Position numbers and translations under genes: made by a program
In this document: positions 1 to 64,000 of the stretch, piece after piece
How the letters are laid out: every line of letters begins with the position of its first letter
Position numbering within the stretch: the stretch's first letter is position 1
Source of the DNA: an uncultured Planctomycetota bacterium
Lineage (GTDB): Bacteria > Planctomycetota > Planctomycetia > Isosphaerales > Isosphaeraceae
Assembly (NCBI GenBank): GCA_963823665.1
Contig: CAWGMQ010000005.1
Coordinates: forward strand, 1,120,001 to 1,184,000
Direction of reading: 5' to 3'
Length of the DNA stretch: 64,000 bases
Notes under the pieces: model-generated
What the model was told of the DNA's origin: nothing
What the model saw: only the letters and a program-made list of their open reading frames with translations
Database searches by the model: none

Positions 1-1155
1 ATTAGGCTTGGAGTCAGCGCTCGCGGCCGACATTCCCCTCGCGAAACCCGGCACATATGCGAAGATACCTCGGGACGAACACGCCGCACGTGGCGCTCGG
101 CCGCGACGAATTCGCGCGGGACAGCCCGATTCATCGAATTGTCCTCTAATGCTCTGTCACAGCTAAAAACTCGGATCGGTCCTCGCGGGAACCATCCGGA
201 AAACCACGACGATCTTAAGCTGGTGCACCCGAAAACTAAGCTCTTACAAAGCACTAATTTGTCCGCCAAGCCGCACTTTGGGATCTCAGTGGCAAGAGTT
301 AGGCCAGTGGGAAGAAACGACGGTAGTGTTCGAACCACCTTCAGTGCTACGTGAGTCGTGTGTCAGTGAGCACCGTTAGCGGAGACAACTATGGGCATCA
401 TGCGAATCATCCGCAATTCGACCTGGGACACGATCGAGGCCGCGAACAACTGGCTTATTCGGACGCGTGCGGGCGATCCGGCGATCTCGGCCCAGGAGCG
501 TGCGGGGATTAACTTCTCCATCCTGCTCAACTCGAGTTGCTATGTCGAAGGAAATCTCGAGTGGCTGTTCATTCAGTTGCTAGAAGCGCACGCTGAACGA
601 TTTCACTCGATCGAGAAGCCGCATTTCGAGACTCGTCGCTCGGTCAATAGGTTCTTTAAGCGCCTGGTGAAAGAGGTCGATGAACGGATTTGCCGCGCGA
701 CGGGTCCGGACAACTATTGTGTGGCGTTTCAGTTGCTCGTCGGCGAGAGATTGAGCGATTGCGCACACGATCCCCAATCGTGGGAGGGGATTCGCGTCCT
801 TTTCTATCTCAGGAATGTCATCGCACACGGCAGGATGGCTACCGCAAAGTACACGATGACGACCGGGACACAGGAAGAGCCCGAATGGGACGCAGAATTT
901 AAGGGAGGATACGCGAGGGTGTGCGAATACCTCGAAAAGCGCGGTCTCGCAAGCCAAAAGTTCGGCTGTCACCGGGCGCTTCAAAACCAGCCAATTATGG
1001 GCGCTTATCGGTAGTTCAAAACCAGCCACCCCGTTCGGGTAGTTACATTGGTCAATTCAATACAGCTCTACGGTAATCACGACTGACTGAGAACTTGCTT
1101 TGCTTGGCCGAATCGGTCTTTGACTTTTCCGGCGGAGCCGAATTGGCTCCTCATT

Positions 1156-2079
1156 TTAACGCTTCGTTGTGGTCTTGCCTCCTCCCTTTCCGCTGGCGTT
1201 GGAGCCAGATGGCGCCTTGGCTGGTTTTGAATCTGGTGGGTTCTCTTCCGACCCGGAGGGCGCTTTGGCTGGTTTTGAATTCGAACCACCATGCTCAGAG
1301 CCGGAGGGCGCTTTGGCTGGTTTTGAATCTTCAAACCCGTTTCCGCCCGAAGCCGATTGGTGCCGCAGGCGGTAACTTCGGCCCTCCAATCGCACGAGCT
1401 CGGCATGATGCAGGAATCGATCCAAGATCGCCGTGGCACTCGGCACATCCCCGAGAAGCTTTCCCCAATCCTCGAGCGGACGGTTCGATGTCATCATCGT
1501 TGACCGTGTCTCATACCGCCGCATCACGACCTCGAAGAGACATTCACCGGAACGCCTCGGCAATTGCTTCATTCCCATGTCGTCGATGATCAACAACTCG
1601 GGCTTCAGGTACATCGTCAGCATCTTGTCCTCCTGCCCCAACACCTGATCATGCAGGAAGTCCCGGACCAGGTCGAAGACCGAGCGGTAAAGAACCGTGT
1701 AACCGGCCTTGACGGCTTGATACCCGATCGCTTGTACGAGATGGCTCTTTCCGAGGCCGGGCGGTCCCAGCCAGAGCACGTCGCGCCCTTCGCGGAGGAA
1801 CCGACAGCTCGCCAAGTCGTACACCTGCTTGCGGGGGATCGACGGGTTGAACGACCAGTCGAAGTCTTCCAACGACTTCCGCTCGCGAAACTCAGCCGCT
1901 TTGAACCGTCGCTGGAATTGGCGATCGGCTCGCACCGCCAGCTCGTCTTGAAGGATCAGCTCAAGGAACTCGCTGTGGCTGAGGCCGTGGCCAGCGGCCT
2001 CCTGTAGGCGAATCTCCAGGCTCTCCAAGAGTCCGGAGAGCCGTAGTTGCCTCAATACATTTCTCAGTGGTTCATTCAT
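1156..2079 (-). CDS. istB: IS21 helper AAA+ ATPase IstB
   Basis: Walker A GPPGLGKS, Walker B LLIIDD, ILDRFLHH and GRSYR motifs; C-terminal tail of three SKPAKAPSGS repeats. Confidence 0.95.
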   Translation of the reverse strand: MNEPLRNVLRQLRLSGLLESLEIRLQEAAGHGLSHSEFLELILQDELAVRADRQFQRRFKAAEFRERKSLEDFDWSFNPSIPRKQVYDLASCRFLREGRDVLWLGPPGLGKSHLVQAIGYQAVKAGYTVLYRSVFDLVRDFLHDQVLGQEDKMLTMYLKPELLIIDDMGMKQLPRRSGECLFEVVMRRYETRSTMMTSNRPLEDWGKLLGDVPSATAILDRFLHHAELVRLEGRSYRLRHQSASGGNGFEDSKPAKAPSGSEHGGSNSKPAKAPSGSEENPPDSKPAKAPSGSNASGKGGGKTTTKR

Positions 2080-2158
2080 GGAGAAAACTCCTGGTGTGGT
2101 GTGGAAAATGTCGTGCTCGATCTCGATCGCCGATCACAGAATCAAAATGTCATCTCCG

Positions 2159-2227
2159 TCCCTCCCGCCTTCGCCATCGCCTCGCCCTCACTTGAACTGG
2201 GCGAGGCGATGGCGAAGGTGGGAGGGA
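2159..2227. repeat. 29-bp inverted repeat (hairpin) between istA and istB
   Basis: TCCCTCCCGCCTTCGCCATCGCCTCGCCC, an 11-nt loop, then GGGCGAGGCGATGGCGAAGGTGGGAGGGA; one mismatch. Confidence 0.9.
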
Positions 2228-2369
2228 GCATCCCTCTTGCCGAGCCGGAGCTGAGCCCCGTCCCCTCTTTTTCGCCGGAAACTCGGTAGCCACTGCAACG
2301 TTGTTTGCACCGTGACCGGCGGAGGTCTGCCAAGTCGATTCAGGCACTCCCGCTCAAAGCAACTCTGAT

Positions 2370-3950
2370 TCATGAGTTGTTCCCCTCGTATCGAGATTGG
2401 AATGCGTCGCGGACAAACTGGCCATATTCACTCATTGGTCGGATCATAGGATGCTCGTTCATGAATGGCAGCAACTCTTGCTTGGGTCCCTGGCGCTTCA
2501 GGAGCGCACGGATTGTCCGGAGGCGATACTCGCCGTAACCGTGCGCAATTTCGCAAGCGTGATCGATTGCCGAGGCGAGATGCCGGCTGGAAAGGTTCAA
2601 AAGGCCGATCAACACTCGCACTCCCTCGACTCCGCGGGCTCGGATCATCGCCTCTGCCCAAGCGGTGCTCTTGGGTCCCAGCCGAGTGGTCACTCTGCGC
2701 AGAAGCCAGGCTGCCCCTTTCTCGACCCCGCTGATCTTATTGGGGTGAATCAGTTCAGGCGGTGTGCTGAAACGACCTGGTTCCTTCCTGAGATGCACGG
2801 CGATCTTCTCCATCCGATCGTTGTAGATCGACACCAGGCGGCTGTCCCAGCGCACCCAGACGTCCCGGTCCCGGTATTCCGGCGGCACCGCATAGTAGGC
2901 CCGCTTGACCTCAACATGGCCATCGCGGTGGACAGTGCGGCGGCCCTCGTGGAACGACGGGAATAGACCCAATGGCAACGGTACCAGTGCCTCGCGCTCG
3001 ACCTCGGCGAAATGCTTGCCGACCTGGCGACGGGTGGTGCCATGGATCCGGGTGTCAGCGACGGTCAGCTCCCAGTTCAGTAGGAAAGCATTCTGCTCCT
3101 CCAGGCTGGGGAATCGCCGTGCCTTGAGAGCGTTGCTCTGGACGTAGTCGACGCTTTTTTCGACCTTTCCCTTGTGCCGAGGTGTCCGGGGTCGCGTGGG
3201 CCAGAAGACAAAGCCGTAGTGCTCTCCGAAGGAGCGGACCTTGGGATTGAGCTCGGGATCAAACCAGTCGGCCTTCGTCACGGCGGCCTTCAGGTTATCC
3301 AGAACCAACCGTCTCGGTACGCCACCGAAGTGGCGAAAGGCACTTTCAATGCAGCGAAGGAATTCATCGGTGGTCTGGCGATAGACGGCCTCGGAGTAGG
3401 CCTTGCGAGAGTGGGACAGCACGATGCGGAAGACATGGGTTCTGCGGCGCTTGCCGTCGGTTGTGTAAACCGGAGCACCAGTGCCGAAGTCGACCTGGGC
3501 CTCCTCCCCTGGCTCACACTCAAGGCGCCGGAAGGGAAGCTCTTGTACCGGCTCGAGGCGGCGAACAAAGCGACGGACGGTGTAGTAGCTCCCCTGGAAG
3601 CCGTGTTCGGACGAGAGATCCTGGTAAATGCGTTGGGCGCTCAGGCCCTGGTTAAGCTTGGACTGAATGATGTCTCGCCAAGGCTCGCAATCGCTGAGTC
3701 GACCGCGAGCTTGGCTGCCGCGGTCGCTGGCCGAAGCGAGTGTCGGGACAGCCGCGCTTGCTGCAATTTCAGGGCCGCTCGAGCCGGAGGGCGCAATGGC
3801 TGGTTTTGGCGCCTCTCTGGCCTGCTTGAGGTAGCGAGCGACCGTCTCACGATTGATGTCCAGCTCGATGGCGATTTGGCGCTGGGACCATCCCCTGCGA
3901 TGCAGGGACAAGATAGCGTCTATCATGGCCACTTTGAGGCAATTCGACAT
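2370..3950 (-). CDS. istA: IS21 DDE transposase IstA
   Basis: N-terminal HTH (SQRQIAIELDINRETVARY), AQVDFG, VLDNLK and KGKVE motifs. Confidence 0.95.
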   Translation of the reverse strand: MSNCLKVAMIDAILSLHRRGWSQRQIAIELDINRETVARYLKQAREAPKPAIAPSGSSGPEIAASAAVPTLASASDRGSQARGRLSDCEPWRDIIQSKLNQGLSAQRIYQDLSSEHGFQGSYYTVRRFVRRLEPVQELPFRRLECEPGEEAQVDFGTGAPVYTTDGKRRRTHVFRIVLSHSRKAYSEAVYRQTTDEFLRCIESAFRHFGGVPRRLVLDNLKAAVTKADWFDPELNPKVRSFGEHYGFVFWPTRPRTPRHKGKVEKSVDYVQSNALKARRFPSLEEQNAFLLNWELTVADTRIHGTTRRQVGKHFAEVEREALVPLPLGLFPSFHEGRRTVHRDGHVEVKRAYYAVPPEYRDRDVWVRWDSRLVSIYNDRMEKIAVHLRKEPGRFSTPPELIHPNKISGVEKGAAWLLRRVTTRLGPKSTAWAEAMIRARGVEGVRVLIGLLNLSSRHLASAIDHACEIAHGYGEYRLRTIRALLKRQGPKQELLPFMNEHPMIRPMSEYGQFVRDAFQSRYEGNNS

Positions 3951-4365
3951 GGTGCGGCTCCAGGAAAGGGGTCTCCCGAAAGCCTACATGTCGAATCCGC
4001 GTCTCCTCATTAGTGGCTGGTTTTGAAGCGCCCCATGGTGGCTGGTTTTGAGCGCCCGCTGTCAGTTCGGCGACGTCGACCTCGAAACGTTGGTATTCTC
4101 CGATCGCGTGGCCGATCACTTTTGGGACCTGGCGCAAGCCTTCACTCAAAGCGCCACGAACAAGGTCCAAGTTGAGCTCACCAAAGGATTCCCCGCGCAC
4201 CCCGCGGAAACCTAACCGCTGAAGCAACCTTATACGCGTATCGCCACCGGCGCAAGATCACACGGATTCTGCGATGCGTGTCTGGTATTTCCGGCCCTTG
4301 ACCAAGGCGCGGTATTCCGCCTGGGCGTCGATGCCGCGGAAGCAATTCCGGCGCGTTGAGATTCA

Positions 4366-5431
4366 TCATTTCGATGGCGAAGGGATCCGCTGGCTGGTCT
4401 CCGACTGGGCCGACATTCCCGATAACCGGACGACCACCGCGAGCAAAAGGTACACTGAGATGAGGACCAAGCGGACCTCATCCACCGACACGTCTGCATG
4501 AACTCCCTTGCAAGCCTTTTCGTACAGAGCATCCAGTCTCGACGCGATCGCCTCGATCTCCGCTTGTGCCATAGCGGCGGTGGTATTGCTCTGAACCTTC
4601 TGATCGAAAAATGCTAGTAAGCGGTTCTTGTACTCTTCCGTCCCAACCTTGCGGGACCGCCCTCTTGAATCGATGAACGGCCCGTTCTGCGCAGGAAACA
4701 CTGCGTCGGCCACGGTCTGAAAAAGTCGACGGCAGGAGGTAAGCGCATGCGTGAGTGCTTCAGGATCACCGGATTCGAACCGCTCGAATGCCACCGCCAT
4801 CTGATCTGCCGCCTTGGGGGCGGATGCGCACAAAGTTGTCGATGCGTTCCCGCGCTTTTTCGAACAGGGTCTGTGCAGCGTCGCTCAGCGATAGTGCGTG
4901 ATGGCAGTCTGTCGCGTAGTTATGGAGGGCGGATTTCAGCCCGTTAAACATTGAGGCATTCTGTGAATTCGTGTTTCGAGCAGCACTGACCGCTCGGTCG
5001 TAAGCCATCGTCACCCCACTTATCGCACTGGCCATCCAGGTCGCCGTTTCTTCATTTGGATTACTGCTCGACACACTTGGCGCGATGTGTGCGGGAAATT
5101 GCAGCCCCTTGAGGACAAGCTTGCTTGCTTCGAGGTCCGCTTCGAACTCAGGAAGACTACTGTAATAATACTTATTGTCGTGCGTGAGTCGACCGCCTTG
5201 ACGCGCGTACCGCACGCATGTTCCGAGAGTTGCGAAGGCGAACTTCGGAGGATAGCCGCGTGCTTCGAGATCCAGCCAAGTGATGGCGTCTTGGTCGCGC
5301 ATTAAACGGGCAAGCCGTTTTGCCTTGAGCAGCGAGTTCATGATGGGCCCCGAACCGAGCTCGAGCTCGTCCAGTAGCGCCTCCGCCGTTTTGCGAGCAT
5401 CCTTGAGCCTCTGACCGTCGAGCTTCACCAT
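4366..5431 (-). CDS. AbiTii-like N-terminal domain protein with helical (Abi_C/HEPN-like) C-terminus; frameshift near 4830
   Basis: N-terminus LLKAKRLARL...WLDLEARGY fits the AbiTii pattern. Two ORFs join at DNFVR/ASAPKAA if a GC dinucleotide is restored. The C-terminus ends KGVH...VRLVLISVYLLL. Confidence 0.65.
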
Positions 5432-6200
5432 CGAGTAAGCTTCCTGATGTTCGGCAAACGGGCCCCCGAGTATCCCCATGATAACAGAGAAGCCGGCGCA
5501 GCGAGCCCGGGCCGCGCCCGGCCCTTCCTTCAGTCGGGGCGTCTCCTTGGGAGCGTCCTCAGTGGAGGGTCGCTGCGTGGTCTCGTTGTCGAGCTTCTCT
5601 CAGCGTCCGCTCGTGAACTGGCGCCGCCTCGCCGCCGAGCATTCGCCTCTGCTGAAGGAAGCGCGAGTAGAATGGGCATCCGCCGACGGGGCTAGCGACC
5701 ACTGCATCGTATGCGTCCGACATCTCCAGTAGATGGCGCAGACGGTCGATTGGTTGGCGAAGCCGGCGAGTCGTGCGTTGCCGGCTCAAGGCGTTCTACG
5801 TCGAACGCCGGCGCCGTGCCTATCCCTTGTCACGTCGCTGCGCTTTCTCGCGCGACTTCGAGTGTACGATTCAGGACGTGTTCGGTGTGTGCCAGCCACT
5901 ATCAGTCCGGTAGCAAGCCGACCAATAACTCCAGGCTCGCGTCGACCGAGAGCTGCAAGATTACGTCGTGCAGGTAGGCCCAAGCCACAAGTCGGCGCCG
6001 CCTCGCTCCGGCCGCCTGTAGAACCCGGCCCTCGGTCGCCAACGAAGAGATTCCAACGATCGCCAACTTGGTACAATCATTCCAGCCTGCTCGCGCTACT
6101 TAATCCATCTTGCCCCTGGCGACATCTCCTGGCCAGCATGCTACGTCCTCGCTTCAAGAGGAATGAGATTCGCCAACCCTTTTACAGCCACTCTACCTAC

Positions 6201-7735
6201 ATGCATATCAATACAGCTGAAGAATCCGTCAAGCGACAGGACGCAGAAACGCTGCGAAGAATGGGTTATGCCCAGGAACTGCTCCGGGCAATGCGCGGAT
6301 TCTCCAACTATGCGATCTCCCTGTCGATCATTTGCATCGTCGGGGTCTTTGCATCTTTCCATATCGGCTTTTGCGCCGTAGGGGGCGCCGCTGTCGGGAT
6401 CGGCTGGCCGATCGTTTTATTGTTCGTGCTAGCCGTCGCGGCGACCATGGCGCAAATCGCATCGGCCTTTCCGACTGCCGGTGGTTTATACCATTGGGCA
6501 TCGATCCTGGGGGGAAGAAGTTGGGGCTGGGTGACGGCTTGGTTCAACTTGCTCGGCTTGGTTACCGTGCTGGCGGCCATCAATGTGGGGACGTTTCTAC
6601 TTTGGTCCAAGTCGATCGGTACTGTATTCGGCCTGGACATCGGTGCCGCCGACGCAACGACGAGGGACGTCATGCAGATTGTCGGTGTCGTACTGATCAC
6701 AACCAGTCAGGCATTCTTCAATCATCTGGGCATTCGGGCAACGACCGTACTGACCGACTTCAGTGGCTACTGGATCCTGGCGGTCGCCGTCGCGATCACG
6801 TGCTCCCTACTCGCCTTTGCACCCGGATGGGATCCCGTGCGACTGATCACGGTCTCGAACTACAGCGGGCGATCCGGCCACGACGTCTGGCCGTGGACGG
6901 AGAACCGTCTGTGGCTGTCCGCATTGGGTTTCCTCCTCCCGGCGTACAACCTAACTGGTTTCGACGGGTCGGCGCACACCTCCGAGGAAACGATCGGCGC
7001 ATCCATCAACGTGCCCAAGGGCATCGTTCGTTCCGTTCTCGTATCGGGGCTGGTCGGCTGGATCATGCTCTCGGCTCTGGTATTGGCAATCCCGGACATG
7101 GACCGCGCCGCCGCGCTGGGAGACACGGTCTTCTACAGGGTCATCGAGGAAGTGCTGCCTCGCCCGCTCGCCGCAGCCATGTTCGTGGGAATTGCGACCG
7201 CCGTCTACCTGTGCGGGCTGGCCACCGTGACGTCGGCCTCTCGCATGGTATATGCGTTCGCCCGCGATGGAGGGTTGCCGTTCGCTGCACGCCTGCGGCG
7301 CATCCATCCCACACTCCGCAGTCCGGTCGCCGCGATATGGACCGTGTCGCTGTCTTCCATCCTCTTCACGGTCTATACGCCGGTCTATTCCACCATTATC
7401 AGCGTTTCTACGATTTTTCTGTACGTGTCTTACATCGTCCCGACGGCGCTGGGGGCCGTGGCGTTCCGCCGGACGTGGACTCGGATGGGACCATTCGACC
7501 TCGGCAGATTCTTTCGCCCCCTGGCCGTATTTTGCGTTCTGGGGTGCTCGATCCTAATTGTCATCGGGACGGCGCCCCGAACGAAAAGTCGGTCTGGCTC
7601 CTCTGTGCGACCGTGGTGATTCTATTCGCGTGCTGGTTTGGGTTCGAACGGAATCGCTTCTGCGGCCCGCCGAAGGTCGACCTGGCGGAGATCCAGCGGG
7701 AGACGCCAGGAGACGCGGCGCACCGCCGCGCGTAA
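6201..7735 (+). CDS. APC-family amino acid permease; frameshift in a C-run near 7575
   Basis: GYAQELLR, FPTAGGLYHW, GFDGSAHTSEET and SRMVYAFARDG motifs, with multiple TM helices. The last TM helix is in the alternate frame. Confidence 0.9.
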
Positions 7736-7769
7736 TCCGCCATACCCCACGCCCGCCCGAGGCTTCTCG

Positions 7770-8171
7770 TCAGCTGCGAAATGCGGCGAACATCGGGGTG
7801 GTGTCGAAGTACTCCCGGAAACGGACGACCTTGCCATCCCGGAAGTGGTAGACGTGGGCCCAATTCATTTCGAAGTGACGGCCCGTCGACTTCACGGAGA
7901 CGCGATCCCACCCCAGGACCACGACCGCGTCTTCGCCGACGATAAACTCGTGGATCTCGAATTCCTCAATCTGGGCGGCATCAGCGAATTTGCGGAAGTA
8001 ATCCGCCAACTCGCCACGGCCGCGGTACCGCCCCGAATAGGGGATCTCGGGGGGGATGAAGAGCTGCCAATCGATGTCTTCCGCACAAGCGGCGATCACA
8101 AACTGGAGGTCGCCGCGCGAAAAAGCGTCGTAAATGCTCTGCGTATTCTCGAGGTTCGACCGATTCTGCAT
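7770..8171 (-). CDS. SnoaL-like / NTF2-family protein
   Basis: YDAFSRGD...GRYRGR...HVYHFRDGKVVRFREYFDT. Confidence 0.9.
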   Translation of the reverse strand: MQNRSNLENTQSIYDAFSRGDLQFVIAACAEDIDWQLFIPPEIPYSGRYRGRGELADYFRKFADAAQIEEFEIHEFIVGEDAVVVLGWDRVSVKSTGRHFEMNWAHVYHFRDGKVVRFREYFDTTPMFAAFRS

Positions 8172-8355
8172 GGAATTCCTCCGCGCTCGGCGTCGGGCCA
8201 CGCCGCGAACTGGGCGACTTCACCGATTTCTAACAGAGGCGGGCCGCAATGTCAAAATTTTTACCATCGCAGTAATATTGCCCCATGATATTGAGTGGAT
8301 ATTATTACTTATTTGGCAAGATAGGTATTCGGACAAATCCGGGGAATCGACAATG

Positions 8356-11300
8356 CTACAGGGGATCGAGTCGTCTGGCGGGGCGGACGCCCAAGTCGAT
8401 GATCCGAGAGCCCGGCGGCCCGCTCAGGCGGTTCGCCGACCGAGCGGATGAGGCCGTGTTCAAGAAACTTCCACCGCGCTGGGCCCGTAGGCGACGGCTG
8501 CTGACGTTTCGTTCGCCATCAGCCTCCTGGACCGGTGATTCGTATCCACCGAACGAGTCCTTACACCATTCCCAGACGCCGCCGACGAGGTCGTGTAAGC
8601 CAAAGGGGTTCGCCATCGATCGGCCGACCGGTGAGTGCGTGATCTCCGATAGTTTACCCGCTCCGTCCAAGGAGCCTTCATCATCCCCACTCCACCACAC
8701 CGTGCTCGTTCCGCCCCGGGCCGCGTACTCCCATTGAGCTTCCGTCGGGAGGGCCAAACCAAGGCGCCTGAGTACGCGGTCGCACATAAACCAACTCAGA
8801 TTCTCCACGGGGTGCAACAGAGAGACCGGGTTCGACCAATTCCCGTGGGACGGCCGTGAAATGCTCGGGTTCCTGCCGGTGATCCGCCGCCACTGCCCTT
8901 GGGTCATCGGATACTTGGAAATGAAGAAGGCGTCCAGCGAGACAGCATGCACGGGAGATTCGTTCGGTTGTGCGCGAGGGTCCACATTCGGTGAACCGAG
9001 GGCGAAGTCGTCCTGCGGGGGTATCGCCCCCATCCTGAAGGTGCCAGCGGGGATAAGGACGAAGATCACGGCCGTTGACTCGGTGAGGATGAGCCTCTGC
9101 CCGGCGTGGCGTCGCGGCACCTTGCCTGAACGGAGGAAGGCAAACTCCGACAATCCGGACTCCGAATCCCTGCCGACCGGGACCAAACCGAGTTGAGGTC
9201 TCATGCGGAGCCCCCCATACAGCGGGGAGATGGTTGGATCGGAGATGCACACGATCGCATCATCCCATTCTTGCCGATAGTTCTCGATCGTCCTCAAGTA
9301 GACCTGGGACGCATGATGGAGCCTAGACTCGACATTCTCAATGGAGTCCTCGTGATGCTCGTCATCAGTAAGAGCAGAAAGCCGACGGACTGTTTCGAGC
9401 AGCACGCGGTGGTGATGCCTGTCCTCTTCCTCAAGGAAGGACCGTGGGCGGGCCTCTTCGATCATAAGCTGGAGGCGATTGATGACCCCATCGAGACTTG
9501 CTCTCCGTTTGTGCATCGATTCGAGAGAGAGACTACTGGCATCACCGACCCCATCAGCTGCAATGCCGGCGATTCTGTCATCGAGGCGCTGACGCCTCCT
9601 CACTAACGTTGCCAGTTTCTTCAAGAGCGGCGGATCGTCCGCCTCCGTAACCGACGGAAGGGCAATCGCCGGCTCGGCGCGCCGGCGGAAGTCGTTGAGC
9701 TTATTCCGATATTCGTCAAGCCTGGCAGCTATGCTCCGAGCCGTAGCCAGCCACTTCTCAAGCTCGGATATTCGGTCCGGGGTGGAAGGCCACATCTGCT
9801 TCGATTCTTCGACCAATGTTCTCAAGTCGCCCAGGAATCGGACGTCCATGAGCCGGCGTTCTTTCTCCAGCAGTTCGCCCTCGCGCCGCGATTCCAATTC
9901 CATCGCTCGCGAGAGGAATTCCTTCGCCCACTCGCTGGGCTCGTAGGCATTCCTGAAATAAGCGAGCTGCCCGCCTCGCGGCAGACCGCCTTCCGATCGG
10001 CCCGCGGCGCACCAAGCCTTCGCTGCATTGTCCAATTCATCTCGAATCTGTAATCTTGTCCTGTTTTCATCGATCCATTTTCTCAATCGCCCCCAATTCT
10101 GAATCACGGCCTCATGAGCCACTTCGACGGTCTTGCTGTGGGTCTCCGAGTCGTAGTCGACGACCAGGAGTCGTGCTTTCGGATTGGAAAGGGCTTCGAC
10201 GAGCCCGCTCACCCCCGATTCGTCGGAGCGACCCAGCGTGACCCGCCGTCGGCTGTCTTGACTCCCTTCGTCCGGTCGGCCGGGGCGTACCAAGCTGATA
10301 AAGAGACTACGCGCCATCTCTTGCTCGGCCGGGCTGAGCGTCTCGAATTCCTCGTCCACCCGCTGAGCGATGGCCCCGGATAACCCCCCGATTGCCCGGT
10401 ACGCTTCGTGCGTCAGTTGATCGCCGGATCGATGATTCCAGAGCAACTCCAGGGCGAATTCGAGGAGCGGAAGATTTCCCGGGGCGTTCCCGACGTCGTC
10501 CAGAATGCGGTCGACCAGACCGCTTTCAAAAGTCACCTCGCATCGCTTGGCGGGATCTTCGATAACGCTCCTGAGCTCCTCGCGCAACATCGGCGGTAAG
10601 TTGAGGGCGCTCCCCTGCAGCAAATCGGAGAACGTTCGATGGGTCAGGGCCTGTCCGTAGAAGTCGGCGCACAACGTGATTGCGAGGATACAGTCGGGGC
10701 TCAACCGGCGAGCTCGTCCGTCGACGACGCGCAACAGCGAGTCCAGGAAAAGGTTCCGGATCTCGACGTCGGGGCACAGCGAATACAGCTCCTCGAATTG
10801 GTCGGCGAACAGGAAGAAGCCGCGTTTGTCGGAACGCGATCGAATCATTTCATTGATATACCCGTCAACGGTTATGTTTTCGCTCATCAGTTCTCTGGCC
10901 AATGCGGAACTTTCTCGAAGGCGCTCTCGAATTCCCAGCCTCGGATCGGACGCCGAAACCAGGGCGGCGGACAGCGATCCGAAGGGGTCATTGCCGGGCC
11001 GGAAATGTGCGATTAACCGGTTTTCTTTCGTGCGGAGGTGACGCACCAGCCCCGCGAACATCAGTGAAGACTTACCACTACCTGACGGTCCGATCACCGC
11101 AACGAAGGGCTTGTGGCTCATTCTCACCAGCTGTTGCACGTATCGCTGCCGACCGCAGAAGCACTCCCAATCTTCTTCGCGGAAGGCGAGCAGTCCCCGA
11201 TAAGGGCACTCCGGGGCGACGATCGGAATATCACTTGCGTATGGCGTGACCGACGATTGATGTCGAGGCGCGGACGATTGTGCACGCCGGTTTATGGGCA

Positions 11301-11835
11301 CCGGAACGGGACCGGCCTGCGACCCCTGCTTCGCCGCGAAGTTTGGACGGCGCCCGATTGGCGGTGCATCTTCCCTCGCGCCGTGCAGAGTCCGCAGAAG
11401 TTCCTCGTACTCCGACTCGGAGTAAGGGTCCCCGCTCAGGTCGATTTTCGCCCTCCCGAAGAGCCACGTCGGCGCTGCCTCGACCCACTTCCCGCGCCGC
11501 AGCACCGGGATGAACTTTTTCTCGGCTTCACCGGTGAAGGCGTAGGCAGTCATGATGTCGCCCTCGTAACCAACCCCGCCGCCACGCCGGTCCGACTTCT
11601 CCTTGAATCGGTCTGTGCAGATGGCTATTACGAAGTCGTTCTCGCGCACGGCGCGCTCCATGAACGCCGGGATTTGGTCGCCAGGTGCGGCGTGCCAGCG
11701 GTCGAGCGTCACGTCGACGCCGTCCCGCCTCAGCCGACTGGCAAGTTGCTTGACCCACTCCTTGTGCGCGTCGTCGTCCCAGGAGTATGAAATGAAGGTT
11801 TTGGGGACTGTGGAATCGGTTTCAGGCGCGGTCAT
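8356..11835 (-). CDS. SEFIR/TIR domain + STAND NTPase (nSTAND1-like) + FGE-sulfatase (SUMF1-like) domain protein
   Basis: FISYSW...GVGYEG (SEFIR/TIR); CPYRGL, GPSGSGKSS, ADQFEE, LPLLEFAL and VAHEA (STAND); LPTEAQWEYAAR and NPFGLHDLVGGVWEW (FGE). Confidence 0.9.
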   Translation of the reverse strand: MTAPETDSTVPKTFISYSWDDDAHKEWVKQLASRLRRDGVDVTLDRWHAAPGDQIPAFMERAVRENDFVIAICTDRFKEKSDRRGGGVGYEGDIMTAYAFTGEAEKKFIPVLRRGKWVEAAPTWLFGRAKIDLSGDPYSESEYEELLRTLHGAREDAPPIGRRPNFAAKQGSQAGPVPVPINRRAQSSAPRHQSSVTPYASDIPIVAPECPYRGLLAFREEDWECFCGRQRYVQQLVRMSHKPFVAVIGPSGSGKSSLMFAGLVRHLRTKENRLIAHFRPGNDPFGSLSAALVSASDPRLGIRERLRESSALARELMSENITVDGYINEMIRSRSDKRGFFLFADQFEELYSLCPDVEIRNLFLDSLLRVVDGRARRLSPDCILAITLCADFYGQALTHRTFSDLLQGSALNLPPMLREELRSVIEDPAKRCEVTFESGLVDRILDDVGNAPGNLPLLEFALELLWNHRSGDQLTHEAYRAIGGLSGAIAQRVDEEFETLSPAEQEMARSLFISLVRPGRPDEGSQDSRRRVTLGRSDESGVSGLVEALSNPKARLLVVDYDSETHSKTVEVAHEAVIQNWGRLRKWIDENRTRLQIRDELDNAAKAWCAAGRSEGGLPRGGQLAYFRNAYEPSEWAKEFLSRAMELESRREGELLEKERRLMDVRFLGDLRTLVEESKQMWPSTPDRISELEKWLATARSIAARLDEYRNKLNDFRRRAEPAIALPSVTEADDPPLLKKLATLVRRRQRLDDRIAGIAADGVGDASSLSLESMHKRRASLDGVINRLQLMIEEARPRSFLEEEDRHHHRVLLETVRRLSALTDDEHHEDSIENVESRLHHASQVYLRTIENYRQEWDDAIVCISDPTISPLYGGLRMRPQLGLVPVGRDSESGLSEFAFLRSGKVPRRHAGQRLILTESTAVIFVLIPAGTFRMGAIPPQDDFALGSPNVDPRAQPNESPVHAVSLDAFFISKYPMTQGQWRRITGRNPSISRPSHGNWSNPVSLLHPVENLSWFMCDRVLRRLGLALPTEAQWEYAARGGTSTVWWSGDDEGSLDGAGKLSEITHSPVGRSMANPFGLHDLVGGVWEWCKDSFGGYESPVQEADGERNVSSRRLRAQRGGSFLNTASSARSANRLSGPPGSRIIDLGVRPARRLDPL

Positions 11836-12108
11836 GGTCCCTCTTCATCGTTTTTACAACTAAATCATTCGGCGGTCACACCCGCATTGCCGGCCCCCTC
11901 GATGGGGCGAACACCAGCCTCCGGGCCCGTGTCTGGCTTTACGACCGGAACCACGTTCGGCTTGTTGGGTGGGGGCCACTCGCGGACCGGTGCCATCGCG
12001 TTCGAGTTTCCCTCGTACGCCCCGATCATCTCGCCGATCTCCTCCGAGGATTTAGAATATCGTCTCCCACTCCAACACTACTTTCGCAAGACAGACGACC
12101 CCGATTGC

Positions 12109-12225
12109 TCACCCTGTCGCCCAGTTCTCGAGCCGCGATCCCAGTACGGTGCTGAAATCGCCATCCTTCGTGACGAACGTGCAGTTGCCCAACACGAACG
12201 CGATCGCAGTCAGTTGCACATCGAC
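12109..12225 (-). pseudogene. C-terminal remnant of a VapC/PIN toxin
   Basis: Minus strand reads VDVQLTAIAFVLGNCTFVTKDGDFSTVLGSRLENWATG-stop, a typical PIN C-terminus; no N-terminal part. Confidence 0.65.
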
Positions 12226-12575
12226 GCCCCCAGGGGAGGGGAACAGGGACAGGTCCGTTTATGGCAATCTAGGCAACCGGTCTACTCTTCTCGTGCCTCG
12301 CTCGGATCGTTTTCCACCTTCCGCGGCCGCCCCGCCCGACGATAAGCCGACTCCGGTCCAAGCCGCTTCGCGTTCTCCTTCAGCCCCTCTGGCCGGACAG
12401 GGGCCCCTCCCTATACGCACCCGCGAAGTGCCTCCAATTCCCGCCCATCCCAATACACCACCTATTTTGCCAATACCGGACCTAACTCCGCATCCCTCTG
12501 TCCCTCTGACCCCGTTTCCCTCTCGCTCTAGGAGGGATTCGCCTCGATCGTTCGCGGGAACCGGGAAGCACCGGT

Positions 12576-12842
12576 TTACGAGGAAGCCTCAAGTCTCTTG
12601 CGGACGTCGGCCAGCGTCGAGACGCGACCCTCATTCGCTTCCCGTCGGCTCTCCTCGGCGAGTCTGCGAAACGACTCGTTCTCTTCGAGCAGGCGGTCTA
12701 TGAAGTCGGGATCGTCCGTGTGGATCGGGACGAGCTCGAATTTCGGTATCCCTCCAATCGTGACAATCACCGGAGATTGTTGGCACTCTTCGGCATAACC
12801 CTCAAGATTCGCCTTCGCCTCGCTCAGGTCGATCACTTTCAT
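12576..12842 (-). CDS. Phd/YefM-family antitoxin
   Basis: MKVIDLSEAKANL...PVIVT..G.P...LVP N-terminal signature. Confidence 0.8.
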   Translation of the reverse strand: MKVIDLSEAKANLEGYAEECQQSPVIVTIGGIPKFELVPIHTDDPDFIDRLLEENESFRRLAEESRREANEGRVSTLADVRKRLEASS

Positions 12843-13229
12843 GGGCGGAATGCTCCTCGCCTTGCACGATCACTCTCTTCAGGATACCGCAATCTTCGAG
12901 GCGTTGAAACGGGGACGGGCGTGGAAGCGAGGACGCCGCGAATCCCAGGACACTTGCACGCGCACCGTCGCGTGCCGCTGCATTCGGCAACGTCAATGCG
13001 CTTTCAGGGCAACTCGCCTTCGCCGCCGGTCTGTTGTAAGGTATCCGGTAGCAAACGGTGTGTTCCACAACGGAGTTTGGACCCGACGATGAATTCGCGC
13101 TATGTCCTTCGTGACGCGTCCGGGACAATTGCCGAGCAGTACTGCGAATCGATGAATTTCCTCATCGAGAAGCCGGTGATGGAGCTGGGCATCTTCGGGC
13201 TATCGGGTGGAATCCTCAGGAGCGTTGAA

Positions 13230-13532
13230 ATGATCCATTACCTGACGGTTGGGCATTTCGACGCGCAAGCGCTGCACGAATGCGCGGCCGTGGCGACCAC
13301 GCCGCTCGACCAGACAACAGTTCGCCGCGTGCTGGCCGAGTTCCCCGGCATCAAGGCCGAGCACAAGGACGGATGCCTGGTTCTTCCGTGGCACGGCCTC
13401 GGGCGTGTGAGCTTGAGCGAGGCATTCGCCCTTCGCCTGCACGAATTGACCGGTTGCTTGATCGCCGACCGGCGAAACGGGCGTCTCATCGAGCCGGCAG
13501 CCTTGTCGGGTAAGAAGAGGGCAGCAATCTAA
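13230..13532 (+). CDS. Hypothetical protein
   Basis: Protein-like 100-aa C-terminal part of the ORF, with AGGAG upstream of ATG 13230. Confidence 0.45.
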   Translation: MIHYLTVGHFDAQALHECAAVATTPLDQTTVRRVLAEFPGIKAEHKDGCLVLPWHGLGRVSLSEAFALRLHELTGCLIADRRNGRLIEPAALSGKKRAAI

Positions 13533-13831
13533 GAGTTGACGTAAGTCAACCGTCGGATTTGGCCTGCCGAGGCGTGTCGTCGACCCTGCCGTAACCCACT
13601 GGTATCCCTGCGTGACGCGCTGTGTCCTCCCGCTTCGTTACCTCCGTTTGCTTCTGTTCAAGACTGGTTCTGAACGGGCATGACACGCCTCCCATCCGAA
13701 TTCATTCCGTGAAGATCCGTGTCGTCCGTGGTTAATCACCATTTCAGATTCGCAACTCACCGATTCAGCATCCCCGCCGAGTCCGCCTCTCGCCGTCCCA
13801 TCGCGTCGCCTGTCCTTGCGCTCCACCGTTT

Positions 13832-14299
13832 TTACTGAATCCGGTCCCAGATCTGGGCATCGATGCCGGGGAAACGGATCAAATGGGCCAGATTCGTCGT
13901 CGCGATCGTGACAGTATCGCCTGGCCGGCTGGCCAGCGCCGCTTGGCCGGCAAGGATGGCATCAGCGTCGAGAGAGTCGGGCGACGCGGTCGGGATGCCC
14001 GCCTGTCGCAGGAACGCCCAGAACTCCGCAGCCTTGATGATCGCGTCGGTTGTCAGGGTCAAGTGTCTCAAGCCACCGCTGGGATCGAGATAGTACTCGA
14101 GGCGTCGGAGGCTGCCGACGGCGCGGATCCGGAAGAGTTCGCGGCGGACTTCGTAATGGGCGATCTCGGGGATGATTACGGTCGCGCCGGTTGCCGAGAT
14201 GGTCTTGAGCCACGTGACGCAACGAACGACTTGTGGCTTGCTGGGAGCACGAACAATCAGGCCGAGCGGTCCGCTGTCCAGCAGGATCAGCCGCGCCGT
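13832..14299 (-). CDS. PIN-domain (VapC-like) toxin; apparent ACG at the expected start
   Basis: ILLDSG, IPEIAHYEVRREL, DADAILAGQA and IATTNLAHL motifs; the expected ATG just after the partner stop codon reads ACG. Confidence 0.85.
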   Translation of the reverse strand, partial: TARLILLDSGPLGLIVRAPSKPQVVRCVTWLKTISATGATVIIPEIAHYEVRRELFRIRAVGSLRRLEYYLDPSGGLRHLTLTTDAIIKAAEFWAFLRQAGIPTASPDSLDADAILAGQAALASRPGDTVTIATTNLAHLIRFPGIDAQIWDRIQ

Positions 14300-14301
14300 G
14301 A

Positions 14302-14586
14302 CTAATAGAGGCCTTCGAAGAGTTTGCGATGCGGGCGCTGCGCGTCGAGATCGCGCATGGCTTCCTCCCATGCCCCAGGTGGGTCTTCGTCAGGCATCGC
14401 CAGCATTCGCTCGACCAGGTCGGCGATGGCCTTGGCATTCCGAGCCTGTTCCTCCGGAGTGATCGGGAGAACGCGGCCTGTGGAGTCGTTGCAGGGGACA
14501 CGACGCGGAGAAGACGCGCCGGCATGACCCTGCAGGGCGGCTTCCTCAACCGTGCTCACGTCGGGATCATCATCGAGCATACCCAT
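14302..14586 (-). CDS. Putative antitoxin partner of the PIN protein
   Basis: Small gene directly upstream of and co-oriented with the PIN gene; acidic C-terminus ending RPHRKLFEGLY. Confidence 0.65.
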   Translation of the reverse strand: MGMLDDDPDVSTVEEAALQGHAGASSPRRVPCNDSTGRVLPITPEEQARNAKAIADLVERMLAMPDEDPPGAWEEAMRDLDAQRPHRKLFEGLY

Positions 14587-14697
14587 TGTCTAGCTCCCGC
14601 ACGCTTGAGATCGCAACGATCCACTGATTATATGCCATCCCGCCTCGGCACGGGAGGTTGAGAAAAGCGCGCACAGTCGGCTGAGCCAGCGGCCGAG
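14455..14697. repeat. About 240-bp dispersed duplication, copy 1 (copy 2 at about 22507-22742)
   Basis: High visible identity covering the 5' half of the antitoxin gene and its upstream region. Confidence 0.9.
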
Positions 14698-14794
14698 GGA
14701 GTTGGCCTCTGGCAGTGATCGGCCACATCGACACCAAGACCGCGCGGCCAGCCGCCTGGTCTCATTCTTCTTCGCGATCCACTACCGAATCGCT

Positions 14795-15060
14795 TTACTG
14801 GAATATCCCTTCGATTCGTCGATCGCGCTCGGCGGCATTCGCAATGTCAAAATCCTTCTGCATTTTCCGGTCCGCCTCCCAAGCCGCTTCCTCCTCCGGC
14901 GTCATCACGATAGGTTCCAAGCTGTGATACCAACGAAGCCACGCTTGAATCTCCTCGGGAGTCTCGGGACATTCGCCGTCGTATTCTGACTTGCGGTTCG
15001 ATCCGAGTTCGACACGCACGGGCGTCCCATCAGGCCAGTTCGGCGGGGCATCGACCACCC
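14795..15060 (-). pseudogene. 5'-truncated antitoxin-like protein
   Basis: DAPPNWPDGTPVRV...PETPEEIQAWL...MTPEEEAAWEA resembles small acidic PIN partners; no credible start. Confidence 0.4.
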
Positions 15061-15676
15061 GGAACAATGAGCAGTGACCCCGTCTCGACTCGGATCGGGG
15101 GACACCATACCGGACTCCGGCCCACGTATCGTCCGACAGGGCGATTTCCATCGCATCACCCTCTGCCGTGGCGGAGATTCGGCGCTAAATAGCCGCAATT
15201 CGTGCAAAATCCCGACAATTCCCGGAAAATGCGTACGTCACGAGTGCAGATTACAAAACATCTTCAATAATAATTTACGTGACTTGTCGTCGCCGCAATA
15301 CGCCCGGTTTGCAACCACGAGGTTCCACTTTCGGTCCCGGTCGTCTCCACTTAATATCAAGCCGAATTCCAGGTTATGTCAGCCAATCATTCGGCGAGCT
15401 TTCGCGCCTGCTTGAAGCGACAATCCGAGGTTTTTCTCGCCATTTCCGAGACCCCTAACTGCCCTGGACAAGTTGTTCCGCCGATCGCGCCCTGCTATTC
15501 ATGAGGCATGAGCTCGCCACGAGGATTGAAACGTATCATCACACGCGTCGCGGCAGCCGCGAAAGGGCTCGCCGCCGTCGGCTCGCTTTTCCGCTATCCC
15601 CGCAGACCCCGCAAAGCATGCCGTTCGGTCGGCACACGAATGGGAGGAGGTCGGCGAAGCCTACGTCCAGAAGCGA

Positions 15677-16039
15677 ATGCGCCAGCTCAGAGTTCCAGAA
15701 CGGCAAATCGGCGTCCGGCGACGCGAGCGCAATTACCGGCGCGTCGCAATCATTCCCAGCGAACGAGATGGCGGCGGTATCACGCCCGACGGCATCAACG
15801 TAGACAGCGGCGTGTTGAACCCGCAGCTCAACGCGGAGGAAATCGGCCCGCGCGCCTCGGCGATCTGGGAAAAGGCTCGCTCGCGGGACCGCATCGACGC
15901 CGTGATCGCTCACGAACACGAGGAAAGCATCACAGGCACCCACAAGGGCGCCGAGATGCGCGCGGCGGACACCGCTTTGCCGATCAGCGACAATGCTCGG
16001 CGCATCCTCCGTGCCATAGCCGACCGGGATAACCAATGA
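15677..16039 (+). CDS. Hypothetical protein (RIDAVIAHEHEE motif); 5' end possibly frameshifted
   Basis: Protein-like composition, with INVDSGVLNP and RDRIDAVIAHE motifs. Confidence 0.55.
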   Translation: MRQLRVPERQIGVRRRERNYRRVAIIPSERDGGGITPDGINVDSGVLNPQLNAEEIGPRASAIWEKARSRDRIDAVIAHEHEESITGTHKGAEMRAADTALPISDNARRILRAIADRDNQ

Positions 16040-16296
16040 GGACGCCGCTGAAGCTCCTCTCGCCGCTTATCGGCTTCTTCGGTTAGGCGGTAGAGCGCCT
16101 CTGGCCCACCGGCGAACGTGGAGACAGGTTCCATCAGCCGCGCGGTCACAAGTTCCCGATAGGCTCGCCTCGTCTGCTCAACACTCCCGCCCGGCAATGA
16201 TTCCGGTCGGCTCCGCCGCATTGAAAGCGGATGGCCGCCGAAGTGCAGCCGAAGAAGCTTCCGGGCGTCTTCGGATAGGTCGAGTCGATCCGCCAT
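15910..16296 (-). CDS. Small hypothetical protein, convergent and overlapping with 15677-16039
   Basis: GGAGG RBS upstream of ATG 16296; AYRELVTARLM...YRLTEE segment. Confidence 0.5.
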   Translation of the reverse strand: MADRLDLSEDARKLLRLHFGGHPLSMRRSRPESLPGGSVEQTRRAYRELVTARLMEPVSTFAGGPEALYRLTEEADKRREELQRRPHWLSRSAMARRMRRALSLIGKAVSAARISAPLWVPVMLSSCS

Positions 16297-16487
16297 CTGC
16301 CTGCCTCCGTGACTTTGGCGAGGCCACCCCGATGAGGTGGCACTACAGTATTATACCAAGAAGTTGCTCGCGAGGGCCGCCCAGTCGAATTCCGGACAAC
16401 TCATGAGCTTCAGTGCCGAGGCACCAGAGAGACGGTGAGCCGCGCGAAAAGAAAGGAGATCTCTAGAAGCGCTGCAAACGCACGAAG

Positions 16488-17249
16488 TCAGCTCGTCTCG
16501 GGTAACCGCCCTTCGAGAGCAGCGCGATAGAATTCGGGCACGCCGCGGTACGTGCTCTGGTAAGTTGGCTCGAGCGGCACGTTGACATAACGGTCAGTCC
16601 GGAGGAACAGCGGCATATCTGCCAGCGCCGAACCGCCGACCAGATGTTCGAGGTAGATCTCTATCTCCAGCCCGGCAACGTAGCTCGCCATTGTGAGCGG
16701 CGAACCGGCCGGTAGGACGTATGGCTCACTGTACTGGTCCAAGGCTTGGACAATGGAACCATGAATGCCGGCAAGGTCATGCGCGCCAGGCGGAAGGAGA
16801 TCGATCAGAAGTACGTGAACGCCTCGCTCCAGCGCGGCCACGGCCTTCCCGACCAGTTCTTCGACGTGTGGACCGCGATCCTTGTTCGCCGGCGACACGA
16901 TCTCGATCAAGGCGATCAATCGATGCCCGCTGACATGCCGAATTGCCAACGAGCGGCGCCGGCCCAGAGTCGACAGTTCCACCGTCTGCTTCCGCAACAC
17001 TCGCGGTGGCGCTTCAGCAACGGCAATCCCGCCGGTATCCGGCGGCGTCCATGCTGGGCCCTGCACTTCGGGGCTAGCGTGAAGTGTCAGGACGTCCGCG
17101 ATCGCGCGGCCGGCGTGCTGCTCCGCCAACGCGTAATACCCCCTCGGCAACAATCCTTCGTTCAGTACGTTTCTCAGGGCGCCAGTCCAGACCGTGTGAA
17201 AGTCATCGAAGATTCCGGCCGCAACGCGGGTCCAGTCATGGACGGGCAT
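16488..17249 (-). CDS. DUF4058-family protein (planctomycete restriction-endonuclease-like)
   Basis: MPVHDWTRVAAGIF, IEIVSPANK, LLIDLLPPG and DMPLFL motifs. Confidence 0.85.
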   Translation of the reverse strand: MPVHDWTRVAAGIFDDFHTVWTGALRNVLNEGLLPRGYYALAEQHAGRAIADVLTLHASPEVQGPAWTPPDTGGIAVAEAPPRVLRKQTVELSTLGRRRSLAIRHVSGHRLIALIEIVSPANKDRGPHVEELVGKAVAALERGVHVLLIDLLPPGAHDLAGIHGSIVQALDQYSEPYVLPAGSPLTMASYVAGLEIEIYLEHLVGGSALADMPLFLRTDRYVNVPLEPTYQSTYRGVPEFYRAALEGRLPETS

Positions 17250-17343
17250 GGTCTGCTCTCCGAGTAACTCAGCCTATTGTACACTCGCTAATTCGCCGCG
17301 GAACATTCGAATACGGCGTGCGGCCGCCACATCAACCGCGAGA

Positions 17344-19011
17344 TCATCGGGATTGAGCGGACGACGCCTTCGCCCGGGCCAGGACTGGGATCGGGGTGCG
17401 GTCGGCCATCAGGGTCAAGAGTGCCGCGGCGGTGCAGAAGGTGCGGCCCGAGATGTAATGAGCTCCGGTCCAGCTCCCGTCGCCGTTCTGCATCCGGTCG
17501 AGCGTCGCGGTCATCGGCGAATCCCAGTGCCGCCATGGATCACCGCCTTTAACGGCCAAGCTCTCGGCGATCATCATGTAGCTCAGGAATTCGTCGCCGC
17601 CGATCGTGCCCAAGCCGGCGAGGAAGCCCCGATGGCCCAGCCTCGCGATGACGCCCGCCTGGGCCTCCTGTTGGAGCTTCTCCGACTCGGCGATCCGCGC
17701 GAGGTTCTTCTCGGCCGCGGCCCGCTCCTTCGCGTCCTCGGAATGGGCGGCCTGATCGCGGAGCCTCGGCATCTCTGCCCGGGCCGTGTTCACCGAGTCC
17801 TGCAACAGGCCCAGGGTGGCCGCCCGGCTATAGAGCTCGGCTCCTCCACTCTTCCAGATCGTCAGCATGACCTCGGGAGAAACCGCGTGCGGCATCGACA
17901 GACCGCCGCCCGCCACCCTTCCCGTCGTCGTGCGCCCCTTGGTCGTCGTCCGCCCCTTCGTCGTCGTCCGCTCCTTGGTTCGAGAGGGTTGAGGCACCGC
18001 GCTATCCGCGGCCCTCGACGGGCTCGTTCCCGCGTCCAGCGACGCCGAGCCGTACCGCGCCCGCTGTCGGAACGATTCCTGGACGATCTCTCGCGAGAAT
18101 CTCCACACCCTCACCCAGTTCGATGGCTCAATAGGTGGCGTCACCCCGGACAGATCCTTGTAAGCCTTACGTGCGCCGTCCTCCACTCGGGCCAGAGCGA
18201 AATCGGAGACAACCGCCCCGGCCTGGCGTGCACGATTGAGCCCCTTCCCGCACGTCGCGGCCGCCAGGATCCACTCCCAACCCGCGAGGTCGTCCGGCGC
18301 AGGCGGCATCCGGGTTCCTTTCGTGACCGACTCCGAAAGGGCGCGTGTCCATGCGGGGAATCCGAACGGATCGTCTTGCATCACGTGCCGTTCGATCTGG
18401 CCGATCACCTTCTCCAGGGTGCGGTCGACGACGGCTTCACTCGCGGAAGAGGACATGTGCCCCTTGACCTCGGCCAGGAGCACGCAGGCCAGGTAGGTGT
18501 CGAGGTAGGGTCCGATTCTCCTCTGGGGCGGCGTGTTGTACCCAACCGGAGTGGCAGCGAGCGACTCGGGATCGAATGTTTCGAGCTGGGTGCAGACGTA
18601 CTCCACGCCCTGGGCGATCGGACCGCCGTACGGCCCCTCGCGCGGCGTACTCCCCGATCGGATGAGCGCCAGGCATGCGATGCAGGTGCTGACCAATTCC
18701 GGCGTCTCGGAACGGATATTCAGGTCCACCGCCCTGGACACCTCGCCCGCGCCCCACCCGCCGCCGGGGAGTTGACTCTCCACCAGCCATTCGAGGCCCC
18801 TCCTGACCGGCCGGCTCAGCGGCCTGGGCTCCATGGCCGTCTTCCAGGCCGTCGCGTCTCGGCCGCCGGGCCGCTCACCCCCGTCGGCCGGGGTAACTTC
18901 CTGCCTGCCGGGCTCATCACCTCCCCTGGCCGAGCCAGCAGATGAGATCCCCCAGGCCGCGACGCACGCCAGCGGCACGACCAGCGCCAGGACTCGCCTT
19001 CGGTCTCTCAT
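17344..19011 (-). CDS. Secreted protein with prenyltransferase/squalene-cyclase (QW)-like repeats
   Basis: Signal peptide; WLVESQLPGGGW and RMQNGDGSW motifs; internal (TTTKGR)x3 18-bp tandem repeat. Confidence 0.7.
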   Translation of the reverse strand: MRDRRRVLALVVPLACVAAWGISSAGSARGGDEPGRQEVTPADGGERPGGRDATAWKTAMEPRPLSRPVRRGLEWLVESQLPGGGWGAGEVSRAVDLNIRSETPELVSTCIACLALIRSGSTPREGPYGGPIAQGVEYVCTQLETFDPESLAATPVGYNTPPQRRIGPYLDTYLACVLLAEVKGHMSSSASEAVVDRTLEKVIGQIERHVMQDDPFGFPAWTRALSESVTKGTRMPPAPDDLAGWEWILAAATCGKGLNRARQAGAVVSDFALARVEDGARKAYKDLSGVTPPIEPSNWVRVWRFSREIVQESFRQRARYGSASLDAGTSPSRAADSAVPQPSRTKERTTTKGRTTTKGRTTTGRVAGGGLSMPHAVSPEVMLTIWKSGGAELYSRAATLGLLQDSVNTARAEMPRLRDQAAHSEDAKERAAAEKNLARIAESEKLQQEAQAGVIARLGHRGFLAGLGTIGGDEFLSYMMIAESLAVKGGDPWRHWDSPMTATLDRMQNGDGSWTGAHYISGRTFCTAAALLTLMADRTPIPVLARAKASSAQSR

Positions 19012-19233
19012 CGGAAACGTCTCCTCTGAAAGGTGCGGTCACACCTCCTCCGACCCGATCCGTTCATTGTGAGATCCTTGAGGATGTCCCCGTCAGCATC
19101 CCCGGAACCGGCTTGCAGGTCCGATTCAGACTCATTCATGCTACAATGCCCGGGGTCCGGCGCAAAGCCCGACCTTTGTCCGTGGCATTCCGCTCGAGCT
19201 TACAACGAGCCGCTGCATGCTAGGAGCGAATGG

Positions 19234-20097
19234 ATGGCAATCAAGACGAGTTGCATCGCCGTTCTCGCGGCCTGTCTGGGTGTGTCTTCCGCGTTCGCGC
19301 AGGAGACGACGCCACGATTCAAGGTGATTGCTTTCTACACCGGGAAGGCGGATGCCGCGCACATTAGCTTCGTGAAGGAAGCGAGGCCGTGGTTTGCCCG
19401 GATGGCCGCCGAGCACCACTTCTCGTTTACGTCCACGCAAGACTGGGACAACCTGAATCGGGAGTTTCTCGCCCCGTACCAGGTGGTCGTGTTTCTGGAC
19501 ACGAGACCGGACTCGCCACGACAGCGCGAGGCATTCCAGGAGTACATGAAGAACGGCGGCGCCTGGATGGGCTTTCACTTCTCCGCGTTCGCGCTCACTC
19601 CCTCGAAATACCCGCAGAACTGGGACTGGTATCACAACGAGTTCCTGGGCTCCGGCATGTATGTCGGGAACACATGGAGACCCACCTCGGCGATCCTTCG
19701 GGTGGAGGACACCCAGCACCCCGCGACCGTCGGATTGCCGGCCACTTTCAAGAGTGCCCCCAACGAATGGTACAAGTGGTCCACGGATCTGAGAACCAAC
19801 TCGAATATCCGGATCCTGGCCTCGATCGATCCGGCCAGCTTCCCCCTGGGCACCGGGCCGAAGAAGCACGAAATCTGGCACAACGGATACTATCCTGTCG
19901 TCTGGGCAAACCAGAAATACCGCATGATCTACTTCAACATGGGCCATAACGACTTGGACTATGGAACCAGACCCAGTAAGGAGCTGTCCTCCACATTCGC
20001 CAGCGAAGTGCAAGACCGCCTGATTCTCAATGCGCTGGAATGGCTGGGCACGGGGAAGAAGCCGCAAAGCCCCGGCGGCAACCAGCCCGGCAAGTGA
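19234..20097 (+). CDS. ThuA-like (class I glutamine amidotransferase-like) secreted protein
   Basis: Signal peptide, YMKNGGAWMGFH, HPATVGLP, NEWY and YFNMGH motifs; AGGAG RBS. Confidence 0.85.
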   Translation: MAIKTSCIAVLAACLGVSSAFAQETTPRFKVIAFYTGKADAAHISFVKEARPWFARMAAEHHFSFTSTQDWDNLNREFLAPYQVVVFLDTRPDSPRQREAFQEYMKNGGAWMGFHFSAFALTPSKYPQNWDWYHNEFLGSGMYVGNTWRPTSAILRVEDTQHPATVGLPATFKSAPNEWYKWSTDLRTNSNIRILASIDPASFPLGTGPKKHEIWHNGYYPVVWANQKYRMIYFNMGHNDLDYGTRPSKELSSTFASEVQDRLILNALEWLGTGKKPQSPGGNQPGK

Positions 20098-20261
20098 AGC
20101 GCACGTGCGACTTGCCAAAACGATTCGGCGTTCTAGGTTAATGGCGAGACGGAGTTCTCGAACATGACGTTGACGCCGTTCTCACTCCCGGCCGGGTCAT
20201 GCGCCGAGGTAAGACCTCTCGGATCACTTGGTGCGCCTTTCATTCGGAGCGGCTTGCGCCG

Positions 20262-22010
20262 ATGAGAACACTCTTTGGGAGGTCATCGATCCGGCGCCAG
20301 CTATCTCAGCAGCGAACGCGTTCCGCCGCGACGAGACGCCGGATGGGCGATCTCGAGCTTCTCGAAGGGCGCGTGATGCTCTGTAGTTCGCCCCCGCCGT
20401 TGCCGGGCATCGGCTCTCATGTCCGAGACGTCGTGATTCAAACCTATGAGACGCTTGTGGGAGAGAAGCCGACTTTTGCCGAACAGAACCATCTTCTCCG
20501 AATTGAGGCCAGCGCGGGCCAGAATTCGCTCGTGCCGGCGATCGTCGCCACACGTGCCTTTTATGATCGGACCGCGCATGGCGATGCGAACGGCTATGTG
20601 ACGTTGGCTGCGGCGACGCTCGATCAATTCCCCGGCAGTGCTGAGGTCAATCATTTAGCGCGGCAGGTTGTCGTTCATGGTGCCGATACCCAGGTCTTGA
20701 ATCGCGTGGTACTGAGGCTGAATCCCCCCGCATCGAAGTCGCCGTATCCCACCGGCCAGCCTGACCCGTTGTACAAGTTGCTCAAGCAGAACGTTCTGAT
20801 CAATGCGGATTATTACAGCAATACGCCGAGCATTCTCGGTGCATCGCTCGGGTTCACGCATATCCTGGGCGTGCCGCGTTTGAATGGCACGACAACATCC
20901 GACGATGTGCGGGCGCGTAAGGCCGGCGGTTCTTGGGAGACGCTGAGTAGTTCGTCCGCCAGCACCGCGTCGCTGCGGGCGTACACGTCCGATGCTTCGG
21001 TGAGCGGCATCGCGACGAACTATGGCTACCCTTTGAAGTATACCGACGGCTTTCCGATCGAGTTTAGCTGGCCTGTGCTTCCGAGCTCGGTCGCGGGAAA
21101 CGATTTCCGCGTTGTGCTCAACACCGGTCAGGTGATCACCCCGCTGGCGGCCTCGATCACGCCGAATCTCGAGTACAACGAGCGGAGCACGGTCGTGATC
21201 CTGGGCTATTTCGGCAACCGGATTTCCCCTGGGCAGCCGGGTGCGATTTACCCCGTGAAGCTGGAAGTGGCCCACTCTCGCACTCCGCTCAAGCTGGTCG
21301 GTCCAGGGCCTGTCGTGGTATCGGCGGCGGGGCTTACCTACGGAAACGGCAGTACGCCGATGACCGCCTACAATCCTGGGTCGGGGCCGAAGCTGGTCGC
21401 GGCCAAGCTGAGCGTGATGTCAACCGCCGGCGAGTCGGCGCCCAAGCCCTTTTCCGGCGAGCTCCCCAATGATGGCGTTGCGCTTTACGGCTCGGCTGCC
21501 CAGTATCGGCTTCGGGTCTTCACGAGCGGTGGCTTCTCGCCGGATGGCGTCCGGTCTGTCTATCCGACGGACTTCTCGCAATTCTTCCGGATCGAGACGG
21601 TCGACGCCGACGGCGTGGCTCGTTGGCTCACCCAAACTGGCGTCGCCTACCAGTTGCCGAGCGGCAAGATCACTGTGGTCGGCCTCGCGGACTTAGGACC
21701 GGTGGAATCCAGCTACGATGACTCCTATGTTGAGGATCACGATAACCAGATCGACATCGTGCTTTCAGGAGACGAAGCAGCCATCGCCACGATCAAGGCT
21801 GTACAAATTCCCGCGTCTGGAAGTTATTCACCGTTCTACAACCCCGGCGGACCGGGAAATAACCCGACGCCGGGCGTAACCTACAGTCAACCTGGGCCGA
21901 GCCAGACCGAATCGGTGATCAATGCGCTCACCAATCCGATGACAATTACGTACACCGCCCCTGGCAGGGCGGTCGCGAAAGCTGAGAAACGCGATCGCTC
22001 GATATCGTGA
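20262..22010 (+). CDS. Planctomycete extracellular protein (LEGRVML motif) with an uncharacterised C-terminal domain
   Basis: Arg-rich N-terminus with LELLEGRVML; long open frame. Confidence 0.75.
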   Translation: MRTLFGRSSIRRQLSQQRTRSAATRRRMGDLELLEGRVMLCSSPPPLPGIGSHVRDVVIQTYETLVGEKPTFAEQNHLLRIEASAGQNSLVPAIVATRAFYDRTAHGDANGYVTLAAATLDQFPGSAEVNHLARQVVVHGADTQVLNRVVLRLNPPASKSPYPTGQPDPLYKLLKQNVLINADYYSNTPSILGASLGFTHILGVPRLNGTTTSDDVRARKAGGSWETLSSSSASTASLRAYTSDASVSGIATNYGYPLKYTDGFPIEFSWPVLPSSVAGNDFRVVLNTGQVITPLAASITPNLEYNERSTVVILGYFGNRISPGQPGAIYPVKLEVAHSRTPLKLVGPGPVVVSAAGLTYGNGSTPMTAYNPGSGPKLVAAKLSVMSTAGESAPKPFSGELPNDGVALYGSAAQYRLRVFTSGGFSPDGVRSVYPTDFSQFFRIETVDADGVARWLTQTGVAYQLPSGKITVVGLADLGPVESSYDDSYVEDHDNQIDIVLSGDEAAIATIKAVQIPASGSYSPFYNPGGPGNNPTPGVTYSQPGPSQTESVINALTNPMTITYTAPGRAVAKAEKRDRSIS

Positions 22011-22159
22011 ACCGCGCCAGTTCCGCGGCCTTCAGCCCGGACGGCTCGCGCATCGTCACCGGCAGCGTGGACGCGACGGCGCACGTCTGGGACGCCACGC
22101 CGATCAGCCCGGAACTCCTGCACAAGGAACCCGCCCCACCGCCAGCGGCCGTGAAGTGA
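22007..22159 (+). pseudogene. C-terminal WD40 repeat remnant
   Basis: Reads SAAFSPDGSRIVTGSVDATAHVWDATP...-stop. Confidence 0.65.
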
Positions 22160-22387
22160 CTTCGCGTGTTCGCCGTCCAACCGGCGACCGAGGACCGAAG
22201 CGGCGAGGCTGTCTCTTGGGCAGAACGGCCGTTCTCCACGACGCAGTGATCAAAACCACGCGCGCCGGATCTGAGAAGCTCGGGAAGCCGTCTCTTGCAA
22301 ACCCATGAGCGTATGATGCTCTGCCCTGGCAGAGAATTTGGGGCCGATATGCTTGCGCAAACCATTCTCGTGCACTAAGATCGGTCC

Positions 22388-22742
22388 ATGACAGAGAGAC
22401 CGCCTTCGCAGCCAGCCGACCACGCCGAAGATTTCAGCCGCCGCGATGCCAAAGACCTCGAAATCGTCGCCGGACAGGCGATGATGGACCTCGGAATCGC
22501 CAAGACCGGAGTGATTGGGAGAACGCGGCCTGTCACGTCGTTGCAGGGGACACGACGCGGAGAAGACGCGCGGGCATGACCCTGAAGGCCGTCTTTCTCA
22601 GCCGTGCTCACGTCGGGATCATCATCGAGCATACCCATTGTCTAGCTCCCCCACGCTTGAGATCGCAGCGATCCACTGATGGTATGCCATCCCGCCGGGC
22701 ACGGAAGGTTAAGCGCGCACAGTCCGCTGAGCCAGCGGCCGA
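22388..22742. pseudogene. Chimeric remnant: N-terminus of a hypothetical gene (+) abutting a truncated antitoxin duplicate (-)
   Basis: PADHAEDFSRR...MMDLGI breaks near 22506, where the copy of 14455-14697 begins. Confidence 0.55.
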
Positions 22743-22940
22743 AGGAACGGCTCTAAACCAACGGAATCCGGCGCTAATCCATCCGCAACTGCGCAAACGT
22801 CGAACGGGTCAGAGCCAATAAAACGGTTTTTCGTGGGGGCCGCATCGATTATCCTGGAAGGCAAGACCGTATGCCGGATCGGAGTCCCCCGGGCGCACCG
22901 TTTCATTCGGCCGAATCGGAATTCAGGAGCCAGGTAATCT

Positions 22941-23555
22941 ATGTCCACGATCACAGCGACGAAGTCGAGGAAGCCTTCAAGCGACCCGTGCTGGATCCCG
23001 TCATCGCTCTATCGCTTGACTCTGGAACAGTACGAGGCGATGGTCGACGCCGGCATCTTCACCGGGCGGGACAAGGTGCAGCTCATCAACGGGTACCTGG
23101 TGGCCAAGATGACCCAAAATACGCCCCACGCGACGGCCGATGACCTGTGTGGCGATCGGCTCAATCGCGTGATTCCACCCGGCTGGTATGTGCGGGCAGC
23201 CAAGCCGATCCGGCTCCCGACCGAATCCAGCGAGCCCGAACCGGACCGATGTGTGGTTCGGGGTGGCATCCGGGATTATTCGGCCCGACATCCCGGGCCG
23301 GCCGATCTCGCCCTGGCGGTCGAGGTAGCGGATTCCAGCCTCGAAGATGACCGCATGCAGGCCGACATCTACGGCCGGGCCGGCATCCCGGTCTACTGGA
23401 TCGTCAACTTGATTGATCGCCAGGTCGAGGTCTATTCGAACCCCGGCCCTTCCGGTTACCAGTCGCTCGAAGCGTTCGTACCGCCGCATGTCCTCACCGT
23501 GATGATCGATGGCGTCGAAGTCGGAGAGATCCCGGTGGCCGAAATCTTGCCTTGA
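22941..23555 (+). CDS. Uma2-family endonuclease
   Basis: LYRLTLEQYEAM, EPEPD, LAVEVADSS and GIPVYWIVNL motifs. Confidence 0.92.
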   Translation: MSTITATKSRKPSSDPCWIPSSLYRLTLEQYEAMVDAGIFTGRDKVQLINGYLVAKMTQNTPHATADDLCGDRLNRVIPPGWYVRAAKPIRLPTESSEPEPDRCVVRGGIRDYSARHPGPADLALAVEVADSSLEDDRMQADIYGRAGIPVYWIVNLIDRQVEVYSNPGPSGYQSLEAFVPPHVLTVMIDGVEVGEIPVAEILP

Positions 23556-23572
23556 TCGCGGAATGACCGTGA

Positions 23573-23980
23573 ATGACGATCTTCAAGGCGAATTTGGCGG
23601 CATGTCTGGTCTTTGCTCTGGCGATATTCGCCATCGGGTCTGTGTCACAGCGTGCCTTGCCCCGCTTCACGCTCGACGACATGGCAATCGTGGCTGCTTG
23701 CACATCGCCAGCCTGGCTCTGGGCCGCCGGCGCATGGGTGACGCGGGGGCGGCGCCGGCTGGCGCTCGCGTGGCTGGTGGCCTCAATTCTATTGATGACG
23801 GTCGCGATTGGCGTCTGTGCGATCGACGGCTGGAGCATGCTGCAGGAGCCGGTCGGTGAACAGACCCAGCACATGGGGATGTTTTTCGAAATGATCTCTC
23901 AATGGGCCCTGGGAATCGTCCTACTCGCGCTTGTTGGCTTGGCGCGGGTTGTGACGCGATCGCACTCGCCTCGAACGTGA
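23573..23980 (+). CDS. Small membrane protein
   Basis: Four hydrophobic segments. Confidence 0.55.
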   Translation: MTIFKANLAACLVFALAIFAIGSVSQRALPRFTLDDMAIVAACTSPAWLWAAGAWVTRGRRRLALAWLVASILLMTVAIGVCAIDGWSMLQEPVGEQTQHMGMFFEMISQWALGIVLLALVGLARVVTRSHSPRT

Positions 23981-24073
23981 GCATGACACACTCCGGATTG
24001 CGTTCATCGTTCCGCTCCCGACGAACGAATCATGCTCCACCCAACATTAACCCGAGCCCGATAGGTTTCCGGC

Positions 24074-24613
24074 TCACGCCGGCTCCCAAAGTACATTCCC
24101 ATCATAGTCGAACAGAGGAATGCCAAGGCGCCGGAAATCGGCAATGAAAGCACCCATTACCGAGTCGGCGTCCGCATGATGCACGGCCACACCGGTCAGA
24201 TCCTCGGGCGCGATACGATCCCGCACGTACACTTCATCCTGGCATAGGACCACCCAATTGTCCCCCATGGACTCAGGTGTCAACACAGGAAAGGCCGGGT
24301 CAACAAAGACGCTGAACCGGCCCGGCTCGTCGATCGTGTAGAGGAAGGACTGAGGGCCAAATCGGTGCAGGAAGACCAGACTGGCGTACGGCACGGGGGT
24401 GCCGGTCACCACCAGTTGGAGGTCCGAGCAAACCGAACCGTCCGGGCAGGAGCCCGGCGCTTGCAACCCGTTCCGCAAGATGCCCCCAAGGCGGTCAACC
24501 CGCACCGAGCGGGGCTTTCGTGGGTACCGGGTGGATACGTGGAAGAGGGCTCCGGAGTGCCAGAGCGAAGGGCGCTGCTCCTTCGCCCGGAATACTGGTT
24601 CCCCGCCCGGCAA
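24074..24613 (-). CDS. Hypothetical protein, possible ADP-ribosyltransferase fold (DarT/KptA-like)
   Basis: LFHVST...LGGILRNGL and QDEVYVRDRIAPEDLTGVAV resemble the H..T...IL..GL and QxExxV...IP motifs; start uncertain. Confidence 0.45.
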   Translation of the reverse strand: MPGGEPVFRAKEQRPSLWHSGALFHVSTRYPRKPRSVRVDRLGGILRNGLQAPGSCPDGSVCSDLQLVVTGTPVPYASLVFLHRFGPQSFLYTIDEPGRFSVFVDPAFPVLTPESMGDNWVVLCQDEVYVRDRIAPEDLTGVAVHHADADSVMGAFIADFRRLGIPLFDYDGNVLWEPA

Positions 24614-25106
24614 GGGCTCGTCCCCTCGTTCGGACGTATCGTCTTTGCGCGGAAGGTTGATCGCTCACGCGGCTCCTCGCAATCCACAACCGGCAGTCAA
24701 GAGTGATCCGGCCCGACTTCAGACCGCTGGGACTAACGTCAAGGCCCAGCGTCCGCTGTCGCCACGAGGTAGACGGGGCGGGAGGCGCTTGGCCACCGGC
24801 CCCGCGCCGGAATCGCATCCCGCGCCTGCCCCGCCGGAATCGCCGGCCGACGACATCAGCATGCCGCGCACGCGGTGCGCGGGCAAGAGGCCGGCCGCCG
24901 GCGCACGGCGCGACGAAAATCGGTGTCATAGCGTCAGGCAAGCTCGAGCAAGGAGGAAGAGACTCGAACGCGGAATCCTTGTCAATCCGGTGTGCACGTG
25001 TGCCATCGGTTGGTCAGGCTTGGCGGCTTCGCCAGAAAAATCTGGGACTGGAGTATTTTCCTGACCTGGCATCTGCCCGTGTGGCTGGCCCCCCGGGCTT
25101 GACCCC

Positions 25107-25697
25107 TCAACGCACGACAGGTCGAAGCCACTCGGAGATGGGTTCCTGGAGATGCCGCAGTTGCCCGTGTTCGAAAACGGCCACCTGACGGTAGGGGACA
25201 TTCAGGTCGCTGTTGTCGTACACGAGCACATGAGGTAACCGCGGGACGGACGCCTGGAGGTTGGCGAGCGTTCGAGAAAACCTCGATCGAAGCTTGTCGT
25301 CGGGAACATCATGCCCACCTTGCGAAACCCGCATCGCCACACGCTCAGTCGATTGATCGGGGCTGGAGAGCCCGATGTAACACAACACCACGACGTAGCC
25401 GCATGCCGCTGCTTCGGCAAGAAACGCGATCTTGTCGCCGACCGGATCGGAGAAAACGGTCTCAAAGACGAAACTCTCCCCACGACCGATCAATGTCTTT
25501 CTCAAGGCATCCGCCAGGCGAGCCGCCTCGTACGGTTCGACCGCGAGTTCGGCGGCCAGCACATCCGCGTTGACGAAACGCAAGCCGGCCGAGGCAAGGT
25601 GCGCGTGGAAGAATGTGGTCTTCCCCGCACCATTCGGACCGGCAATCGCCACAACGATCGGCCGACGATCAAACTCGGCGAGCTCCATCAAGGCCAT
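25107..25697 (-). CDS. Zeta-toxin-like / AAA P-loop kinase toxin
   Basis: IAGPNGAGKTT, FVNAD, FETVFS and RVSQGGHDVP motifs. Confidence 0.88.
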   Translation of the reverse strand: MALMELAEFDRRPIVVAIAGPNGAGKTTFFHAHLASAGLRFVNADVLAAELAVEPYEAARLADALRKTLIGRGESFVFETVFSDPVGDKIAFLAEAAACGYVVVLCYIGLSSPDQSTERVAMRVSQGGHDVPDDKLRSRFSRTLANLQASVPRLPHVLVYDNSDLNVPYRQVAVFEHGQLRHLQEPISEWLRPVVR

Positions 25698-26062
25698 GGG
25701 ACCGCCTGGAATTCCCGACCAACAAATCGCCCCACCGTTCGCTTGCCATCGCCATCGATCCGGACAAGCAGGCCCGGCGAGCCGGGAACTGACTGATAGT
25801 GCGGAAACGGCCGAGACTCGAGGTATTCCGCGACACGGCGGCGCCCCGCAGCCGAATCAACCGAGGCCAAACACTTCGACAGCGGAATTGCCGCGCCAGC
25901 CCGCCGTAGGGCGAGTGCTCGGGAGCCTTCGAGCAATGGTTCGATCGCTCGGCCGAGTTGCGCCCAGAACTCGATCTGACCAGCAATCGACCTCTCTGCG
26001 ATCTCTGCGGTCAGCCGAGCATCGAGAATGAGTTCGTCGGATATTTTGACGGGCTGGCTCAT
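25688..26062 (-). CDS. ParD-like antitoxin
   Basis: MSQPVKISDELILDAR...RSIAGQIEFWAQLGR; overlaps the start of the toxin gene. Confidence 0.85.
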   Translation of the reverse strand: MSQPVKISDELILDARLTAEIAERSIAGQIEFWAQLGRAIEPLLEGSRALALRRAGAAIPLSKCLASVDSAAGRRRVAEYLESRPFPHYQSVPGSPGLLVRIDGDGKRTVGRFVGREFQAVPWP

Positions 26063-26207
26063 AACGTCATGGTAGCATTTTGCTACCGAATGATCAAGTC
26101 GTCCACGCGCGGGTTTCTGCGGAGCGGGAAGAGACGTTAGAAACCGATGCACATGAACGAATTCAACTCTGCCACGGCGGAGAAGGGGCGGCCGTCACCG
26201 GGGCCAT

Positions 26208-29200
26208 CTACATCTGTTTCTCCGGCTGCAATGCACTCCCGGCCAGAAGCGCGTCGGCCTCTTTCAGGAGCCTTTGCGCTTCTTGATTGCTCGCCCAGTT
26301 CGGCTTCTGCGACGTCTCGCGGAGCTGGGTCAGACTCGCCCGCGCCTGGTCGGGCTCACCGATCTGGAACCGGGTCATGGCCAGGAAGGCCAGGTCGGCT
26401 GGAACCGAACCTCCCTCGGCCTCCCGGTTGAGCGTTTCCGCGCGCGTCAGCGTGGTCAGGGCCTCCTGGTACTTCCCCAGGCGGTACTGGGCCATCCCGA
26501 GGGTGGTGTGGTAGGAGCCCACGAACGGCATGAGACGGCAAGCGATTTCCGCGCGCTTTACTGCCAGCCCGTACGCGGAGGGTTCCGCGCCCGGCCGACC
26601 GGCCACGGCTCGGCTGGCCCGGTCGAGGTGCAACGGCAATTCCACGAATCGCTCCGCCAGGGCCAGCGCTTCTTGGCGTACAGGCTCGCTAAGCGCGGGA
26701 TTGGCGCGGAGGGACGCGAGGACCTCAGACCGGAACAGAGGCTTGGCGAAGAGAGACCTCACCTCCCGCTCGGCCTCCCGACGCACCCGGTTTCGCCAGA
26801 CCGGCTCGACCAGGGTGAGGGCTCGCTGACGCACGGCATCGCTGATGGCGCAATCTCTGACCCGGGCCGAGACCGCCTCCGGGGTCGGCGATTGGGTGAA
26901 CAGGAACTTGACCAGGCTTGCCGCCTGCCGCTCGTCGCCAAGTTCCGCGTCGAGGGGGATTCCTTCCCAGATCGTCACGACTCTGTCCCCGCTGGCCGCA
27001 AGGCGCCGGCCGCCGCGACCGAACGCTATACGGGGAACCTGGGCAGGCGCCCCGCGCAGGGTAAGGATTTCCTGTCCGGTGAGCGCGTCCCAGAGCTTCA
27101 CTTCACTATAGAGACGCTCGCCTCCCTTGCTCGTCCCGCCCGCGGCGGTGACAAGCCGCCGGCCGTCGGGACTGTACATCAACCAATGGACGGCGCTCGT
27201 ACCTCCGCGAAGAGTAAGGCACGTCTCTCCCGTGACCGGGTCCCAGACCTTGACCGACCCGTCTTGACTCGCGGCGGCGAGCCGCTTGCCGTCGGGACTG
27301 TACACGATGCGCGTGACAACTCCCTCGAAGCTGGGCAGCGTGAGGACTTCCTGTCCCGTGGCCGCCTTCCAGACGCGCACGGTTCCACTCGCACTCGTGG
27401 CCAGGCGCTCGCCATCGGGGCTAAAGGTCACGCTGGCGAGCCCCGGGTCGCTGTCGCGCTCGGTTCGCTCGGGCAGCGTCAAGACCATCTGCCCTTTGCT
27501 CAGGTCCCAGATCATGGCCTCGCCTGAGACGGGTCGTCCTCTCCGCGCCGATGAGCGACTGATCGAAGCGAGCCGCTGGCCGTCGGAGCTAAAGGCCACA
27601 GCCGAGATGGAGGCGGTGTGTCCGCGCAAACAGAGGATTTCAGAGCCGTTCGTCGCATCCCAGACGCGCACGGTCCGATCCACTCCGACAGAAGCGAGCC
27701 GCCCGCCGTCGGGACTGTACGCCACGCCCAAAACGGAATCGAAATGCCCGATCATTGTGAAGACCTCCACCCCCGTTGTGGTGTCCAGGACGTGCAAGAA
27801 TGGACCGCTGGCGATTGCCAACGTTCGACCGTCCGTGGCAAACGCCACATCAGCTACGTTGCCGAAGTTCCCGCTCAAGGCGACGGCTTCCGCAGCCGCC
27901 GTTGCATCCCAGAGCTTCACGGTGCCGTCCCCGCCCCCGGAGGCCAGTCGCCATCCGTCCGGGCTGAACGCCACACTGGCGACGGTGTCGGTGTGGCCAT
28001 GCAAGACCAGGGCCGCATCCCCGGTGGTCACGTCCCAGACCTGCACGATATTATTGCCGGCCGCGGCCGCAAGCCGCCCGCCGTCTGGGCTGAATGCCAG
28101 ACCGCCGATTCCCTGGTTATTGTGAAACGCCTGAATCTCGCTTCCCGTGTCGGCGTCCCAGACCTTGGCTCCATCGTTGCCGCCGGAACCGAGCCGTCGG
28201 CCGTCAGCGCTGTATGCCAGGCAATTGAGCGTGTTCGGTTGCTTGCTCAAGTGAATGATCTCTTTTCCGGTCGTGGGGTCGCAGACGCGGACCGTACGAC
28301 CATCGATGAACGCAAGCTGGCCCTGCCGCTTTGCCCCGGCAGGACGAAAGGCGAGAGCGCTCATGGTACTTCCCCATTGCCCGGAATCGGTCCCGGGTAT
28401 GCGCACGAGTTGCCTGCCATCGACCGCGTCCCAAACCTTTACCTCGCCGGGCAAAATCCCTCCTCCCGGACTGACGCCTACGGAAAAGGAGGCGAGCATC
28501 CGGCCGTCCGGGCTGAACGCCAGGCCTCGCACGGGGGCGGCGTGCGCGGGCAGGGTAGACAGCTCACGTCCGTCTGCCGGGTCCCAGATCTTGATTTCGC
28601 CCGGAGTGTGCACACCTCCATTTGCCGAGGCCAGCCGCCGGCCGTCGGGACTGAATGCCACGCAGGATACGAGGTCCTTGTGCCCGGTCAGGCAAAAGCG
28701 CTCCCGGCCCGTCGCGACATCCCAGACTTTGACTTCTCCACGTTGGCCAAAATTGCCGCTGGCGGAAGCGAGCAGCTTGCCGTCAGGAGAGAACGCCACG
28801 CAGCGCACGGGCGCGGAGTGGCCGGGCAAGGTGCTCATGTCGAGGCGGCACAGGCGCTTCAGGTGGTACCACTCGAAGCTTCGCAGGTCCGGCTGTTCGG
28901 GTGAGCGCGGCTCGAGGACGTCGAGCCGTTTTTCGAGAGAAGCGATCTCGCCCTGTTCCCAGTCTTTCTGGGCAAGGGTGCTTTCTGCGGCGTACCAGCG
29001 GAGGTCGCTCCGCGCTTTCTCCGCGCGTGCGATGCGGGCGCTTGCGAGTGCGTCTGCCGCGCGGTTGCTCGCCTGGATCGCGTAATACGAAGTGCTGGCC
29101 ATGCCGAGCAAGAGCGAGGCCGCCACCGCGCCGAGCAAAAGCGCAACTACCGGGTTGCGCCGGCACCATCGCCATGCGCGCTCCGGGCCGGAGATGGGCC

Positions 29201-30401
29201 GGGCGACGATCGGTAGGCCGGCGCGGAAGCGGCGGAGGTCGTCGGCCATCGCCGCGACGTCGGGGTAGCGCCGATCGGGATCTTTTTGGAGCGCCTTGAG
29301 GCAGATCGTCTCGAGGTCGCCCGGCATGCGGGGGAGGAGCTGCGACGGAGCAACGGGCTCGGCGGTGCGGATCAGGTCGAGGGTGTCGATGATGGACGAC
29401 CCGCGAAACGGCGGTCGTCCGGTGAGCATCTCGTAGAGGGTGGCACCCAGCGCATACTGGTCGGCGGCGGGGCCGGCCCTCTCGGCACCAGTGGTCTGTT
29501 CGGGGGCCATGTAGCTCGGCGAGCCGAGGATCCACCCGGTGCCGGTCTGGCCGGAGTCGGCCTCCATCCGCTTGACCAGGCCAAAGTCGGCGATCTTCGG
29601 CGTCCCGTCGCCGGCCAGGAGGACGTTCGCCGGCTTGATATCGCGGTGGACGATCCCGCGGCGGTGGGCCACGCCCATGGCCCGGGCCAGCGTCTCGACG
29701 ATCTGCGCGGCGGCGTCAGTGGGCTGCGGTTTGCCGGCGATCCGCTCGGCCAGGCTGCCGCCCTCGAGGAACTCGAGCGAAAAGTAGGGCAGGCCGTCGC
29801 GCTCGCCGATCTCGAAGATCTTGACGATGTTGGGGTGGTCGATGGCGGCGACCGCGCGGGCCTCTGCCTCGAACCGGGCCAGGTCGTCCGGTTGTGCACC
29901 CGCGCCGGCCTTGATCATCTTCAGCGCGACCAGGCGGTCGAGCCGGAGGTGCCGCGCCTTGTAGACGACCCCCATACCGCCGGTGCCCAGTACGCCCAGG
30001 ACGTCGTAGCCTGCGATCCGGGGCAGTTCGCGGCGCTCGCGGCCGCCGGACAATCGGGACGCCAATTCCGTATTCGCGGCCGCAAGACCAGGAGAGTGCA
30101 CGAAGCGGTCGGTGGCATCGGGGTCGTAGTCAGCCGTCGCGTCACGGCCCGGGCCGGTCGTGGCGTCGGCATCCGCGTCGGATGTGGACTCACGTTCGAC
30201 GTGGGTGCTCGCGCCACGGTCGAGGAACGTTGTTGGGTCGCCCTCGGAAACTATGGGCGCGTCACGATCCAAGGGTGCGCTCGCGGCGCGTTCGATATGT
30301 GTGGGAGCCTCACGGTCGAACTTCGTGGGGACGTCGCGCTCGCGGTCCTCCGCATTCGGATTCGAGGCCTCCTCTGGACGACCTGCCATGAGTGTTCCCA
30401 C
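26208..30401 (-). CDS. Ser/Thr protein kinase with TM segment, about 14 WD40 repeats and C-terminal TPR
   Basis: GTGGMG, VALK, HRDIKPAN, DFG and YMAPE motifs; repeated FSPDG...VWD units. Confidence 0.95.
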   Translation of the reverse strand: MGTLMAGRPEEASNPNAEDRERDVPTKFDREAPTHIERAASAPLDRDAPIVSEGDPTTFLDRGASTHVERESTSDADADATTGPGRDATADYDPDATDRFVHSPGLAAANTELASRLSGGRERRELPRIAGYDVLGVLGTGGMGVVYKARHLRLDRLVALKMIKAGAGAQPDDLARFEAEARAVAAIDHPNIVKIFEIGERDGLPYFSLEFLEGGSLAERIAGKPQPTDAAAQIVETLARAMGVAHRRGIVHRDIKPANVLLAGDGTPKIADFGLVKRMEADSGQTGTGWILGSPSYMAPEQTTGAERAGPAADQYALGATLYEMLTGRPPFRGSSIIDTLDLIRTAEPVAPSQLLPRMPGDLETICLKALQKDPDRRYPDVAAMADDLRRFRAGLPIVARPISGPERAWRWCRRNPVVALLLGAVAASLLLGMASTSYYAIQASNRAADALASARIARAEKARSDLRWYAAESTLAQKDWEQGEIASLEKRLDVLEPRSPEQPDLRSFEWYHLKRLCRLDMSTLPGHSAPVRCVAFSPDGKLLASASGNFGQRGEVKVWDVATGRERFCLTGHKDLVSCVAFSPDGRRLASANGGVHTPGEIKIWDPADGRELSTLPAHAAPVRGLAFSPDGRMLASFSVGVSPGGGILPGEVKVWDAVDGRQLVRIPGTDSGQWGSTMSALAFRPAGAKRQGQLAFIDGRTVRVCDPTTGKEIIHLSKQPNTLNCLAYSADGRRLGSGGNDGAKVWDADTGSEIQAFHNNQGIGGLAFSPDGGRLAAAAGNNIVQVWDVTTGDAALVLHGHTDTVASVAFSPDGWRLASGGGDGTVKLWDATAAAEAVALSGNFGNVADVAFATDGRTLAIASGPFLHVLDTTTGVEVFTMIGHFDSVLGVAYSPDGGRLASVGVDRTVRVWDATNGSEILCLRGHTASISAVAFSSDGQRLASISRSSARRGRPVSGEAMIWDLSKGQMVLTLPERTERDSDPGLASVTFSPDGERLATSASGTVRVWKAATGQEVLTLPSFEGVVTRIVYSPDGKRLAAASQDGSVKVWDPVTGETCLTLRGGTSAVHWLMYSPDGRRLVTAAGGTSKGGERLYSEVKLWDALTGQEILTLRGAPAQVPRIAFGRGGRRLAASGDRVVTIWEGIPLDAELGDERQAASLVKFLFTQSPTPEAVSARVRDCAISDAVRQRALTLVEPVWRNRVRREAEREVRSLFAKPLFRSEVLASLRANPALSEPVRQEALALAERFVELPLHLDRASRAVAGRPGAEPSAYGLAVKRAEIACRLMPFVGSYHTTLGMAQYRLGKYQEALTTLTRAETLNREAEGGSVPADLAFLAMTRFQIGEPDQARASLTQLRETSQKPNWASNQEAQRLLKEADALLAGSALQPEKQM

Positions 30402-30467
30402 CTACCACGACCGACCTGGCACGGTTGCGCTAGCGGGTCGGAGCGTGATTCGACGAGGAGCACATTT

Positions 30468-30713
30468 TTATCCGTTCCCCATCGCACAACTACAAACGCC
30501 CGTGTCCGCGTTAACTCCGCATGTATCATTCAGGCTACAGCACGTGGCAACACCGTTCTCGCAAACGCAAGACGTGGGCGTGCTTCCCGAACAGTTGACG
30601 CTGACGCCTCTGGCAGGTTGGATGCCGGCGATCGAGTTGCCGCGGGAGGGCCCGCGCGTTGGCCAGGAAACACTCCCACGGAGAACCGCGGGTGCTTGTA
30701 CGGGAAGCTTCAT
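30468..30713 (-). CDS. Cys-rich precursor peptide 3 (81 aa; PatE-like leader, 8-Cys core)
   Basis: AGGAG RBS; MKLPVQAPAVLR...GIQPA followed by RGVSVNCSGSTPTSCVCENGVATCCSLNDTCGVNADTGVCSCAMGNG. Confidence 0.85.
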   Translation of the reverse strand: MKLPVQAPAVLRGSVSWPTRGPSRGNSIAGIQPARGVSVNCSGSTPTSCVCENGVATCCSLNDTCGVNADTGVCSCAMGNG

Positions 30714-30762
30714 GTCCGGTCTCCTTTCAAATGGACCCCTGGAAAAAACGTGCGCGGATGGC

Positions 30763-31011
30763 TTATGGATTTTTGCAGACACACCTGCCACCGGGAGCTT
30801 CAGAAACACCGTTCGAGTCGCAGCATTGGCATGCACCAGAAGTGCAGCGCCACACGTCTAGTGGAGAGGTGCACTTTCGATTGTTTGGGTCACCTTGACA
30901 GATGTTAATATCGTGTCGAAACGACGCAGAGATGCCATGGCCGGAAGAACGGCTGGCCGGCCAGAAGTTTCCTGTACGAACCACGGCTCCGGTTTGCAAG
31001 GGAAGCTTCAT
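30763..31011 (-). CDS. Cys-rich precursor peptide 2 (82 aa)
   Basis: AGGAG RBS; MKLPLQTGAVVR...GISAS followed by FRHDINICQGDPNNRKCTSPLDVWRCTSGACQCCDSNGVSEAPGGRCVCKNP. Confidence 0.88.
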   Translation of the reverse strand: MKLPLQTGAVVRTGNFWPASRSSGHGISASFRHDINICQGDPNNRKCTSPLDVWRCTSGACQCCDSNGVSEAPGGRCVCKNP

Positions 31012-31060
31012 GTCCGGTCTCCTTTCAAATGGACCCTTGGAAAAACGGTGCGCGGATGGC

Positions 31061-31309
31061 CTATACATTGCAGACACACCTGCCACCGGCTTCCTGATGA
31101 ACACCCTTCAGGCCGCCGCAGCATTGGCACGCACCAGAAAGGCAGCTTTGCACCTGCAGGGGAGGGGTGCACTTTCGATTGCTGATGTCTCCTCCACAGA
31201 TGTTAACGTCGGTTCGAAATGACGCGGAGACGCCTTGGGCGGAAGAACGGCGGGCCGGCCAGGAGTTTCCTGCACGAAGGACGGCTGCGGTTTGCAAGGG
31301 AAGCTTCAT
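31061..31309 (-). CDS. Cys-rich precursor peptide 1 (82 aa)
   Basis: AAGGAG RBS; MKLPLQTAAVLR...GVSAS followed by FRTDVNICGGDISNRKCTPPLQVQSCLSGACQCCGGLKGVHQEAGGRCVCNV. Confidence 0.88.
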   Translation of the reverse strand: MKLPLQTAAVLRAGNSWPARRSSAQGVSASFRTDVNICGGDISNRKCTPPLQVQSCLSGACQCCGGLKGVHQEAGGRCVCNV

Positions 31310-31355
31310 GTCCAGTCTCCTTGTAGGTGCCCCGGCGCGGTGGGCGGCGACAAAT

Positions 31356-33217
31356 TCAGCGGGTGAACCATGAGCGCGTCGGGCCGACGGTCACCGGCAC
31401 GGTGTCGCTCACGTCCACCGTAAACCGATAGACCCGGCGCACCGTCTGCACCTGCCGCTCGGGGTAGAAGAAATACACCTCGACATCCCAGCAGTCCGAG
31501 CCAGGCCGGCAGATCGGGCTGCGAACCACGTTGATGCTTTCCAATTCCATCGTTTCCTTGAGGGCGGACTCGTAGACCTTGTCGAATGCAAACGCATTCG
31601 TCGCCGCGAAATTGATCGCCCGGTCCTGCGGGGCCAGGCCCAGGTTGCGCAGCCCGTGGTAAACGCGGTCGAGGAAGTTGCGGACGCCCGCCGTGCGCTG
31701 GGCGTGCGCATCCTGCTCGTGCTACGGAGCCTCCGCCGCGGGCGCGGGGCCGGCCACCGCGTCCGCCAGGGCCGCAGTCGTCCAGCTAAACATGCCACGC
31801 AATTCCGGCACGATGACGGCAACCACCTGCCCCGACAGTAGCGTGGCCTTACCGGCGACGACGCCCGCGATCGATACGCGCTCGACCCCCTCGTCCAGTC
31901 GCTCGCGCAGGAACCGCCGCAGTTCCTTGTACGCATCGGCGGCGAACGGACCTTGCGGCCGGACCGCGTAAATCGCAGTGCCGTCGAGGGCGAGGGTCCA
32001 TTCCACGGCGGCGGCGTTCCAGGGGTGCTCGTCGAGATGGGCCAGCATCCGCCGGGCGTCGAACGCCTGGACGCGTTCAGCACTACTCTTGCCGGCGACG
32101 CCGGCGATCGTCTGGGCGAGGCCGTCGAGGCGGGCTTCGCTAACCAGGTCGTACCCGATCTGGCCGAGAGCATAGACGAGTTGCGGCGCCCCGGTCTGAC
32201 AACCGCAAGCGGACGGTTGGACTGCCGCGGGGCGAACCGCGTTTTCGGTCGGGGGCAGTGGGATCGGCGAGGCCGCGGCCAGGTTGTCTTCGTTTGGCAC
32301 CGCGTCGCTTGGCGGGGCGGTGGAGTCGGACATCGTCAGCATACTCCGGGTGAGGATTGTTACGGCTCCATTGACGTTCAACCGTCCAGCCAGGAGACGG
32401 TGGCAATCCGTTTCAAGCTCCTGAGCACATCCCAGGGCACTGCGCAATAATGCATCCCTGACGAGCGGCGGGCTCGGCTGCCGGCCGCGTTTTCGCTGCA
32501 AACTCAAAAGCAGGGCCGCGACTCCCGAAACCACTGCCGTCGCGTAACTCGTGCCGATCCCGCGCCTGTCCCACCACCGGGTTGCGCGCCAAGTATATCC
32601 ACGCCGGGCGCCAAAATCCCCTGAATTCCGTAGAGTCCGCCCCAATTGCTGGAACTGACGGGTTCCCCCTGCGCATCCATCGCGCCGGCCGCCAGCACCG
32701 AGTCGAGGGCGGCGGGGACGTGGAGGCACGCGCAACCGTCGTTGCCCGCGGCGGCGACGATCAGAACGCCGCGCCGGGCGCAATCGCGGACCACGTCGGC
32801 CAGCAGCGGGTGGGCAGTTCCCGAAGGGGAAAACTGTCCGCCGCTGATGTTGACGACATGGGCGCCCTGCTGTACCGCCTGGGTAATGGCCCGTGCGAGA
32901 TCGAGTTGCGAACAGAGCTGAATCGACTGCTCACCGACGGACTGAAAAATCGGCACGAGAACGCCTCGGCAGAGCGGCGCGAGGCCCGGCACGAGCCCGC
33001 CGTGCTGGCCGAAGATCACGCTGGCGATGTGCGTACCGTGCCGGCTGGCGGGCCCGAGGTCGGCCGTCCCCGGCACCAGGGTTTCCACCTGCGTGAGGTT
33101 CGCAGCTTTCAAACTCGGGTGGGAGAGCTCAACCGGGCCGTCCAGGACCGCGATGCAGACCGCGGGATCGCCGAGGGTCTCGGCCCAGAGTTCTCGGATT
33201 CCGGAGAGGAGGCCCAT
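31356..33217 (-). CDS. PatA/PatG-family cyanobactin maturation protease (S8 domain + PatG C-terminal domains); frameshift near 32565 and in-frame TAG at 31722-31724
   Basis: Triad IAVLDG / HGTHIAS / GTSYAT; SQLDLARAI, AAAGNDGC and LVYALGQIGYD motifs; beyond the TAG the frame continues NFLDRVYHGLRNLG, DRAINFAATNAF, SPICRPGSDCWDV and YRFTVDVSD. Confidence 0.9.
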
Positions 33218-33365
33218 GACAATACAACCGCGAGCTGCCCACGAACAGGAACCTGTAGAGTGGCCGCACAGCTTGTGAGCCCACCCTCGTGAGTGTCCCT
33301 ACGGTAAGCCACCCGCCGCGCGATAACAAATGAAAAAGTGGTGACGGATCAATTTCCGAGCCCGG

Positions 33366-36300
33366 TTATTCACGCCGCACCGCCCGCGTGACTCCAGGCA
33401 GACTCGGGGCCAGACGGAAGCCGTAGAAGTTCGAGCGGTCCGACGGGACGTCCGTGTGGCGGATCGCCGACCGGCAATACGCCGCGACGGTGCGCCAACC
33501 GCCGCCACGGCTCACGCGGCGCGCGCCCTCATCGGCGCCTCGCGGATCGGTGATCGCTTCGACACCATAGTCCCCGACCCAGTCGTGGCTCCACTCAAAC
33601 AGATTCCCGTGCAGATCAAACAACCCACGAACGCTCGGACGCAATTCCCGTGGCGGATGGGCGTGCTTGCCGCTGTTCTCCGCGAACCAGCCAAATCGTC
33701 CCAGCAGGCTCACCTCGCCGCCAAAGCCGTAAGGCGTCCGCGCTCCAGCACGGCTCGCCACCTCCCACTCCGATTCCGTCGGCAATCGAAATCCTCGTCG
33801 ATCCAGCTCCAGTGGCCAGTTCCGCGGGGCCCAGTTCGCCTCGAGATTCGGTTCGCGTGGATACCTCGCCTTGTCCAGGGTCTCGGGGGCCGGATACGAC
33901 TGGTCTCTTTCCGGCAAGCCCGACTGCTGGCCCAGCCACCGGCAGAAGCCCACCGCGTCGTACCAATCCGTACCGAACCCGGCATCCGCGGGTCTTGCGT
34001 CGTATTCCTGCATCAGTTCCGCGTATCGTGGCGAAAAAGCTCTCAGCTCCAGAAGGGTGATCTCACGATCCAGCAGCGCAAACGGGCGCGTCAGCGTGAC
34101 GCTGTGCCGGACTTCGTTTTTTTGCCGGTCCGGTTCGTCATTGACCGAGCCGACGTTGGAGGCGCCCGCTGGAATTACGATCAACGTATAGTAAAACGTC
34201 TCTTTCACCAGCTCCGTTTCCGGCCTCGGTGGCGCTGCGGGCGTTACCGTGATCGCCAGCGTGAACCACTCCCGGTCAGGCGCATACGGCACCACCGTGC
34301 GATCCACCTGACGCACGACCTCCGCCTGCCTCCATTGCCGCAGCAGCCAACCCGCCGCGCCGTGGACTCCTGAACTCGGGTCATGGCGGTACCAGCCGGC
34401 CAGTTGCTCAAGAAGCGCTACCCGATGCGATTCGGGAATCTCCTCGAGTGAAAACTCCCCCAGTGCCAGCAGCAGGGCATACCGAGTGTTTTTTGGATAA
34501 CGATCTTTCGGAGCGATGCTGACCCGTTGCAGACAGTCGAGCAGCGCATCCACGGCGACTCCACGGGGGCGGCAGCGGAAGATGAATTGCGTGAGCGCCT
34601 CCGGATCGTCGGTCATGTCAAACACCGGCAGCACCTTCTCGCGCTCGCCCAGCCGCAGCAAGGTGACTGCGGCGTTCGCACGACGCTGGCCAAAGGGTAT
34701 GCGCTCTACGGAGCCCAGTTCCACCGATGGCGGCGTGGCGGCGATCCTGGCGAGATCCTCGAACGTGGCAGGCGCGGGGCCCGCGGCCACGATCGGGTAG
34801 AGCACGGCGAATTGCTCCGGCGTGGCGACGGCGAGTAGCTGGGACAACTTCGGGATATCGCCCGCGGCGTAATCTGCGAACGCGTTGGCGGCGGAGACCT
34901 GCTGAGCGACGGTCGCCTTGGCATCGGCGAAGATCCGCTCCAGATCCAGGAGCAGTCGCGCGCGAATCGGACGCAGCGCGTCGCGCAGCAGCGGCTGGGA
35001 CTCGGGATTGGACAAGACCAGTTGCTCGGCCACGAACTTCAAGTTCTGCTCGCTCCACGAGGCCGCCTCGGAATCGGGAACGTAATCCGAGAGCGCCACC
35101 GCGGCGCGGAACCGGCGAAAGGCCTCGGCTTTCTCGTCCCGCAGGATGGCCCGGAGTTTTTCCGTGAGCTCACCCGCGTAGGGACGCAATTGCGCACGAA
35201 TCGGGCCGATGTAAACGACCTTGTTGGTGAGCAATTCTTCAAGCAGTGGTTCGACGAGCGCCCGGTCGCGGGAAACCAGCGCGAGGCGAGCATGCAATTG
35301 CGCGCGCTTCTCGTCGACCGTTCTTGCATTGGCGGCAAGCAGCGGCAACAGATAGGTCGCGGCAACCTCGGGGTTCGCATCGAGTTCTTTGACAATGGCC
35401 GGCAACTGATTGGGTTCCGCACTCACCAGGCGTCCCACCAGCCCTTCGATGCGGGTCGCTTCCTGCTCTCTGGCAACTTGGGTGCGAACCACTACTCCGA
35501 TGGAAATCAATGCGACGAGACCAGTCATAGCGAGCGCAGATCGGAGACTGTGCAACCGGGTCGCCTTGGACATCATCACCCGCTGCGGTGAGGTCCACTT
35601 TTTCGGATCTGTCAGCGTGCGGATGCTGAGCCATTCCCAGACTGTCGGTAGATGGCGGTTCTCTGGTTTGGCGTTCCACAAGCCTGAGCGTTCCGCCAGT
35701 TTCAGCTCCGCGCGGCCCCGGCGAGTTTCCTTCTGCTTGCGCGTCAGCCATTCTCGCAACGAGTGAACCAGATAGTCGTGAGTGAGCTGGTAGTATTTCT
35801 GCCCTGGCCTGGTCTGCGGCGCGGAATCGCCGTTCGCCTCTTTCCCTTCCGGGTCGGTCGGCGTGATCAGGCGGATTTCGCTGTCGAGAATTCGGATCAG
35901 GTCGTCGAAGTCGTTGGGGCGGCTACCATAGCCGGAGGCGTCCAGCAATTCTTGGCGGGACCTCATCTGTCCCTTGATGTCAGTGCCGCTTTCGGGAAGC
36001 AAGGCTTTGAGCACCGCTTGGGCGGCGGTCTGGTGCAGTCTACGCTCGGGGGGCGCGGTCGAGGCGCTGAATGTTTCCTCGAGGAATGTGACACCCACGC
36101 CCCTCGTGCCGCCAACTTCTTTGAGCGTGGAGGGAGTCCACGGTTTGCCTTTTATCATCTCGGCGTAGAGCGCCAACCTGACGGAAATGACCTTCCCTTC
36201 TTCCGCCAGTCCACTCACCGATTCCTTCAGGAATTCGTTCTGCTCGCTCGAAGTATCCGACGCGTTCTCTGGGAGCTTGCCGAATGCCCGGCCGAATGCC

Positions 36301-38054
36301 GCCAGCACCTTTCGGGCGTGGTCAAGGTCGAAGAGATCGACGGCCGCAGAGTTCTGCCCTTCGAGGAGACAGATCTCCAGACCCCTCGTGAATCGCGTGG
36401 CGGCCATCCAAAAATCATCGCGTACCATCACGATCGCCTGGAGATGCTCGCCATCGCACTGACGAAGCGCGGCGACCAGTTCCGTGTTCTCCTCACGTCG
36501 CCTGGCAAAGAGCCATTGCTCGAACTGGTCCAGGACCAGCAGCACCTTGCGCTCGGATGGCAACACGTGACCTCGCCGCACGCTTGCCAGCGAATCAACC
36601 AGCCCCGATCCTCTCGGCAGTAAAGGACAAACCTTGCGCAGACCCTTGAGCAATCGAGCTTCGGTGTCTTCTGCGTTCGCCTCGATGTAAGCCGCATGGA
36701 CGTGCTTGCCGAGCCGGGGCAAGAGTCCCGCCTTGACGAGCGATGACTTGCCGCAGCCCGAGGGACCATAGATCAGCCCGACCTTGAAGGTCAGGTCGGG
36801 ATCGATCTGCTCGATCTTTCGCTTCCAGAATTGGATGCTGTCTGGCAGTCCGTCCCGGTCCCGCGGTCCGGGAAGCAATTCCACGAAGAAGTCGGCATCA
36901 TGCTCATCGAACGATCGCAGGCCTCTTGGGACGATCTTGATCGGCCACTGGTCGGAGGCCGATTGCTTGTCGGAGGCCGATTGCTTGGAGGTCGGTGGGA
37001 CCGGTGTCACCACATCGGTTGAACCGGGTGGCGGGCTGACCGGAGCGAACGAGGCGGCAGGCGCGACCACTCCCGTGACGGTCGGGAGAAAGGCCCGCAG
37101 ATCCTCAGCCATGTCACGCCCGGTCGTGTACCGGTCCGCCGCTCGCTTGCTCATCGCCTTCAGGCAGATTCGTTCCAGTTCCTTGGGAATCGTGTCGTCG
37201 ACCTGGCGCGGAGGGCGGGCTTCGGTCGCGGCGATGAGATCCAGCAGTTCGTTGCGCGCTTCGTCTTTGTCTTGAGCTTTGGCTATGAACGGTCGTCGCC
37301 CGGTCAAGAGCTCGTAGAACACCACGCCCAGGCTGAAGATGTCGGACCGCCCATCAACACGATGCCCCTCGCCACGAGCCTGCTCGGGACTCATGTACGC
37401 AGGCGTTCCAGCCAGCCCACCACCGATCCCGAAGTCCTCGTCCGTAAGCGCGAGACCGAAGTCGGCGACGAACGCCTTCCCTGAGCCATCGATCAGAATA
37501 TTGCCGGGCTTGACGTCCCGGTGGACCAGGCCGTGAGTATGAGCGTGATGAAGGGCTTCGGCGACAGTCGCCACCATTGCCGCCGACGCGTGAAAACTGG
37601 GGCGCGCTTCCTTGATCCTGGCGGCAAGGTCGCTACCTTCAATGAACTTGGACACCACGAAACAGGGTCCGCCCTCCATGCGACCCACGTCATGCACCGG
37701 CACGATATGGGGATGGTCCAGCCTGGCGAGAATTCGGGCTTCGACCAGAAACGCTTCGGCATCCTCCGCGCGCGTGATACGCTCCGCGTTTGGCACCTTG
37801 ACGGCGACCGGGCGATTCAGATCATCGTCGTGTGCAAGATACACCGTCCCGAACCCGCCCTGACCCAGCCGCTGGATGACGCGGTAGCGCCCGATCTTGG
37901 AGGGATCGCCTTCCCTGGAGCCACCCGAGCCAGGCGCGGGCAGTTGCGAGCCGGCCGTTTCCGCGACGCTCCTTGTCTCATCCGAGGACCGACTCGCCGC
38001 GGCACCCGGCGATTGAGATGCTCCCGGTTCGGGCGTGCCCTTCGTCTCATCCAT
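33366..38054 (-). CDS. Ser/Thr kinase + STAND-like NTPase + FGE-sulfatase domain protein
   Basis: GQGGFG, HRDVKPGN and DFG (kinase); GPSGCGKSS, LDQFEQ and LTHDYL (NTPase); FRLPTESEWE and GLFDLHGNLFEW (FGE). Confidence 0.93.
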   Translation of the reverse strand: MDETKGTPEPGASQSPGAAASRSSDETRSVAETAGSQLPAPGSGGSREGDPSKIGRYRVIQRLGQGGFGTVYLAHDDDLNRPVAVKVPNAERITRAEDAEAFLVEARILARLDHPHIVPVHDVGRMEGGPCFVVSKFIEGSDLAARIKEARPSFHASAAMVATVAEALHHAHTHGLVHRDVKPGNILIDGSGKAFVADFGLALTDEDFGIGGGLAGTPAYMSPEQARGEGHRVDGRSDIFSLGVVFYELLTGRRPFIAKAQDKDEARNELLDLIAATEARPPRQVDDTIPKELERICLKAMSKRAADRYTTGRDMAEDLRAFLPTVTGVVAPAASFAPVSPPPGSTDVVTPVPPTSKQSASDKQSASDQWPIKIVPRGLRSFDEHDADFFVELLPGPRDRDGLPDSIQFWKRKIEQIDPDLTFKVGLIYGPSGCGKSSLVKAGLLPRLGKHVHAAYIEANAEDTEARLLKGLRKVCPLLPRGSGLVDSLASVRRGHVLPSERKVLLVLDQFEQWLFARRREENTELVAALRQCDGEHLQAIVMVRDDFWMAATRFTRGLEICLLEGQNSAAVDLFDLDHARKVLAAFGRAFGKLPENASDTSSEQNEFLKESVSGLAEEGKVISVRLALYAEMIKGKPWTPSTLKEVGGTRGVGVTFLEETFSASTAPPERRLHQTAAQAVLKALLPESGTDIKGQMRSRQELLDASGYGSRPNDFDDLIRILDSEIRLITPTDPEGKEANGDSAPQTRPGQKYYQLTHDYLVHSLREWLTRKQKETRRGRAELKLAERSGLWNAKPENRHLPTVWEWLSIRTLTDPKKWTSPQRVMMSKATRLHSLRSALAMTGLVALISIGVVVRTQVAREQEATRIEGLVGRLVSAEPNQLPAIVKELDANPEVAATYLLPLLAANARTVDEKRAQLHARLALVSRDRALVEPLLEELLTNKVVYIGPIRAQLRPYAGELTEKLRAILRDEKAEAFRRFRAAVALSDYVPDSEAASWSEQNLKFVAEQLVLSNPESQPLLRDALRPIRARLLLDLERIFADAKATVAQQVSAANAFADYAAGDIPKLSQLLAVATPEQFAVLYPIVAAGPAPATFEDLARIAATPPSVELGSVERIPFGQRRANAAVTLLRLGEREKVLPVFDMTDDPEALTQFIFRCRPRGVAVDALLDCLQRVSIAPKDRYPKNTRYALLLALGEFSLEEIPESHRVALLEQLAGWYRHDPSSGVHGAAGWLLRQWRQAEVVRQVDRTVVPYAPDREWFTLAITVTPAAPPRPETELVKETFYYTLIVIPAGASNVGSVNDEPDRQKNEVRHSVTLTRPFALLDREITLLELRAFSPRYAELMQEYDARPADAGFGTDWYDAVGFCRWLGQQSGLPERDQSYPAPETLDKARYPREPNLEANWAPRNWPLELDRRGFRLPTESEWEVASRAGARTPYGFGGEVSLLGRFGWFAENSGKHAHPPRELRPSVRGLFDLHGNLFEWSHDWVGDYGVEAITDPRGADEGARRVSRGGGWRTVAAYCRSAIRHTDVPSDRSNFYGFRLAPSLPGVTRAVRRE

Positions 38055-38139
38055 CGTTCGATCCCTGACAGCGACCGATCACTTTCACGACAGCGAAGCG
38101 GAGCCATTGTCTCATCCCGAGCCGTGACAGAGAAGGAGA

Positions 38140-38750
38140 TCAATGAGCGAATGGGTCGGTCGGGAATATCGGGTCGAGGCGAACGACGGCCTGCGCTTCC
38201 CCGGCCAGCCGGCGGGCGATCAGCCGGTCGGGCCAGCCCCCCGGTGCCTGGGGTGCCGAGGGCTCGGCGATGAGCCGCTCGGCCCGGGCCAGGCAATCCT
38301 GCGCCGCTTCGGACCGGCCTCGCCGTTTCAAGGCCACCGCCTTGATCGCAAGGGCCGGGACACTGACGATGCGATCGGGCCCGCGCTCCAGGCAAGGGTC
38401 CAGTGACTTCAAGGCCGCCTCGGTATCGCCGGCGCGGTACTCGGCGAGGCCGAGGGTCAGGAGCAACCAGTCGACCGCCGAATTGTCCGGGCCGGCGCGT
38501 TCGACGGCGGCCCGGGCGATCGCCAGGAGCCGTGTGGCCTCGTCCGGTGCTGGCGGAAGTACCAGCAGCCCCGCCTTGGCGGACGTCGGACGGATCCACC
38601 CGCCCCCGCAACCTGGGGTCGAGCCGCAGGGCCACCAGCTTGCGCAGGCGGGCCCGATGCCGCTCCAGCAACCGGCCTCAGGAATCCGGGCCGTCGCGCG
38701 CATCGCCGCCGGGCTCGGGGAACACATCACGCGAATTCTGGCTCATCATC
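38140..38750 (-). pseudogene. Deletion remnant joining an ECF sigma N-terminus to a kinase/TPR C-terminus
   Basis: LERHRARLRKLVALRLDPRLRGRVDPSDV (sigma region 2) is cut near 38583 and followed in another frame by a TPR tail ending LDPIFPTDPFAH. Confidence 0.75.
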
Positions 38751-39021
38751 ACCATCCTAACCTATAGACTGCGAGAACACCGCCACCGGGGACAGGGTGG
38801 GCGGATTTCGCGGCCGCCTCTCCGCGATGACGTGGGTGCAGAACCAGCGGACTTTCCCGTTCCTTCGCTCCGCTCAGGGAACGCCACCTTGGGCGCGGGT
38901 CGCCGGGCACCCGAAGGGTCGCCGCCCACACATGGATCGGAGAACACATTTCCACACGATGTAACCCATCAGCTCCCACGATCGATAATCGTGCACACTC
39001 CTATCATCAATCTCCTCAATC

Positions 39022-39094
39022 GGCGACCTAGCTCAATGGGGAGAACGCCTGGTTTACAACCAGCAGGTTACTGGTTCGATTCCGATCGTCTCCA
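39022..39094 (+). tRNA. Degenerate tRNA-Val(TAC), probably a pseudogene
   Basis: TAGCTCAATGG D-arm, CTGG-TTTACAA-CCAG anticodon arm and GGTTCGATTCC T-arm; mismatches in all four stems; no CCA. Confidence 0.7.
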
Positions 39095-39225
39095 CTTAAC
39101 GCGCAGCGCGCGCTCAACTTACGTCATCCAGTCACTTCTCTTACTTTCCGCTGAGGGTTGGCCATACAATTGGTCGATGTCACAGTCGAACCCAAAACGG
39201 GCATCTACCTCGAAGTGAGTCTTCG

Positions 39226-39672
39226 TTGATCGTGAGCTTGAAGGGCCACAGCCAGTCTGTCAGCGCGGTGGTGTTCAGCCCCGATGGCAAGCGGCTCGCC
39301 GGACCCGCCATCGATCAGACATTCAAGATCTGGGACGCCGCGACCGGTGAGGAGATCCTCTCCCTCAATGGGCATACCAGCACGATCTCGAGAACACGAA
39401 TGCAAGAACCACTTTGGACCGGACGCCCCGATCCCCCTCTTCCGCCAGTCCCCGAGAAGGGCCGCTGGCCGCGGAAGTCCGTTCTCGCCGCGTTCAGCCT
39501 GATCCCCATCGGCTTTCTGCTCTGGTTCGGCGGATTAGGCATCGGGCTTGGTGGCGGCGCGGAATGGAAAGTAAGAATCGCCACGTATTGCTTCGTCGCG
39601 GGCCTGCCGATTGCGGCCGTGGGCTTCATTAGGCTGGCGATGATCGCGATCGCCGACTTCGTGAATCGATGA
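39226..39672 (+). pseudogene. WD40 fragment fused to a two-TM segment
   Basis: One and a half WD40 repeats (LKGH...FSPDG...IWD...LNGH) followed by an unrelated hydrophobic tail. Confidence 0.55.
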
Positions 39673-40323
39673 GCGGAGCGAGTAAGCACTGTGTCGGTCA
39701 GACCGCACCAGCATCGTGCTTCAGTCCTCCATTTCATAGCGCTCAAGCATCCGATCGACTTTTGTCTTGGTCGCGGTCTGCTCTGCCACAACCGGTGGAT
39801 CCTCCCGTAGCCCGCCATACACGACTATGCCCATACCGGTGTGCAGGTGTGCCAAAACCACGTGCCATTTCGCCATGGTGTAAGTTCTGTCCGGTTGTTG
39901 GCAGAGATGTTAGTCGGTCACTTTCCTGCTGCCCCGCCATCGGCTTGAATGGGACCGACGCATCGACGTGGCCCGAAAGCCAACGTACGATGGCGGTTCT
40001 GAAACCGGTCAGCCCGATTGTGTGATGACGGTTCTAGGATTTCTGATCGTCAACAGGACCGCGGCGGACGAAGCTGAATCCGCCGGTGGCCGATCAGCAC
40101 CGGTTTCGGTGTTCGGCCAATGCACTGTCGTGATCAACGATTGTATTGCGGCTCAGGGTAGCGGTGATCGGCAGGGGTCCCTCGAAACGCTACATCGCGA
40201 ACGCGATGTCACATTTGCTGGCTAAACGAACATCTACCTCGCAGGAGTCTTGGTCATTGGCCTTGGAAGACCGGGCCAGGTGTTGGGCGTTTGATGGACT
40301 TCGGACCCCCGGAAAGAACCTAG

Positions 40324-41067
40324 ATGAGCGACCGACCCAGCCATAACCTCCGCGGCTTGGACCTGGACTTGGCTCGCCAAACGGTGCAGGACGAGATCTC
40401 CTGGCCTCCCCATGACGATCCGACGGCACATCTCGGCTCAACCGATCGTGCCAGGCCGGATAAGGCGCCTCCCGGTAAGATCCGCTATTTCGGCGACTAC
40501 GAGATCAGCGGCGAGATCGCCCAAGGCGGCATGGGCGTTGTGTTCCGCGCCCGGCAAGTGAGCCTGAACCGGCCCGTGGCACTCAAGATGATCCTCGCCG
40601 GCCAGCTCGCCGACCAAACCGATGTCAAACGTTTTTACACCGAGGCCGAGGCGGCCGCCAACCTGGATCATCCGGGCATCGTGCCGATTTATGAGGTCGG
40701 AAAGCACGACACCCAGCATTATTTCAGTATGGGCTTCGTCGAGGGCCAGAGCCTGGCGCAGCGACTGGCCGACGGGCCGCTGCCTGCCCTGGAGGCCGCC
40801 GATCTGATCCGTCGCGTCAGCGAGGCCATCGAGTATGCTCACCAGCGAGGCGTGATTCACCGTGACCTCAAGCCGAGCAATATCCTTCTCGATCAAAACG
40901 CCAATCCCCGCGTGACCGACTTCGGGCTGGCCAAGAGGGTCCAGGGCGATAGCGGTCTGACGGGTTCGGGTCAGATCATGGGGACGCCCAGCTACATGCC
41001 GCCGGAGCAGGCCGGCGGCAAGCGGGGCGAGGTGGGCCCGGCGACGAAACGGCGAATACTGGCCTGA
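40324..41067 (+). pseudogene. 3'-truncated Ser/Thr kinase
   Basis: [19 protein letters not shown] and YMPPE present; stops after subdomain VIII and lacks DVYxLG and the C-lobe. Confidence 0.85.
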
Positions 41068-41197
41068 CCTCGCGCTACTTCGATGGCCCGAGACCAAGAG
41101 GTAAGAGCCTGTATCGATTTCCAGACGGCTGAAACTGCGCGACCGAGAAGACAAATCGCCGTCGCGCCAGCATTTCTCAAGCTCAGCGAGGTAAATC

Positions 41198-41587
41198 ATG
41201 AACGCCGCACTCGACGCGGAGCTCCTCGGCAGCGTGATCTTTTTGCTCGTTCTCGCGAGCGTGCTGTGGCTTTGGTTCAAAACAAAAATGGGATCCGTCA
41301 CACGCGCGTCGCTCACGTCGTTCGTGCTCTTTGGCCATGGCCTGTTCATTTCTTACCTGCGCCATAAGTACCCTGATCCGCGACAGGACCCCGCTGGCCA
41401 GGGCTTGGGCAAGGTCTACCCGCTGTTGTTTGGCACTGCCGTGAGCGCTGTGTTCGCAATGATAGCGGCCGGATTGGTTATAGCCAGGTTTTACGAGCTC
41501 AAGCCGGCGAACCGGGCACTTGGACTCGCTCCTCTCGTTCTCCTTCTGGTTTTGTTGCTGTGTTTATGCACGGGTGTGTTCGGATAG
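41198..41587 (+). CDS. Small membrane protein
   Basis: GAGG RBS and four hydrophobic helices. Confidence 0.6.
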   Translation: MNAALDAELLGSVIFLLVLASVLWLWFKTKMGSVTRASLTSFVLFGHGLFISYLRHKYPDPRQDPAGQGLGKVYPLLFGTAVSAVFAMIAAGLVIARFYELKPANRALGLAPLVLLLVLLLCLCTGVFG

Positions 41588-41589
41588 CC

Positions 41590-41843
41590 GAATTGAAGCG
41601 CTGCGCCTCGATTCGCAGTACGCCCTCGCCTACGGATTTCGGGCCAGCGCATGGAGTCACGAATCAGACGACGCCAAAGCGCTAACTGATTACAAAAAAG
41701 CTCTCCGCCTCGATCCAAAGGACGTGCTGACCTTGTTACACCGCGCCTCATTCTGGGGGCGCAGGGGTGAAAAGGAGAAGATGATCAGCGATTTCAATGA
41801 AGCGGTGCGCCTGGAATCGAGGTACAGCTTTTTGCGATTCTGA
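41590..41843 (+). pseudogene. TPR fragment
   Basis: ALRLDSQYALAY...KALTDYKKALRLDP...SDFNEAVRL; no start codon. Confidence 0.6.
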
Positions 41844-41871
41844 ACAGACCGCGAGAACAAAATCTGTGCCG

Positions 41872-42327
41872 TCACACGCTCCAATCCGAGAATGTCGCCA
41901 GATACTCGCGTGCGACCTTTTTCAGCCAGATGAAATCCTCATCCATTCGCGCGGGCACGAGTAGGCGCGTGGCGAAGAACCCGGCGATGATCGCGACGAA
42001 TGTCACGAGGCACCCGATGAGCAAGAGGATCTTCTCGAGGAATTCGGTCTCGGTTACCGAGAGGCCCTGGGTAAGAGCCACCGTGGTGACGAGGAACAAA
42101 AGAAAGCCGGCCAGTCCCAGGAGCCACGCACCCAGGAAGGCCCGACTCCGTCGTTTGCGATGACGCGGACAGAGACCGACCGTGATTTTCCCTCGCCAGC
42201 AGACGAGCGCATATGGGAGTGAAACCGGGACGGGGAGTGAAACCGGGATGCGACTGGTTTTTATCCTGGACTCAATCGAGCCTCTTGGGGCGTTCGCCCA
42301 TGGCCACGGTCCGGCCCGGGACCACAT
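41872..42327 (-). pseudogene. Membrane protein with a degraded 5' end
   Basis: VGLCPRH, two TM helices and IWLKKVAREYL at the C-terminus; contains an 18-bp tandem duplication at about 42214-42249. Confidence 0.45.
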
Positions 42328-42556
42328 CGACGAGCACTCGCTCGGCTGTTTCTTCGTCGCGCGCAGCAGGTTCGTCAGTCGGTGAAGAGGCGATGCTCAG
42401 CGGACCGGTGCGAGCTCGCTCGGCGAGAGGCGATAGACCGTCGCGGTGAATTTGCCGTTCGTACCCAAGACTGTATCGAGCACGTACAGGTCACCATCCT
42501 GTCCGAGGGCCATCGAATCAACAAAGTGCTGTCGAAGGGGCACGAACTTGGACAGG

Positions 42557-42930
42557 TTATAGGACGTGGCCACGCCGCTTGCCGTGATCCGGCCGATCTT
42601 GAAGGACGTCGAAATCCCGTCCGAGAACCAGAGCGATCCGTCCGCCGGACCCAGATAAGTCCTGAATGAGTCGGAAATCGCCGCAGGGATCTTGTTGCGC
42701 GATGGCGCCGGCCATCGACACCTTAAGGACTTCGTTCTGCGAAAGGTTGTTTCCCAAGGCGCTCACGACGAGGCTCGCGCTCGACCCGTTGTCCACCGAC
42801 CCGGTAAACAGGCCACGCATCGGGAACTGAGTGACGGCGCCGCTCGGGGACATCCGGCCGAAAACGAAGGATTTGCCCAAGCCCGCGGTGAACCAGAGAT
42901 TTCCGTCGGCTCCGGCCGCGAGTGAGTCCA
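42557..42930 (-). pseudogene. Vgb (virginiamycin B lyase)-like beta-propeller fragment
   Basis: AAGADGNLWFT...GRMSPSGAVTQFP, with further repeats in shifted frames. Confidence 0.55.
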
Positions 42931-43153
42931 CGAATGGCGGCGATTTGGAACCGAAGGACGCACACCGTTCGGGCTTCGGTACGTTTTCCAGAGACCGTGC
43001 GGGGCGCCCGACAGAACTGGTTCTCGCAGCCGCACGTGAGGTCGACCCGTGCGTACAGGCAAGTGTGCCGGAGGCGAGCATTACCGACCCGTCCGAGTGG
43101 CACGACTTGATCCGGATCATTTCGGATCTCAGGTCAGCAGGACAGTCTGCCGC

Positions 43154-44764
43154 TCAGCGGACGACCTCGGTGAATGCACTTTCGCTCGACGCTCCGTCAG
43201 TGGCGTCGATCATCCCGTCAAGCGAGACCTTAACCTCCCCTTTGTACGGCTTGGCGAGGCTGATTGAGACGGTGTCCGTGGCCTCGGCATAAAGGACGGT
43301 CTTGATCTTCACTTTCTTGCTGAAGACCACCCTCCTTCGCCTCGGCACACCTCCCGAGATTCTGTAAAGGGCGGGATTGTTGACCGAGTCGGGCGCCATC
43401 GCCTCATTGAAGGCGATCGTCACTGCGCTGACTTTCTTCTTTGTCTGCTGGACTTCGACCACACCGAGAACCTGGGGCGCGGCCGCCTCGCCGCCGCCCC
43501 CTCCAGTGGTCCCGCCGCCGCCCCCGCCGCTGGTCGGGCCCACGGTCAGTGTATTCGAGGCGTCGGAGTCCCATAACGGCACTTGCGTGGTAGGCCCCCC
43601 CATCTGGGCTTGAACTCGAAATGTGTACTGATTCTCGGACAGATCCTCGGTCCATTGCGCTGGCACCGTGTAGGTCGTCGTTCCCGGTTCGACGGAACCA
43701 ATTGACTGGAACGCGCTGCCATCCACGGACCATTCGACGACGTAGGGCGCAGCACCGCCGGTATGATCGGTCCATTGGAGGCTAAGCATCCCGCCGGACA
43801 GCGACCCAGTCAGATTCGTCGGCGCGGCAGACGGAAGCGCGGCGTAGACGATCTGCGAAACGGCTGGGACGTTGGCCGCGGTCGCCGCGACGATCATGTA
43901 TTCGTAAAGAGTCGCGCCGGCGGCATCATCGTCGATATAAGAGGTACTCCCAACCGGAAGCGTGGCAATCGGCTCGAACGTGCCATTTGCGACGGCGCGT
44001 TCCACAGTGTAAGTCGCCTGGCCTGCATTCGTGTCGGTCCAGGTGATCTGGATCTGGTTCGTCGAAGCATCCGAAGCCGTAACATTCCGCGGGACCTGGG
44101 CCTGGCCGGGTCGTACCGGGTAAAGCGTGTCGATTGCGGCAATGTCGTCGGCGCTCAGGACGGTGTTCTGGGGTAGCGGCGTCCCGTTGAGTTCCGTGGC
44201 GACTGGGAGACCATTTGCCGAACCGACATATCCATTGTAGAGCATGATCGAGGAATAGTCGAAGGGCCCGACGTCCCTCACGAAGCCGGCAGGAAACGGC
44301 GCCCAAACGCTGGCATCAGCAGCCAGGAGATTTTGATTATTAATGATAATATAACTACTCGCGTCCAGCATTTGTTGTTCGTGCCAAAAGCCGAGGACGT
44401 GGCCCATCTCATGCAGAATAATGTAGGTCAGGTCGAGGTCGTTGATACCGGCGTATTGCTCAACCCCTTGCTGATAGCCGACCTGCGCTTCATTCTCCCC
44501 TGGCAAGTCCGCATACTCAAAGTCAACGTAGCCAGCCTGGTTCGTTCGGGGGATCCACTGCGTATCGGTTTCATCGTTATACTCGTTGATTGCTTGGATG
44601 ATCCCTGACGGATCCTTGATCAACGGGTCGATCACGTACGGAATCTGGCCATTCGGCCAGAGGTCTTGTGCAAACGGCCCGGCAACCACGGCCGAGAGCA
44701 CCGTCCTCGGTTCGAGAGGCTCCAGGGAAAACCGATGGGCTCGGTTGGAAGGCTTGCGGGACAC
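43154..44764 (-). CDS. Astacin (M12A) metallopeptidase with FN3 domains and a planctomycete LEPR N-terminus
   Basis: LEPLEPRTVLS, HEMGHVLGFWHEQ zinc motif, FDYSSIMLY Met-turn, two FN3-like domains; GTG start after GGAG. Confidence 0.9.
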   Translation of the reverse strand: MSRKPSNRAHRFSLEPLEPRTVLSAVVAGPFAQDLWPNGQIPYVIDPLIKDPSGIIQAINEYNDETDTQWIPRTNQAGYVDFEYADLPGENEAQVGYQQGVEQYAGINDLDLTYIILHEMGHVLGFWHEQQMLDASSYIIINNQNLLAADASVWAPFPAGFVRDVGPFDYSSIMLYNGYVGSANGLPVATELNGTPLPQNTVLSADDIAAIDTLYPVRPGQAQVPRNVTASDASTNQIQITWTDTNAGQATYTVERAVANGTFEPIATLPVGSTSYIDDDAAGATLYEYMIVAATAANVPAVSQIVYAALPSAAPTNLTGSLSGGMLSLQWTDHTGGAAPYVVEWSVDGSAFQSIGSVEPGTTTYTVPAQWTEDLSENQYTFRVQAQMGGPTTQVPLWDSDASNTLTVGPTSGGGGGGTTGGGGGEAAAPQVLGVVEVQQTKKKVSAVTIAFNEAMAPDSVNNPALYRISGGVPRRRRVVFSKKVKIKTVLYAEATDTVSISLAKPYKGEVKVSLDGMIDATDGASSESAFTEVVR

Positions 44765-44816
44765 AGGAACATCTCCGTGGCTCTTGGCGATTCTCAAGCG
44801 ACGCGACTCGCGCCAC

Positions 44817-44978
44817 TCAGCGGACATCCTCCGGGAGTTTACTGTCGCTCGACGTTTCGTCGGTGGCCTCGATTATGCCTTCAGGCGGGACCTTGAGTTG
44901 TCCTTTGTGAGGCTTGGCGAGGCGGATCGAGACCGTGTCCGCGGCCCCGTCAGAGTGGACGGTCCGAATCTTCATGTG
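44817..44978 (-). pseudogene. Remnant paralogous to the C-terminus of the M12 peptidase
   Basis: KIRTVHSDGAADTVSIRLAKPHKGQLKV aligns with KIKTVLYAEATDTVSISLAKPYKGEVKV. Confidence 0.7.
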
Positions 44979-44988
44979 CTGGCAATAA

Positions 44989-47061
44989 TCAAAGGGCGCT
45001 GATCTCCTTCCCACCCGCCGCAATGGTGAAAACGGTACTTCCGTCGAGTCCAGTGCCGGATATGCCGGTGACGCCGGACGAGGGACCACTGACCACTGTG
45101 ATCTGACCCCCGGTCGGGAATGTCTGCTTGCCGTTGAACGTCAGGATGATCGCGTCGCTCTCCGCGCTGTATGCGACCGAGAAACCCTTGATCGGATGAA
45201 GTTTGAGCTGGATTCTCCCTTTGACCCGCTTGGACGCGACGGAATCGACTCGATAATTTGCACTGGTCGTCGCGCTCGAGGGATTGAGCGGGTCGCTGGA
45301 CTCGAACATGAATCCGGTGAGGACCGGGCGGCCGACGGGCTCGCCGTTCCTCTTGGTCTTGCGGCGGAAGATCGGTCGCTCGCCAATAATGGTTGGCGCC
45401 GCGGGGTTTATCACCAGGGTGCCGGTGACGCTCGCGGCCGTGTAGTTCGGATTGTCAAGTGTCGCGGCAACGGAGTAACTGCCCGGTTGCGTCGGTGCTG
45501 GCACGACAACGCCGTTCTGCGAATAAGTCACCGTCACGCCCGCGAGGCCCTCGGGGTCAGTGCTGACCGTCGCTGTGTGGGGCGTGCCATCATATGTGAA
45601 GCTCAATCCGCTGAACGTCAAGGTCGCCTGGGCTGGGTTCACGGTCAAGTTGCCGCTGCCGCTGCTACTGGCGTCGGTCGAGTCACCGGCAAAGCTGGCC
45701 GCCACCGCGCCGGAGTAATTGCCGGCGCTCAAGCTGTGCAGGCTCGCACCGGCCAACGTGGCGATCCCGCTCGCATTGGTTGTCGCCATGCCGGCCAACG
45801 TGGTGTTGCCGGCTTCGTCCAGAGTGAAAGCGATCTGCTGGCCCACCACGGGCGATCCGCCGGCACTCAGAGTCGCCGTCAGGGTGGCCGTACCGCCGTA
45901 GGTCGCGTTCGCTGAAACCGCCGCAAGGCTGGTGGGTATTGGAGTCGGCGTGGCAGTGGCGGACACCTCCCGGACGACGTCGTTGCCAACGTCGGCAATG
46001 AAAAGATCGCCTTGCGCGTCCACCACGACGGCCTCGGGCCTGCTGAGTTCGGCCGCGGTGGCCGGTCCGCCGTCGCCGCTGTAACCACCGGTACCGTCTC
46101 CGGCAACGGTGGTGATCACGCCCGTAGTCTGATTGACCTCGCGGATCACGTTGTTGTATGTGTCGGCGATGAAAAGATCACCCGCCGTGTCCAACCCTAT
46201 TCCGACGGGCAAATCGAGGGAGGCGTCGGTGGCCGGGCCACCGTCACCGCTGTATCCATTGTTGCCGTCGCCGACGACGGTAGTGATGACGCCGGTGACG
46301 TGATTGACCTCACGGACCGCGGAATTCCCGTAGTCCGCGATGAAGACGTCGCCTACCGAGTCCACCGCAACGCCGCTAGGGTACCTGAGTTGGGCGTCGG
46401 TGGCGGGCCCGCCGTCGCCGCCACCGCCGAAAGTGCCGTCGCCCGCGACCGTCGTGATCATGCCGCTGGTGAGATTCACTTTGCGGATCACCTGGTCACC
46501 GGGGTCGGCGATGAAGATGTCGCCTTCGGAGTCCAGCGCGATGCCTTGCGGCCTGCCGAGCATGGCGTCGGTCGCCGGGCCTCCATCACCGCTGTAACCA
46601 AAGTTACCGTCGCCGGCTACGGTCGTGATAACGCCCGTGGTGTGATTCACCTCGCGGATGACGGCGTTTAGAGTGTCGGCGATGAAAATGTTGCCTTCCG
46701 AGTCCACTGCGACTCCAGACGGCGCGTTGAGCTCGGCGGCGGTGGCCGGACCGCCGTCACCGGTATTACCAGCGGTACCGTTGCCGGCGACCGTCGTGAT
46801 CACCCCGGTGGCGTGGTTCACCTCGCGGATCACATTATTCGAGAGGTCGGCGATGAAAAGGTTGCTTAGCGAGTCCACCGCGACGCTATAGGGGCCATCG
46901 AGCTCGGCGGCGGTGGCTCGCCCGCCATCACCGTTGTAACCATCGCGGTAGCCCTCGCCGGCGACCGTGGTGATGATGGATGTGCTACTAGCCAGCAAGC
47001 AACGATTCTCGACCTGCTCAAACACAGGGCAGAAAACGCGCCGTCTGCGCAAACAATGCAT
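44989..47061 (-). CDS. Extracellular NHL-repeat protein with Ig-like and MBG-like domains
   Basis: FEQVENRCLLA motif; six ITTVAG.G..G..GDGGPAT.A.L..P.G repeats; YDGTPH...PG.Y.V MBG-like segment. Confidence 0.9.
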   Translation of the reverse strand: MHCLRRRRVFCPVFEQVENRCLLASSTSIITTVAGEGYRDGYNGDGGRATAAELDGPYSVAVDSLSNLFIADLSNNVIREVNHATGVITTVAGNGTAGNTGDGGPATAAELNAPSGVAVDSEGNIFIADTLNAVIREVNHTTGVITTVAGDGNFGYSGDGGPATDAMLGRPQGIALDSEGDIFIADPGDQVIRKVNLTSGMITTVAGDGTFGGGGDGGPATDAQLRYPSGVAVDSVGDVFIADYGNSAVREVNHVTGVITTVVGDGNNGYSGDGGPATDASLDLPVGIGLDTAGDLFIADTYNNVIREVNQTTGVITTVAGDGTGGYSGDGGPATAAELSRPEAVVVDAQGDLFIADVGNDVVREVSATATPTPIPTSLAAVSANATYGGTATLTATLSAGGSPVVGQQIAFTLDEAGNTTLAGMATTNASGIATLAGASLHSLSAGNYSGAVAASFAGDSTDASSSGSGNLTVNPAQATLTFSGLSFTYDGTPHTATVSTDPEGLAGVTVTYSQNGVVVPAPTQPGSYSVAATLDNPNYTAASVTGTLVINPAAPTIIGERPIFRRKTKRNGEPVGRPVLTGFMFESSDPLNPSSATTSANYRVDSVASKRVKGRIQLKLHPIKGFSVAYSAESDAIILTFNGKQTFPTGGQITVVSGPSSGVTGISGTGLDGSTVFTIAAGGKEISAL

Positions 47062-47141
47062 GGGACAGCAAGACCCCGTCAGCGGATTGGGCTACATTCC
47101 GCCAGTGACAGTCACGAGGCGAACGCCGGCTCTACCCCTAC

Positions 47142-47176
47142 AGTCACCGCGCGACCGAGAAGCGAACGCGGCGATT
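47142..47176 (-). promoter_or_regulatory. 35-bp upstream element, copy 1 (copy 2 at 49011-49045)
   Basis: 34/35 identical; each copy lies upstream of a minus-strand secreted-protein gene. Confidence 0.6.
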
Positions 47177-47249
47177 TCGTTTTTTTTTTAATCTCGTCCC
47201 GATGATCTTGTTCTGGAAAGACTCCGCGGTACCTCGGCCCCCAACCGCA

Positions 47250-47424
47250 ACGCTCGACCACCCCAACATCGTCCCGGTGTATGAAAGCGGCAGCGTCGGC
47301 ATGGTCGCTTACCTCGCGTCGACGTACTGCCTCGGCCCGACGCTCGCCGAATGGCTGGCGAGCCAATCACGGCCGGTGCCGCCGCACGACGTCGCTCACC
47401 TCGGCGCCCTGCTCGCGCGGGCAA
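47250..47424 (+). pseudogene. Near-identical copy of an internal segment of the kinase gene (about 50332-50506)
   Basis: Both encode TLDHPNIVPVYESGSVGMVAYLASTYCLGPTLAEWLASQSRPVPPHDVAHLGA. Confidence 0.9.
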
Positions 47425-47452
47425 CCGGCGACTCGCCATGGTGAGGTTCCTC

Positions 47453-47962
47453 CTATTTCGTTGGCTTGAGACTGATGTGGGCGTTGAAGGGGACAGGCGG
47501 GTGGTATCCCCCGCGGAACCCCACGATCCCGTTGACAAGATTGATCGTCCCCGCGACGTGAATGCCGGTGTAGCTCCCGGTTGCGGAGCGTACCTGCACC
47601 GTCGCACGTATTTCCTCCGCGTCTTGACGTCGGAGCGGGAAATACCCATGCGTCTTCAAGGACAACGTCAGACTTCCCTGGCTGTTGGAAAACGTCAAGA
47701 TTCCTTTGTCGTTCAGGGCACCCTTACCCCCGCCAAAGAATCCGGTCGCAGTGACGTTCCCCAGGGGCGTCATTGCGCCCGTCCCACCAATCTGATACCC
47801 TTGGGCTGAAATCGTCTCCGTGCCCTGAATCGATCCGACCAGCGCCGGGCTCATGGCCCTTCCTTTCGACACGCCATCAGGCGACGCTCCGGGGCCTGCG
47901 TGCGAAAGCAAAGCACGCCGCTCCAGCGGCTCGAACTGCGTGTTGAGATTTCGATAGGCCAT
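47453..47962 (-). CDS. Small planctomycete extracellular protein
   Basis: FEPLERRALLS motif followed by a beta-rich domain. Confidence 0.7.
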   Translation of the reverse strand: MAYRNLNTQFEPLERRALLSHAGPGASPDGVSKGRAMSPALVGSIQGTETISAQGYQIGGTGAMTPLGNVTATGFFGGGKGALNDKGILTFSNSQGSLTLSLKTHGYFPLRRQDAEEIRATVQVRSATGSYTGIHVAGTINLVNGIVGFRGGYHPPVPFNAHISLKPTK

Positions 47963-48075
47963 GACCCATTGCCTTTCGTTGAGTTCGATGCACCTGCAGG
48001 CGACGAACCGACGCGGCGGGATCAGGAAAGGCGGCGAACGATTCGCTATAGCAACGGAGGAAGGAAACGTTCTCG

Positions 48076-48942
48076 TCAACTCAACCGCGATTCCTCGGCC
48101 TTTTTGCTGACACTGCGACTGACGCTGCCGACCACGGCGATGATGCCCATCGCAAACAGCACCAGGCTCGATGGCTCTGGTATCGCGCTATTACTGACGA
48201 CAAAACCCGCCTCCGGGTCGAAGTCAATGTAGCTCGACCCTGCCGACTCTTTCGTGAACGTGGCTTGCATGGTGATGCTTACATCTATACCAGGCGGATA
48301 AATGATAACGCCCTGTGGGTTATAGATAACGTTTCCGTATTCGTAAGCGAACAAAGTTGGCGGGCTCTTGACGCTTATGTCAAAATTACCGGGGCTTGTT
48401 ATCACGCCGCTCGCGTAATTATTGAGAACTGCCAAGGCGCCGGAACCATACAACTGATATGCGATCGAGTCGCCGGGCGCAACATACCCCTTGACTTCAC
48501 CTTGATAGCTTACATAAAAGTACTGGGTTTCACCGGGCAGTATGGGGGTTATTTGGGCGACCTCAGTGGCATGGGCGATTACCGACCCGGCGATACCGTT
48601 GGTATAGGTAGACGGACCGCCGCTCTGGGAAAGCTGTAAGTTTGTGTCCATGCTGATCAGCGAGGACGAGACCGATTCCGATGCCCCAAAGGAAACCGAA
48701 CCCGAGATCGGTGTGCCAGGATAGTTGGGTGCGAATAGTGGAGTCGGAGAAACAACAACGGGCGGACCGGGATAATAGCTCCAAGACCCGGTAACGGGCA
48801 AGCCATTGGATGCGGCCAGAGCAGTTCCGCCGGTTGTGATGTCAGCTCCCGCGATGGCGAGCACCAGGTCGGCGTTCGCCGACCCGGAGGCCAGTAGAAA
48901 GCTCGCGACTGTCGCCGAAAAGGCCCACTGTGAACGCTTCAT
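48076..48942 (-). CDS. PEP-CTERM sorting-domain protein
   Basis: Signal peptide ending ANA; C-terminal IPEPSSLVLFAMG, TM helix and basic tail. Confidence 0.88.
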   Translation of the reverse strand: MKRSQWAFSATVASFLLASGSANADLVLAIAGADITTGGTALAASNGLPVTGSWSYYPGPPVVVSPTPLFAPNYPGTPISGSVSFGASESVSSSLISMDTNLQLSQSGGPSTYTNGIAGSVIAHATEVAQITPILPGETQYFYVSYQGEVKGYVAPGDSIAYQLYGSGALAVLNNYASGVITSPGNFDISVKSPPTLFAYEYGNVIYNPQGVIIYPPGIDVSITMQATFTKESAGSSYIDFDPEAGFVVSNSAIPEPSSLVLFAMGIIAVVGSVSRSVSKKAEESRLS

Positions 48943-49010
48943 CGGAACACCTTTTCAAGTTCGAACGGTCGGGACGGTGCGTGTGGTCCCGAGTGTTTCC
49001 CTGCCTCTAA

Positions 49011-49045
49011 AGTCACCGCGCGACCGAGAAGCGAACGCGGCAATT
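49011..49045 (-). promoter_or_regulatory. 35-bp upstream element, copy 2
   Basis: Matches 47142-47176; lies in the divergent region between the PEP-CTERM and ECF sigma genes. Confidence 0.6.
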
Positions 49046-49213
49046 ACAGTTTCTAGAATTCCGTACTCTTGAGCATCTTCCGGGAGTCTCTGCGGCGCCT
49101 CCGTGCCAACGGCAAAAGGTCGCGCGGACGAGTCTCGCCGTTGCCCCTTCCGCAGGGTATGATGGTCGAAACCCTCGGTGCTACGAACCACGCTTGCGAG
49201 TCGGGGAGGGACG

Positions 49214-49870
49214 ATGACGGTCATTTCCAAGACGAATGTTCCGGGTGAGATCGGCACCCAACCGCTCGGCTTGACTTCCGCGTCCGATACCGGGGTTTCA
49301 TCCGAGATCGACACTCCCCACCCAGCACTCGACGGCTGCCGGCAGTATCTCCTTTTGATCGCCAACGAGATGATCGGGCCAGAGCTCCAAGCCAAGTTCG
49401 GGGCATCGGACCTCGTGCAGGACACGTTCATCGAGGCACAGCGGCACCTGGCCGGGTTTCGGGGGACGAGTAACGCCGAAATGCGAGCCTGGCTGCGCGA
49501 GATCTTGGAATGCCGGCTCTCGAACGTGCGGCGCGCCTACGTTGCGACCGGGAAGCGCGCCCTCGGGCGCGAGGTGGCGATCGAGACCTTGCGCGTCGCG
49601 TCGGAAGAGCAGGGTGACATTCTTGCGAGTCGGGTGCCATCGCCAAGCAGCCATGCAATGCGATCGGAACTGACTCAGGCCCTCGATCGCGCGATGGCGC
49701 GTTTGCCCGAGCACTACCGGCAGGCCGTGCGCTATCGGCACCAGGACGAACTTCCGTGGGACGAGATCGGCCAGCGGATGCACTGTTCCGCGGATGCGGT
49801 GCGCATGGTCTGGAGCCGGGCCATTCGCCAGTTGAAGAAAGAAATGGAGATTCACGGACCAATGCGATGA
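49214..49870 (+). CDS. ECF sigma-70 factor (planctomycete type)
   Basis: ASDLVQDTF, AWLREIL, LPEHYRQAV and EIGQRM.CSADAVR motifs; ATGA overlap with the kinase gene. Confidence 0.92.
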   Translation: MTVISKTNVPGEIGTQPLGLTSASDTGVSSEIDTPHPALDGCRQYLLLIANEMIGPELQAKFGASDLVQDTFIEAQRHLAGFRGTSNAEMRAWLREILECRLSNVRRAYVATGKRALGREVAIETLRVASEEQGDILASRVPSPSSHAMRSELTQALDRAMARLPEHYRQAVRYRHQDELPWDEIGQRMHCSADAVRMVWSRAIRQLKKEMEIHGPMR

Positions 49871-52800
49871 GCGGCGACGAGGCGACGCGCGCTGAGCGGC
49901 GGCTGGCCGACGCAATGGCCGCCTTTGACGACCGGTTGGCCGTCGGCCGCGAGACACCGCCCGATGAGCTTGGGGAGTCCGTCGACGCCGATCTCGTGCC
50001 CGAGTGGGAGCGGATCGCGGCGTTTTTGACACTCGTTGAACATGCCTGGCCCCGCGATGCCTCACACGCGGATCGCCGGACGGACCGGGCGCCCACCGGG
50101 CTTGTTAAGCCTGGAGCCGATGCTGACGCTGCTCCGCCCGAAGTCGCGGGCCCCGCCCAATTCGGCCGTTTCCAGATCCGAAAGACGCTCGGCCAAGGTG
50201 GGTTCGGGGTCGTCTTCCTCGCCTGGGACCCGGCACTGCGGCGCCAGGTCGCGCTCAAAGTCCCGCAGCCCGAGACTCTGGTAACGCCCGAGGCACGGAA
50301 GCGGTTCCTCCGCGAGGCGCACGCCGCCGCGACGCTCGACCACCCCAACATCGTCCCGGTGTATGAAAGCGGCAGCGTCGGCATGGTCGCTTACCTCGCG
50401 TCGACGTACTGCCTCGGCCCGACGCTCGCCGAATGGCTGGCGAGCCAATCACGGCCGGTGCCGCCGCACGACGTCGCCCACCTCGGCGCCACGCTAGCGC
50501 GGGCAATCCACCACGCGCACGAACGGGGCGTCCTCCATCGCGACCTGAAGCCCAGCAACGTCCTCCTGCAGCGACCCGGAGCCGTTGAAGGAGATGCCGA
50601 GGGCGACCATCTGCTCTCCGAATTCCAGCCGAGGATCACCGACTTCAGCCTGGCCTGGCTCGCCGACGGCGACGGGCCGAAGACCCGGAGCGGGGTCCCG
50701 ATTGGCTCACCCCCTTACATGGCCCCCGAACAGGCCGAGGGACGGCTCAAGGCGATCGGTCCGCCCACGGACGTCTACGGGCTTGGGTGCATTCTGTACG
50801 AGCTCTTGGCCGCTCGTCCTCCCTTCCGAGGCGAGAGTCAGCTCGAAATCCTGAAGCAAGTCAGCGCGGACGACCCGATCCCGCCTCGCCGGGTGCGGAA
50901 GGATATCTGCGTGGCGCTCGAGGCGATCACCCTTAAGTGCCTGGAGAAGGACCCCGCTCGGCGATACCAGTCCGGTTGTGAACTTGCCGACGACCTCGAC
51001 CGGTTCTTGGCTGGCGGGCCGACCGTCGCCCGCCCTGCGGGCCGATGGGAGAAGCTCCGGCACGCGGCGAAGCGGCATCCCGCGTCGGTCGCCATGCTCA
51101 CGCTCGGAATTCTTTTTGTGGGAACGCTCCTCGGTGGCAGACACTGGTTCGAGGACCGCTTGAGGGAAACTCGTCAGGCTGCTCGCCGGCTGGAGGATCA
51201 AGTCCGCGATCGCAAGTTGGCTGCACGCCGAGCTCAGTACGTCGCCGACATCCGTCAGGTGCCCCGGTACATACAAGATAATCGAACTTCCCTCGCGGAT
51301 GAGGTGCTCCTGCGTCATCGGCCGCGCCCGGGCGAGGACGACCTGCGCGGCTTCGCCTGGTATTATCTCCGGCAACGGAGCCATACCGAACGTCGCACCC
51401 TGGCGGGACATCGCGGCGACGCCTACTCCGTCGAGTTTTCGCCGCGCGGCGACCTGCTGGCGAGCGCTGGCAAGGATGGCACTGTCCTCGTTTGGGACAC
51501 CTCACGCTGGCAACTGGTCCGGAAGATCGTGGCCGCCCAAACGGAAGTCAACGCCGCGGCCTTCTCGCCCGACGGCAAGACGATCGCCACCGTCGACGAC
51601 GACGGTATGCTCAAACTTTGGGAAATCGCGACGGGCCATCGCCAACTGGAACGGCTCGCACACAGGGGTGATGCCGTCGTCGCCCGATTCACCTCAGACG
51701 GCAAGACGATCATCACGGGCGGCCGGGACGATGGGTCTCGTCAAGATTTGGGATCGAACTTCCGGGAACATGCTGGACTCGTTCTCGGTCGGCGATAAGA
51801 AACTTGAAAACGCTATCTTGTCCCCGGACGGCTCGTGTCTGGCCACCGTGGGAGGAGCGGGCGTCAAGCTATGGAAGTGGCCCGGTAGAGCTCTTATCGT
51901 CGCGCTCTCGGGAAGCGAGAACGCCCAGGGAACGGCCTTTTCTCGCGACGGGACGAGACTGACAACCGCGCATGAGACCGACCAAGCGCTTCGGCTCTGG
52001 GACGTGCCCGGCGGCCGCCTCGTGCGCGAAATCTGGGGGCATACCGAAGGCGTTTACTCCGTGCGCTTCTCGGCCGATGGTCGGACGATCTTATCGGCTA
52101 GCCGGGATGAGACGATCCGGCTCTGGGATGTGGCCACCGGTAAGGAGCGAGGCGTCCACCTGGGGCACTCCGGCCGAGTCTGGAACCTGGCCGTCTCGCC
52201 CGACGGCCAGACCATTGCCTCCGCAGGCCAGGACGGCACGGTCAAGCTCTGGGATCCCGAACCGCCCCCCAACGGCTTCGCGCTTCCGATTCCGGAACCC
52301 ACTGATCTCGAGTTCTCGACGGACGCACGAACCCTGCTGGTCCTTGAGGTCGGCTCCAAGTGGTCACTTTCCCGCTGGGACGTCCATTCGGGCTCGCTCC
52401 TTGATCGTAAGCCGCTGAACCTGACTGCCACCAATTGGATGTCAGCTTTTTCCCACGACGGCCGCCTGCTGGCGATCGCGAACGAGCCAGACACGATCAC
52501 ACTCTGCGAATTGGAGACCGGTCGCCGCCAGCGCCTCCGCGATCCGGCCATCGGTGAGGTCATTTCCCTCAAGTTCTCGTTTGACAACCGTTTCCTTCTC
52601 TTTCACACGGTGCGTCCGAAACCGGGATACCGGCTCTGGAGCCTCGCGAGCCAACGCTTGATACCTTGTCCAGCATGGGATAGCCCGCACGATAGTTGCT
52701 GGACACCTTCGCAGGAAGTGTTGACCGCCCTTCATGGTGGTGATCTCGGCTGGTGGAATCCCACGACGGGGCTGAGGAAGAGGGTTCCGCTTGATCCGCG

Positions 52801-53191
52801 TCACGCCGACATTTCGCTTCCTACCGTGTCGACCGATGGCCGATTCCTCGCCGCGGTTGATCGCAATCAGCGGGTCATCTATTTGCGGTCAACCGAGACA
52901 TTGAAGTTCGTGAAGGAGTTTGCGGGATATCGCGGCGGTCTATCTATCCTGGCCTTCTCACCCGATGGGAACACGCTCGCCTCGGCGTGCGACGATCAAA
53001 CCGTCAAGCTCTGGGACGTTCCAACGGGCGAGGATTTATTGACGCTCGGAGGCTACGGCGGCACGCCCTGGATCGTTCGGTTTTCGCCCGATGGCAAGGC
53101 TTTGGCCGCGATCGGCCCGACAGGTCCCAATAAACCGGGCGAGGTCCGGGTCTGGCTCGCTGCCGACACGGAGTCGGCAGAGCGACCGTAA
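49867..53191 (+). CDS. Ser/Thr kinase with WD40 repeats; frameshift (extra G) near 51733
   Basis: [21 protein letters not shown] and YMAPE motifs; WD40 repeats continue in the next frame after GATGGGTCTC. Confidence 0.9.
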
Positions 53192-53274
53192 GCGCACTAG
53201 GTTTGAATCCTAGCAGTCCATTGCTCGCGGCCGAGCTACGCCGATCCGGCCGCGGCGTTGATGGGCAACCAGCC

Positions 53275-53420
53275 GTGCGTGTAGCACAGACCCCATCGTT
53301 CAGGAAAGCCGTGAAACGGCTTCACCGCAATCAAAAGCTGGAACTGGATGAAGCCGTTAAGACCATCCTGGCCAATCCGCTGATCGGCGAGCAGAAGGTC
53401 GGCGATCTCGCGAGGATCGT
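53275..53420 (+). pseudogene. RelE/ParE-type toxin N-terminal remnant
   Basis: VRVAQTPSFRKAVKRL...LDEAVKTILANPLIGEQKVGDL, then truncated. Confidence 0.7.
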
Positions 53421-53429
53421 GTCGCCATC

Positions 53430-53657
53430 GTGGGCGATGTCCTGAATGGGATCAACATGGTGACATCATGGCCGGGACTGCACGAGCCTCCCGGCTTCTT
53501 TACCGTCGATGCCGCTCTGAACCGCTGTTCAATTCGTCGCTTGGCCGAGCTGGAGCCTCGTCTACTATGTTTCGGTCACGGCCCGCCGCTTCACGACATG
53601 AATAAATTCGACCGTTTCCTCAAGCGCACGCTGAACGATCGGGTCACCGTTCACTGA
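53430..53657 (+). pseudogene. MBL-fold hydrolase C-terminal remnant
   Basis: GDVL...SIRRLAELEPRLLCFGHG. Confidence 0.65.
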
Positions 53658-53867
53658 TTGTTGATGAGTTCATTGATCGTGCCACTTGCGAGCACCTGGC
53701 CGCGGTTCACCGCGTCGTCGAGCACCTTCGGCTTCTTGTTCTTCTGCGGCGAGTTCTCGACCGTGACCGTGCCAGCGGGCACTCCCGAGCCCAGGGCCAA
53801 TGCGCCGACTTTCACGTCGAAGCTGAGCGCATACCCCGCCTTGGCCTCCGCAGCGGCGCCGGCAACG

Positions 53868-55280
53868 TCACTCCTCGAGTGGCGGCGCCACGCCCCAGCT
53901 TCGTTCGAGGTGCGCGAGGAAAGCGCGGACATCGCCGATGTGCGAGAAGAGACTCGACACCAGCGAGGCATCGCTGGCCTCGCCGATGGCGATGCGTTCG
54001 AGGGCCGCGTCCTTGATCGTGCAGAGCTCTCGGTGAAGACGTCGGATGGCCGAACCGTCCTGATTTCCACTTTGCTCCAGCTCGAGTGCGCGTCGCTCGA
54101 CGCCGCTGATCAGGGCGATGAAACGATCGAACCCGAGCTCGCGGCGGAGCCGCATGCGGTTACGGAGCCATCCCCAGAACAGCAGGACCGTTCCGCCGGC
54201 AGGTAGCAGGATTTGCAGGGCATTGGAGAGCACGCCGATTCCCTCGCCCGTGATCAGCGGCTCGTCGCGGAGACGGTAATCCAGCGCACCGGGATGCCAG
54301 GGCACCTCCGCATGCTGGCGCACCATTCCCGCGTCGAGCGACGGCTGCATGGCCTCTGCGAACCGGCTGGCGATCATCAGGTCGAGCACCTTGGTGACCG
54401 TCCTGCGGTCGGTCTGGCTGTTCGTGACCAGCAGGACCCTGAGACCGAGCGTCAATATGGCTTGCGGCGGGACGGGCGGGCTCGCTTTGTATGCGTAAGC
54501 CGGGATCGTCGCGTCGACGATATTCTCCTTGCGGATCCCTTCGACCACGGGTGGCAGCGCCCCACGATGGAGGGCTGTCAGTCGGAACGCGTCTCCGAAC
54601 GGGAGCGGTACGAGCCGGTACCCGAAGTCGACAACCAGCCGACGCACCACTTCCGACGGCGGCATCGTCGAAATGAAGACGACATCCGGGAGCCGCGACG
54701 GGTCGTTCTCACGCACAAGCTCTTCGTACGGGATCACGAGCGGCTGGTAATCCTTGGGCGCGAGCCCGACGAACGAAAGAACCTCCTGGCTCAACAAGAA
54801 CATCACCGTGTGCTTGGCGCTGCCGAGGCTGATCGTCCTGCCGCGCAGGTTTTGCAGGTCCTCAACCACGGCGGCGTGATGCTCCTTCTTGACGAGCACG
54901 TGGACCGGCGCCACCGACAACACGCCGATCTGGCGAATGTTGTGGTAGTGGTCCATGTCAAATCCGCCGTGAACGATTGCGAAGTCAAGCTCGCCGGAGT
55001 GGACCTGGTCCAGCAAGTCGATCGTACCCGTAGCCATCTCCGGCTGAATATCGAGCTCAGTGCGAGCGGAATCCTTGGCGAGACTCAACAGGAATTCATG
55101 CACCGCGCCTTCGGTTTGCCCGGAACCGATCGTCACGCGGCGAGGACCACGCACATACAGCAGCCGGATGCTCAGCGATACGAGGATCACGAACGCCAGC
55201 ACGGCCAGCCAGCCGAGGAGCCGGCCCTGAAAACGCCTCTGCGCCAGCACCTGGTAATTCCAGACTCGCGGCCGCCTCAC
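53868..55280 (-). CDS. TAXI-family TRAP solute-binding-like protein with membrane anchors
   Basis: N-terminal TM; GT..LLDQVHSGELDFAIV, LRGRTISLG and VPWHPGALDY motifs; second TM near the C-terminus. Confidence 0.75.
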   Translation of the reverse strand: MRRPRVWNYQVLAQRRFQGRLLGWLAVLAFVILVSLSIRLLYVRGPRRVTIGSGQTEGAVHEFLLSLAKDSARTELDIQPEMATGTIDLLDQVHSGELDFAIVHGGFDMDHYHNIRQIGVLSVAPVHVLVKKEHHAAVVEDLQNLRGRTISLGSAKHTVMFLLSQEVLSFVGLAPKDYQPLVIPYEELVRENDPSRLPDVVFISTMPPSEVVRRLVVDFGYRLVPLPFGDAFRLTALHRGALPPVVEGIRKENIVDATIPAYAYKASPPVPPQAILTLGLRVLLVTNSQTDRRTVTKVLDLMIASRFAEAMQPSLDAGMVRQHAEVPWHPGALDYRLRDEPLITGEGIGVLSNALQILLPAGGTVLLFWGWLRNRMRLRRELGFDRFIALISGVERRALELEQSGNQDGSAIRRLHRELCTIKDAALERIAIGEASDASLVSSLFSHIGDVRAFLAHLERSWGVAPPLEE

Positions 55281-55597
55281 TGGTCGTGCCTCCGATCATG
55301 TCGCTCGCGTTGTCGCCAAAACAAATCAGGCCTGTCAAGAGTATCAGGAATCGCCGGAATCTCCAGGATGATCCGCCGCGTGCGCTCAGGCTTCCTTGGC
55401 GAAGGACACGATCAACTGCGTCTTCATCCGGCTCAGGGTCCCTGACGAGCCCGGATGGCCTTGTTTTCTCTCGAATTTGCGTCGCCGCGCCGGTATGATC
55501 CCGACCGCGGGTTCTCAAGCGACGACAGAAAAAAAATGCATCCGATCCTGTAACCTTTTCCGCCGTTTGGGAAGGTTATGTTGAGGGAGACAGCCCA

Positions 55598-58500
55598 ATG
55601 AAGGCCGTGTCGCAGCCTGACACCGAGGAATTGATCGAGCGCACCGCCCGAGGCGATGTGGAGGCGCGCCAGCAGTTGTTGGTACGGCACCGCAGCCGGC
55701 TGGTCAAGATGGTGGCCGTGCGGCTCGATCGCGGGGTCGCCGCGCGGCTGGACCCATCCGACGTGGTCCAGGAAGCGCTCGCGGAAGCCGCACAGCACCT
55801 GGATGAATTCCTGCGGACCCGGCCCCTCCCGTACTATGCCTGGCTGCGGCAGTTCGCCTGGGAACGACTGGTCAAGCTGCACCGCCACCACATCCGCTCG
55901 AAGAAGCGGAGCGTCACCCGCGAGGAGCCGTGGTCCATGCCGCTGCCTGAGGATTCAGTGCTGCGCCTGGCCCGCCTGGTGGCCAGCGGCGCCAGCCTCA
56001 GCCAGGCCTTGATCCGCAACGAGATGCGCGAGCGTCTCCGAACCGCCCTGGAGCAGTTGGCTCCGCACGACCGCGAGATTCTGGTCATGCGGAATCTCGA
56101 GCAGCTTACGATCGCCGAGATCGCCGAGGTGCTGGGCCTGACCGAGGGGGCCGTCAAGGTCCTGCCCTTGGCCGGCGGGCTCGACTCGCGCCAGCTCCAG
56201 CGCTTCAAGACCGAGGCCCAGGCCGCGGCGCTGTTGCACCACACGAACATTGTGCCGATCCATGCCGTCGGCTGTGAGCGCGGAGTGCATTACTTCGCGA
56301 TGCAGTTCATTGACGGCCAGACCCTCGCCCAGTTGATCAACGAACGGCGGAGCATCGAGCAGCCGCTCTCAAGTGGCGACGGTCCCCTCCAGTCTCCGGC
56401 CGCGACCCCGCGCGTTGGGCGCGGGTCTCCCGACCCCGCCCATCCCGCCGACCGGGGGTCTCCCGTTTCAGCGACAGGTTCCCCCACCCCCTCGTCCCGG
56501 ACCCGCGAGTTCATGCGCATGGCCGCCATGCTCGGCATCCAGGCCGCGGACGCGCTGGATCACGCCCACGGCCACGGCGTCGTTCACCGCGATATCAAAC
56601 CGGCGAATCTCATGCTCGACGCGGCTGGCTGCCTCTGGGTCACGGACTTCGGCCTGGCCCGGCTCCAGGACGACAACGGCTTGACAATGACCGGCGACTT
56701 GCTGGGCACGCTCCGTTACATGAGCCCCGAGCAAGCCCTCGGCCAGCGCGCGTACCTGGACCATCGGACCGATATCTACTCGTTGGGTGCGACCCTCTAC
56801 GAGATCTTGACCTTGCGACCGGCCATCGAGGGTCAGGACCGGCAGGAGATACTTCGCAGGATCGCCCAAGAGGAGCCGGCACCGCCGCGCCGGCTCAATC
56901 CGGCAATCCCGCGCGAACTGGAGACGATCCTGCTGAAGGCGATGAACAAGGAGCCGCAATCGCGCTATGCCACCGCACAAGAGCTGGCCGACGACCTGCG
57001 GCGGTTCGTGGAGGATAAGCCGATCAAAGCCAAACGGCCGAGCTTGGTGGAGCGAGCGACGAAGTGGACGCGGCGGCATCGAATGGTGGTCGCCACGGCC
57101 TTTCTCTTCCTTGTGCTGGCCGTCGTCACTCTGGCCACCAGCACGGTGTTGATCGCCCGCCAACAGCGCGAGGTGGAAAGACCGCGTGACGAGGCCGGCC
57201 AGGCCGTTGAGGATATGTACACCGAGGTGGCAGAGGAGTGGCTGGCCCAGCAGGCGGCGCTGGAGGGTGTGCAGCGGAAGTTCCTGCAGAAGGCATTAAA
57301 TTACTATGAGCGGTTCGCCGGGGATGCGGGCAAAGACGCGACGATCCGCTTGAAGACGGCCGTGGCCTACCGTCGCGTCGGCGAAATTCAGGAGAAACTA
57401 GGTGATTACAGCAAAGCAGAGTCAGCATGCCGTCAATCGGCAAGAATCATCGAGGGTCTCGCCACCGATGGCCCCTTCCTCCCGCAATACCAGAGCGAGC
57501 TCGCGATTAGCGAACTTGCACTTGTCCGACTGCTGTGGACAACTGGGCCTCAGGGCGAGGCCGAGCGGTTGACTGAGCGACTCACGATGCGCCTGGAGAA
57601 TCTGTCTGCGGAGCAACCCACATGGCCTCAGTACCGCGATCAGCTGGCACGCTGCCATATGGCGATGGCTCGATTCGTCTGGCGGACTGATCTTCATACC
57701 TGCGAGACGAAGCTGCGAAAAGCCATCGCACTATTCGAGAAGCTTGCAGCCGACTCACCCTCGAATCGCAAATATCAAGCTTCACTCGCTCAGGCGCACA
57801 ATAACTTGGGCCTTTTGCTCCGTGACCTCAGCCGTCCCCAAGACGCCCGAAACAGTTACAGTCGTGCAATTGCCGTGAATGAGAAGCTCGTTTCCGAATC
57901 GGCCTCCGCGCCGGACTACGTGAGCTCACTCGCGAGAAGTCTCGACAATCTCGCGCAGTTGGGAGGACTCACGAACGACCCGTCGGAACCCGAATAACTG
58001 TACCGCCGAGCAATCGAGCTGCAGGAAAAATTGATGGCTAGCTCGCCTTCAGTTCCGTCGTACCGAGCGCGCCTGGCAGCGACTTATGGCAACCTGGCCC
58101 TGATTCTGGGCGGTGAGCGCAAAAGGAGCGCGAGCAGGTATCTCGTCGCAGTACTGAAATATTCGACAAGCTGGCGACGGACTTCCCCACGTCGATCGAG
58201 TACCAGGGCTTTGCAGCAATGAGCCACAGAAATCTGGGCATCCTCCTCACGACAATGGGCCGTTCTACCGAGGCCGAGCTTGAGTTTCGATCCGTAATCA
58301 CATTGGCGCAAAAGCAGCCGAACGATGTGAGATCCGCCCCGCAATTCCTTTATGAGCTAGCGACCTGCACGATGAACCTGGCTGACCTCATGCGGTTGGG
58401 CGGCCGTTCGACGGATGCGGAGGAAATGGCCCGGGGAGGAATAGCCGTGCTGAAAAAACTCCGGGATTTCCACTCCCTGAACACCCTGGCGTGGACACTT

Positions 58501-58914
58501 TCCACCTGTCCGTACCCACGGCTCCGCGATCCCCAACTGGCCATCCACGTTGCGAAGCAAGCCCTGGAGTCAAGGCCGCTGCACGGAGAATACTGGACGA
58601 CCCTTGGCGTGGCACATTATCGCGCGGGGGAGTGGAAAGCGACGATCGACGCTCTTGAGAAGTCGACCGCAGTCAGCCCTGGCGATGACATCGTCCGCTG
58701 GTTCTTCCTTGCGATGGCACATTGCCAGCAGGGACACAAGGTGAAGGCCCGCACTTGGTTTGACAAGGCCGTCGAGTGGATGGATAAAAATAAATCACAG
58801 GACGATGAGCTGCGTGAATTTCGCGACGAGGCCGCGTCGCTCCTGGGGCTAACCGAGCATCCGAAGTCAACCGAAAGGAAGGAGGACGACACCAAGCAAC
58901 GGTCGAAGCCGTAA
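55598..58914 (+). pseudogene. In-frame ECF sigma::Ser/Thr kinase-TPR deletion fusion; internal TAA at 57995-57997 and a frameshift at about 58110-58150
   Basis: Sigma regions 2 and 4 up to LTEGAVKV join directly to kinase LPLAGGLDSRQLQRF; HRDIKPAN, DFG and YMSPE present; TPRs continue to 58914. Confidence 0.85.
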
Positions 58915-59213
58915 TCGCCAGGCTCATCGCCGAGCCCGACACGTGAAAATCTGAGCCGGCACCGTCATCTGAAGTATAACAACCGTGAAGTATAACAGCC
59001 GCCGGCAGCTCTGAGAGTGAACCGCCTTCTTTAGACAAGGCCCGCGAGAGGTCCGAGCGCTCGGTGTGCGCTCCTGTGGGCCATCGCATCACCGAACCAC
59101 CGGGAATTAGCTTTGTTGGAGCCGGCCGATGAGAACATTCTTAAATCGGCTCATGCCGCGTCAACCCGGGTACCCGGTCAAAGATCCGCACCTTCAGCTC
59201 AGGAGAAGCCCAC

Positions 59214-62200
59214 ATGCGCCGGCGACGACCCCGCTCAGTACGCACTTCATCCTCCGTACTCCGTCGCGTTTTCCGGCCAGTGCTGAGCTGGCTCGAGGCT
59301 CGCGTCCTCCTTTCCGGCAACCCCACCTACTACACGGTGAATCTGACGAGCGACACCGGCGCTAGCTCCGGCACCGACGCCATCACATTGAACCCTTCGG
59401 GCGACCTGCTTTGGGCCATTTCCCAGGCCAACGCCAACGCGAACCAGGCCGGCAGCGTGATCAATTTCGACCCGAGCCTGTTCGCCACTCCGCAGATTAT
59501 CGCGCTGTCGAGCACGCTGGAGCTCTCCGAATCGGCCGGTGCAGAGACGATCCAGGGGCCCGGTTCAGACATGCTCACAATCGGCGGCAACAACGCGGTG
59601 GGCGTGTTCCAGGTCGATAGCGGCGAAGTGGCGACGCTCCCCGGGCTGACAATCTCCGGCGGTGACGGCCAACGCGCCGGGGAGCGGCACGCCCACGGGC
59701 ACCGTGACCTTCTACCCCGACGGCGTCTCGATCGGCACCGGCACGCTTTCGGTCGTGGGCGGCCAGGATCAGGCGACCCGCACGACCAGCTCCCTCAGCA
59801 CGGCCACGCACTTGATAACCGCGGCCTATACCAGCGGCGACGGCAATTTCAATGCGAGCCCGGCCTCGACGGCGATCAGCCAGGTCGTCAACAAAGACAG
59901 CACCACGACGACCGCCGGCGCCTCGCCCAGCTCGGCAAACCTGGGCCAGACCGTGACGTTTACTGCGACGGTCTCGGCCAATTCGCCCGGCTCGGGCACA
60001 CCCACCGGAACGGTCGATTTCTACGAAACCACAACCAGCACTGACCTCACGCCCGGTGGCGTGGCGCTAACGTCGGGCACGGCTTCGTTCTCCACGACCA
60101 GCCTGGCCGCTGGGCCCCACACCATCACGGCGACCTATTCCGGCGACGGCAACTTCCTCAGCAGCTATGGCACCGCCGGCACCGTAACCGTGGGCCAGTC
60201 GATCATCGTGCTTGACCCCTCGGCGGGCGGAGCACTCAGCATCTCGGGCAATGCGTCGATCAACTTGCCGGGAGGGGTTTACGTCGATTCGAGCTCGTCG
60301 ACCGCGCTATCGGCCAGCGGCAACGCGTCGATCAAAGCAACCGTGATCGATGTGCACGGCGGCGTTTCCAGGAGTGGCAATGCGAGCTTTAGGCCGGCGC
60401 CGGTCACAGGTGCCGCCGTTGCCGCCGACCCATACGCGACGCTCGCGGAACCGAGCACGACGGGATTGACCAGCTTTGGCTCCGAGAGCGTAAGCGGCGA
60501 TTCGTCGGCAACGATCAAGCCCGGCATCTACTCCGGCATCTCGGTTTCGGGCAATGCCACGCTCACCATGAGTGCCGGGACGTACATCATCGAAGGAAGC
60601 GGGTTCTCGGTTTCCGGCGATGCGGGCGTCAATGGCACGGGCGTGACGATTTTTAATGCCGGCAGCAAGTACCCGACGACACCCGGGACCTACGGCGCCA
60701 TCTCGCTCTCCGGAAATGGGTCCTACAAGCTGACTCCGCCGACGGGTGGACCCTACGCCGGCATCGTGATCTTCCAGTCGCGCGACAACAGCAAGGCCCT
60801 CACCGTCAGCGGCAACGCGCCGGGGATGACCGGCGTGATCTACGCGCCCGCGGCTGCGCTCGGCGAGAGCGGCAACGCGGAGTTGAGTGCCTCCATCGAC
60901 GTCGATACGCTGTCGATCAGCGGCAACGGGGTTGCCAATACGATCACGCTGAGCTCGCCTTCCGGCACGGTTGCTCTTGCGCCAACCAGATCCGGGATGC
61001 CTATGGGTTGAGCGCCCTTGCGCTCGACGGCACCGGCCAGACGATCGCCATCGTGGATGCGTACGACGACCCGAGCATCATCCAGTCGGTCGATGCGTTC
61101 GACTCGCAGTTCAGCCTGACCGACTCCGGCCCGACGCTGTACCAGCGGTATGGACCGGCCTCGTCGTTCCTGACGGTGCTGAACCAGTACGGCCAGGCCA
61201 CCTCGCTGCCGGGCACGGACCCGAACGGCGCCGGCACGGATAACTGGGAAGTCGAGGAGGCGCTCGACGTCCAGTGGGCGCATGCGATCGCACCGGGCGC
61301 GCAGATCATCCTCGTCGAAGCGAACAGCCAGTCGCTCTCGGACCTGATGGCGGGCGTCGCCACGGCCGCCGCGCAGCCCGGCGTGACGGTCGTGTCGATG
61401 AGCTGGGGCTTCGCCGAAGGGCAAGCTGTTTTCGCAACCGATGAGGCGATCTACGACAGCACATTCAACGTGCCGGGCGTGACCTTCGTCGCGAGCACCG
61501 GCGATTATGGAGCGGCTGACCCGGAGTATCCGGCCTTCTCGCCGAATGTGGTCGCTGTCGGCGGCACGAGCCTGATGCTCAACGGCGGTCATTCGTACGA
61601 CAGCGAGACCGGCTGGGGCTATTTCTCGAGCGCGGCCGGTGCGTTGATCGGGTCTGGCGGCGGGATCAGCCTGTACGAGCCCGAGCCGGCTTTTCAGCAG
61701 GGCGTGCAGTCGACCGGCTACCGGACGACGCCGGACGTATCGCTGGTCGCCGATCCCGCCACGGGCGCCTGGATCGCCGATACCTACAACCTTGACCCGA
61801 GCAATCCCTTCGAGCTTGTGGGCGGGACGAGCCTGGCGGCGCCGGCCTGGGCCGGGCTCTTCGCCCTGGTGAATCAGGGGCGCGCGACCGTGGGCGAGTC
61901 AACCCTGAATAGCGCGGCACCCACCCAGGCGCAGCAAGCCCTCTACTCACTGCCGCCAAGCGATTACAACGCGATCACGAGCGGAACCAACGGCTACACG
62001 GCGAGCGCCGGGTACAACCTGGTAACCGGCCTGGGAACGCCCGTGGCTAATCTTCTGGTGCCCGACCTGGTCGCCTACCAGGGGCCGGGCACCACATACG
62101 CAGGCTCGCCCATCGCACCACTTCAGAACGCCGGCCTCGTCGATTCGGGGACCACCGACAGCCGGCCGATGGACGTATTCAGTGTGTTCAATTCCTTCAC

Positions 62201-62441
62201 GGTGACGAACGTCGGGCTCAGCCAGGCCCGCACCAAGGCTTCACGTCTTCCAGCCACGGCGCTCGAGCACGCGACGAATGCCACAGACCCGGCCAACCGC
62301 GTTCTCACGGCCGTCGACCAGCTCCTGGGCGTGCTTGTGGACACCGATTCGCACGACACGCTCATCGGCGACCTGGCGTTTGAACAGGTCTCGTCAGGCA
62401 CTCGTAAGGCAGCGGGAATCAGAATCGCGGCGCCCGCATGA
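59214..62441 (+). pseudogene. Large extracellular protein with Ig-like (Big_3) domains and an S53 sedolisin/kumamolisin peptidase domain; breaks near 59660 and 60980
   Basis: WLEARVLLS motif; TPTGTVTF...ITA.Y.GDGNF Ig repeats; EEALDVQW, ASTGDYG, GGTSLAAP and GYNLVTGLGTP S53 motifs. Confidence 0.85.
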
Positions 62442-62569
62442 TCACGCGCGGACTACATGGCCCGGCCGGCATCCAAGCCGCTTTCGGGTTTGTGGGACGC
62501 CATGATAGAATTCTCTCCAGACAGCTCGATGTCAGCCGCCATCGTAGATAATGCTGGGGAACCACTACC

Positions 62570-62851
62570 ATGATTCACGGAACGGCCCATCGCTACATTG
62601 TCACCAACGATCAGATTCTCAGCGGCGAGCCGATTATCGATGGCACGCGCACGCCAGTCCGGGCGATCGTCGAGCTGTGGCGGCAGGGCTTAGCACCGGA
62701 GACCATCCCCACTCGGCTGCCGCATCTGAGCCTGGCGCAGGTTTTCGACGCGCTGAGCTATTACAGCGACCATCAAGAGGAAATTCATCGGCATATCGAA
62801 CGGAATCGAATTCCGGATGAGCTCATCGATCCGCTGGTGAGAGAGTCGTGA
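62570..62851 (+). CDS. DUF433-family antitoxin
   Basis: ILSGEPIIDGTRTPV...LSLAQVFDALSYY.DHQEEI. Confidence 0.92.
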   Translation: MIHGTAHRYIVTNDQILSGEPIIDGTRTPVRAIVELWRQGLAPETIPTRLPHLSLAQVFDALSYYSDHQEEIHRHIERNRIPDELIDPLVRES

Positions 62852-63196
62852 ATCGTCTCTTCATCGAACTTTACCTCGATGAGGACGTCGATGTGCTAGT
62901 GGCGGATTTGCTCCGGGCACGCGGATTCGTCGCCACCACGACCCGTGACGCCGGCAATCTGCAAGCCGCGGATGCGGCCCAGCTTGCGTGCGCGGTAAGC
63001 CGGCAGGAAGCGCTCCTGACCCACAATCGGGCGGATTTCGAAAGCGCTCGCCCGAGCGTACCTTGCGGCGGGCCAGTCCCACTACGGCGTCATCATCGCC
63101 TCGCGCCATCCACCTTACGAGATCGTGCGCCGCCTCCTACTCATTCTGAACCAAGTGACGGCTGACGAAATGCAGGATCAGCTCCGATATGTCTGA
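62848..63196 (+). CDS. DUF5615 PIN-like toxin; frameshift (extra A) near 63042
   Basis: LYLDEDV and LLTHNRADF, then HYGVII in the shifted frame; overlaps the DUF433 stop. Confidence 0.85.
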
Positions 63197-63249
63197 AAAA
63201 CAAGGAGATCGCACGCGAACCGGACATTTTCTCTCTGCGGGAGCAGACA

Positions 63250-64000
63250 CTACGCCCCGCTGCGTTCGCGATATCCCTTGGCGACCTTTTCCTCGATCAG
63301 TCCGTCGGCGTGGCGCTGGGCCAACTCTTCGCTTGCGAGCTCCTTGGTCTTGGCCTGGCCATCGCTGCCGATCCGGCCAAAGCGCACGGTCACCGCGCAG
63401 CCGTCGCGGGCCACTTCCCAGAACTTGCTCGACGATCCCTCGATCAACTCGAAGCGCCGGGCCGCTTGCGACGGTGCCGAGCGCGTCGGACTCGCCGGAG
63501 CCGGGACCTTGGTGTCCGCTTTGGGAGTGGTCGTCGGCGTGGTCGGGCCGACGGCATCGCCCCGCACGCGCACAAAGGACGGGAAACGGGGCACGCCTCC
63601 CTCGGAAAGCTCCTGGTAGCGGAAGGTGATGAGGGAGCCGACCGGCGGAGGGGCCTCCCGTTCGGCGGTCGGAGAAGCCGGTACCCACGGAGAACTGCGT
63701 CCCATCGGCCAGTTCCACGAGCAGCGCGCCGAGCCGCCCCTTGTGCCGGCCGGCCCCTTTGAGGTGCTCCAGGACCCGCGCTTCGGCGTCGCGGAAGTTC
63801 TTGACCTTGAGCAGAGTCAGCGACCGGCCGACTTCGTAGCGCGATTCCGGTTGGCGGAGCATCAGCCCTTCGCCCCCGAGCGCCTCGATCCGCGCCAGCT
63901 CCGCGCGGAGGTGGTCCAAGCCAGTGCAAATCACGTGCTCGTGGGCTGCCAGGTACGGCGGCCTGTGCCGCTCGACGTGCGCGCGGATGGCCGCAAGACG
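63250..64000 (-). CDS. ATP-dependent DNA ligase with C-terminal WGR domain (5'-partial; frameshift near 63668)
   Basis: EGLMLR, LLKVK, GTGFSD and PRFPSF ligase motifs; SSKFWEV...FGRIG...KVAKGY WGR domain. Confidence 0.9.

Follow-up and report, generated by a model that had tools for sequence, protein, structure and literature searches.

The closest described systems are the cyanobactin pathways, in whose precursors the recognition sequence RSII, with the consensus G(L/V)E(A/P)S, precedes the core. PatA, one of the proteases of these pathways, cleaves after GLEAS, as stated in an excerpt of PMC4282754. Cyanobactin clusters also encode small conserved proteins, named PatB, AcyB or McaB (TIGR04220), which excerpts of PMC4663559, PMC2854353, and PMC4259220 describe as non-essential in E. 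coli. The locus analysed here lies in a window of 64,000 nucleotides, which is the whole stretch of DNA studied, from a soil planctomycete. It is formed by a PatA/PatG-family S8 protease gene in three pieces (33217..31356, minus strand) and by three peptide genes that are placed directly downstream on the same strand (Table 1). We think, with a probability of about 65%, that it is a two-part peptide-maturation module, composed of a leader protease and Cys-rich precursors, that derives from cyanobactin machinery.

Table 1. Features of the locus; positions are counted from the first letter of the window.
Feature	Positions	Strand	Remarks
Protease, first frame	32567..33217	-	Start codon and S8 domain up to '..PGGGT'
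Frameshift site	32565..32566	-	One base absent between these positions (-1)
Protease, second frame	31725..32564	-	End of S8 domain, linker, PatG_D domain
Premature stop TAG	31722..31724	-	In frame, between PatG_D and PatG_C parts
Protease, third piece	31356..31721	-	In frame with second piece; PatG_C part of C-terminal DUF, TGA stop
Precursor 1 RBS, AAGGAG	31322..31317	-	Sequence
Precursor 1, type A, 82 aa	31061..31309	-	Leader residues 1–30, ending in GVSAS
Precursor 1, putative core	31219..31064	-	52 aa, 8 Cys
Precursor 2 RBS	31024..31019	-	Sequence
Precursor 2, type A paralogue, 82 aa	30763..31011	-	Leader ending in GISAS
Precursor 2, putative core	30921..30766	-	8 Cys
Precursor 3 RBS	30726..30721	-	Sequence
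Precursor 3, type B, 81 aa	30468..30713	-	Leader residues 1–34, ending in GIQPA
Precursor 3, putative core	30611..30471	-	47 aa, 8 Cys, motifs CxCxNGxATCC and TGxCxC

In the window protease, Pfam detects the domains Peptidase_S8, PatG_D, and PatG_C. The NCBIfam model TIGR03895 scores 219.5, 226.4, and 96.4 bits with its first, second, and third pieces, and the sum of 542 bits reaches the whole-protein cut-off of 421 bits, which no piece reaches alone. The catalytic residues and both C-terminal domains are all present. The first frame (Peptidase_S8 E 2.8e-18; TIGR03895 profile positions 1–157) carries the catalytic Asp (VLDG), the His (HGTH), and the oxyanion Asn (AAGN); the catalytic Ser, in GTSYAT, is located past the frameshift in the second frame together with PatG_D (E 1.6e-11), and PatG_C (E 4.7e-21; profile positions 544–606) past the premature TAG. 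The comparison between PatA and PatG subtypes was performed with the copy of the same genus, G029, not with the broken copy of the window. Its similarity to PagA (4h6w, 328 bits) and PatA (4h6v, 303 bits) extends over the whole S8 domain, whereas the PatG/PagG macrocyclases (4h6x, 4aks, 4akt) give 151–157 bits with a match from residue 46 only. In a quick tree of 18 proteases of the bacterial family plus that of genome G276, in which G029 again took the place of the window's copy, the 19 module proteases cluster (SH-aLRT 87) and lie with PatA in a PatA/PatG split that has 99% support. By this comparison, the window protease is of the PatA type and not of the macrocyclase type. An earlier sequence-only reading of this DNA, which had proposed an S8 protease with PatG-type C-terminal domains and assigned it to the PatA type, holds on both points.

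Each of the three peptide genes has AAGGAG 7 nt upstream of its ATG, encodes exactly eight Cys, and starts with a leader of the common pattern M-K-L-P-[LV]-Q-x-x-A-V-x-R; precursors 2 and 1 share 67% identity. The same reading had described three RBS-led genes of 81–82 aa with a shared leader and eight Cys each, with coordinates and counts that agree with ours, except that the start it implied for the third gene was one codon too early (the gene being 30713..30468). A promoter and terminator scan of 30200–33500 gave counts close to the shuffle expectation. The window, with about 63% G+C, is full of spurious ORFs, and it could be argued that the three peptide ORFs are mere accidents of a GC-rich sequence and not genes. 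We find this barely credible, in view of the RBS of each ORF, of 37 homologous clusters with a conserved Cys framework (E<=0.01, 5.8 billion proteins searched), of a position after the protease that is kept across two families, and of the fact that the profile of the peptide family matches these three ORFs alone in the 16.5 Mb of the own genome.

The relatives of the peptides vary more in the core than in the leader: the pairwise identity of 28 type-B relatives is 70% in the leader, 50% in the core, and 39% in the core without Cys. Exactly eight core Cys are conserved in 27 of these 28 sequences, with nine in the remaining one, and a second group has six Cys in 44 of 56 members, spaced as C-x3-6-C-x5-9-C-x3-5-C-x1-2-C-x4-10-C. 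Scans of the three window peptides with Pfam and NCBIfam, precursor models included, gave no match even at E<=10, and neither did a phmmer search of PDB sequences with precursor 1. The best scores of an Atlas feature search, 0.76–0.77, are leads only; one of them (0.76) is a DUF5837 cyanobactin-precursor cluster. AF2 predicts disordered leaders (pLDDT <50 for residues 1–35 of precursor 1) followed by small domains of four strands, with pLDDT of 73–82 for the core of precursor 1 and 73–77 for that of precursor 3. Foldseek searches with both core models returned scattered disulfide-rich modules (follistatin-like, HER2 furin-like, granulin, hirudin) at a best E of 2.1–3.1, and VIA-align against 48,161 chains found no fold match (best Z 2.3), which does not make the fold new.

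The products could be four-disulfide mini-proteins of defensin- or knottin-like nature. A signal peptide is absent from the protease and the peptides, and there is no exporter or thiol oxidoreductase within about 15 kb. This speaks against a ready conversion of the eight Cys into four disulfides and would suit a different kind of product, namely cytoplasmic metallothionein-like peptides that bind metal through thiolates instead of secreted, disulfide-bonded mini-proteins, as would the CxC and CC motifs in the cores and the link of a cyanobactin to copper that is mentioned in an excerpt of PMC13266932. We consider such metal-binding products improbable, given that the Cys counts of type-B and six-Cys relatives are strictly even and fixed and that the models of the cores are compact beta domains with no metal in them. 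Moreover, the spacing of the six-Cys relatives would fit the knottin consensus.

The leaders combine features of two cyanobactin proteins. In hhalign comparisons, the leader profiles match PatB over the first 17–23 columns with a probability of 70–82% (E 1e-5 to 4e-5), versus 3–19% for PatE. According to this alignment, the first 12 leader residues are closer to the N-terminus of PatB than to PatE, and the genes are located where patB would be; this 12-residue tag is common to the start of PatB, of E-peptide leaders, and of the Cys-rich precursors. In its residues, the G[VI]x[AP][SA] site that precedes the core resembles PatE. Thus, the PatE-type leader of the sequence-only reading stands for the site and is to be corrected for the N-terminal 12-mer. 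The E-peptides examined carry GVDAS and GVGAS, and some peptide relatives have exactly GVEPS or GIEPS. A [VIL]x[PA]x site ahead of the first Cys is found in 46 of 56 six-Cys relatives, whereas shuffled sequences (n=500) give 16.6 on average and at most 27, a comparison that does not give a probability because the sequences are related.

A complex of the same-genus protease (residues 1–490, a chain without the PatG_C part) with its type-B peptide was modelled with a score of 0.64 (0.64, 0.62, and 0.81 in individual runs) and a partner pLDDT of 48–58, whereas the best of three controls scored 0.00. Among solved complexes, 116 of 157 attain this mark, as do 2 of 215 mismatched pairs; these figures are rough since own alignments were used. 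In the model, peptide residues 28–43 occupy the protease cleft: residue 34, the last one of GIQPS, contacts Ser225 (the serine of GTS), residues 158–160, and residue 127, while residue 31 (I) contacts residues 104–108 and 128–129. The N-terminal tag is placed outside the confident interface. The pass of the complex model could stem from general knowledge of how substrates are placed in subtilisins. Motif likeness and the model together suggest cleavage, most likely at this position. The proposal that GVSAS, GISAS, and GIQPA serve as a PatA-type site fits the complex model, the GVDAS and GVGAS of E-peptides, and the PatA cut given in the excerpt of PMC4282754.

The resemblance to PatB suggests another role for the small proteins, which would be docking, regulatory, or inhibitory partners of the protease, like PatB but with its body swapped for a Cys-rich domain, and not substrates. 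Besides the leader profiles, this is favoured by the true PatB (TIGR04220, 91–94 bits) that two loci of this family have where the peptide gene would be, by weak matches of 2 of 26 peptides to positions 1–12 of TIGR04220 (12 bits, E 0.12), and by the match of one relative to Pfam WAP (E 0.0043). Small disulfide-rich proteins are, moreover, frequently protease inhibitors. We think, however, that accessory partners are quite improbable. A G[VLI]x[AP]S site is absent from the PatB sequences examined, whereas the Cys-rich peptides have theirs at a fixed place before the core, and the PatB body (..HGANYND..) is wholly missing from them. The peptides occur in one to three tandem copies that diverge from each other, keep the leader conserved, and vary in their loops, which is the pattern of precursors, and the segment modelled in the cleft belongs to a flexible spacer 6–7 residues before the first Cys, not to a disulfide-braced loop.

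The pair of protease and peptide recurs in other genomes. TIGR03895 is detected at E<=1e-30 in 26 of the 121 genomes of the family, the window's genome among them, and 17 of them exceed the cut-off. Among 28 protease loci examined in the family, a tag-bearing small ORF is found about 30–100 nt downstream on the same strand in 22 (Cys-rich in 20 cases and true PatB in 2), and six have no peptide gene. In the phylum outside the family, the protease was found in 1 of 400 sampled genomes, where the copy is intact and has behind it a tandem row of three Cys-rich peptides that carry this tag and the sites GIVPSA, GVAPQS, and GLSPSG. In addition, one peptide beside the intact G276 protease is identical to one on record for a named, cultured planctomycete. 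The sequence-only reading had made its case depend on the co-occurrence of such leaders with PatA-like proteases elsewhere, which is observed in other genomes. The arrangement that it ascribed to a planctomycete is present as claimed, although it is not peculiar to this organism. A metagenome scan with the type-B profile confirmed 3 of 72 pattern matches, all on contigs of 1.3–3.1 kb that are too short to show the protease; two of them have a type-A gene and then a type-B gene. One MAG of the same family contains a canonical-type cluster, formed by a PatF-like gene, PatA, PatB, a PatG-side protease, and three FAGDDAE precursors.

With a completeness of 91.9%, the own genome has a single TIGR03895 locus and no second PatA/G locus. 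PF02624 and TIGR04445 have 0 matches in it, that is, no YcaO and no PatF-type prenyltransferase, with the reservation for TIGR04445 that it had no match in any of 14 control genomes, though the family is present in L037. PatC was found neither in the own genome nor in the window. The description of the protease as stand-alone is therefore maintained at this level of completeness. In 20 of 25 family loci, the neighbour of the peptide gene is a Ser/Thr-kinase-WD40 gene; we assign this kinase gene to lineage synteny, outside the module, because it is missing at the G276 locus and the window contains four kinase genes.

The state of this particular copy is a separate issue. The sequence-only reading relied on a repaired protease, and the family identity that it assumed is right, but the gene as assembled has two lesions (32566/32565 and 31724..31722). 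At the frameshift, G029 has one extra base, which G046 and G045 lack, as does the window. A Logan contig of run X4, from another study (depth 2.69), corresponds to 32539–32834 with 0 other letters changed and has the extra base behind 32565, which restores the protease frame to ..GGGTARGIGTSYATAVVSG... The frameshift is, therefore, probably an assembly error. The TAG is CAG (Gln) in three kin and would shorten the protease by 121 residues at its C-terminal end, which make up half of the DUF; it is also present in a Logan contig (31703–31880, 0 differences) of run X1, which may be the window's own source sample. Downstream of it the frame stays open to the TGA at 31358..31356, and dN/dS there is 0.10–0.14, which makes the lesion either recent or an error.

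The module copy here might be a recently inactivated relic, with a protease pseudogene and peptides that are no longer matured, which concerns the state of the copy and not the nature of the module. Besides the TAG, lesions exist in every other assembly of the window-type clade, so that all four are affected (G045 with three indels and an in-frame TGA), and the dN/dS of the peptides, calculated over few sites, is 0.56–1.32 in the core and 0.33–1.06 in the leader, near 1 in several pairs; diversifying selection and relaxed constraint fit these values equally. We judge a relic unlikely, though worth serious consideration, when the evidence on the other side is taken into account. The X4 contig contradicts the frameshift, the protease keeps a dN/dS of 0.24–0.28 overall versus three kin and the low value past the TAG, the three peptide ORFs are open with their RBS and all eight Cys intact, and the single-base indels shared by several assemblies look like systematic long-read error. 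Because of the premature TAG, the protease copy in this genome may be weakened or recently inactivated, but since an excerpt of PMC4259220 reports activity of the PatA and PatG protease domains without the DUF, the truncated protease might still cut.

In the module that we propose, a PatA-type subtilisin of the cytoplasm, with an S8 domain and the cyanobactin C-terminal DUF, would act on the three precursors encoded directly downstream. Each of these would consist of the 12-residue tag M-K-L-P-x-Q-x-x-A-V-x-R, a disordered spacer, the recognition site G-[VI]-x-[AP]-[SA], and a core of 47–52 residues with eight Cys. The protease most likely holds the site in its cleft, with V/I at P4, A/P at P2, and S/A at P1, and a cut after it, predicted behind residues 30, 30, and 34 of precursors 1, 2, and 3, would free linear Cys-rich mini-proteins. 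Leader removal would proceed without later heterocyclisation, prenylation, or macrocyclisation. More tentatively, modules of PatA-type proteases with adjacent Cys-rich precursors may constitute an undescribed class, an offshoot of the cyanobactins that keeps leader removal only, with the 12-residue tag as a docking signal throughout the superfamily. The module bears on two old questions, the role of PatB and the purpose of the conserved start of the PatE leader. If the tag were a common docking signal, PatB itself would be no enzyme but a client or decoy of PatA/PatG that bears the tag. Peptide engineering makes heavy use of cyanobactin enzymology, and the PatA-only release of Cys-rich domains of 45–55 residues would widen the known substrate range. 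Moreover, a natural PatA-only branch would add a bacterial source of knottin-like scaffolds.

In agreement with the sequence-only reading, which did not recognise the arrangement as a described class, our search of the literature on cyanobactins or PatA together with planctomycetes or with Cys-rich or knottin peptides found no description of the module, and the excerpts of PMC12639078, PMC8868522, and PMC7750434 contain nothing relevant to it. With the cyanobactin pathways (pat, tru, pag, acy) it shares the protease family and the domain order S8, PatG_D, and PatG_C, as well as the LPxQxxxVxR-type tag, the RSII-like G[VI]x[AP][SA] site, and tandem precursor genes. Those pathways have a PatG macrocyclase, PatB/PatC, and optionally PatD/PatF, whereas the own genome and the window have no PatG-type macrocyclase, YcaO, PatF, or PatC. 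Cyanobactin precursors contain a heterocyclase site and a follower (AYDG or FAGDDAE), and their cassettes comprise 6–20 residues; the module precursors lack both elements, and their cores, of 47–52 residues with eight Cys, reach the stop codon, so that a linear product is predicted. Precursors of the E-peptide type have RSII before and RSIII after each core, while the module peptides have the RSII-like site only. PatB shares with the window peptides the gene position directly after patA and a start at residue 1 of the form M-[RK]-L-P-x-[QL]-x-x-x-V-x-R, but its body (..HGANYNDP..) is absent from them, and it lacks the RSII-like site and the Cys-rich domain; TIGR04220 (full-length mark 55 bits) does not match the window peptides at E<=10. 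The precursors of knottins and conopeptide-like products differ in that the module is bacterial, with a cytoplasmic protease, no signal peptide, and eight Cys in the window cores, whereas an inhibitor cystine knot has six, knotted as I-IV, II-V, and III-VI. Their common plan with the module is a functional analogy only: a conserved pro-region, a variable core, and a fixed even Cys framework. As for RiPPs in general, the module has the division into conserved leader and variable core as well as a neighbouring enzyme, whose action on the precursor is predicted at the level of the model.

The association of leader-bearing peptides with a PatA-like protease, proposed for the window in the sequence-only reading, is also seen in other genomes. 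TIGR03895 is matched at E<=1e-30 in 26 of 121 Isosphaeraceae genomes (25 of 120 without the window's own), 17 of which exceed the cut-off (421 bits for the whole protein, the window protease being scored as three separate pieces). At 22 of the 28 protease loci examined, comprising the window, 25 fetched stretches and two short contigs, a small RBS-led ORF starting M-[RK]-[LM]-P lies on the same strand about 30-100 nt past the protease stop; at six, no tag-bearing small ORF was found downstream of the protease. Twenty of these 22 ORFs are Cys-rich, mostly with 56-70 residues, six Cys and the leader M-R-L-P-x-L-S-x-x-V-x-R-R, and two are true PatB (TIGR04220, 91 and 94 bits). Eight-Cys peptides of the window type are restricted, among the family loci examined, to the three nearest genomes. 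At 20 of 25 family loci (for instance L038:10403-14194, minus) a large Ser/Thr-kinase-WD40 gene is the neighbour of the peptide gene, co-oriented with the peptides in the window and convergent in the other family loci; it is absent at the locus of G276, a planctomycete from outside the family, and is probably a matter of lineage synteny.

Beyond Isosphaeraceae, 400 genomes were sampled from the phylum, and one of them, G276 (complete, single contig), has the protease. At this locus (L110:7541-11000) the protease is intact (S8, PatG_D, PatG_C; an 802-aa open frame), and three Cys-rich peptides are encoded in tandem after it. These start as the window peptides do and carry GIVPSA, GVAPQS and GLSPSG ahead of their cores, and an NCBI hypothetical protein of a cultured planctomycete is identical to the first of them. 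The neighbouring genes are unrelated, bar a weak MvdD-type ATP-grasp match (E 8e-6) about 1 kb on, on the opposite strand. Searches of public protein sets gave 37 relatives of the window-type peptides at E<=0.01, none of which has a Pfam domain or any name beyond 'hypothetical'; for the six-Cys type they gave 51 representative clusters at E<=0.001. Some six-Cys-type relatives (P0078, P0079, P0080) contain 12-13 Cys, which resembles a fusion of two cores after one leader. The window's genome (16.5 Mb, 12 contigs) has one PatA/G locus, and its only peptide-family matches are the three window peptides. The lack of YcaO and PatF claimed for the window extends to this whole genome, 91.9% complete, in which no YcaO or PatF-type prenyltransferase was found.

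Protease module of the window and adjoining genes
Feature	Coordinates	Strand	Remarks
1562-aa protein	33366-38054	minus	directly upstream of protease
PatA/PatG-family protease gene	33217..31356	minus	ATG at 33217; TIGR03895, Peptidase_S8, PatG_D, PatG_C
Protease piece 1	33217..32567	minus	S8 domain as far as ..PGGGT; TIGR03895 219.5 bits
Protease piece 2	32564..31725	minus	different frame; S8 remainder with GTS serine, linker, PatG_D; 226.4 bits
In-frame TAG	31724..31722	minus	between pieces 2 and 3
Protease piece 3	31721..31356	minus	PatG_C; same frame as piece 2; 96.4 bits
Precursor 1 (type A)	31309..31061	minus	82 codons; downstream of and co-oriented with protease
Precursor 2 (type A)	31011..30763	minus	82 codons; downstream of and co-oriented with protease
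Precursor 3 (type B)	30713..30468	minus	81 codons; downstream of and co-oriented with protease
Ser/Thr-kinase-WD40 gene	26208-30401	minus	adjoins peptide genes

The gene layout first described for the window stands as to the protease, the three RBS-led genes, their leaders and the eight Cys; one start codon did not hold, and the nature of the lesions had been left unstated. All three peptide genes have AAGGAG seven bases 5' of the ATG and encode the N-terminus M-K-L-P-[LV]-Q-x-x-A-V-x-R, followed by GVSAS, GISAS or GIQPA at residues 26-34 and then by exactly eight Cys each. The two spacers separating the genes are near-copies of one another, which makes the array a product of tandem duplication. 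Two short soil metagenome contigs (L107:39-678, L108:3-676) hold a type-A and then a type-B gene, the order of the window and of its close relative G046. The dN/dS of the cores (0.56-1.32, few sites) fits diversifying selection, and it fits relaxed constraint too. The 1562-aa protein is a fusion of a Ser/Thr kinase, an nSTAND1 NTPase and a C-terminal FGE-sulfatase-like domain, and the window has four kinase genes in total.

The two lesions of the protease gene were studied by alignment with three close kin (G029, of the same genus, G046 and G045; 89-91% DNA identity). At 32566/32565, G029 has one base more, which is absent from G046, G045 and the window. A Logan contig from run X4, a soil metagenome of a separate study (297 nt, depth 2.69), equals 32539-32834 plus the extra base and is otherwise identical; this base restores the protease frame to ..GGGTARGIGTSYATAVVSG.., as in PatA. 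Since the same gap in three assemblies is contradicted by reads from elsewhere, the frameshift looks like a systematic assembly error. One base missing from three separate assemblies is a signature of context-dependent assembly error, which may break further genes in these large genomes. At the position of the TAG all three kin have CAG; the TAG is also present in a contig of run X1, though the window may itself come from the X1 sample. The protease dN/dS against the kin is 0.24-0.28, and across the 121 codons downstream of the TAG it is 0.10-0.14, so the truncation, if real, is recent. The G045 copy is more damaged (three indels, an in-frame TGA), and the G029 and G046 copies each have additional single-base indels. 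These lesions across the window-type clade may reflect gene decay or else long-read error, and the window copy of the module may be impaired.

Comparison with the cyanobactin proteases was made with the same-genus (G029) enzyme, which scores 298-328 bits against PagA and PatA (4h6w, 4h6v, 3zxx) over the entire S8 domain, and 151-157 bits against the PatG and PagG macrocyclases, with a match from residue 46 on; its DUF matches that of PatG (4uvq) with 75 bits. In a tree of 69 S8 domains built by a quick maximum-likelihood search, two duplicates and three domains of <255 residues having been dropped, the PatA side is split from the PatG side with SH-aLRT 99. The 18 family proteases and that of G276 cluster on the PatA side (SH-aLRT 87), adjoining cyanobacterial and actinobacterial PatA. 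Judged by sequence, the module protease is thus PatA and not PatG, as had been proposed.

Several observations bear on the peptide as substrate of this protease. Among 28 type-B relatives the pairwise identity is 70% in the leader and 50% in the core (39% without Cys), with exactly eight core Cys in 27 and CxCxNGxATCC-like motifs kept. PatA cleaves after GLEAS (PMC4282754). The pattern x-[VIL]-x-[PA]-x occurs shortly N-terminal of the first Cys in 46 of 56 distinct six-Cys relatives (P2 is Pro in 36), against 16.6 on average and at most 27 in shuffles, a comparison that is not a probability because the sequences are related; some have exact GVEPS or GIEPS. A complex was modelled from the same-genus protease (residues 1-490, without PatG_C; 13-row alignment) and the type-B peptide of the same genome (32-row alignment). 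It scores 0.64 (runs 0.64, 0.62, 0.81), the best of three controls scoring 0.00, and the peptide pLDDT is 48-58; of 157 solved complexes 116 attain the mark used, as do 2 of 215 mismatched pairs, counts that are only rough for such alignments. Peptide residues 28-43 occupy the cleft, where residue 34, the final one of GIQPS, contacts the GTS serine 225, residues 158-160 and residue 127, and Ile31 contacts protease residues 104-108 and 128-129; the N-terminal tag is not within the confident interface. The model supports a putative binding of the peptide by the protease, though general notions of how subtilisins hold their substrates may have shaped it. From the register of the model a cut is predicted after Ala34 in precursor 3; carried over to precursors 1 and 2 by alignment, the cut would fall after Ser30.

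For the leaders, a family PatB used as bait gave 40 loci, mostly cyanobacterial cyanobactin clusters, in which PatB and E-peptides were read. Cyanobacterial PatB starts, from residue 1, with M-[RK]-L-P-[KLN]-[QL]-x-x-P-V-K-R-P. E-peptides have the same module some residues in (..L-P-Q-Q-G-Q-P-V-V-R.., ..R-P-I-Q-T-A-P-V-Q-R..), and their cassettes have GVDAS, GVGAS or GLAAS-like sites ahead and AYDG or FAGDDAE behind. In profile-profile comparison, PatB is matched by six-Cys leaders with a probability of 82% (E 1e-5) and by type-B leaders with 70% (E 4e-5), whereas E-peptides are matched by type-B leaders with 19% (E 1.3e-3) and by six-Cys leaders with 2.6% (E 0.018). The likeness to PatE noted earlier is therefore real but weaker than that to PatB. 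Type B and six-Cys leaders match over their entire length (92%, E 7e-7), and PatB matches E-peptides in hhalign (62%, E 7.7e-5; alignments A9 and A10) through a shared N-terminal LPxQxxPVxR. PatB and PatC are conserved proteins of unknown function that are dispensable in E. coli (PMC4663559, PMC2854353, PMC4259220). Given the module shared with E-peptides and its C-terminal 5-10 residues, which are hypervariable and W/G/C-rich (loci L064-L097; PatB at ~10001 in most), PatB might be one of the proteases' tagged clients.

A cyanobactin cluster of canonical type is found in G120, a MAG from the same family (L062:5794-6600 and L037:7118-19556); it comprises a Ser/Thr kinase, a PatF-like prenyltransferase, an IPP isomerase, a PatA interrupted by an IS element (ISAs1 transposase), PatB, a PatG-side protease, an ORF with a terminal PatC motif and three tandem precursors ending FAGDDAE. 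The raw material is thus present in this lineage.

AF2 single-chain models give a disordered leader and a four-stranded core (core pLDDT 73-82), for which fold searches returned no known-fold match. As the Cys counts are fixed and even and the models compact, we favour disulfide formation in the modelled cores. The core peptides may instead be cytoplasmic metal binders: no signal peptide was found on the protease or the peptides, nor any exporter or thiol oxidoreductase within about 15 kb of the window locus. No expression data were found for the window stretch, and no published description of a protease and Cys-rich-peptide module in the literature covered, which includes few of the subscription journals.

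The protease step would resemble the first proteolytic step of cyanobactin biosynthesis. From that pathway the module differs in that macrocyclase, tailoring enzymes and follower are all missing, and its cores are unlike any cyanobactin cassette. Comparison with E-peptides upholds the earlier statement that the Cys-rich precursors lack the heterocyclase site and the follower, yet both share the layout of tag, spacer, protease site and core, while with PatB the Cys-rich peptides have in common the N-terminal tag and the gene position.

Follow-up and report, generated by a model that had tools for sequence, protein, structure and literature searches.

The window (64,000 nt) comes from a 12-contig assembly totalling 16.46 Mb (completeness 92%) of what is likely to be a soil planctomycete, probably of the family Isosphaeraceae. 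Its reverse strand carries a run of five genes: a PatA-type protease, three small cysteine-rich precursors and a serine/threonine kinase (Table 1). The initial annotation had described the precursor array and omitted its neighbours, both of which are present, one on either side. The three ORFs it proposed, with start codons at 31309, 31011 and 30713 (298 nt apart), were all found, each having an AAGGAG site ahead of it. Close homologues in related genomes indicate that these are real genes rather than chance ORFs, and a profile of the leader matched only these three in the genome, 150 of 779 candidates being scored. Of the array, contigs from sequencing runs cover no more than 30686-30836 and the last part of gene 3. 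The G+C content of the array is 58%, against 67% in the flanking genes; promoter and terminator scans gave results near chance. Beyond the kinase, at 25107-26152 on the same strand, lie two small genes, for a P-loop protein and a short partner, by eye resembling a zeta-toxin-like and antitoxin pair.

Table 1. Features of the protease, precursor and kinase locus, in window coordinates
Feature	Position	Strand	Remarks
PatA-type S8 protease with C-terminal PatG_D/PatG_C DUF	31356..33217	-	Pfam and TIGR03895 matches on pieces
Precursor 1, type A, 82 aa	31061..31309	-	M-K-L-P-x-Q box, GVSAS leader end, 8-Cys core
Spacer 1, 49 nt	31012..31060	-	Holds ribosome-binding site of precursor 2
Precursor 2, type A, 82 aa	30763..31011	-	Tandem duplicate of precursor 1; GISAS leader end
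Spacer 2, 49 nt	30714..30762	-	46/49 identical to spacer 1
Precursor 3, type B, 81 aa	30468..30713	-	GIQPA leader end, 8-Cys core
Ser/Thr kinase, 1397-aa ORF, candidate receptor	26208..30401	-	Kinase domain, hydrophobic helix, WD40 ectodomain

The spacers were said to be better conserved than the cores, and they are: genes 1 and 2 agree at only 75% of core nucleotides and 88% of leader nucleotides. Spacer changes (3 of 49 positions) are also rarer than changes at synonymous gene sites (approximately 13 of 60; p = 0.03). The spacers fold no better than shuffled sequences, giving no stable fold, and in a relative (G446) the type B gene is preceded by a spacer similar to spacer 2. The exact 298 bp period is real as a spacing, but reflects simply how long the duplicated unit (gene 1 and its spacer) is; between genes 1 and 2 there is a 3 nt loop insertion and a 3 nt deletion before the stop codon, the lengths of which cancel. 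A constrained period was rejected, the periodicity amounting to one tandem duplication.

The cysteine spacings ascribed to the two frameworks hold in all three cores. The constancy of the leader is more limited than had been supposed: a first box of around 19 residues is shared throughout, but genes 1 and 2 have just 22 of 30 leader residues in common, and gene 3 shares that box alone (12 of 19 residues with gene 1). The suggestion that cores have been swapped behind a constant leader finds no support in the relatives, since types A and B keep their own leaders in several genomes and ten-cysteine forms bridge the two. Type B is the commoner type among them. Searches with an eight-row alignment returned 38 and 28 homologues, and cysteines were scored in 66 sequences, after three that were truncated, extended or shifted had been set aside; the number was even in 58 of the 66, although the relatives are not independent. 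Both types carry C..C-x6-CC..G-x-C-x-C, and several homologues with ten cysteines have the extra pair of type A as well as that of type B. The optional B-type pair is gained or lost together in 59 of 60 anchored homologues, both cysteines being present in 51, neither in eight and a single one in the remaining sequence. AlphaFold models of both types have four core strands (pLDDT approximately 70-80) and a low-confidence leader. The shared motif, the ten-cysteine forms, the paired changes and the four-stranded folds together make the two frameworks versions of a single scaffold that differ in which fourth pair they carry, and it is likely, from the pattern of cysteines, that four disulfides fold each core. 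The predicted optional pairs are Cys38-Cys61 in type A and Cys49-Cys65 in type B.

The array had also been likened to diversifying toxin or defensin families. A fixed cysteine scaffold with fast-changing loops in genuine precursor genes is indeed what was found, the dN/dS of non-cysteine core positions being 0.77-2.07 in eight same-type pairs. The likeness to defensins, conotoxins and hirudin-type proteins extends to a conserved leader and a small beta fold; however, the leader here is of RiPP type and not a signal peptide, the cores are not cationic (net charges +2, +1 and -2, hence near neutral) and no match is significant. Neither Pfam nor NCBIfam matched the three precursors, PDB sequence searches with them returned nothing significant, and structure prediction followed by Foldseek gave no match to the cores at E ≤ 0.001. 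Fold comparisons, using models that included the disordered leader, produced a best Z of 2.5 in one case and none ≥2 in the other. Type B resembles hirudin at the weakest level (sequence E 7; Foldseek E 5), and the best ESM Atlas scores of 0.76-0.78, one to a DUF5837 cluster, are leads only. The toxin or defensin reading is thus unsupported by family, sequence and fold searches.

The protease gene lies upstream of the array on the same strand, ending 47 nt before gene 1. Its protease domain matches PDB entry 4H6W at E 2.7e-73, compared with E 1e-29 for PatG-type entries, as does that of an intact relative, and the genome, 92% complete, has no PatG_C match besides this gene. Two breaks interrupt it in the assembly: the reading frame shifts near 32565, and a TAG lies in frame at 31722-31724. 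The first of these is probably an error of assembly, as a contig from run X4 (297 nt, otherwise identical) has one extra base at 32565. The TAG corresponds to CAG in three relatives; a contig from run X1, which may be the source sample itself, agrees with it, but only about 20 nt from the contig end, and in-frame stops also occur in three of 150 kinase domains scored from the same assembly. Read-through was set aside given the CAG in the relatives, which makes misassembly or a C-to-T substitution the simpler account. If real, the TAG would remove the PatG_C part and spare the catalytic domain, and the protease of the present strain may in this way lack the terminal portion of its DUF. Further upstream on this strand, at 33366-38054 and ending 148 nt before the protease start, is a large Ser/Thr kinase gene (kinase, nSTAND1 NTPase, one helix and an FGE-sulfatase domain).

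On genomic evidence, the locus has the leader-core precursor and dedicated processing enzyme general to RiPP pathways. It shares with cyanobactin clusters a PatA-type S8 protease with the same C-terminal DUF, hypervariable cores, and leader ends (Table 1) resembling the PatA-like cleavage site, given in PMC10885120 as after G(L/V)E(A/P)S; cutting at these putative sites would leave cores of 52, 52 and 47 residues running to the stop codon. The N-terminal box of three family members also weakly matches the patellamide precursor model, from positions 7-17 onward (E 0.008-0.05), whilst the array precursors themselves match no cyanobactin precursor model at E ≤ 1. Here, however, there is a single protease and no G-type protease/macrocyclase, the sole PatG_C gene being PatA-type; the cores are of around 50 residues with eight cysteines, rather than 3-20 residues, with no C-terminal recognition sequence; and a receptor kinase adjoins. 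According to PMC4663559, every active cyanobactin cluster has genes for A and G proteases and the precursor E as well as B/C genes, hence the array locus is not such a cluster. YcaO had no match in the genome, positive controls having worked, and none in 34 of the 51 genomes searched; thus the products are not cyanobactins, and azole chemistry was rejected for want of a YcaO cyclodehydratase. The search of the genome for PatB gave no match, and its controls were blank too. The system therefore works like the cyanobactin leader-protease system without being a member of that group. Being minimal, a PatA-type protease plus DUF with neither heterocyclase nor macrocyclase, it is well suited to finding the role of the DUF, left open in PMC4259220. 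There, PatG-DUF did not bind PatE' by NMR, and its crystal structure contained a disulfide with the same spacing as the C-x5-C pair kept by the DUF at most loci of the wider family; a redox role would be a guess.

On the other side of the array, the kinase probably starts at ATG 30389, 78 nt after precursor 3. It has intact catalytic motifs and one hydrophobic helix, assigned from hydropathy only, at residues 418-436 (approximately 29094-29150), giving the receptor layout of kinase domain, single membrane helix and ectodomain. In planctomycete kinase-TM-WD40/TPR proteins, which have the same domain layout, PMC11032199 describes the kinase as predicted cytoplasmic and the repeats as periplasmic. 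Amongst 16 loci with A- or B-like precursors, 13 have a same-strand kinase domain starting 366-495 nt after the last precursor; the others comprise one contig end, one divergent kinase and one locus with no kinase. Where the frame is intact, these array-linked kinases have one hydrophobic helix around 290 residues after the kinase start, plus WD40 repeats. The protease is less constant, being adjacent at seven of the 16, a remnant at two, absent within 13-15 kb at six and undecidable at one. Related arrays that have lost the protease keep the kinase, with a protease copy elsewhere in the genome, so the enzyme can apparently work in trans.

As the genome is so rich in kinases, with at least 150 (150 of 542 candidates being scored), the specificity of the association was tested. 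The 99 residues following the helix score 79-189 bits in the ten array-linked kinases, 30-63 bits in nine loci of a different, convergent layout, and at most 36 bits in the 29 closest kinases of the same genome, even though the kinase domains of those 29 are 54-70% identical. The kinase domains of the ten array-linked loci fall into two supported clades, in a tree that included one control row (L233) on the wrong strand. At L215 the precursor (0.60) and ectodomain (0.72 and 0.69) group with those of the window, whilst the kinase domain that separates the two (0.53) belongs with the other clade. Across the ten loci, precursor similarity correlates at 0.74 with that of the juxtamembrane part, 0.58 with the kinase domain and 0.48 with the C-terminal part. 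At the level of sequence comparison, then, the peptide genes track the ectodomain and not the kinase domain, a pattern owed largely to one swap among kin that are not independent. This coupling of peptide and ectodomain is the new part of the finding.

In a reverse test, the juxtamembrane part alone was used as the query, and the 20 best unexamined matches (66-97 bits) were compared with 20 hand-picked weak matches (42-46 bits). Intact precursors were found upstream in 4/20 against 0/20 (p = 0.11), or 6/20 against 0/20 if two frameshifted precursors are counted (p = 0.02); the other 14 related ectodomains, including an own-genome paralogue, lacked a peptide gene. Three weak-match loci had ORFs with cysteine-dense ends but no leader, and no protease was present within the 3.5 kb examined around the reverse-test loci. 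The paralogue (L257:84-1697), which has the closest ectodomain in the genome, has upstream of it an ORF that looks transposase-like by eye.

These observations lead us to propose, at about even chances, that the array encodes protease-matured, disulfide-rich peptides acting as ligands of the WD40 receptor kinase. The operon-like run of protease, A, A, B and kinase would make the precursors; the PatA-type protease would cut them after G-x-x-A/P-S/A, giving cores of 47-52 residues; these would leave the cytoplasm by a putative export step and fold through four disulfides; and the folded cores would then bind the WD40 ectodomain and activate the kinase. The proposal that the kinase is instead a tailoring enzyme, phosphorylating precursors in the cytoplasm, could appeal to the intact catalytic motifs, to serine and threonine residues in the cores and to DolG, PMC12639078 describing a kinase domain in some cyanobactin G proteins; it is the least likely reading considered, the peptides following the ectodomain, the kinase domains belonging to two separate supported clades and the layout being that of a receptor.

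The export step touches on a further alternative, that the cores stay in the cytoplasm and bind metal through free thiols, in the manner of metallothioneins or zinc fingers. Weak points of the ligand proposal are that no transporter or signal peptide was seen, the leaders having no hydrophobic signal stretch, and that searches found neither DsbB nor VKOR. The lack of a signal peptide and of these two proteins would suit a metal-binding role, as would the CxC and CC motifs. We nevertheless regard it as very unlikely, in view of the paired gain and loss of cysteines, the bias towards even numbers, a Kunitz member in the wider family and the link to a domain predicted, as in PMC11032199, to face the periplasm.

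Selection on the array was examined through the comparison of leader and loops on which its supposed diversification turned, with mixed results. Core loops evolve far more freely than the protease, which has a dN/dS of 0.24-0.30 against three relatives, but genes 1 and 2 have values near 1 in leader and core alike, with no significant excess of core changes (p = 0.15). Leader values span 0.33-1.10 in the same eight same-type pairs. With about 30 synonymous sites per pair, relaxed and positive selection are indistinguishable. The expected variation in array length was evident: orthologous loci carry 3, 2, 1 and 1 genes, in the order A, A, B here and A, B in G446, with B alone in G429 and G445. 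The lone B genes carry the upstream sequence of gene 1, which is consistent with loss of type A by recombination between shared 5' ends. The array may grow and shrink by such recombination, so varying the peptide set.

Values near 1 could also mean that the array is drifting after loss of protease function, its place beside the kinase being inherited synteny. The TAG, which replaces the CAG of three relatives and is also present close to the end of one run contig, and the protease remnants at two related loci point the same way. However, all 24 cysteines and all three precursor frames are intact, the protease itself has a low dN/dS, in-frame stops like the TAG recur among the kinase domains of the assembly, and the pairing outlasts both protease loss and the kinase-domain swap. 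Such drift is therefore judged distinctly improbable.

Planctomycetes have hundreds of membrane Ser/Thr kinases with WD40 or TPR ectodomains. Plant signalling by RALF-FERONIA and similar pairs combines cysteine-rich peptides, a subtilase and a receptor-like kinase. Should the ligand model hold, the planctomycete locus would share with these systems subtilisin-family processing, a variable disulfide-rich ligand and a single-pass Ser/Thr kinase with an ectodomain; it differs in its bacterial WD40 ectodomain, in having no Sec signal and in its operon-like gene order, and no homology was seen. A bolder version, to which we give slightly less than an even chance, is that soil planctomycetes possess a plant-like peptide-hormone system, in which diversifying disulfide mini-proteins, matured by a cyanobactin-type subtilase, are private ligands of paired WD40 kinases, and the DUF (through C-x5-C) or the N-terminal box would explain oxidation or export in a family that spans phyla. 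If true, this would give the large families of orphan kinases in Planctomycetota their first ligands, and would be a bacterial counterpart of plant peptide-hormone signalling. The passages seen of PMC11032199 name no ligand for WD40 kinases, whereas the present locus ties one subfamily of ectodomains to the gene of a candidate ligand; the question becomes testable, as the locus provides specific, synthesisable 50-residue candidates for one ectodomain.

The protease and peptide pairing extends well beyond this lineage. PatG_C occurs in 27/121 genomes of the family, compared with 5/401 in a sample of the phylum, and precursor homologues detected with the type B profile are found in 11 of those 27 and in none of the 94 without it. 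Scanning all species genomes yielded 607 confirmed stretches, the best 80 of which span planctomycetes, cyanobacteria, acidobacteria, proteobacteria, Bacteroidota and others; a number of them duplicate loci already in the relatives' set, hence locus counts are not summed. A metagenome scan added three loci. In 61 of the 80 loci the leader pattern identified 102 ORFs downstream of the protease, of which 87 have an even number of cysteines, ten an odd number and five none; on the opposite strand, where 2.7 times more sequence was covered, it gave 20 matches, including true members. At least one genuine gene escaped the pattern, which also picked up a few false positives. A cleavage-like motif, by a loose pattern with no null, was present in 67/90 precursors, and the C-x5-C pair of the DUF is kept in 53 of the 60 motif-matched loci among the 80. 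No model of this protease-peptide family exists in the libraries searched, and no description of the cassette was found in the openly available main texts covered. The family is a large reservoir of disulfide scaffolds from bacteria that no model describes.

One distant locus, in a Bacteroidota record (L162:7161-7448, forward strand), has a leader-bearing ORF with a Kunitz/BPTI core (E 1e-13) beside a PatA-type protease; this alone passed the cut-off when 40 family ORFs were compared with Pfam. Outside planctomycetes a receptor-type kinase lies near the array at only about five loci, so a ligand role cannot hold for the whole family. The Kunitz core, that scarcity of kinases, the slight hirudin likeness of type B and the variable loops on a fixed scaffold would all fit cores that are protease-matured antimicrobial or inhibitor mini-proteins, with the kinase regulating the operon or sensing its product for self-regulation. 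This we consider unlikely for the array in the window, where the cores are near neutral and match no defensin or toxin in families, sequences or folds; moreover, the top ORF clusters of the 80 loci contain no recurring immunity gene or transporter, nor a tailoring enzyme. Sensor and regulator genes recur in six and nine of the loci.

Other arrangements were seen around these proteases. The M-K/R-L-P-x-Q..V-x-R box also stands at the start of a PatB-family protein (TIGR04220, E 2.6e-26) and of acidic, cysteine-poor ORFs beside PatA-type proteases, and may be an address tag that they have in common; the box-bearing loci are L048:1201-1416 on the reverse strand and L140:4094, L154:6424, L156:6411 and L165:7431 on the forward strand. 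In L070-L074, L076-L078, L081 and L082 the protease is followed by a six-cysteine peptide and then a convergent kinase-TM-WD40 gene; the kinase domains of this layout form one clade, and several of the loci have VWA genes upstream. A split form with separate protease and DUF genes (L032-L034, L058, L060 and L065) has cysteine-rich ORFs beginning M-N/K-x-P-G/E-F-x-A and a DUF without C-x5-C. In one proteobacterial genome (L116 and L173/L185), two YcaO genes lie, by coordinates, around 10-15 kb from the protease-peptide pair.
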